From Candidatus Fraserbacteria bacterium (GTDB lineage: Bacteria; Bipolaricaulota; Bipolaricaulia; RBG-16-55-9), in contig JBBIOR010000010.1 of assembly GCA_037443265.1 (NCBI GenBank), positions 30,179 to 64,761 of the forward strand: DNA of 34,583 nt. Reading direction: 5' to 3'. Below the pieces are notes generated by a model. The model saw nothing but the letters and a program-made list of their open reading frames with translations. It was not told where the DNA came from and ran no database searches. The translations under genes and the position numbers were made by a program. Numbering within the stretch: the stretch's first letter is position 1; the number at the start of each line of letters is the position of its first letter. Positions 1 through 34,583 of this stretch are shown in pieces.

Positions 1-1066
1 TCAGCTCGACGTTGGAGAGAGCTGGTCCCACGGAGCCGGGCTTATGATTGAACGGCGTGCTGAAGCTGAGCACGGGCGCCGCCTCGGTCATCCCATATCC
101 TTCGATCATGCCCACGCCCAGGCGCCGGAAGCCAGAGATGGTGGCGGACGAAAGCGGCGCGCTTCCCGAAATGAAAAAGCGCAGCCTCCCACCGGCCAGC
201 TTGCGCTTGAGCAGCCAGCCCACCGCCCGGGGGACCATTTTATTCAAAGCGCCTCGCAAGAAGCTCTGTCGGATCGCCTCCTCCACCCGCTGGAACATCG
301 CGTGATAGAGCTTGGGCACGCCTACCAAGATCGTCACGCCGTAGCGGCGCATCACGTCCGCCAGATTGGCGTAATCGTTCGTGTAGATGAGTGTGGCCCC
401 CTTCCAGAGCGCCGCGTTGAGCACCGCCAGCCCAAAGCTGTGATTCCACGGCGCGATCGACAGGACCACATCTTGCGCATTGACATCCAATCGTTCAAAG
501 ACGGCGCTCAAGTTCGCTGTGATATTCTCATGAGTGAGCATGACGGGTTTTGCGTCTCCCGTCGTGCCCGAGGTGCAGAGCATCACGGCCACGTCTTTGG
601 CAGAGATTGCGCGGACTGGAGGAGCTTCGTCACGCAAGAATGCGTTCCAACGATGTTCTTCCGCGTCCAAATTGACGACGAAACGCCATGGGCTGGGGCC
701 TTCCCCCCGTGGTACCAGGTCTCCCGAGGCGATCACGCCCACCACGTCGCAGGCTTGAAGCAGACGCTGGATCTCGCCGGCTTTAAGTAGCGGATCGATC
801 GGGACAGCCACAGCGCCGGCTCTCAGGATGCCCAGCAGCGCCGCGGCCCACTCCGGCCGCGGCCGCGCCAGGATCGCCACCTTCTCCATCGGGCGAATCC
901 CTAGATGAATCAGGGCCGACGCGACCCCATCGGCCCACTCCAAAAGCTCACGATAGGAGATCTCATCATAGCCTCCTTGAGGCGAAAGCGTAAGAAGAGC
1001 CTTCTTTGAGCCGTAAGCTCGAGTTGACCTCTCAATGACCTCCAGCAGGGTAGGATATGATCTCAC
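1..1066 (-). CDS. Long-chain fatty-acid/acyl-CoA ligase (AMP-binding family), 3' end runs off the window
   Basis: Not in the ORF track; translated by hand from GTG at 1066 (MRSYPTLLEVIERS...). Contains GAVAVPID, the P-loop CTSGTTGDAKPVMLTHENI, EGYGMTEAAPV and GSVGPALSNVEL. Starts 10 bp after the trxB stop. Confidence 0.9.
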   Translation of the reverse strand, partial: MRSYPTLLEVIERSTRAYGSKKALLTLSPQGGYDEISYRELLEWADGVASALIHLGIRPMEKVAILARPRPEWAAALLGILRAGAVAVPIDPLLKAGEIQRLLQACDVVGVIASGDLVPRGEGPSPWRFVVNLDAEEHRWNAFLRDEAPPVRAISAKDVAVMLCTSGTTGDAKPVMLTHENITANLSAVFERLDVNAQDVVLSIAPWNHSFGLAVLNAALWKGATLIYTNDYANLADVMRRYGVTILVGVPKLYHAMFQRVEEAIRQSFLRGALNKMVPRAVGWLLKRKLAGGRLRFFISGSAPLSSATISGFRRLGVGMIEGYGMTEAAPVLSFSTPFNHKPGSVGPALSNVEL

Positions 1067-1075
1067 GGCGTCTGA

Positions 1076-2041
1076 TCAGCCTCCGAAAGACCACCGGCGG
1101 TCTTGAAGGTATGTTTCGGCCTCAAGGGCCGCGATGCAGCCGTCGGCTGCCGCGATGACGGCCTGGGCATACTCTCCAGAAAACTTGCGCACATCCCCCA
1201 CGCCATAGACGCCCGGAATCTTCGTGCGCGTGCGCATGTCTGTGACGAGATAGCCCTCGTCGTCCATCTCCAATTTGCCCCTCAAGAACTCCGTCGCCGG
1301 ACGGTGTCCGATGTTGACGAAGACCCCGGCCACGTCCGTCTGCTCGAAGAGTCTCCCCGTGCCCAGATCCCTGAGCACGACAGCCTCAAGTCTCCCAGTG
1401 CCCTTGAGCTCTTCGACGACGGCGTTCCAGATGAATTTCACTTTCGGATTCTGCATAACTCTTTCGACGAGCACTCGGTCCTTGGCCCGGAGCGCTCGGG
1501 GATCGTCTTTGGGGTGGCGGATCACCATGCGCACTTCATTGGCGAATTTCGTCAAAAACAGCGTCTCCGTGAAGCCGGAATCCCCGGCTCCGACTTCGAT
1601 GAGATTCTTGCCCCGATAGAAATAGCCGTCGCAGACGGCACAGTAAGACAGCCCACGGCCCTTCAGCTCCTTGGCCCCTTTGGCGGGAAGCTCTACCGGA
1701 GCCGCTCCTGTAGCGATAATCACCACGGGCGCTTCATATCTATTCTGATCGGTAATGACAACGTGATCTCTTCTCTCATGGCCCCATTCGACGTCGATGG
1801 CCTCTTCGAGCCTGATTTCCACTCCGAAGCGCTCGGCCTGCTGGCGCGTGCGCTCCATAAGCTGCGGGCCGGAGATGGGCTCAGAGAAGCCTGGGTAGTT
1901 CTCGACTTCTGTCGTGTCGTTGAGCTGTCCGCCGGGGATCTCCTTATCGAGTAAGAGGGCTTTCAGATGGGCGCGGGCCGTGTAGATGGCGGCCGTCAGT
2001 CCCGCCGGCCCGCCGCCTACGATGATCACGTCGTATCCCAT
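1076..2041 (-). CDS. trxB: Thioredoxin-disulfide reductase (flavin)
   Basis: N-terminal GGGPAG FAD motif, GGQL..T.EVENYPG, ATGA, redox-active CAVC, GVYGVGD, QAVIAAADG. Confidence 0.93.
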   Translation of the reverse strand: MGYDVIIVGGGPAGLTAAIYTARAHLKALLLDKEIPGGQLNDTTEVENYPGFSEPISGPQLMERTRQQAERFGVEIRLEEAIDVEWGHERRDHVVITDQNRYEAPVVIIATGAAPVELPAKGAKELKGRGLSYCAVCDGYFYRGKNLIEVGAGDSGFTETLFLTKFANEVRMVIRHPKDDPRALRAKDRVLVERVMQNPKVKFIWNAVVEELKGTGRLEAVVLRDLGTGRLFEQTDVAGVFVNIGHRPATEFLRGKLEMDDEGYLVTDMRTRTKIPGVYGVGDVRKFSGEYAQAVIAAADGCIAALEAETYLQDRRWSFGG

Positions 2042-2105
2042 CTGCTTGATCTGAGGCCTCCTTTTCCACAGGTGGGCCTATGATAGCCGGAATCCCTTAG
2101 GGGTG

Positions 2106-2753
2106 TCAATCGGAGGGGGATCGTACGCGGGCTCCGCTGTTGAAGCCGAGTGTGCCCCAGAACGAGGCAGTGATGGCCGGGAAGAAGACCATGGCTGCCT
2201 CCTTCAGGAAGTCTTCATAGGGCCGGAGGAATTCAATGACATAGGGGATGGCGCGCTTGAGGAACTCAGGCGTCTCTGGGCTGATTAGCTCCTCTTCACT
2301 GCCGGGCTGGAGCAGCCAATCGAGCAACAGCCAGGCACCGAAGGCCTCGACCAGGCCGCCGAGGGCTCCGGCGAAGCTGCCGATGAGGGTGGCCACCAGA
2401 TTGCCTTCCACTCCGCTCAGCGCACCCGCAGTCAGGATGCCCGCTGTGGTTCCGGCGAAGACGAGGAGCGGGTAGGCAATGGGCCTTAGAGCGACGCGCC
2501 CTCCCCGTCGGCACACCTCTGCCTCCTTGGGATCTTGAGCCTCCCGGCACAAGGAGGAGAGGACTCCTTCGAGAATCGTCGGGCCCGCGAGCGCGCCCCC
2601 GACAGCACCCCCCAGAAATTCCCAGAAGAAGAAATCCTCGGGCTTCTGGCTGCTTCGTGGCTGGTCGGGCGCCTGTGCCCAGCTGTCCAATGGGAATCCG
2701 CCCAGCCAGAGTCCCAGAACAATCGCAATCGACATCGCTCGGGGGAAGATCAT
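2106..2753 (-). CDS. Hypothetical membrane protein (signal peptide plus several Gly-rich TM helices)
   Basis: 215-aa ORF with a hydrophobic N-terminus ending SWA-Q, several Gly/Ala-rich hydrophobic segments, and a promoter-like -10 just upstream. Confidence 0.65.
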   Translation of the reverse strand: MIFPRAMSIAIVLGLWLGGFPLDSWAQAPDQPRSSQKPEDFFFWEFLGGAVGGALAGPTILEGVLSSLCREAQDPKEAEVCRRGGRVALRPIAYPLLVFAGTTAGILTAGALSGVEGNLVATLIGSFAGALGGLVEAFGAWLLLDWLLQPGSEEELISPETPEFLKRAIPYVIEFLRPYEDFLKEAAMVFFPAITASFWGTLGFNSGARVRSPSD

Positions 2754-2759
2754 CGCCCC

Positions 2760-2789
2760 ATTTTAACCGCTGCGGAGAGCGGAAGGCAA
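2760..2789 (-). promoter_or_regulatory. Sigma70-like promoter, leaderless, for 2106..2753
   Basis: Minus strand TTGCCT-18 nt-TAAAAT-6 nt-ATG, with no SD. Confidence 0.55.
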
Positions 2790-2823
2790 ATGGCTGCGCT
2801 GTTGCTCGCGAGGCCCGAACTAG

Positions 2824-2852
2824 TTGACGGCCGCCATCCGCTGCCTTACGCT
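2824..2852 (+). promoter_or_regulatory. Sigma70-like promoter for the metallopeptidase gene
   Basis: TTGACG(2824-2829)-17 nt-TACGCT(2847-2852), 10 nt before ATG 2863. Confidence 0.55.
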
Positions 2853-2862
2853 AGTAATCTCT

Positions 2863-3215
2863 ATGGACCGAGGGCGCTTTGCAGAGCTCGTGGAGCAGGC
2901 CGTGGCGGATCTTCCAGAGTTCTTTCGAGAGAAACTGGAAAACATCGCCATTGTCATTGAAGATACGCCGCCGCCCGAAGTGGAAGAACAATACCCCGGT
3001 CAGCTGCTGTTGGGGCTCTATCAAGGCGTTCCCCGGCCCTCTCGCAGCGTCTGGTCGCTCCATGTCTACCCAGATGTGATCTCCATCTATCAGCGCAACA
3101 TCGAAGCGGTCTGTTCTACGGAAGACGAGATCATTCAGCAGGTCCGTGAGACGGTCATGCACGAGATCGGCCACTATTTCGGCATGGACGAAGGTCAGCT
3201 AAGAGAGCTGGGGCT

Positions 3216-3219
<4 letters not shown>
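2863..3219 (+). CDS. Minimal zincin-like metallopeptidase (DUF1025-type)
   Basis: LLGLYQGVP, PDVISIYQRNI, HEIGHYFG (HExxH). The ATG at 2863 is preferred because the TTG at 2824 is the -35 box. Confidence 0.88.
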
Positions 3220-5669
<2,450 letters not shown>

Positions 5670-5679
5670 AGCTTGGCTC

Positions 5680-5708
5680 ATTTTAAACGCGATGAGATCT
5701 CTTCGCAA
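5680..5708 (-). promoter_or_regulatory. Sigma70-like promoter of lon
   Basis: Minus strand TTGCGA-17 nt-TAAAAT-10 nt-ATG(5669). Confidence 0.55.
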
Positions 5709-5711
5709 GGC

Positions 5712-5740
5712 TTGCAGAGTAGATCTCTCAGCCCTATACT
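5712..5740 (+). promoter_or_regulatory. Sigma70-like promoter of the MFS gene
   Basis: TTGCAG(5712)-17 nt-TATACT(5735-5740), followed by the inverted repeat CAAGCCG/CGGCTTG. Confidence 0.55.
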
Positions 5741-5761
5741 TCAAGCCGTCTTCCGGCTTGG

Positions 5762-7102
5762 GTGAAGGCATTGAACTCCGATCGCTGGTTCTACGGGGCC
5801 TTATTAGCTAACGTAGCTCAGGGCGGATCGTCGTTGCTCATCCCGCTCTACGCAACCATCGTCTTGGATGCGACCGTGGGCGACGTGGGCTGGATCACCG
5901 GCATAGCCAGTTGGGTGGGTGTCTTGGCCAGCCTGCTGTGGGGCCGTCTGTCCGATCGCCTGGGTCGCCGCAAGCCCTTTGTGCTCATTGGCTTCCTGGG
6001 CCTGACGGCTTCTCTTGGACTTATGGGTCTTAGCCGCTCTGTGGGCCAGTTGATTGTCCTGAACGCGCTGCTCAATCTCACGTGGCTGGCCAGCGCTGCT
6101 GTAGTGACGCTCTTGGCCATCGCGGACACGGATCAGTGGCACTGGGAGTCACGCATTGGGGTTCTCCATCGTCAGATGGGCGTCGGCTGGGTACTCGGCC
6201 TGATGTTGGGATCCCTCTGGACCGGATCTCTGGGTCTTATGCTCGGGGGCCAAGAGATCAGCCTACGCTCGCTCTTCTTTGTTCTGGCGACGTTGTCGGC
6301 CGCCGGTGCTCTCTTCGCCACCCGCTGGATCAGGGAGCAGCCGCTGCCCCAGCCCGTGGAAGAGCGGCGCTTCCAGGGGCTGGCCCTGGCCGCCGGGCAG
6401 CTCATCGAGCGCTTCAAGTTCGCCCCTTTCCGGCTGTATCACATCGTCAGCCCCCGGAGGCTCTGGATGACGCTCCGTGGAGGGAACGAGTTCGGCCTGG
6501 CTCTGACGCGGTATTTTTATGCCGTCATCGTCTTCTTCATCGGCTTTTCGATGTTCTTCATCCCGTACCCGATCTTTCTCAAAGATCAGCTCGGGTTGGG
6601 GAGCGCGGAGATCTTCGCGCTCTGGGTGGTCCACTCCGGCATGAGCGCGTACTTCAACTTGAGGGTAGGAAAGCTCGTCGAGCGCTGGGAAAATCGTCAC
6701 TTGCAGCGGACTGCCCTCTTGCTGCGGGCCTCGGTCTTCCTAGGGGCGGGATTGTTCCTCCCTCAGCTGGCGGGGCATCCAGGGCCAGCCAGGGTGCTGA
6801 TCGCCTTCTTCTTTGTGCTCACAGGGATCAGCTGGGCCGTGGTGAACATCACGGCGATCGCGCTCATCTCCTGGCAGGTCAGAGAGGGGCTCCGCGGCCA
6901 AGCGCTGGGCACGTACAATGCGCTCTCGGGTCTAGGCTCGGTGATCGGGTCCATCCTCGGCGGGCAGATCGCCCGGGTCAGTTACCCACTGGCTTTCATG
7001 TTGGCGGCAGCGTTCGTGCTGCTGGGCTGGTGGCTGACCCGCTTTAGCTTTGTGGAAGAGCACGCAAGAAGTCGACAATCTGCCAGTGCTCTTTTGCGCT
7101 GA
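5762..7102 (+). CDS. MFS transporter
   Basis: Motif A WGRLSDRLGRRK, about 12 hydrophobic helices, second-half RGQALGTYN..GSVIGSILGG. Confidence 0.92.
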   Translation: MKALNSDRWFYGALLANVAQGGSSLLIPLYATIVLDATVGDVGWITGIASWVGVLASLLWGRLSDRLGRRKPFVLIGFLGLTASLGLMGLSRSVGQLIVLNALLNLTWLASAAVVTLLAIADTDQWHWESRIGVLHRQMGVGWVLGLMLGSLWTGSLGLMLGGQEISLRSLFFVLATLSAAGALFATRWIREQPLPQPVEERRFQGLALAAGQLIERFKFAPFRLYHIVSPRRLWMTLRGGNEFGLALTRYFYAVIVFFIGFSMFFIPYPIFLKDQLGLGSAEIFALWVVHSGMSAYFNLRVGKLVERWENRHLQRTALLLRASVFLGAGLFLPQLAGHPGPARVLIAFFFVLTGISWAVVNITAIALISWQVREGLRGQALGTYNALSGLGSVIGSILGGQIARVSYPLAFMLAAAFVLLGWWLTRFSFVEEHARSRQSASALLR

Positions 7103-7679
7103 GCGTTCCTTCTTCGATCATCAGCTCCAGCAACTCATCCCAATGGCTCAAGCTGTAGAGCGTGATCCCGTGCGCGAGAAGGCGCGTGCGAGCCTCACTC
7201 AGCCCGGCCTGCTTGCTGTAATACTCAAACACGCAAAGACAGTTCTGCACGATTCCAGAAGCAGCCTCAATGCCCTGCTGAAAGAGGAGCTTGCTCCTCC
7301 CATCCGTGACGAGATCTTCCACGAGCAGCACCCGAGCACCCGCCCCGAGCACGCCCTCAATCTGAGATCCCTTGCCGTGGCCTTTGGGAGCTTTGCGCAC
7401 GTAGATCATGGGTTTTTTGAGTTCCACGGCCAGAAAGGCCGCGAACGGGATGCCCGCTGTCTCTCCTCCGGCAATCACATCCACGGCCTCCAGTCCGATC
7501 TGCTCGTGGACGATTTGGGCGAAGGCCTGCGTGATCAGCCCGCGCTCTCTGGGAAAGGAGATGAGCCGGCGGCAATCGACGTAGACGGGCGAGAGCCGCC
7601 CTGAGGCCAGCCGAAAGGGCTCCTCCAGACGGATGAGCACAGACTGCGTCTCCAGCAGCGCTTTTGCGATCTCCTTCAT
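7044..7679 (-). CDS. pyrE: Orotate phosphoribosyltransferase
   Basis: FRLASGRLSPVYVDCR, YVRK..KGHG, PRPP-binding LLVEDLVTDGRS. Confidence 0.93.
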   Translation of the reverse strand: MKEIAKALLETQSVLIRLEEPFRLASGRLSPVYVDCRRLISFPRERGLITQAFAQIVHEQIGLEAVDVIAGGETAGIPFAAFLAVELKKPMIYVRKAPKGHGKGSQIEGVLGAGARVLLVEDLVTDGRSKLLFQQGIEAASGIVQNCLCVFEYYSKQAGLSEARTRLLAHGITLYSLSHWDELLELMIEEGTLSAKEHWQIVDFLRALPQS

Positions 7680-7687
7680 GGCAACTG

Positions 7688-7716
7688 AGTGTAGGAGCTG
7701 GCCGCGGGCAAGTCAA
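7688..7716 (-). promoter_or_regulatory. Sigma70-like promoter of pyrE (near-leaderless)
   Basis: Minus strand TTGACT-17 nt-TACACT-8 nt-ATG. Confidence 0.65.
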
Positions 7717-7752
7717 AACTCCAACTCCGCTTTTCTTGGGCGCGCGGTCGAG

Positions 7753-7758
7753 TATAAT
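7753..7758 (+). promoter_or_regulatory. -10 box of the phosphatase gene
   Basis: Perfect TATAAT 8 nt before ATG 7767; weak -35. Confidence 0.5.
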
Positions 7759-7766
7759 GGAGCCTC

Positions 7767-8417
7767 ATGACCCGTACCTATCTCATCCGCCATGGGGAGA
7801 CGGACTGGAATCGCGCTGGCCTCTGCATGGGCCAGATGGACATCCCCCTTAATGAGCTGGGCCATCGTCAAGCCGAACTGACCGCCGAGCGCTTGGCTTC
7901 GCTGGGCATTGACGCCGTATATTCGAGCGACCTTGTGCGGGCCTTAGAGACCGCGCGTCCCATCGCCGCCCGCCACGGGCTCACCCCTGTGGCTTTGAAG
8001 GAGCTGCGCGAGCTGCATTACGGCCGCTGGCAGGGCCATAGCCACGAGGAGATCGAAAGGCTCTTCCCGCAGGCCTTCCGCATCGGTCCTCCTGAAGAGA
8101 GCATCGAGTTTCAGCCCGAAGGCGGTGAGAGCCGCTACCAGCTCTACCAACGCTCCGTACGCGCCTTTGAAGAGATCTGGGCGAAGCATCGCGGGCAGAC
8201 TGTAGTGCTTGTGACCCACGGCGGCGTGATCCGGTGTCTCGTCAATTACGTGCTCCAAAGAGATTCCGAGCAGAACAAAGGCATCTTCTACAGTCGTGGT
8301 TTCCTCTGCGACAACTGCGGCATCACCCTCATCGAATCCCGAGACGATGGACATCCGCGCGTCAAATATCTCAATGACAGATGCCATCTGGAGTCTCTCG
8401 ACGCCCTGGACCGATAA
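7767..8417 (+). CDS. Histidine phosphatase (phosphoglycerate mutase family)
   Basis: LIRHGETDWN, SSDLVRA.ETA, LRELHYGRWQG, GGES, LVTHGGVIR, LNDRCHL. Confidence 0.92.
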   Translation: MTRTYLIRHGETDWNRAGLCMGQMDIPLNELGHRQAELTAERLASLGIDAVYSSDLVRALETARPIAARHGLTPVALKELRELHYGRWQGHSHEEIERLFPQAFRIGPPEESIEFQPEGGESRYQLYQRSVRAFEEIWAKHRGQTVVLVTHGGVIRCLVNYVLQRDSEQNKGIFYSRGFLCDNCGITLIESRDDGHPRVKYLNDRCHLESLDALDR

Positions 8418-8537
8418 CGACTCCCTAGAACTGGATGGCGATGGCTGTCCCTAAGGCCGGATCGGCACTCGACGGCGCGAGGGGCGCTAGGGCTTGGGCA
8501 AGAAACGTATTCGTTGGTCAGCTCCGGCCAGAGCTTC

Positions 8538-10529
8538 TCAGGGTTGCTTTACGTCTGGGTTGAGCGAGGCGAATAGTCCTCGCGGGTTGATGGACTTCAC
8601 CCAGACCGTGAGGCCGTAGAGGGTGGGATGCCAGAAGGCCAGAGGCGAGCCCTGAGCGTTTCTAAGGGGTGCGTTGGCGATGGCAGCAGCGGCCTGCTCT
8701 GTGCCGTCTTCGAAGTGGGCGGCCGCCGCATGGCTGGCCCACTTCGTGACTTGAAAGAGCGTGGCATTCGCGTCTGTAGCGATGAACCGCACGCCTGCCA
8801 GCTTGAGGTTCCCCTCCGAATCTACGGCGTACAGCAACACCGGCGGGCGCTCAAACGCGACCGGCCCACGCAAGAACGCCTCTTTCACGTAGAGCTGGCC
8901 GACCTCGGCGATAAATGTCCCGATCTTGACGTAGCCGTCGGTTTCGGCGGTCTTCACATCGCGGTATTTGTCGACGAGTTTGCCCAGCTGGTTGATCTGA
9001 ATGATGGCCTGGACATCCTCGGCTGTCAGACGATACTGCGTGCCTGGGATGAACACGTCGGCGGCAAAGCGCGCGTTGGCATCGCGGACTTCCTCATCGG
9101 TGACGACGCCATCGTCGATGTAATAGCTCATCCAGGTAGGAACCGTAGGATCACTCTTAAAATCGGCGGTGAAGGCGGCGCGCGCTCGCAGACCCTCGGT
9201 GACTCGGACGGTGATCGTCGTCTCGGCCGTCGCGTCCTGATCATCCGTGATGCGGAGTTTCACGGTGAACTCTCCCGCGTTGCCGAAGGGGTGGCGAGCC
9301 GCGGCCTCTGTAGTGGTTTGGTCGAAGGTGCCGTCGTTCGTCCAGTCCCACTCGTATTTCGTGATCTTCCCGTCGGGATCTGTGGAAGAAGACGCATCGA
9401 ATTTGACGGCATCTCCGGTGATGGGTGCTTCCGGAGCGAAGGTGACTCGGGCCACCGGAGGCTGATTGGGTGTCGCAGGCTGCGAGGGCGGCTCAGGCTG
9501 TTGGGGTGGCTGCGGTTGACCTGGGCCTCGACCCACTTGGAGGGTGGCCGAAGGCAGTTCCAGGCTGACAGAGCGACCCTGGGCATCAGTGTAGACGAGC
9601 TTTGAGGGCGGCTGGTGGATGGCCCATGAGCCTTCGCGCAGGGCGCTCAGGCGATATTGCGTCTGCCAACTGCCTCCTTGGAAGAGGAGCGGAATCTGCC
9701 AGGTCAATTGGAGAACGCCTCGGCCGACGCTGGCCACCAGGGGGGCTTTCTCGAGGCCTCCCTCATAATGGAGCGCTTCTGAGAGGATCTGGGTGATCGT
9801 CAAGAAGCGCGCGGAGACGGCCCGATTGGCGCGCCTCAGCACGCTCTCCAGAGCGTCGTCGCTGAAGCTCGTGAAGAATAGGCCCTGGGAGATGCGGGCG
9901 ATCTCGCTGAGCACCTGGCGGCGGGCAGCCGGACTCATCGCGATGGGAAAGATGGGGATCTTCGCCTCGGCGGCCCTTTGAGCTTGTACGAGGGGATCCC
10001 CTCCCACGTTGCTCGCTCCATCTGTGGGAAGGACAATGAGCTTAGCCGCGTTGGCTCGGCTGTTCTTGGTGATCTCAAAGAGGCCCAGCATCAGCCCATC
10101 TCCCAAAGCCGTCTGCACGCCTGGGCGCAACCCATCAATGATCTGCAGGGCTCGGGCTCTGTCTGTGCTCAGGGCCAGATCCAGCTGAGCCGTATCCGCA
10201 AACGAAGCGATGCCCACGCGATCATCGCTGCTCAGGCTCTCTATGAACGCGCGGGCGATCTTCTTCACTGGCTCGAGCTCCACGCTGGCCGAGCGATCGA
10301 GTACGAGCATGAGATCGATAGGGCCTCCTGTGATGGCCGGCCCCGTCAGCTTGAGCGTGACGGTCGTCACATCGGGAGTGCCAGTCCCCTTGACGACGAT
10401 CTGCGTGGGATTGACAGTCAATTCAATCTTCGTATCGCCGGTCTGCTGGGCTGTGCCGCTGGTCGCTACGATGAGTCCAACGAGCAGGAACCCTATGAGC
10501 GCCCCATGAAGACTCAAAGAATTGCGCAC
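8538..10529 (-). CDS. Secreted vWA + PKD domain protein with an uncharacterised C-terminal domain
   Basis: Signal peptide; MIDAS-like DRSAS, T and TDG; PQ-rich linker; PKD signature FDASSSTDPDG.I..YEWDW...G.FTVKLRITDD. Confidence 0.85.
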   Translation of the reverse strand: MRNSLSLHGALIGFLLVGLIVATSGTAQQTGDTKIELTVNPTQIVVKGTGTPDVTTVTLKLTGPAITGGPIDLMLVLDRSASVELEPVKKIARAFIESLSSDDRVGIASFADTAQLDLALSTDRARALQIIDGLRPGVQTALGDGLMLGLFEITKNSRANAAKLIVLPTDGASNVGGDPLVQAQRAAEAKIPIFPIAMSPAARRQVLSEIARISQGLFFTSFSDDALESVLRRANRAVSARFLTITQILSEALHYEGGLEKAPLVASVGRGVLQLTWQIPLLFQGGSWQTQYRLSALREGSWAIHQPPSKLVYTDAQGRSVSLELPSATLQVGRGPGQPQPPQQPEPPSQPATPNQPPVARVTFAPEAPITGDAVKFDASSSTDPDGKITKYEWDWTNDGTFDQTTTEAAARHPFGNAGEFTVKLRITDDQDATAETTITVRVTEGLRARAAFTADFKSDPTVPTWMSYYIDDGVVTDEEVRDANARFAADVFIPGTQYRLTAEDVQAIIQINQLGKLVDKYRDVKTAETDGYVKIGTFIAEVGQLYVKEAFLRGPVAFERPPVLLYAVDSEGNLKLAGVRFIATDANATLFQVTKWASHAAAAHFEDGTEQAAAAIANAPLRNAQGSPLAFWHPTLYGLTVWVKSINPRGLFASLNPDVKQP

Positions 10530-10571
10530 AGGCCATCACCCCTTAAGCCCGCTAAAGAGCCGTTCTTGGCC

Positions 10572-10601
10572 ATTCTAGTCGAGCGAAGAGGGCAAGGTCA
10601 A
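10572..10601 (-). promoter_or_regulatory. Sigma70-like promoter of the vWA-PKD gene
   Basis: Minus strand TTGACC-18 nt-TAGAAT; the -35 overlaps the lipB stop codon. Confidence 0.5.
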
Positions 10602-11290
10602 CCGCGGCTGACCGATGCCATCTTGACATCGGGCACCTCTCGGAGAAGCTCCACCGGGCGAAGCTGACACTGGAAGCAGTTCTCCCAGTGCATCCGCAGG
10701 TGCTCTTTGACCTCGGCCATGGTGATGGAGCGTGAGAGCTCGCGCTCCAGGGAGGTCATGATGGAGCCGTCGAAGCCGCAGGGGGAGATGAATTGAAAGA
10801 ACCTCAGATCTGGGGAGACATTAAGAGCGAAGCCGTGATATGTCACCCAGCGCTGCACGGCGATCCCGATAGAGGCGATCTTTTTATCTCGGGTCCAGAC
10901 CCCGGTGGCCCCGGCTCGTCTTTGAGCGGGGAGGCCAAAGTCGCGGAGCGTCTGAATGAGAAGCTCTTCCAGATCGCGCAGATAGCGGTGCAGATTGCGT
11001 CTTGCGCCCTCGAGTTTGACGATGGGATAGCCCACGAGCTGGCCGGGGCCGTGATAGGTCGCCTCCCCGCCGCGCTCGACCTCATAGACGGGAATGGGCG
11101 GCGTCGGGACGCGAAACAGGCCCCTCTCCCGTCGCCTGCGCCCCAGGGTGATCACGTGCGGGTGCTCGACGAGCATGAGCACATCCGGGATCTCATCGCG
11201 AGCACGCCTCTGGACGAGCTCTTTCTGCCAGGCCCACACCTCGGCGTAGTCGCGCGTCCCCAGATCTAGAAGCCAGGCCTCCTGGGCCAT
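10598..11290 (-). CDS. lipB: Lipoyl(octanoyl) transferase
   Basis: LVEHPHVITLGR, RGGEATYHGPGQLVGYPI, KIASIGI, HGFALNV, ISPCG. Confidence 0.95.
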   Translation of the reverse strand: MAQEAWLLDLGTRDYAEVWAWQKELVQRRARDEIPDVLMLVEHPHVITLGRRRRERGLFRVPTPPIPVYEVERGGEATYHGPGQLVGYPIVKLEGARRNLHRYLRDLEELLIQTLRDFGLPAQRRAGATGVWTRDKKIASIGIAVQRWVTYHGFALNVSPDLRFFQFISPCGFDGSIMTSLERELSRSITMAEVKEHLRMHWENCFQCQLRPVELLREVPDVKMASVSRG

Positions 11291-11299
11291 CGCTTGGAT

Positions 11300-12544
11300 T
11301 TACGCTCCGATCAAGAGCCACTTCGGGTCTTCCAGGAAAGCCTTCACGTCTTTGGCGAAGGCGGCCCCCACATGGCCATCGATCAAGCGATGGTCGAAGG
11401 AGAGCGAAAGGAGCATGATATCGCGAATGGCGATCTCGCCCTCTATCACTACAGGGCGCTTCTTGATCTCATGGACTCCCAAAATGGCCGATTCCGGCGT
11501 GTTGATGATGGGGGTGGCGAAGAGCCCGCCCATGGCTCCCAGACTCGTGATGGTAAACGTCCCGCCTTGGAGTTCTTCCAGGGCGATCTTGCCCTCGCGG
11601 GCCTTGGTAGCGAGTCGCTCGATCTCCGCGGCCATCTCCACAATGCTCATGCGATCGGCGCCTTTGAGCACCGGCACGATGAGCCCTTGATCCGTGGCCG
11701 TGGCGATCCCGATATTATAATAATATTTGAGGACGATCTCGCCCTTCTCGTGATCGATGGAAGCGTTCAGATAGGGATGTTTTTTCAGTCCCCCGACGCA
11801 GGCTTTGACGATGAAGGGGAGATACGTCAGTTTGACGCCCTGTTTTTCGGCCACGGCCTTCAGCTGCTCGCGGACTTTCACCAGCTCCGTGACGTCGACT
11901 TCGTCTACATACGTAAAATGCGCGGCGGTCGTCTTTGAGTGGTGCATGTGATCGGAGATGCGCTTGCGGATGCCGCGCAGTGGAATGCGTTCTTCCCGCT
12001 GCTCGGGAGCGATCCTTCGCAGCGGAGGAGCTTCTAATTTGGGAGCTGTCGTGGGAGCCGCGGCTCGCGCATCCGCAAAGCGGCGGACGTCTTCGTCTGT
12101 GACTCTTCCGCCGGGTCCGGTGCCCTGCACTTGAGAGATATCCACGCCCAGTTCACGCGCCAATTTGCGCGTGGCCGGGGTGGCGAGCACTCGGCGGGCG
12201 GGCGCGGGCGGAGTGGCCACAACCGTCTCGCCTTTGGCAGCCTGAATGACTTTCTCCGCTTTGGCTTTGGCGACCGTTGTGGCTCCTCTTCCGTCCGTGG
12301 TAGGCACTTCGCCTTCTTTGCCGATCACGACGAGCACAGAGCCCACTGGCACGACTTCGCCCTCTTTGGCCCGAATCTGCAGAATCTTGCCCGCGGCGGG
12401 TGATGGAATCTCCACGGTGGCCTTGTCCGTCATCACTTCCACCAGCGGCTGATCCTCCTTCACGATGTCGCCTTCTTTCACCAGCCACTTGACGATCTCC
12501 CCTTCGTGAACGCCTTCTCCAATATCGGGCAACTTGAATTCCAT
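11300..12544 (-). CDS. 2-oxoacid dehydrogenase E2 dihydrolipoamide acyltransferase (PDH/BCKDH type)
   Basis: Single lipoyl domain ([10 protein letters not shown]), E3-binding [23 protein letters not shown], catalytic DHRLIDG. Confidence 0.95.
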
Positions 12545-12558
12545 AGCATCACTCCCCT

Positions 12559-13533
12559 TTAGAAATGGACGACCCTTTCGATGGCATCAAGAATCCTTTC
12601 CACCGTCGGCAGATATTGAGACTCGAGCGCGTAGGGAAACGGCGTGTCAAAGCCGGCCACTCTCACAATGGGCGCTTTCAGATACTCGATCGCCTCTTCA
12701 GCGATGGTGGCCGCAAGCTCTGCTCCGAAGCCGCAGAGCTTAGGGGCTTCATGCACGATCACGGCCCGCCCCGTCTTCCTCACAGATTCTAGCACGGCCT
12801 CCTTGTCGAAGGGCAAGAGCGTTCTTAAATCTATGACTTCCACGGAGATGCCCTTCGGCTGGGCGGCCTCTGCCGCCGAGAGCGCCTCGTGAAACATCGC
12901 GCCATAGGCTAGGAGCGAGACATCTTCGCCGGGACGCGCAAGACGTGCCTCCCCTAGTGGCACAGTGTACTCACCCTCGGGCACTTCTGCTCGTACGGCG
13001 CGATAGATGCGCTTGGGCTCCAAGAAGAGCACCGGATCTTCATCCCAGATAGCAGAGAGCAATAGGCCCTTCGCGTCATAGGGGCTAGAGGGGACGACTA
13101 CTTTTAGGCCCGGGGTGTGCACAAAGTAGGCCTCGGAGCTCTGGGAGTGATAGAGCCCGCCCTTGATGCCGCCGCCGTAGGGCGAGCGGATGACGAGCGG
13201 GCAGGCGTATTGGCCGCCGGAGCGATAGCGGAATTTTGCCAGCTCATTTACGATCTGATCGAAGGCCGGGTAGATGAAATCGAGGAATTGAATCTCGGGG
13301 ATGGGCTTGAGCCCGTAGAGGGCCATCCCGATGGCTGTGCCGACGATGCCTGCTTCGGCCAGGGGGGTGTCGATGACGCGTTCGGGGCCGAATTCGTCGA
13401 GGAGCCCTTCGGTGGCGCGGAAGACCCCGCCAATCTTCCCCACATCTTCGCCCAGGATGACAATCCGCTCATCGGCTCTCATGGCGGTGCGTAAGGCGTC
13501 GTTGATGGCTTGCACGAGTGTCAGGGCCGGCAT
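12559..13533 (-). CDS. 2-oxoacid dehydrogenase E1 beta subunit (branched-chain-like)
   Basis: [34 protein letters not shown] (BCKDH-like), FLEPK. Confidence 0.95.
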
Positions 13534-13556
13534 GGTACGGTTTCATCTCCCCTTCC

Positions 13557-13586
13557 ATCTTAGCCGAGCTGTAGCTTTGCGATCAA
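13557..13586 (-). promoter_or_regulatory. Sigma70-like promoter of E1beta-E2-lipB
   Basis: Minus strand TTGATC-18 nt-TAAGAT, followed by a GGGGAG SD. Confidence 0.5.
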
Positions 13587-13638
13587 GTGGAGCTGCCTGG
13601 CAATCAAGCGTTCTAGCTGCCGGTAGCCCAAAAAATTT

Positions 13639-14946
13639 CTAGGACCCCAAGACGCGCGCTACCCCCTCGCGCAGCTCCTCCGGAAAGCAGAGGCGCGCCC
13701 GCCTCACCCAACGATTCATGATCGCCCGAATCAGCTCCGAATGCTCCGAAAGCTCATAGAGCCTCAGAGCGCGATCCACCAGATAGATGTTCTCACCTAC
13801 CTCCCGCTTAGAGTCAGAACGCCGAAAGAGCCCGTCCACATAGGGATCGGCAATGGCCGTGTCCAGCACGAGATAATAGCGCGGATCAAAGCCAAAAGAT
13901 CGAGACAGCTTCTCAAGTCTCTCCTTAAGGCGCTCATAGCGCTTGGGCTCAATCTCCACCGTCTTGAAGATCCTGCGCTCGAGAAATCTCCGGCAGAGAT
14001 CCGACAAGATCTCATCGGGGCTTTCAGCCCACTCACGCAGGGCATACGCCAAGACAATATCATCGAGAGTAAGAAATTCTTCGGGCGTGAGCCTTTCAGG
14101 CTGAACGAGCAACGTGCGCAGCGGCCCGGTCACAAATATTCTTTCGTCGTTGACCAGAAGCTCTGCCGCTCTCTTTAGGATCTGAAGGATCATCACCCCG
14201 GCCGCGCGACTCGTCTTGTGATGATAGACCTGCTGATACATGTAATAACGGGCAAGCACGTAGCTCTCCACCGCTCGAAGGCCCTTGTCGAGATCCACGG
14301 CAATCTCCCAATCGCCCTCATGCTCCACGATCCTCAAGCTGTGAATGAGCCACTCCAGATCGAATCTCCCGTAGCCCACGCCCGTGTGATAACTGTCTCT
14401 TAAGAGATAATCCATACGATCCACATCGAGCTGGCTGGCAATCAGCTTGACGGCAAACGAGGGCTTGAAGACCCGCTCGATGATCTGACGGAGCTGGCGC
14501 GGGTAGGTCTTGTCAAACGCTTTGAGGGCCTGATGGGCTTCCCCCTTGGGATGAGTAAGCAGCCGCGCCGTCCAGGCCTCGTGAGATGTGCCCGTGAAAT
14601 TCTCTAACAGATGCGAGAGCGGGAAGTGCCCAATATCATGCAGGAGAGCCGCGCTCAAAAGAAGCTCGCGGTGCACCCGAAGATGCTTGATGAGCGCCCG
14701 GAAGCGGGAATCGCTCTTAAGCCCCTCCATTCGCTCGATGATCCGCTTCATCAAAAACGCCGCTCCCAGCGAGTGCGAGAAGCGATTGTGATCCGCACCG
14801 GGATAGACGACATAGCTTACGCCCATCAGCTTTATCGAACGCAGGCGCTGGACTTCGCGGGTCTCGACGAGATTGAGCACCAGTTGATCTCGCCCGCGGT
14901 CAAAGCCCAAGAGATTATGAATCGGATCGCGGAAGACTTTCTCCAT
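13639..14946 (-). CDS. HD-domain dNTP triphosphohydrolase-like protein (SAMHD1/YwfO-like)
   Basis: [43 protein letters not shown]. Start at MEKV (14946) with a GGAG SD; the ORF-track extension is antisense to icd. Confidence 0.9.
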
Positions 14947-14957
14947 AGCTCTCCAGC

Positions 14958-15012
14958 TTGCCCCTTCCCGCCCCAACTCAGTATGATCTACCCTGCATCC
15001 CCATGCAGGGTA
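14958..15012 (+). promoter_or_regulatory. icd promoter with an adjacent perfect inverted repeat
   Basis: TTGCCC(14958)-18 nt-TATGAT(14982-14987); TACCCTGCAT-cccc-ATGCAGGGTA at 14989-15012. Confidence 0.5.
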
Positions 15013-15045
15013 CAAGAGAGAAGGGTGGGAAGACCAACGCATCCT

Positions 15046-16289
<1,244 letters not shown>

Positions 16290-16290
<1 letters not shown>

Positions 16291-17210
16291 TGCGCTACAT
16301 AGAGCCCGCCCAGGCCGATCGTAATCTCTTCATCCTCGATACCCAAATGCTGGGTATGAGCCGCTACGGCTCTCTTTATATTTTGAGAGCCCCAAAGCCG
16401 GTGATCATCGAGACGGGTTTTTCGCACACGCTGGAGAAGACGCTCGCGGCCTTGGAAGAGCTTAAGATCCGCCCTGAGGACGTGGCGTATATTCTCCCCA
16501 CACACGTGCACCTGGACCATGCCGGCGGGACGGGGTTTCTGGCAGAAGCTTGCCCTAACGCGAAGCTCGTCTGCCATCATCTGGGAGCACCGCATCTCAT
16601 AGATCCAGCGAAGCTCATCCAGAGCGTGCAGCGGGCCGTAGGCGTGCTCTTCCCCTATTACGGGACGATGAAGCCCGTCCCCTCCGAGCGAATCATGGCT
16701 GTTCGGGGAGGAGAACGCTTCGATCTGGGCGGTGGCTACTCTCTCGAAGTCATCGACTCACCGGGTCACGCGCCGCATCACGCCTGTTTCTATGAGCACA
16801 GGACGAAGGGAATCTTCACAGGAGACGCCGTAGGCATCTATCGCCGGGAAGCGACGGGCCTTGTGATGACAACTCCTCCCCCCGCCTTCCATTATGAGGA
16901 CTGGCTTAAGACGCTCAGGCGCCTAAGAGCGCTTTCTCTTCGCTGGCTCTACTTTACTCATTACGGGGTGGAGGATCGACCCCGTGAGCTGATCGATGAA
17001 TTCGAGATGCTTCTCGGCCGCTGGGTGAAGGAGATCGAAGAGGCATGGCAAGAGCTGGGCGACGAGCAGGCCGTCAAAGAGCACTTCGTGGCCAGAGAAG
17101 CGCAGACGCTGGGGAAGTTCTACGAGCCGGCCATGCTGCGCCAGGAAGTAGGTATGAACGTCCAAGGCGTGCTGCTTTATTTTAAAAAGCGTCGCTTGGC
17201 CTCGTCATGA
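16290..17210 (+). CDS. Metallo-beta-lactamase-fold hydrolase
   Basis: THVHLDHAGG, PGHAPHH, FTGDA, THYG; TAATG coupling with icd. Confidence 0.92.
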
Positions 17211-17713
17211 GACCTACTGAGGCCATCACTGTCCGGGCCCTGGATGTGGAGGGCCGATTGAAATATTGCTGGCCGGCTGTGCTGCTCGCCGAGGAGGAGG
17301 GGCTAATCGTCCTCTGCGGCGACTGGGAGCGCCCGCTGCAATATCCTCACGGTGCCAGCGTGCCCATCACAAACCGCTCGCTCGAGTTCTACTGGCTCGA
17401 TCAGCCCTATGTGATCTCCGCGCTCTTCGATCGCGCGTGGCAACTCAAGGAATACTACGCGCGTGTGACCCTCCCTCCCCAATATGATAAAAGCTTCAAG
17501 AGGCTCTCGTTTGTCATGCTCGGCCTAGATCTCCAGATCAAGCCAGATTACGAGTACGACCTGCTGGAGTACCCGGACTCGGAGGACTCCCCTGCCCAAA
17601 TAGAGCGCCGGGACGGACTCATGGCGTTGATTGAGCTCATTGAAAGAAGAGAAGGTCCTTTCAATTTCGAGTTTTTAGGATCCTATCTGAAGCGAGCCTG
17701 TAGAGGGTCTTGA
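17207..17713 (+). CDS. DUF402-like protein
   Basis: SLEFYWLDQPY, EYYARVTLPP, LDLQIKPD, IERREGPF resemble DUF402; ATGA overlap with the upstream gene. Confidence 0.7.
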   Translation: MRPTEAITVRALDVEGRLKYCWPAVLLAEEEGLIVLCGDWERPLQYPHGASVPITNRSLEFYWLDQPYVISALFDRAWQLKEYYARVTLPPQYDKSFKRLSFVMLGLDLQIKPDYEYDLLEYPDSEDSPAQIERRDGLMALIELIERREGPFNFEFLGSYLKRACRGS

Positions 17714-17726
17714 GGCCCCCTCAAAC

Positions 17727-17759
17727 TTGACAAATTAGCAAAGAGTGTTGTATTGTCAA
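17727..17759 (+). promoter_or_regulatory. Sigma70-like promoter within a dyad (TTGACAA-N19-TTGTCAA)
   Basis: TTGACA(17727)-18 nt-TATTGT(17751-17756); no plus-strand CDS follows. Confidence 0.55.
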
Positions 17760-17761
17760 TT

Positions 17762-17916
17762 CTCCTTCCTAGGGCTCTCCCTAGGAAGTCGAGGAGCTTG
17801 GCCTGCGGCTTCGAACCGCGTCCTCGGACTGGGGAAGAATCTGCCCCTAGGGGCAGCAAAACCCTGGTAGCCTATGCCTCACCCCAAAAACCCTGCCCGT
17901 AAGGCCAAGCTCTTCG
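17762..17916 (+). ncRNA. Candidate structured non-coding RNA of unknown family
   Basis: 10-bp perfect hairpin at 17765-17788; 15-bp closing stem 17790-17804/17902-17916 with G-U pairs only on the + strand; internal hairpins; own promoter; lies between convergent genes. Confidence 0.55.
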
Positions 17917-17996
17917 TATTCATTGATATGGGATAAAATTGAAGACAACGCCGGGGATTTGTGAATGACCGATGCCCTTTTGAGAGAAGAGCTTGA

Positions 17997-19385
17997 TCAC
18001 TTCCCAAGGTGCGCGAAGCGGGCACGGAAGTGGCGCAGCGGTCCCTTGCCATACACGAGCTTCAAGCCCTGAATCCTCCCTCGGCGCTGGGCAATCGCTT
18101 TGAGCGCATCTACTACCACATCCAAATGCTCCTGGGTGTAGACCCGACGGGGGATTGCGAGTCTTACCAGTTCTAAGCGTGGGTAGATCACTTCGCCGGT
18201 GCGCTCGTCCGGGCGAGCAAACATGACACTGCCGATTTCCACAGCCCGGATGCCCGCCTCAAGATAGAGCTCGACGACCAGGGCCTGAGCGGGAAAGGCG
18301 CTCTGCGGGATGTGGGGCAGAAAGCGCTTGGCATCGATGTAGACGGCATGGCCTCCGATGGGCTCAAGGATCGGGATGCCCTCGGCCCTCAGGCGTTCTC
18401 CCAGATAGCGCACTTGAGTGATACGATCGTGCAGATATTGTTCATCCAGCGCCTCGCGCAGTCCTTGAGCGATCGCTTCCAGATCCCGTCCGGCCAGCCC
18501 CCCATAGGTCGGAAAGCCTTCCATCAGGATCAGGCGCTCGCAGGCTCGCTCATAGAGCTCCGCGTCGTTCAAAGCGAGAAATCCGCCGATGTTAACGATG
18601 GCGTCCTTCTTGGCACTCATCGTGCACCCATCGGCCCATGAGAAGACCTCGCGGACGATCTCGACGATGGATTTCTTGTCATAGCCCGGCTCGCGCTCTT
18701 TGATGAAATAGGCGTTTTCAGCGAAGCGGGCTGCATCCAAAAAGAAGGGGATTCCGTAGGAGCGGGCAAGACGGCTCACCTGGCGAATATTTTCTAATGA
18801 GACCGGTTGGCCGCCGCCGCTATTGTTCGTGATGGTCAGCATGACGAGCGGGACCCGCTCGACTCCCTTCTCCTCGATGAGGGCCTTGAGTCTTTCCACG
18901 TCCAGGTTGCCTTTGAAGGGATGCAGCCTTGTAGGATCGTAGGCTGCCTCGATGGCCAGATCAACAGGCTCGGCGCCGCCCTCGAGCACATGAGCCCGGG
19001 TGGTATCAAAGTGCATATTGTTGGGCACGAAGTCTCCAGGCTGCACAAGAGAGGAGAAGAGCACGTTCTCGGCGCCGCGGCCCTGATGGGTCGGCAACAC
19101 GTACTTAAAGCCTGTGATCTCGCGGACGGTCTCTGAAAATCTTTGAAAGCTCCGGCTGCCCGCGTACGCCTCATCGCCCACCATGAGCGCGGCCCACTGC
19201 TCCTGGCTCATGGCACCCGTGCCAGAGTCCGTCAAGAGATCAATATAGACGTCTTCGGAGGCCAGATGGAAGACGTTATAGCCAGCTTCTTCCAGCTTTC
19301 TGGCGCGCTCCTGCCGCGGCAGGAGCCGTATGGGTTCGACGACTTTGATCTTGTACGGCTTGTACCACGCAGAAGGAGAGCTCAT
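17997..19385 (-). CDS. tnaA: Tryptophanase (PLP beta-eliminating lyase)
   Basis: [37 protein letters not shown] (PLP Lys) and C-terminal LRHF. MSAKKD and LRHF favour tryptophanase over tyrosine phenol-lyase (MSGKKD/LRFF). Confidence 0.9.
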
Positions 19386-19392
19386 TCTGCGG

Positions 19393-20292
19393 TTACTCCT
19401 GGGCACGCGCCCCACGATCTTCGCTCATGAACGGCTTCAAAATATCTATGGGCACCGGGAAGACCACGGTGGTGGTCCGCTCGGAGGTGATATCGAGAAG
19501 CGTCTGCAGGAAGCGCAGCTGGATGGAGGCCGGCTGCTGCTGGAGGACCTGCGCCGCCTGAGCCAGCCTCTCGGCCGCTTGATATTCTCCCTCGGCGTTG
19601 ATGATCTTGGCGCGCCGCTCCCGCTCGGCCTCGGCCTGTCTGGCGATGGCCCGCTGCATCTCCTGCGGAATTCTTACATCCTTGATCTCGACGGTCTTGA
19701 CTTTGATACCCCATGGGTCCGTGTGCTCGTCGATGATCTCCTGCAGGCGTTTGTTGAGCTTCTCCCGCTCGGCCAGCAGCTCATCCAGCTCTACTTGGCC
19801 TAAGACGCTCCGCAGCGTCGTCTGAGAGATCTGATTGGTGGCCTGGAGGAAATCCTCCACTTCCACAATGGCCTTGTTGGGGTCCATCACGCGGAAGAAG
19901 ACCACCGCGTTCACTTGCACCGTGACGTTGTCCCGGGTGATGACCTCTTGGGGCGGGATGTCCAGCGTGATGACTCGCAGGCTCACCTTGACCATCTTAT
20001 CGACGATGGGGATCAGGAAGAAGAGCCCCGGACCCTTGGCTCCGATGAGTCGTCCCAACCGGAAGATGACTCCCCGCTCGTATTCGCGCACGATCCGAAT
20101 CGCGCTCGAGAGCAGCATGATCACCAGCACGAGGATCAGCGCAATGGTAAACGTATTCACAGCCGCACCTCCTTGGAAGAATTCCAATAGTGCCTTTCGA
20201 AACGGCTCCAGTTGCAGCAAAAAGACCACAACGGCCAGGAGAACTCCCACAAGGGCTGAGATGCCTTGCTCCCCGTCGGTTCGGCCGTTCAT
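19393..20292 (-). CDS. SPFH/band-7 (stomatin/slipin) membrane protein
   Basis: [47 protein letters not shown]. Start chosen at the ATG behind the GGAGGGG SD. Confidence 0.93.
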
Positions 20293-20366
20293 ATCATGCC
20301 CCTCCGCCCTGGCCTCTTTGGTGACCCTATTATTGACCATCAGCCCCAAGAAAGCAAAATTGAACG

Positions 20367-20395
20367 TTGTCTTCTACGTGCTTTGGGATTAGAAT
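20367..20395 (+). promoter_or_regulatory. Sigma70-like promoter of tpiA-mutM
   Basis: TTGTCT-17 nt-TAGAAT, 20 nt before ATG 20416. Confidence 0.5.
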
Positions 20396-20415
20396 GGCCC
20401 CATTGACCGCAAACT

Positions 20416-21201
20416 ATGACGAGAAGAGCGTTGATCGCCGCCAATTGGAAGATGCACAAGACCCTCGCAGAAGCGGAGGCTTTCGTAAAGGCATTCCTCG
20501 CTCCAGGGTGTGATTGGCCAGGGATTGAAGTGGCTCTGGCTCCGCCGTTTACAGCCCTCGCAGCGGTAGGAGCGGCCTTGCAGGGCTCCCGTGTGAAACT
20601 CGCTGCGCAAGACACGCACTTTGCCGAAGAAGGAGCCTACACGGGCGAAATCTCGCCCCGCATGCTTCAAGACCTGGGCTGCACCTACGTGATTGTGGGA
20701 CACTCGGAGCGCCGGCGGCTCTTGGGAGAGAGCGATGAGTTCATCCACAAGAAGCTGAGGGCCGTCTTCACGCACGAGCTGATTCCCATCTTGTGCGTGG
20801 GCGAGACGCAGGATGAGCGCCGCATGGGAGCTACCGAGCGCATTCTCGAGCGCCAGCTCTTGGCCGCGCTCAATGGAGTCACCCCAGAGCAAGCCGCTCG
20901 GCTCGTGATTGCCTATGAGCCTGTCTGGGCCATCGGGACGGGCCAGACGGCCTCCCCAGAAGATGCCGAGCGCGCTGCCCACTTCCTGCGAAAGATCATG
21001 CAGGAGCTCTGGGGCACGCAGGCGGCTGAGTCTGTGAGAATACAGTACGGCGGCAGCGTGAGGCCAGATAACGCTTTGGAACTCATGGCGCAGCCGAACG
21101 TAGATGGCCTTCTGGTCGGCGGGGCATCGCTAGACCCTATCGCCTTCGCGGAGATCGTAAAAGCCGCTGCGGCTGCGCGCAAACATGCCCGAGCTCCCTG
21201 A
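20416..21201 (+). CDS. tpiA: Triosephosphate isomerase
   Basis: ANWKM, GAYTGEIS, GHSERR, AYEPVWAIGTG, YGGSV, LVGGASL. Confidence 0.97.
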   Translation: MTRRALIAANWKMHKTLAEAEAFVKAFLAPGCDWPGIEVALAPPFTALAAVGAALQGSRVKLAAQDTHFAEEGAYTGEISPRMLQDLGCTYVIVGHSERRRLLGESDEFIHKKLRAVFTHELIPILCVGETQDERRMGATERILERQLLAALNGVTPEQAARLVIAYEPVWAIGTGQTASPEDAERAAHFLRKIMQELWGTQAAESVRIQYGGSVRPDNALELMAQPNVDGLLVGGASLDPIAFAEIVKAAAAARKHARAP

Positions 21202-22021
21202 GGTCGAGACGATCCGCCGGGGCCTGGAGCAAGAGCTTTTGGGGCGAACGCTCCTCGATCTCCACGTCAAAGAGAGAGTGCATCTACTGAAGAACTGTTC
21301 GCCCGCACAGCTGAGGCGCGCGCTCATCGGACGGCGCTTGAAAGCCGTAGGCCGTCGCGGCAAATTTCTCATCTTCGATTTCGAGCGAAGCGAGAAACAG
21401 CACAGCTCCTTGGGACAGCACTCGATCGTGCTCCATCTTCGTATGAGTGGGCGGCTCCTGCTCGTGCCTGCCCAGCATACCCGGCTCATCTTGAAATTTT
21501 CTGACAAGACGCTCTACTTCGACGACGCGCGGCGCTTTGGGATGCTTTATCTTTTCGAGTCCGCCCTGCGAGAATCCCTTCCACCGCTCAGCGAGCTTGG
21601 AATAGAGCCGCTCACGCCCGCTTACACCTTCGGAGGCTTCCGTGCCCTGCTCCAATCAAAGCAAGAGATCAAGCGCCTGCTCTTGGATCAGCGCAAGCTC
21701 TGCGGCCTGGGGAATATCTACGCCAACGAGGCGCTCTTTGCGGCGGGCATCCATCCCCAACGGCCCGCCTGTTCTCTTTCCTCGCGTGAAGCCAGAAGGC
21801 TTTTCGAGGCCATTGCCGCCGTGCTCACGCGGGCCATTGAGGCCGGCGGAACTTCCATCGACTCCTATCGCACGCCTCAGGGCGAGCTGGGGCGCTTCCA
21901 AGAAGAATTCTCTGTCTATGAAAGGGCAGGCAAGCCTTGCTATCGCTGTGGAGAACTCATTGAGTCTATTAGTCAAGGCGGTCGGAGCAGCTATTTCTGC
22001 CCGTGCTGCCAGACTCAATAG
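21185..22021 (+). CDS. mutM: Formamidopyrimidine-DNA glycosylase / AP lyase
   Basis: N-terminal PELPEVET, RRGK, HLRMSG, H2TH GLGNIYANEALF, zinc finger CYRC...CPCCQ. Confidence 0.96.
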   Translation: MPELPEVETIRRGLEQELLGRTLLDLHVKERVHLLKNCSPAQLRRALIGRRLKAVGRRGKFLIFDFERSEKQHSSLGQHSIVLHLRMSGRLLLVPAQHTRLILKFSDKTLYFDDARRFGMLYLFESALRESLPPLSELGIEPLTPAYTFGGFRALLQSKQEIKRLLLDQRKLCGLGNIYANEALFAAGIHPQRPACSLSSREARRLFEAIAAVLTRAIEAGGTSIDSYRTPQGELGRFQEEFSVYERAGKPCYRCGELIESISQGGRSSYFCPCCQTQ

Positions 22022-23106
22022 CCCAGGCCCGCCAGTCGGAAGACCTGCACCCGATGATTGTCTGAATCCGCGATGTAGATCAGCCCTTGAGTCGAGACGG
22101 CGATGCCCTTAGGGAAGAAGAACTGCCCATCGCCCAGATCCGAGGGGCCGGCCCCATCGGGATCGAGGCAGCCGGTGCCCGCCGGAACGTCTTCTGTGCC
22201 CACTAAGGCGCAGAGGCTGCCCCACGCACCTAAGAAGAGGCCCTCGGCATCAAAGACCTCCGCGCGATTATTCCCCTGATCGAGCACGTAGATCCTGCCC
22301 GCCTGATCGGCGGCAATCCCGAAGGGCCTTCGAAATTGCCCATCACCCGCCCTAAGCGGGCCGTCTCCGTCTGGGTCGACGCAGCCTTCTTGTGTGCTGA
22401 GCGAGCAGAGGCTGCCCCACGAGTTCAAGAATCTCCCGTCAAGATCAAAGCGCTGCACGCGATGATTGCCGTTGTCCGTCACATAGACGGAGTCTTTATA
22501 GATGGCAATACCGCTGGGAAAGCGGAATTGACCGGCTTCCGTGCCCTCCCTGCCCCAGGCTTTGAGGAACTTGCCGGCGTGATCGAAGACTTGCACGCGA
22601 TGATTCACAACATCTGCCACGTAGACACGTCCCTCCTCATCCGTGGCCAGGCCCACAGGGTTGTTGAATTGGCCTTCCGCATTCCCTTCGCTGCCCCATT
22701 GGAAGAGGAACTCCCCCTCGGGGCTGAAGGCCTGAATGCGATGATTGCCAGAGTCCGCTACGTAGACGATCCCACTCAGCGGGTTGTAGACGAGGCCCTC
22801 GGGCGTATTGAATTGCCCTGCAAGGCTTGAGCACCCCTCTTTCGTCTCTAGAACGCACAGCGAGCCCCACTGGAAGAGGAATTGCCCTTGAGCGTCGAAG
22901 ACTTGCACGCGATGGTTGTTCGTGTCAGCCACATAGATGCGCCCCTCGGGGCCGAGGGCGATCCCCTCGGGTGCGTTGAACTCCCCTGGCCCCTCCCCCA
23001 GGCTCCCCCACTTCCCGACCAGACTGGGAGTCAGCTGAGCATAGCTCCAAAGATAGACGAGAAGAATCCCTAGCCATACCCACGGCACGATCTGTCTTGT
23101 CTTCAT
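22015..23106 (-). CDS. Secreted NHL-repeat six-bladed beta-propeller protein
   Basis: Six repeats of GxF..P.G.A.....YV.D.gNhRvqvF; N-terminal signal/TM segment. Start is either ATG 23106 or GTG 23121. Confidence 0.9.
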   Translation of the reverse strand: MKTRQIVPWVWLGILLVYLWSYAQLTPSLVGKWGSLGEGPGEFNAPEGIALGPEGRIYVADTNNHRVQVFDAQGQFLFQWGSLCVLETKEGCSSLAGQFNTPEGLVYNPLSGIVYVADSGNHRIQAFSPEGEFLFQWGSEGNAEGQFNNPVGLATDEEGRVYVADVVNHRVQVFDHAGKFLKAWGREGTEAGQFRFPSGIAIYKDSVYVTDNGNHRVQRFDLDGRFLNSWGSLCSLSTQEGCVDPDGDGPLRAGDGQFRRPFGIAADQAGRIYVLDQGNNRAEVFDAEGLFLGAWGSLCALVGTEDVPAGTGCLDPDGAGPSDLGDGQFFFPKGIAVSTQGLIYIADSDNHRVQVFRLAGLGY

Positions 23107-23127
23107 GCGTGGAAGAGGCACCTCCCG

Positions 23128-23835
23128 TTAGCTGCCCAAGTAGGCCTTGCGGATGTACTCATCCCGTTTGAGTTCTTCCACAGATCCTTGACGCACGATT
23201 TGGCCTGTCTCCAAGAGATAGATTCGCTCCGAGTGCTTGAAGGCAAAGTCCGCGTTCTGCTCCGCCAGCAGGATCGTCATGCGGTATTGCCTCTGGATCT
23301 CTAAGAGTGCTTGCGAGATGTGTGTTCTCACGATCGGAGCAAGTCCCAAGGTGGGCTCATCGAGCAAGAGCAGGCGCGGGCGGCCCATGAGCGCCCGGCC
23401 GATGGCGACCATCTGCTGCTCTCCGCCAGAGAGCGTGTGTACCATCTGATGCGGGCGCTCCGCCAGGCGCGGGAAGAGCTCGAAGACGGCCTCAAGATCG
23501 CGCGCGATGTTGGGATCTCGGCGGCGGTACGCACCCAATTTCAAATTATCCAGCACGCTCAGGTAGGGAAACAGGCTACGCCCCTCCGGGCAGTGGATCA
23601 CACCCGCCTGCACGACTTCATGAGGCGTGCGCGGTAGTTCCTGTCCGGCTAGGCGGATGATGCCGCGATAGGGAACCAGCGCCGAGATCGCGTTAAAGAG
23701 CGTCGTCTTGCCCGCCCCGTTGGGCCCGATCACCGCGACGAACTCGCCCTCTTCGACAGAGAACGAGATCGCGTGGAGCGCTTGGGCCTTGCCATAGAAG
23801 ACCTCTAAGCCTGTCACTTCCATAAGCTTCGTCAT
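23128..23835 (-). CDS. livF: Branched-chain amino acid-type ABC ATPase LivF
   Basis: [37 protein letters not shown]. Confidence 0.92.
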   Translation of the reverse strand: MTKLMEVTGLEVFYGKAQALHAISFSVEEGEFVAVIGPNGAGKTTLFNAISALVPYRGIIRLAGQELPRTPHEVVQAGVIHCPEGRSLFPYLSVLDNLKLGAYRRRDPNIARDLEAVFELFPRLAERPHQMVHTLSGGEQQMVAIGRALMGRPRLLLLDEPTLGLAPIVRTHISQALLEIQRQYRMTILLAEQNADFAFKHSERIYLLETGQIVRQGSVEELKRDEYIRKAYLGS

Positions 23836-24617
23836 GGTGCCGAGCCGGCCAAATACGCCTCTTGTACCCGTGGGTTCTCCGCCACCTCTTCGGGTGTCCC
23901 CTCAGCCAGCTTCTGCCCAAAGTGAATGACGACTACGCGATCCACAAGCTTCATCAGCCCGCGCATGTTGTGATCGACGATCACGAGCGTCCGCCCCTCC
24001 TCGCGCAAGTCCCGCAAGAGCAGGCTCAGTTCATCCACCTCCGCTTGGGTCAGCCCGGCGAACGGCTCATCGAGCAGGAGCAATGCCGGATCGGTAGCCA
24101 GAGCCTTGGCGATCTCCAGGCGCCGCAGGCCGGCCTGAGGCAAGGAGCCGGGAGACTGCTGCCAGCAGGCGCATGAGTCTCCTGCTGTGGCACAGCTGCC
24201 CTCCTCGTGCCCCCAGAGCCGGCATAGGCCCGTGCGCGCACAGCATTCCCTCACCCGCGCCCGCCGCTTGTGCCCGGGGTTCCTGCGGAAGATCTCATTG
24301 GGGATGAGCGCGATCTCCACGTTCTGAGCGATCGTCTTGTGGCGAAACGGCCTGGGAATCTGAAACGTACGCGCGATGCCGGCATTGACGATCCGGTACG
24401 GCGGCCAGCCGCTGATGTCTTGCCCGTTGAAAAGGATCTGCCCCCGGTCTGGGCGATAGACCCCCATGATGAGATTGAAGACCGTCGTCTTGCCTGCGCC
24501 ATTCGGACCGATGAACCCCAAGATCTCCCCCGGCCGCACCTCAAAGCTGAGCTCGCGAACGGCTTGAAGACCTCCGAACGCCTTCGAGATGCGAGCTAAC
24601 TCGAGAATCGCCTTCAT
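23832..24617 (-). CDS. livG: Branched-chain amino acid-type ABC ATPase LivG with a Cys-rich insertion
   Basis: [32 protein letters not shown]-terminal NPRVQEAYL. Confidence 0.92.
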
Positions 24618-25687
24618 CTCCGTCTCCCTACGCCAAGCTCGCCCGTCTCTTGAGCGTTGCGCACGGCGCCCGCCGGAGTATACAACGCCTGCCAGCCTCG
24701 TCGCAGCTGCACCCGCAGCTTGGCCAATAGGCCCCCCGGCACCAACAGCAAGACCCCCAGAGCTAGCGAAAAGAGCACCACAAACCGCAACGCGCCCAAG
24801 AGCCGTAGATACTCCTCCGTGATCTTGAAGAAGAAGGCCCCGAAGATGGGGCCGAAGATCGTCCCCAACCCGCCCAACACGGAGGCCACAATCGCCTGCA
24901 CAGAGATCTCTAGATCGAGCACCGCCTTAGGCGAGGCCGAGCCGATGTGATACACGTAGAACGCCCCGCTCAGGCCCGCAATGAAGGCGCTCATCCCAAA
25001 GGCCAACGTCTTGTACTTGGCCGTGTTGAGGCCGGCCGCTTGAGCGGCTTCCTCATCGTCGCGGATCGCTTCCAGGGCCAGGCCGAACCGCGAGCGGGTA
25101 AGAGCGTAGAGCAACAGGGCCATCCCCACCATGAGCCCGAGCGCATAATAATATTTCGCCGTGGCATCGAAGGTGAGAAAGCACTGGGGGATGCAGAGGA
25201 TGGCCCCTTCGGCGCCGGGGATCCCAATCTGGGGTTTGGCCCAGCGCATGAGTCTTTCGAAGGCCAGCGCGGCCACCAGCGTCATGAGCGACAGATACGG
25301 CCCGTGCAGTCTGAGCGCGGGTGCGGCCACGACCAGCCCCCCGACGGCCGCCACCAGGCCCCCCAGAGCGATGATGAGCACTGGACTCCACCCAAAGAGC
25401 ACGGACATCACCGCGCTCGTATAGCCTCCGAGCCCGAAGAAGAGAGAATGCCCGAAGCTGATCTGGCCCGCATATCCTCCCAAAAGATCCCAACTCATAG
25501 CGAGAATGGCCCAAAGGCAAGCGACCGTCAGCGTATCCAGCCAGCGGCGCAGCAGAATGGGATTGACTTTCATATCGGGGAAGAGCAGGGGCAATAGATA
25601 CGGAATCGCAAGAAGCAGCCCGAGCGTGAGCCCGAGCCCGATCCACCACAAGCACGAGGGGAGACGGAGCTGGCGGGGGCGGCTCAT
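24614..25687 (-). CDS. livM: LivM-type ABC permease
   Basis: GYAGQISFGH..FFGLGGY, LRLHGPY, SRFGLALEAIRDDEEAA, VLGGLGT..GP. Confidence 0.9.
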   Translation of the reverse strand: MSRPRQLRLPSCLWWIGLGLTLGLLLAIPYLLPLLFPDMKVNPILLRRWLDTLTVACLWAILAMSWDLLGGYAGQISFGHSLFFGLGGYTSAVMSVLFGWSPVLIIALGGLVAAVGGLVVAAPALRLHGPYLSLMTLVAALAFERLMRWAKPQIGIPGAEGAILCIPQCFLTFDATAKYYYALGLMVGMALLLYALTRSRFGLALEAIRDDEEAAQAAGLNTAKYKTLAFGMSAFIAGLSGAFYVYHIGSASPKAVLDLEISVQAIVASVLGGLGTIFGPIFGAFFFKITEEYLRLLGALRFVVLFSLALGVLLLVPGGLLAKLRVQLRRGWQALYTPAGAVRNAQETGELGVGRRR

Positions 25688-26541
25688 GCCGCAGCCCTCC
25701 CTAAAAGCCCCTGGGGCCTTAGCATCAGCACCACCATCAAGATGGCCAAAGAGGCGAGCCCACGGGCCTCGGGCGCAAACTGCTGGATGATCGTCTCAGA
25801 ATAGCCGATGATGAAGGCCGCCCACAGCGAGCCGGGAATGCTGCCCAGCCCTCCGAGCACGACGGTGGAGAAGGCAATCACCAGTAAGAGTCTCTCCTCC
25901 AGAGGGCTGATCCCAAAGAAGGAGCCGATGAAGAGCCCGGCAATCGCGGCCAGAGCTCCCGAGATCCCCCAGACCCCCAAGATGATCTGCCTGGCTGGGA
26001 TACCCACCAGGGCGGCCCCGCGGCGCTCCATGGATAGAGCGAGGATGGCCTTGCCCAGGCGGGCCCGCCTCACAAAGAGCCAGAGGCCCAGAAGAATCAG
26101 GAGCACAATGGCACTGGCCGCGACACGATTGTACGAGATGCGCGTGCCAAGCAGCGTGAAGCTCCCCTCCCAAAGAGGCGGGAGGATGCGCGAGTTGAAG
26201 CTGAAGGTGAGCGCGATGCTCTGCTCTAAAATCACGGCCAGAAGCAGCGTGGCTAAAAATACTATAATGGGTCGATCTTCCACCGGGCGGACGAAGACGA
26301 GATAGAAGAGCGGCGCAAGAACCCCCATCCCCAGGACGGCGAAAGCGGCCGCGGCGGGTAGGCCCCAGCCCCAGGCGCTCATAGCCCAGATGGCCAGATA
26401 GGCCCCAACCATGGCAAAGGCCCCATGGGCCAGGTTGAGCACGCCGGCCACGCCGAAGATCATCGTAAAGCCCAACGCCGTCAGCGCATAGAGGGAGCTG
26501 ATGAGAAACCCCAGAATGAGGACTTCTACGATGCCGCCCAA
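25684..26541 (-). CDS. livH: LivH-type ABC permease
   Basis: YALTALGFTMIFGV..VLNLAHG, LGKAILA, VLGGLGS..G, RPQGLLG; TTG start behind AAGGGG. Confidence 0.9.
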   Translation of the reverse strand: MGGIVEVLILGFLISSLYALTALGFTMIFGVAGVLNLAHGAFAMVGAYLAIWAMSAWGWGLPAAAAFAVLGMGVLAPLFYLVFVRPVEDRPIIVFLATLLLAVILEQSIALTFSFNSRILPPLWEGSFTLLGTRISYNRVAASAIVLLILLGLWLFVRRARLGKAILALSMERRGAALVGIPARQIILGVWGISGALAAIAGLFIGSFFGISPLEERLLLVIAFSTVVLGGLGSIPGSLWAAFIIGYSETIIQQFAPEARGLASLAILMVVLMLRPQGLLGRAAA

Positions 26542-26581
26542 GACGATTCCCCTTATAGCGGTCGGCTCTTAATCGCAAGCA

Positions 26582-26619
26582 ACGGAGGAGGCAGGCCCAT
26601 GGCGGCTCTGCTCCTCCGT
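26582..26619 (-). other. Stem-loop between the binding-protein gene and livH (likely mRNA-stabilising or attenuating)
   Basis: ACGGAGGAG(26582-26590)/CTCCTCCGT(26611-26619) 9-bp perfect stem plus inner pairing; no U-tract. Confidence 0.55.
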
Positions 26620-26640
26620 GCCCGTTCACGTCGCACGAGC

Positions 26641-28029
26641 CTACCGCAGCCAGGGGGGCAGGACGAAGGGCTTCGTGGCCAGATTCGGCGGGAAGATGAC
26701 CTCAGGCTGCCCGCTCTGCCACTGGATCCAAATGCCTTCCGCTAAGCCTGGCCCGAAGCGCACATCGTGTGGGAAGTCTTGAGTCGGAGGCAAGTTGTTG
26801 GCAACCAGCAGCGGCGCCGGCACGGCGCCCGCCTCCCCTCTCTGATAGAAGCCGAGGTGGCCGCTTGTGCCCGTAAAGAGGTTTGTGGGTTTGCCGTCTG
26901 GGCCCAGCGCGCCGAACTTCTCCAGCTCCCCTATGACGGCCGTGGTACTCGCCTCGTCGGTGGGGAGCACGCCCGCCTTCTCCGCGGCGGCCTTGAGCAA
27001 GTAGATCGCGTCGTAGCTGATGAAGGCGTTGTAGCTGGGGATGGTCACCTCGGGCTTGAAGGCGGTGAAGCTCTCAAAGGCATCCGTGAAGGGGATGGTT
27101 CTTTCGGTGATGGGTGCGCGCGCCCCAGCGGTGAGCGTGACTACAGACTCAGCCGCACCCTGGGTGTTCTGGTCGAAGCGACCGTCCTGAGCGTGGACGT
27201 TGATCCCGACCAGCGGCAGTGGGACCTGCTGGGCGGCCCATTGGGCCGTCGGTCGCGTGCCCGTGTGGGCCATCACCGTGAAGATGCCGCCCTTCTTGCC
27301 CTGCATGGCCGCTACCGCGCGGTTGAAGAGGGCCGTGAAGTCCGTGGTGTCCTCGGCGTAGCGGATGGTATCGGCCACTTGCAGCTTGGAGCCGGCCGCC
27401 TGCAAGAGCAGCGGGAATCCCGCGGTGATCGGCTGGGTCCAGGCCGCGTCCTCGGCGAAGACTACGATCGCGTTCCAACCGAGCCCCCGCTCCAAGAAGC
27501 CTACGGCAAAGGTGATGGCCGCCTGGAGGATGAGGAAGGAGTTGATCGGCCCCACGCGGAAGAAGAACTTGAAGTTATCGTAGTCCTGGGAGACCCGAAT
27601 GGTGGCCGCCGGCGTGGAGGCTCCGGTGCCCAGGAAGAGCTTGCGCACGATGGGGATGACAGCCAAGGAGCCGATGAGCTCCTCACTGAAGAAGAAGCCG
27701 GTGAGCACTTGGGCCCCGCGTCCGACCAGATCTTGCAGGGCTAGGGGGGCCTGGTCCGCCCGGCCGGCGCTGTCGGAGACGATCAACTCCAGCGGCCGTC
27801 CCAAAATCCCCCCGGCCGCGTTGATCTCGGAGATCCCCAGTCTGAGGGCCTTCTCCGCCGCCTCCCCAAAGAAAGTGGCCAACGGGTTGGCCATCCCAAT
27901 CCGGAAGGGCTGCTGCCCCAGAACCCCGGGTCCTTCCCTCAGCGGACTGAGCGAAAGAGCCATGGCCGTCGCCCCGACATATTTGAGAAACGTCCTGCGG
28001 CTGTGCCGCTTGCAGCTAAACTCAGTCAT
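26641..28029 (-). CDS. LivJ/K-family ABC substrate-binding protein with a Tat signal
   Basis: SRRTFLK twin-arginine motif, EINAAGGILGRPLELIVSD, TDFT, YDAIYLLK.A; strong AGGAGG SD. Confidence 0.9.
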   Translation of the reverse strand: MTEFSCKRHSRRTFLKYVGATAMALSLSPLREGPGVLGQQPFRIGMANPLATFFGEAAEKALRLGISEINAAGGILGRPLELIVSDSAGRADQAPLALQDLVGRGAQVLTGFFFSEELIGSLAVIPIVRKLFLGTGASTPAATIRVSQDYDNFKFFFRVGPINSFLILQAAITFAVGFLERGLGWNAIVVFAEDAAWTQPITAGFPLLLQAAGSKLQVADTIRYAEDTTDFTALFNRAVAAMQGKKGGIFTVMAHTGTRPTAQWAAQQVPLPLVGINVHAQDGRFDQNTQGAAESVVTLTAGARAPITERTIPFTDAFESFTAFKPEVTIPSYNAFISYDAIYLLKAAAEKAGVLPTDEASTTAVIGELEKFGALGPDGKPTNLFTGTSGHLGFYQRGEAGAVPAPLLVANNLPPTQDFPHDVRFGPGLAEGIWIQWQSGQPEVIFPPNLATKPFVLPPWLR

Positions 28030-28067
28030 GCTCTTCTCCTCCTCTTTTCTTTTCTTTTATCTTTATT

Positions 28068-29159
28068 TTATTTAATGATCGTCCCGATCACCGTCACGTC
28101 CTTTGCGGCCACAGGGTCAATCAGGAGATGGCGCCCGTTTTGCAGCAGAGTCAGCGCGATGAGCGTGGCGCTTGCGGACTCGAAGTTCTTGCTGAGATCA
28201 CCCACCAGAATCCCGATGGGATTCTGGGAGATGACCGTCCCTGAGACCGTTGCGCTCGCATGGACCTGGGAATCCGCTTGGGTGGCGCAGCCCGGCAGTG
28301 TGGACGAGGGCCCGCCGATGTGCAAGCCGGCCTTGCCATTCTGTTCCAAGCGCCCTCCGGTAACGATTGCCTGAGCATTGTCCTCCACAGCCAGGCCATA
28401 GCAGCCGTTCTCACGGGCAATCAAGCCCTCGATCACCCCTTGCGAGCCGCCACCCAGCTGGACCCCGCTCAGACTATGCTTGGCGATCAGGGTGTTGGCC
28501 CCAATTCTGACGGTAGCTTGATCCAGAGCGGAGAGCCCGTTGGCGCCATTCTCCCGAATGGACGTGGCCCCACAGGATTGCCCGCTCAGGCTCAAGCTCA
28601 CCGCGATCTGGGAGCTGCCCCGCAGGGCGATGCCACTTCCGATAGGCAATCCCAGAACGGTGAGGCCGTTTTTGGTGATCAGCACATCGCACAGGGAGGC
28701 GCGGGCGGCATCAAAGAGGGCCACCCCATTCGCCGCGTTCCCGGCGATGGTGACGGCCACTAGGCTGAGCCGAGGCGCAAACTGACTGGGCAGCCCCGGT
28801 GCGGCCTGGGCTTGCACCCCATGGAGCCCCTTGGTGATCGTCAGATATCTGAGCGTGATCTGGAAGGGGCCCACGACGACCACACCTCCCGTGATGACAA
28901 CCCGGTTGCGATCCGATCCGATGATGGCCAGGTTCTTGGCGATGATCACAGGACCCGCATATTCGCCAGGCTCGACGAAGATCGTGCTGTTGTCAGAGGC
29001 TTTGCCCACGGCTTCTCGTAGATCAGCAAAGTCGCAGCCTTGGGCGCAGACGCGCAGGAGCTGTCCGGCTTGAGCGGACCATCCCAGGCCGGCCACAAGC
29101 ACAGCAATAAATACCCAGCCCATCACGAGAGCTCCCCTTGACCTCCTCATGGCTTGCAT
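28068..29159 (-). CDS. Secreted right-handed parallel beta-helix repeat protein (pectin-lyase-like fold)
   Basis: Signal peptide, V.PGEY motif, repeated I..N...GI/V.L units; AAGGAGG SD. Confidence 0.8.
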   Translation of the reverse strand: MQAMRRSRGALVMGWVFIAVLVAGLGWSAQAGQLLRVCAQGCDFADLREAVGKASDNSTIFVEPGEYAGPVIIAKNLAIIGSDRNRVVITGGVVVVGPFQITLRYLTITKGLHGVQAQAAPGLPSQFAPRLSLVAVTIAGNAANGVALFDAARASLCDVLITKNGLTVLGLPIGSGIALRGSSQIAVSLSLSGQSCGATSIRENGANGLSALDQATVRIGANTLIAKHSLSGVQLGGGSQGVIEGLIARENGCYGLAVEDNAQAIVTGGRLEQNGKAGLHIGGPSSTLPGCATQADSQVHASATVSGTVISQNPIGILVGDLSKNFESASATLIALTLLQNGRHLLIDPVAAKDVTVIGTIIK

Positions 29160-29293
29160 GCTTTTACCCTCCTTTTTGAGTATGCCGGATTTGGCGATGT
29201 TTAGCTCTTCCTCTCTTTCTTATCTTATCTTAGGACCCGCTCGTAATTCCCATCTCTCACCTCCCCATCTCTTCCCTTGGGGGCACCTGCTCG

Positions 29294-29347
29294 TTGTGCA
29301 GCAGGGCCTGTTTTGACTATACTACTGCCAAATCCTGGGGCAGGCAA
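29294..29347. promoter_or_regulatory. Overlapping bidirectional promoters sharing one -10 region
   Basis: Plus strand TTGTGC(29294)-18-TATACT(29318-29323); minus strand TTGCCT(29347)-17-TAGTAT(29324-29319). Confidence 0.5.
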
Positions 29348-29379
29348 ATCGAAGAGCGCCCCCAGGAGGAGGGATAAGA

Positions 29380-30891
29380 GTGATCGAGGCGGCCGGCGAA
29401 CTCATCTTGGCGCAAGTCCTGCGGGAGAGCAGCGTCGCTCTGATCAGCGGCGTCTACGGCGACCCTGTCACCTCGCTGCTGGATCGGCTGGCAGAGATGG
29501 GATTGCCTGTGGAGATCTCCGTGGAGGAGAAGACGGCGCTGGCCCAGGCCTTAGGAGCTTCGGCGGCAGGGAGGCGGGCTGTCGTCTGCCTGAAACAAGT
29601 CGGACTCAATGTGGCATCCGATCCGCTGGTGAACGCGGCGACCCATGGGATCGGAGCCGGACTTCTGGTCCTCTGCGGAGACGATCCGGGGGCCGCCAAA
29701 TCGACCAACGAGCAGGACTCCCGCTGGTACGCCAAATTAGCGGAGATCCCTGTGCTGACACCCCATGATCCCGCCAGCTTGGCCCAGGCGGTCTCCGAAG
29801 GATTCTCAATCTCTGAAGAGCTGGGCATTCCCGTGTTGCTCCAGATCACAGGACGCCTTACGGCCATGGAAGGAAGAGTGGAGCAGATCCAGAAGCTGGC
29901 TCCTCCTCCCCGACTGGAGAGGAGCCGGCCCTGGGGCCGCTTCATTTTGGAGAGGCACAAATATCATTTTGAGCACGTCTGGCCCCGCTTGATGGAGCAA
30001 GTTGAGAGCTCGGCGTTGAATCGCCTGCGGCGCGGGCGTGGGAAAGACGGCGTGATCTCCTGTGGCTATGTGGCCTCGTTGGTCGAGCACGAGAACCATC
30101 TTAGCTTGGGATATGCTCATCCCCTGCCCGAACGCCAGATCGTAAAATTTCTCGAAGGGCTCAAGCGCGTGCTGGTGGTCGAGGAGATCGCGCCCCTGGT
30201 CGAGGAGGGCGTGCGGGCGCTGGTGGCGGCTCATGGACTCCGTGTGCAAGTGCTGGGGAGACTTTCGGGCCATCTGCCGCGGGTGGGTCAGCTGGAGAAG
30301 CGCCACATCGAGATGGCCATCTCAGCGCAGCCTTCGGGCTTGAACTTCGACATTGAACTTAAGCTGAGCGGCTCGCTCGAAAAGCTGCCCTGCGGCGGGT
30401 TCGAGATGCTCTATCAAGCGCTCGATTCGCTCCTTCCCGAGGATCACCTCGTGGCCGGGGATGTGGGCTGTTCCATCCTCCACGGCTATTTCCCTCCTCA
30501 GGTGATCGACACGGCCTATGCGTTGGGGACGCCCATCGCCACGGCCTCGGGGATGAGCCTTTCCGGTCGCAAGGGGATTGCCATAATCGGCGATGTCGGC
30601 TTTCTGCACTCGGGCCTCACGAGCCTCCTCAACGCTGTGGAGCACGGCCACAATGTGCTCGTGATTGTTCTCAATAATCAAATCGCGGCCATGACCCCGG
30701 GCCGTCAAGGGATCAAGGGTCTTTCAAAATTGAGGAAGCTCGTCGAGGCCTGTGGGCCGACGGCCATCGATGAGATCGACCTGAAGAATATTCAGCCCGG
30801 CGCGCTTAAAGAGCTATTGAGTCGGCGTCTGGGCGAGCGCGGCGTGCACGTCGTCATCGCCCGAGCCGAGCCCAAACCTTTCCGGTTATGA
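29380..30891 (+). CDS. Indolepyruvate:ferredoxin oxidoreductase alpha-like TPP enzyme lacking the ferredoxin domain
   Basis: KQVGLNVASDPL, DDPG..STNEQDSR, GDVGC and the TPP motif IGDVGFLHSG...LNN...AMT; GTG start behind AGGAGG. Confidence 0.85.
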   Translation: MIEAAGELILAQVLRESSVALISGVYGDPVTSLLDRLAEMGLPVEISVEEKTALAQALGASAAGRRAVVCLKQVGLNVASDPLVNAATHGIGAGLLVLCGDDPGAAKSTNEQDSRWYAKLAEIPVLTPHDPASLAQAVSEGFSISEELGIPVLLQITGRLTAMEGRVEQIQKLAPPPRLERSRPWGRFILERHKYHFEHVWPRLMEQVESSALNRLRRGRGKDGVISCGYVASLVEHENHLSLGYAHPLPERQIVKFLEGLKRVLVVEEIAPLVEEGVRALVAAHGLRVQVLGRLSGHLPRVGQLEKRHIEMAISAQPSGLNFDIELKLSGSLEKLPCGGFEMLYQALDSLLPEDHLVAGDVGCSILHGYFPPQVIDTAYALGTPIATASGMSLSGRKGIAIIGDVGFLHSGLTSLLNAVEHGHNVLVIVLNNQIAAMTPGRQGIKGLSKLRKLVEACGPTAIDEIDLKNIQPGALKELLSRRLGERGVHVVIARAEPKPFRL

Positions 30892-31652
30892 GAGTGAAAG
30901 AGGCCAAGCTAGCGGGGCGAGTCGCTCTGGTGGCCGGCGGCGGGCGGGGGATCGGCCGGGCGATCGCGCTGGCTCTCGCCGAGGCCGGAGCGGATGTGAT
31001 CCCCACCGGTCGCACCTTAAGCCAACTCCAGCAGACGGCCCGAAAGATCGAACAGAGGGGCCGGCGATCGATGCTTAAGACGTGCGATGTGAGTCGACTG
31101 GAACAGATCCAAGCCCTCGTGGCCGAGGTGCACGCCCAGTTCAGACGCATCGATGTGCTCATCAACGCTGCTGCCATAAGCCCTATCTGGAGGCGCATCG
31201 AAGACGTGACGGAAGAAGAATGGGACGCGATTCTGGATGTGAATCTTAAGGGAGCCTTTCTGCTCAGCCGAGAGGTGGGACGCCTCATGATAGAGCAGGG
31301 GGGAGGATCGATCATTCATATCGCGTCGATCGCCGGGCTTCGGGGGAGTTCGCATATTGGCCCCTATTCTGTGAGCAAGGCGGGCCTGATCGGCCTGGTG
31401 CGGGTGCTCGCCTACGAGTGGGCCAAGTACGGCATTCGCGTCAATGCGATCGCTCCCGGCTGGGTCTGGACGGAGCTGAGCCGGCCTGTCCTAGAGCATC
31501 CGGAGATCTCAAAGAGCCTACTCGCAGATATCCCGCTCAAGCGCTTTGCCCGGCCGGAGGAGATCGCGCCCTTGGCTGTCTATCTCGCTTCTGAGGAGTC
31601 GGCTTTCGTCACCGGGCAGATCTATGCCATTGACGGAGGGCAGACTCTGTAG
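30888..31652 (+). CDS. Short-chain dehydrogenase/reductase
   Basis: GGGRGIG, INAA, catalytic S and YSVSK, RVNAIAPG, IDGG. Confidence 0.93.
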   Translation: MRVKEAKLAGRVALVAGGGRGIGRAIALALAEAGADVIPTGRTLSQLQQTARKIEQRGRRSMLKTCDVSRLEQIQALVAEVHAQFRRIDVLINAAAISPIWRRIEDVTEEEWDAILDVNLKGAFLLSREVGRLMIEQGGGSIIHIASIAGLRGSSHIGPYSVSKAGLIGLVRVLAYEWAKYGIRVNAIAPGWVWTELSRPVLEHPEISKSLLADIPLKRFARPEEIAPLAVYLASEESAFVTGQIYAIDGGQTL

Positions 31653-31697
31653 TGTAAACTGAGCCAGGCATTTCCCAAGCGAAGGGAGAGATCATCG

Positions 31698-33203
31698 ATG
31701 AATCTCGCCAGGCTTCTGGATGAGGCAGCTGAGAAATACAGCGAGCATCCGGCGATCCTCTTTGAAGATCAGGAGATCAGCTATGCGGAGCTGGCGGACG
31801 CCACAAGCCGCTTTGCCGGGGGACTCAAGAAGCTGGGCATCGAGCCCTCGGATCGAGTGGCCGTCTATCTCCCCAATCTGCCTCAATTTGTGATCGCCAT
31901 CTGGGGGATCTTAAAGGCCGGGGCGGTGCCCACGCCGATGAACCCTCAGCTCAAGCCGCGTGAGATCGCTTATCAACTGAGAGATTCCGGAGCGAAGCTC
32001 ATCATCGGGCTTCTGCCGCTGCTCTCAGAGATCGAGGCGGCCCGGGAGCAAGTCCCCGGGGTGGGGATCGTGACCGTGGGAGGCGAAAGCCCTCACACGC
32101 GATTCCGAGAGGTCCTCGCCAGCGAACCCTACTTTGTGGACCGCCAGGACGATGATATCGCGCTTTTGCCCTACACCAGCGGGACGACCGGTCAGCCCAA
32201 GGGCGTGCTGCTCACCCATAAAAATCTCATCTCCAACGTCCGGGCCATCACCAAGCTCTTCACGCTGCCTGCGGAGGAGGATCGAGTCTTGATCCCGATC
32301 CCCATGTTCCACATCACGGGCATGACGGTGATGATGCTCTCGCCCCTTAGCCGCGGGGCGACGATCTATCCCATGCTGCGCTGGCAGGCCGAAGAAGCCC
32401 TCAAGCTCATCCACAAGCATCGCATCACGGACTTTCTGGCCGTCCCTACGATCTATATCGATCTTTTGCATCATCCCAGATTGGACGATTATGATCTCTC
32501 TTCCTTGAAGCTGTGCAGCTCCGGGGGAGCGCGCATGCCCGTGCCCGTGATGGAAGCCTTCGAAAAGAGATTGAAAATTCCCGTCTACGAGGGCTATGGG
32601 CTCACGGAGACGTCCCCGGTGACGCACACGAACTTGGCTGCGCCCAAGCGCGTGGCCGGCTCCATCGGCTGGCCCATAGAGAACACAGAGTGCAAGATTG
32701 TAAATGAGAACGGCCAGAAGCTGCCTGCGGGAGAGGTCGGAGAGCTGCTCATCCGCGGCCCACAGGTGATGAAGGGCTATCACAACAACCCTCAAGCCAC
32801 CCAAGAGTCCTTCGATCCCGAGGGCTTCTTCCGCACGGGCGATCTGGCCTATGTCGATGAGCAAGGCTACTACTACATCGTCGATCGCGTGAAAGACATG
32901 ATCAACGTGGCCGGCCTGAAGGTCTATCCCAAAGAAGTGGAGCATGTTCTCTATGAGCATCCCGCCGTGGCGGAGTGTGCCGTGGTGGGAATAAGCGACC
33001 CGCGCAAGGGCGAAACCGTCAAAGCCTTCATCGTGCTCAAGTCCTGCTATAAGCCCTCGGAGGCTCTGGCCCAGGAGCTTAAGCAACATTGTCTCAACGA
33101 GATCGCAGCTTATAAACACCCACGCGAGATCGAGTTTGTAAAAGAATTGCCCAAGACCGCCTCGGGCAAGATCCAGAAGTATCGTCTGAAAGCGGGCGCG
33201 TAG
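31698..33203 (+). CDS. Long-chain fatty-acid--CoA ligase (FadD-like)
   Basis: YTSGTTGQPKG, EGYGLTETSP, FRTGD, DRVKDMI, LPKTASGKI. Confidence 0.93.
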   Translation: MNLARLLDEAAEKYSEHPAILFEDQEISYAELADATSRFAGGLKKLGIEPSDRVAVYLPNLPQFVIAIWGILKAGAVPTPMNPQLKPREIAYQLRDSGAKLIIGLLPLLSEIEAAREQVPGVGIVTVGGESPHTRFREVLASEPYFVDRQDDDIALLPYTSGTTGQPKGVLLTHKNLISNVRAITKLFTLPAEEDRVLIPIPMFHITGMTVMMLSPLSRGATIYPMLRWQAEEALKLIHKHRITDFLAVPTIYIDLLHHPRLDDYDLSSLKLCSSGGARMPVPVMEAFEKRLKIPVYEGYGLTETSPVTHTNLAAPKRVAGSIGWPIENTECKIVNENGQKLPAGEVGELLIRGPQVMKGYHNNPQATQESFDPEGFFRTGDLAYVDEQGYYYIVDRVKDMINVAGLKVYPKEVEHVLYEHPAVAECAVVGISDPRKGETVKAFIVLKSCYKPSEALAQELKQHCLNEIAAYKHPREIEFVKELPKTASGKIQKYRLKAGA

Positions 33204-33256
33204 AGCTGTCAGAGATCTCAGCTCCGCACATATAATTTGTGCAGAAAGGGGACCCT

Positions 33257-34558
33257 ATGATCCCAAAAATGCTTTCGCTGGTTGTGGTTGGACTGCTGAT
33301 CAGCTTGGGCCTTGGCTCTAGGGCCTTAGGGCAACCGGAGCTGGTGTCCATTCGCTGTGACGAGACGATTGAGGAGGTCGCGTCGTGTTCCGGGCCGTTC
33401 ATCATCTGTGAGCGCCAGTACGTGATCGAGGTCCCAGAGGGGGCCACGAAACTCACCGTGGAGATACGTCCTCCGGCATCTTTCCAGGGTGGGTGGGACT
33501 TGGACCTCTTTGTCAACTTTGGCGAGCCGGTGGACCAGAATCGTCTGGAGGAGACGGTGATTGCCTCGGCCGTGGAGGTCGGGCCGGATACGATCGCGCT
33601 CTCTGGGGCCAAGCTGCGGCCGGGGACCTACTACATTGCCATTGGCAACCCGGAAGTTGCGCCCCAGCCGTTTGAGCTCACGGTCACGGTCGACCCGTGT
33701 GTGACGTGCTCTGAGAACCAGCAGCGCCTGGCACAGAGCGCCGTACGCCTGCCACCCAACCTTGAGCAGACGGGCTCCGTGCAAGCCGCTTCCCTCTCTC
33801 CTACGCTGGCCGAGCCCCAATATATCATCGAGGTCACCCAGGAGACTCAGGCGTTGGCCATTGGGCTGCGCAGCCTAAGCGGAGGAGATTTGAACTTGCA
33901 CGTTCAAGGGGGCTGTGCGGTGGATCTTTCCGCCTCGCCGCCGGACTTCTCGCTGGTGTCGCCCTTGGGAGCGGAGTTCATCGTCTTGAGCCGCGCTCAG
34001 CTCAAGCCGGGCAGATATTATCTGGCTGTAGAGAACCGCGAGAATACCGATCAGGCTTTCAGTATTGCCGCCATGACGATGCCGGTGCTGAGCGGACCGT
34101 TTTCCAACGATGGAGGGGAGGATGGGCGGGTTGAATCTCCCGATGAAGGCCTTCTGGCCTTTCTTGCTCAGCTGCTGGCGACCAGCTCGGGACGGCTGGC
34201 GCTCACCCAGTATGTGCTCGAGGTAAGCCGGAGGGTGAAGGCTCTCAAGATTGAGATCGAGGGCTCTGGACCTTTGAATCTCCATCTTCGCTTCGAGCAG
34301 GCCGTGGAGATCTCCGGAGGGCGGGTGGTGGCCGATCTATCGGCGTTGGGGCTCTCAAACGCCAAGGCAGTCCTGCTGAGCGGAGCTCTGCTTCAGCCGG
34401 GGAAGTACTTTCTGGCCATCGAGGGCTTGACGCAAGAGCCGCAGGATTTCATCCTTCGCTTCACGTTCATCACGGATCAGAGCCCAACGACGGTCATAAA
34501 GAGCTACTCGCGTGCTCCTTTGGAGGAGGAGCCGCGCGAGGAGAAGATCCGCTGGTAA
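33257..34558 (+). CDS. Secreted protein with three tandem PPC-like beta-sandwich domains
   Basis: Signal peptide; three repeats of QY.IEV...L.I...DL.L.V...L.PG.Y.(I/L)A; TATAAT at 33231 and an AAGGGG SD. Confidence 0.75.
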   Translation: MIPKMLSLVVVGLLISLGLGSRALGQPELVSIRCDETIEEVASCSGPFIICERQYVIEVPEGATKLTVEIRPPASFQGGWDLDLFVNFGEPVDQNRLEETVIASAVEVGPDTIALSGAKLRPGTYYIAIGNPEVAPQPFELTVTVDPCVTCSENQQRLAQSAVRLPPNLEQTGSVQAASLSPTLAEPQYIIEVTQETQALAIGLRSLSGGDLNLHVQGGCAVDLSASPPDFSLVSPLGAEFIVLSRAQLKPGRYYLAVENRENTDQAFSIAAMTMPVLSGPFSNDGGEDGRVESPDEGLLAFLAQLLATSSGRLALTQYVLEVSRRVKALKIEIEGSGPLNLHLRFEQAVEISGGRVVADLSALGLSNAKAVLLSGALLQPGKYFLAIEGLTQEPQDFILRFTFITDQSPTTVIKSYSRAPLEEEPREEKIRW

Positions 34559-34583
34559 GAGAGGAGGACAACCTCGCTTAGGG

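Follow-up and report, generated by a model that had tools for sequence, protein, structure and literature searches.

The window analyzed here is the whole stretch of 34,583 nucleotides taken from a contig of a Candidatus Fraserbacteria bacterium, a member of the Bipolaricaulota (OP1/Acetothermia), which are uncultivated subsurface and sediment bacteria. Within the window, a gap of 283 bp (ORF ends at 17713 and 17997) separates two genes that converge on it. The gap and its neighbors harbor the following features, numbered from the first letter of the window.

17207–17713, + strand: upstream neighbor of 168 aa, weakly similar to DUF402/NtdP (19.3 bits, the cut-off being 23.9).
17727–17756, + strand: sigma-70-type promoter, with −35 box TTGACA (17727–17732), an 18-nt spacer and −10 box TATTGT (17751–17756), the latter with a preceding TG.
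17763–17925, + strand: predicted transcript of about 160 nt, its start placed from the −10 box and its end from the U-rich run after P1.
17765–17788, + strand: P0, a 5′ hairpin of 10 bp with the loop CUCU (CTTCCTAGGG/ctct/CCCTAGGAAG), whose 5′ arm is pyrimidine-rich and 3′ arm purine-rich.
17790–17804, + strand: 5′ strand of the closing stem P1, with the core GAGGAGCUUGGCC.
17804–17820, + strand: hairpin P2, a U.G closing pair plus GCGG/CCGC around the 7-nt loop CUUCGAA.
17815–17825, + strand: C-rich block AACCGCGUCCUC, partly in P2 and partly in the P2/P3 junction.
17829–17867, + strand: P3 module, the hallmark of the family, in which CUGGGG (17829–17834) pairs with CCCUGG (17862–17867), tandem U.G/G.U pairs included.
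17835–17840 and 17857–17861, + strand: A-rich internal loop of P3, AAGAAU and CAAAA.
17841–17856, + strand: P3b, a 16-nt palindrome.
17886–17899, + strand: single-stranded C-rich block AAAAACCCUGCCCG between P4 and P1.
17902–17916, + strand: 3′ strand of P1, GGCCAAGCUCUUC.
17917–17926, + strand: U-rich run UAUUCAUUGA directly after P1, a possible termination signal.
17997–19415, − strand: converging neighbor, a 472-aa ORF of the tryptophanase/tyrosine phenol-lyase family (Beta_elim_lyase; 705 bits to NF009709).

A preliminary description of this DNA had placed a stand-alone structured RNA in the gap, between a DUF402 gene and tnaA. The neighbor labels roughly hold, that of tnaA resting on a strong match and that of DUF402 on a sub-threshold one, and all elements that had been listed for the gap are present at the positions given for them, including the inner elements GCGG-cttcgaa-CCGC and GTC-ctcg-GAC as well as AAAACCCTG, which occurs twice, at 17858 and 17887. 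One of the proposed inner pairings, TGGGG with CCCCA, has to be replaced, as the comparative data instead pair CUGGGG with the first CCCUGG. Both neighboring genes converge on the RNA, which is thus the 5′ UTR of neither, as had been argued. Small ORFs of 41 to 58 aa overlap the gap, and a coding reading was rejected because orthologs show 1-nt indels inside the arms of P3b.

The promoter anticipated on the + strand, a TTGACA/TATTGT pattern, matches the consensus at 10 of 12 positions, where 0.3 ± 0.6 sites are expected by chance. Its −35 box TTGACA is invariant and its extended −10 box (TGnTAnnGT) is kept in all six orthologs of the same family of genomes. At the other end of the transcript, a U-rich run follows P1 in 6/6 orthologs, in the form of a clean U6–7 run in the two g5 genomes; a simple terminator scan called no intrinsic terminator on the + strand of the window copy. 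The gap holds a small RNA gene on the + strand, with a conserved sigma-70 promoter of its own and a predicted transcript of about 160 nt. The three sequencing runs that cover the locus are all DNA runs and come from one study, perhaps the one behind the assembly.

The comparative fold of the window RNA consists of P0, the closing stem P1 of 13–15 bp, P2, P3 with P3b, a weak P4 and 22 nt of C-rich single strand before P1 closes. A hairpin with a different sequence is also found at the place of P0 in orthologs. This fold differs from the minimum free energy fold, whose inner part the comparative data do not support. Folding energy was −77.0 kcal/mol for the + strand, against −52.9 ± 3.9 for 200 dinucleotide shuffles (z = −6.2; none of the 200 as good), and −78.7 (z = −4.1) for the − strand, which folds about equally well; energy alone therefore does not give the strand. 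The 15-bp long-range stem has one G.U pair on the + strand, in keeping with the G-U pairs ascribed to that strand beforehand.

Known RNA classes do not account for the region. Rfam 15 at gathering scores gave no match in the whole window, and a permissive scan of 17600–18100 yielded four chance-level matches (E 0.45–7.4), none of them to 6S, SRP or Y RNA. No Rfam model matched the loci of 30 relatives either. ARAGORN found no tRNA or tmRNA gene in the window, and the genes for RNase P RNA and SRP RNA sit elsewhere in the genome, at C3:37049 and C13:43740, respectively. The absence of SRP, RNase P, tmRNA and tRNA signatures noted earlier is thereby borne out, and novelty, which a significant Rfam match would have removed, stands: no Rfam family matches, and the family is new.

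Several partial resemblances were followed and rejected. The two strands of the P3 loop bear a slight likeness to the P4 region of RNase P RNA, but they pair in a different topology, and the genuine RNase P RNA is at C3:37049; the pairing also differs from that of helix 24 of 16S rRNA. Comparison of P2 with a tRNA T-arm failed on a loop register off by one nucleotide, on a loop that varies to UCGC, UUGC or UUAC in g10, and on the ARAGORN result. A boxA-like GCUCUUUA after P1 is confined to g10, pseudoknot pairing of the P3b loop with the P2/P3 junction does not hold across subfamilies, and no Rfam ribozyme family matched, so that a self-cleaving ribozyme would have to be of a new class. A bacterial Y RNA of the YrlA type, whose Ro/Rsr (TROVE) protein is usually encoded close by, was set aside because a search of the 88%-complete genome for PF05731 came back empty and no Rfam model matched.

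The known class that the preliminary description had considered as the main alternative is a short, divergent 6S RNA. The strong promoter, the long closing stem and the length of about 160 nt are compatible with it, and RF00013 finds no 6S RNA anywhere in the 88%-complete genome, so that the role is formally unfilled. Three findings speak against it. Even with the threshold relaxed to E ≤ 10, RF00013 leaves the region unmatched; comparison of relatives gives several helices that branch from a junction, where 6S RNA would be a rod with a central bubble; and the genome contains nine matches to the family of this RNA, some members of which are only 63 nt long. We therefore regard a 6S RNA as the least probable of the explanations weighed here.

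The distribution of the RNA was investigated with BLAST and with a covariance model, R1, built from 16 aligned BLAST relatives with a structure derived from RNAalifold plus inspection. BLAST of the 221-nt region against its own genome returned one full-length copy, which is the region itself, together with two pieces of 27–33 nt on contig C8. Among 61 related genomes, 23 had a match, full-length in the same family and reduced to a 70–80-nt core in other families of the order. R1 matched nine places in the 1.7-Mb genome, eight of them at E ≤ 1e-3, and the window RNA is therefore one paralog of a family. The window copy itself scores 108.7 bits (E = 1.2e-21), a partly circular value as it is one of the 16 sequences of R1. 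It carries the core of the family, that is the module CUGGGG-AAAAAUCC-hairpin-GCAAAA-CCCUGG inside the domain closed by P1, and departs from the family consensus by AAGAAU for AAAAAU in the P3 loop.

Over 151 genomes of the phylum, R1 found a match in 37. All 32 sampled genomes of the order have one (f1, 8/8; f5, 16/16; f3, 4/4; f2, 1/1; f4, 3/3), with one to six matches per genome under stricter filters, and two large sister families have none (0/43 and 0/55, or 0/98), a result that doubles as a specificity control. The exact core pattern occurred in 88 stretches when one genome was searched for each of about 185,000 species. The 80 records listed for this pattern are metagenome-assembled genomes titled Bipolaricaulota, Acetothermia or Bipolaricaulia, or bearing other submitter labels, namely Fraserbacteria, 'uncultured Thermotogae', 'uncultured bacterium' and, once, Latescibacterota. 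A slightly shorter pattern was found in 109 metagenome stretches. The full core pattern had no match in the viral contigs searched, and a viral origin was rejected. Thus, the window RNA is the tnaA-linked paralog of an undescribed multi-copy family which, in the genomes sampled, is confined to one order of the Bipolaricaulota.

Covariation was assessed on an R1 alignment of 100 matches from 100 loci, 90 of them distinct and falling into 41 sequence clusters; L024 and L031 were left out. The alignment was fitted to the R1 model, which qualifies its agreement with that structure. Standard pairs are formed by 90.3% of the cells, against 71.7% in shuffles and at most 52% when the partners are slid, and compensatory cells number 469 against 137 ± 10, a value reached by none of 500 shuffles. 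Changes on both sides affect 24 of 33 base pairs, a count that five of the 500 shuffles reach, and they are spread over the helices (P1, both strands, 12 of 12 pairs among the 90 distinct members; P2, 3 of 5; outer P3, at four; P3b, 5 of 6). The six inner P3 pairs are invariant, in part because 80 of the loci were collected with a search pattern that required the P3 core. Covariation among relatives of the RNA thus favors the fold.

Three lines of evidence fix the strand. The invariant tandem U.G/G.U pairs in P3 and the U.G pair closing P2, which is found in 43 sequences, argue for the + strand, as do the covariance model scores of forward and reverse sequences (93.2 against 24.7, 71.1 against 25.2 and 30.5 against 10.1 bits) and the promoters, which lie on the + strand. 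The locus thus combines a conserved promoter with an RNA fold that is conserved, covarying and specific to one strand, and it shows no coding signal. The claim of a stand-alone, promoter-driven, structured RNA on the + strand is supported by its own promoter, the lack of Rfam matches and the covarying helices.

Many dispersed copies had been named in the preliminary description as the sign of a MITE- or REP-like repeat, which would have no RNA-level function of its own. Copies are indeed dispersed, with nine in this genome and one to six per genome across the order under strict filters, and several R1 matches lie within a few hundred bases of contig ends. The first part of that argument is thus borne out, but the repeat reading itself is already largely refuted. 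The paralogs of the genome are not near-identical but 53–67% identical to one another, with a single pair at 81%, and BLAST with the 221-nt region recovers only the region itself at full length. The tnaA-, purH- and moaD-linked paralogs keep the same neighbor across genomes; orthologous loci so maintained comprise those linked to purH, to moaD or PNP and to hemL, and one that precedes an E1 dehydrogenase gene. Substitutions are compensatory and tied to one strand, promoters are conserved, and the core pattern is absent from the viral contigs searched. A non-systematic reading of the flanks revealed neither a transposase nor terminal inverted repeats or target duplications. We consider a dispersed repeat very improbable. 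With their divergence, kept neighbors, compensatory substitutions and strand specificity, the copies look like old functional paralogs rather than a mobile repeat.

The window locus is common to six genomes of the same family, and comparison of its orthologs shows which parts of the RNA are retained. The blocks AACCGCGUCCU and AA..CCC.GC, the latter within 17886–17899, are invariant in 6/6 orthologs, and the C-rich block AACCGCGUCCUC is nearly invariant in the same six. The two g5 orthologs have lost the 5′ strand of P3 and P3b and have kept P1, P2 and the C-rich blocks; P3 is therefore not essential for every ortholog, and this P3-less form is referred to as type C. A still smaller form, type B, is a 63-nt RNA made of exactly P1 and the C-rich blocks, with its own TTGACA promoter, in five genomes of the family; genome G000 has two copies in tandem with a U-run behind them. 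In the consensus fold of type B, a stem of 16 bp is capped by a loop of 30 nt that carries two CCUC motifs and a 17-nt stretch, CCUCGAACCGCGUCCUC, invariant in 5/5. The block AACCGCGUCCUC is also nearly invariant in all five type-B RNAs, where it lies inside the 30-nt hairpin loop, and the 10-mer ACCCUGCCCG of block 17886–17899 recurs in the type-B RNA and in the tail of paralog C3. The closing stem and the two C-rich blocks are the only parts common to the full-length, type-C and type-B forms.

The position of the RNA opposite tnaA raises the question of a cis-acting element of tnaA or of the upstream operon, either as a sensor-controlled antisense transcript reading into tnaA or as a module for 3′-end processing, stability or termination. 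A tnaA match is found in 32 of 35 genomes of the order, and the RNA is convergent to tnaA, 80–330 nt apart, in 15 genomes of two families (three of f1 and 12 of f5). Six of the nine copies in the genome face a converging gene; among other paralogs, the hemL-linked one sits directly after a stop codon and another runs antisense within a 5′ UTR that a c-di-GMP riboswitch controls. The failure of the scan to call a clean intrinsic terminator on the + strand is likewise consistent with such a role. Against this, genome G006 keeps the DUF402-like gene, the RNA and Band7 at the locus where tnaA is absent, and the RNA does not adjoin tnaA at any of six other loci checked with filters off (G002, G003, G005, G007, G009 and G024). 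The g5 orthologs end in U6–7 right after P1, so that they should not read into tnaA, and the window copy has its own conserved promoter. The neighbor gene families of the paralogs share no theme, and the downstream genes of other paralogs, where present, have promoter-like boxes of their own. On balance, a cis-acting element seems unlikely. A riboswitch or other cis-regulatory leader was rejected on the convergence of the neighbors and the six of nine copies that face a converging gene; an invariant internal loop inside covarying helices is present, and neither a ligand nor a shared gene theme is evident.

A further property of the family lies in G-rich motifs that resemble Shine-Dalgarno sequences. 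Of the 41 clusters, 20 have GGAGG in the hairpin P3b and 25 have it in the 60 nt that follow P1, the genome background being 0.002 per nt per strand; counted by sequence, 61 of the 90 distinct members have the tail motif within 60 nt downstream. Loops with the motif measure 13–23 nt, and a paralog that bears it has between one and three sites. Neither P3b nor the sequence after P1 contains GGAGG in the window copy, and its close orthologs likewise lack G-rich motifs at these places. The tail consensus reads UAAGGAGGU(G/U) and is complementary to GGAUCACCUCCUUUCU, the 3′ end of the genome's own 16S rRNA. The 8-mer AAGGAGGU, a perfect complement of this end, occupies 19 of the 26 tail sites; the two strands of the genome together contain only 90 copies of it. 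Only six of the 61 tail motifs are followed, 3–15 nt later, by a start codon that opens at least 60 codons, and four of these six fall in one cluster, whose downstream alignment has out-of-frame indels.

These motifs might mean that the family is directed to the ribosome as a decoy or stabilizer, a scaffold whose one to three complements of the 16S 3′ end would bind the 30S subunit and thereby sequester ribosomes or protect the RNA from decay in the manner of the STAB-SD stabilizer, the window copy being a derived member that has lost the motif. The match to the 16S 3′ end, the frequency of AAGGAGGU at tail sites, the scarcity of ORFs of at least 60 codons behind the tail motifs and the size of the motif-carrying loops all fit this proposal. 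It does not explain the window RNA as such, which carries GGAGG neither in P3b nor after P1; moreover, the tail motif of some paralogs can pair with a downstream CCUCC-type stretch of the same RNA and may thus be structural, and a second recurrent form, AAGGAGGUUGG, leaves 16S complementarity after 8 nt. We consider it improbable, to about the same degree as a cis-acting element.

The best explanation, in our opinion, is a small RNA gene of a new family that most likely encodes a trans-acting riboregulator, although as a hypothesis this mechanism is roughly as probable as all of its rivals combined. The P3 internal loop is kept across paralogs with or without P2, and this feature of ancient paralogs looks like the binding site of a common partner. 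In the proposed mechanism, the window RNA would act in trans; the invariant loop, with its tandem U.G/G.U pairs and A-rich strands, would be where a partner common to the family docks, be it a protein or the ribosome, and the variable exposed segments would give each paralog its specificity. In most paralogs the exposed segment would be a perfect Shine-Dalgarno mimic, AAGGAGGU, and in the window copy and the 63-nt type-B RNA it would consist of the C-rich segments AACCGCGUCCUC and AAAACCCUGCCCG, which might pair with mRNAs, or with the paralogs that bear the mimic, through G-rich sequences of the Shine-Dalgarno type. This riboregulator model is favored because the closing stem and the two C-rich blocks are all that the three forms have in common, and because sibling paralogs present the complementary G-rich, Shine-Dalgarno-like sequence. 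In the window copy, however, P2 takes up part of the first C-rich block, which may therefore not be free.

Searches for partners and targets were made in the genome itself. CsrA, Hfq and Ro/TROVE proteins were not found in it, at 88% completeness. The complement of ACCCUGCCCG has 12 matches in the genome, four of which are the antisense of family RNAs, and shows no enrichment at ribosome-binding sites. Complements of 9–12 nt to UUCGAACCGCGUCCUC occur at 71 places, including the antisense of family RNAs and tRNA T-arms; one falls at a possible start site of a ribosomal-protein gene, and the set shows no enrichment and looks like chance.

A more far-reaching conjecture would make the family a ribosome-directed counterpart of 6S RNA, with P3 docked on the 30S platform and AAGGAGGU capturing the anti-Shine-Dalgarno tail, so that up to about ten paralogs per genome would set the level of free subunits and the C-rich window and type-B RNAs would act as their antagonists, pairing with the mimics or with Shine-Dalgarno sites of mRNAs. 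We judge it quite unlikely, more so than the simpler decoy or stabilizer.

Whatever their function, one order keeps many anciently diverged copies of a single RNA fold, several of them beside the same gene across genomes, and such maintenance implies an important role. A perfect complement of the 16S 3′ end that recurs with no ORF behind it may point to a direct connection with the ribosome or with translation start-site control; should that link be true, it would represent RNA-based control of translation of a kind that, to our knowledge, is apparently undescribed. Even with no function assigned, the family, well supported by covariation, makes a clearly defined target for study. Literature searches that paired Bipolaricaulota or Acetothermia with RNA-motif terms returned only general RNA-discovery papers, which do not name the phylum in the parts available.

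How the family compares with known systems depends on the feature considered. The best sub-threshold cis-regulatory match is to the Thermales-rpoB motif (RF03109), with which the RNA shares a hairpin followed by a AAnAACCCUGnUAGC-like run; at 14.8 bits against a gathering score of 77.3 (E = 2.2), and not recurring in 20 other family loci, it was put down to chance. The window RNA resembles 6S RNA in size, long terminal stem and strong promoter, and differs from it in covariance model, shape and copy number.

The sponge RNAs CsrB, RsmY and RsmZ have several GGA motifs in loops and linkers, several paralogs per genome and strong promoters; Csr/Rsm RNAs are not known to have a conserved scaffold comparable to P3. 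In the present family, each motif is the complete AAGGAGGU, paralogs having just one to three of them and the window copy none. A Csr/Rsm sponge was rejected, as CsrA/RsmA (PF02599) was not found in the genome and the window copy has no GGAGG in P3b or the tail.

The RsaE/RoxS riboregulators of Firmicutes are small RNAs with promoters of their own that act independently of Hfq and have conserved, unpaired C-rich blocks able, in principle, to pair with Shine-Dalgarno regions. The present family is like them in its unpaired C-rich blocks, particularly in the type-B RNA with its two CCUC motifs in one large loop. The differences are that there is no sequence or Rfam match, that the window RNA sets its blocks in a multi-helix junction, that the target searches described above found none for it, and that sibling paralogs carry the opposite, G-rich motif.

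STAB-SD is an orphan Shine-Dalgarno sequence near the 5′ end of Bacillus mRNAs that acts as a 5′ stabilizer. It is mentioned in a review, of which part was available (PMC7509114), and a paper on the icaR 3′ UTR, likewise available in part, turned up for orphan Shine-Dalgarno stabilizers (PMC3868564). Paralogs of the family share with it a strong Shine-Dalgarno sequence with no start codon behind, but theirs sits in a loop of a noncoding RNA or 3′ of its structured domain, and the window copy has none. We know of no recurrent ORF-less AAGGAGGU element among the orphan, lineage-specific RNA motifs of bacteria, and no Rfam 15 model matches the window RNA. As far as the available part of one account of such motifs goes, the family resembles them in being limited to one lineage, in often being multi-copy, in having covarying helices around invariant loop nucleotides and in its mixed genomic contexts (PMC2864571).

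The family of structured RNAs to which the window RNA belongs includes members, and one possible minimal relative, of differing size and setting in its own genome (G000; contigs are numbered C), among them the following:

G000 C1:107713-107870, hemL-linked paralogue
G000 C9:8250-8480, purH-linked paralogue (orthologues include loci L059, L069 and L124)
G000 C8:47069-47258 (L002 1346-1533), - strand, type-B mini-RNA of 63 nt
G000 C4:~67150-67240, mini hairpin CUUGGCUC...GAGCCAAG with sequence resembling P1, the closing stem

Only 8 nt lie between the upstream gene's stop codon and the start of the hemL-linked paralogue, which leaves no space for a promoter of its own, and the downstream gene has its own TTGATC/TATAGT boxes. 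The paralogue would be an RNA borne in a 3' UTR. The purH-linked paralogue and its orthologues are bigger than the other paralogues, with an additional GC hairpin upstream, a GGUUAGCAACC box and, downstream, a UGAGCGAUCAUC box; GAAGGAGGUUGGCAGGAG sits in the loop of P3b, the hairpin inside the hallmark helix P3.

The type-B mini-RNA carries a TTGACA promoter of its own, its closing stem is followed by a U-run, and on C8 two units stand in tandem with a run of N between them. Like the window RNA it contains P1 and the C-rich blocks, but P3 is missing; four relatives (G001, G004, G005 and G006) have it too. The C4 mini hairpin, directly followed by AAGGAGGUG, may be a minimal relative overlooked by R1, the covariance model of the family.

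The 11-mer AAGGAGGUUGG turns up repeatedly across the family, in members' loops and tails and at their 5' ends (C3, C6 and C9 in G000). Because its complementarity to the 3' end of 16S rRNA breaks off after 8 nt, its sequence suggests a separate recognition motif in its own right.

Two observations concern protein-coding genes, the first being an open reading frame in the window:

14611-16290, + strand, isocitrate/isopropylmalate dehydrogenase family, 559 aa

Its Pfam domain starts only at residue 176; either the protein is extended by a long stretch at its N-terminus or its start was set wrongly. The tnaA matches of two relatives (G008:C71:10975-12375 and G003:C29:15262-16653) carry one in-frame TAG each.

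One family copy faces a c-di-GMP-I riboswitch, of which G000 has six:

G000 C3:13677-13996 (L137 1501-1820), c-di-GMP-I riboswitch (+ strand, 85 bits) head-on into a family copy (- strand)

The RNA gene therefore lies antisense within a riboswitch-controlled 5' UTR of ~450 nt, and the same convergent layout of c-di-GMP-I riboswitch and family copy is seen at loci L083 and L058.
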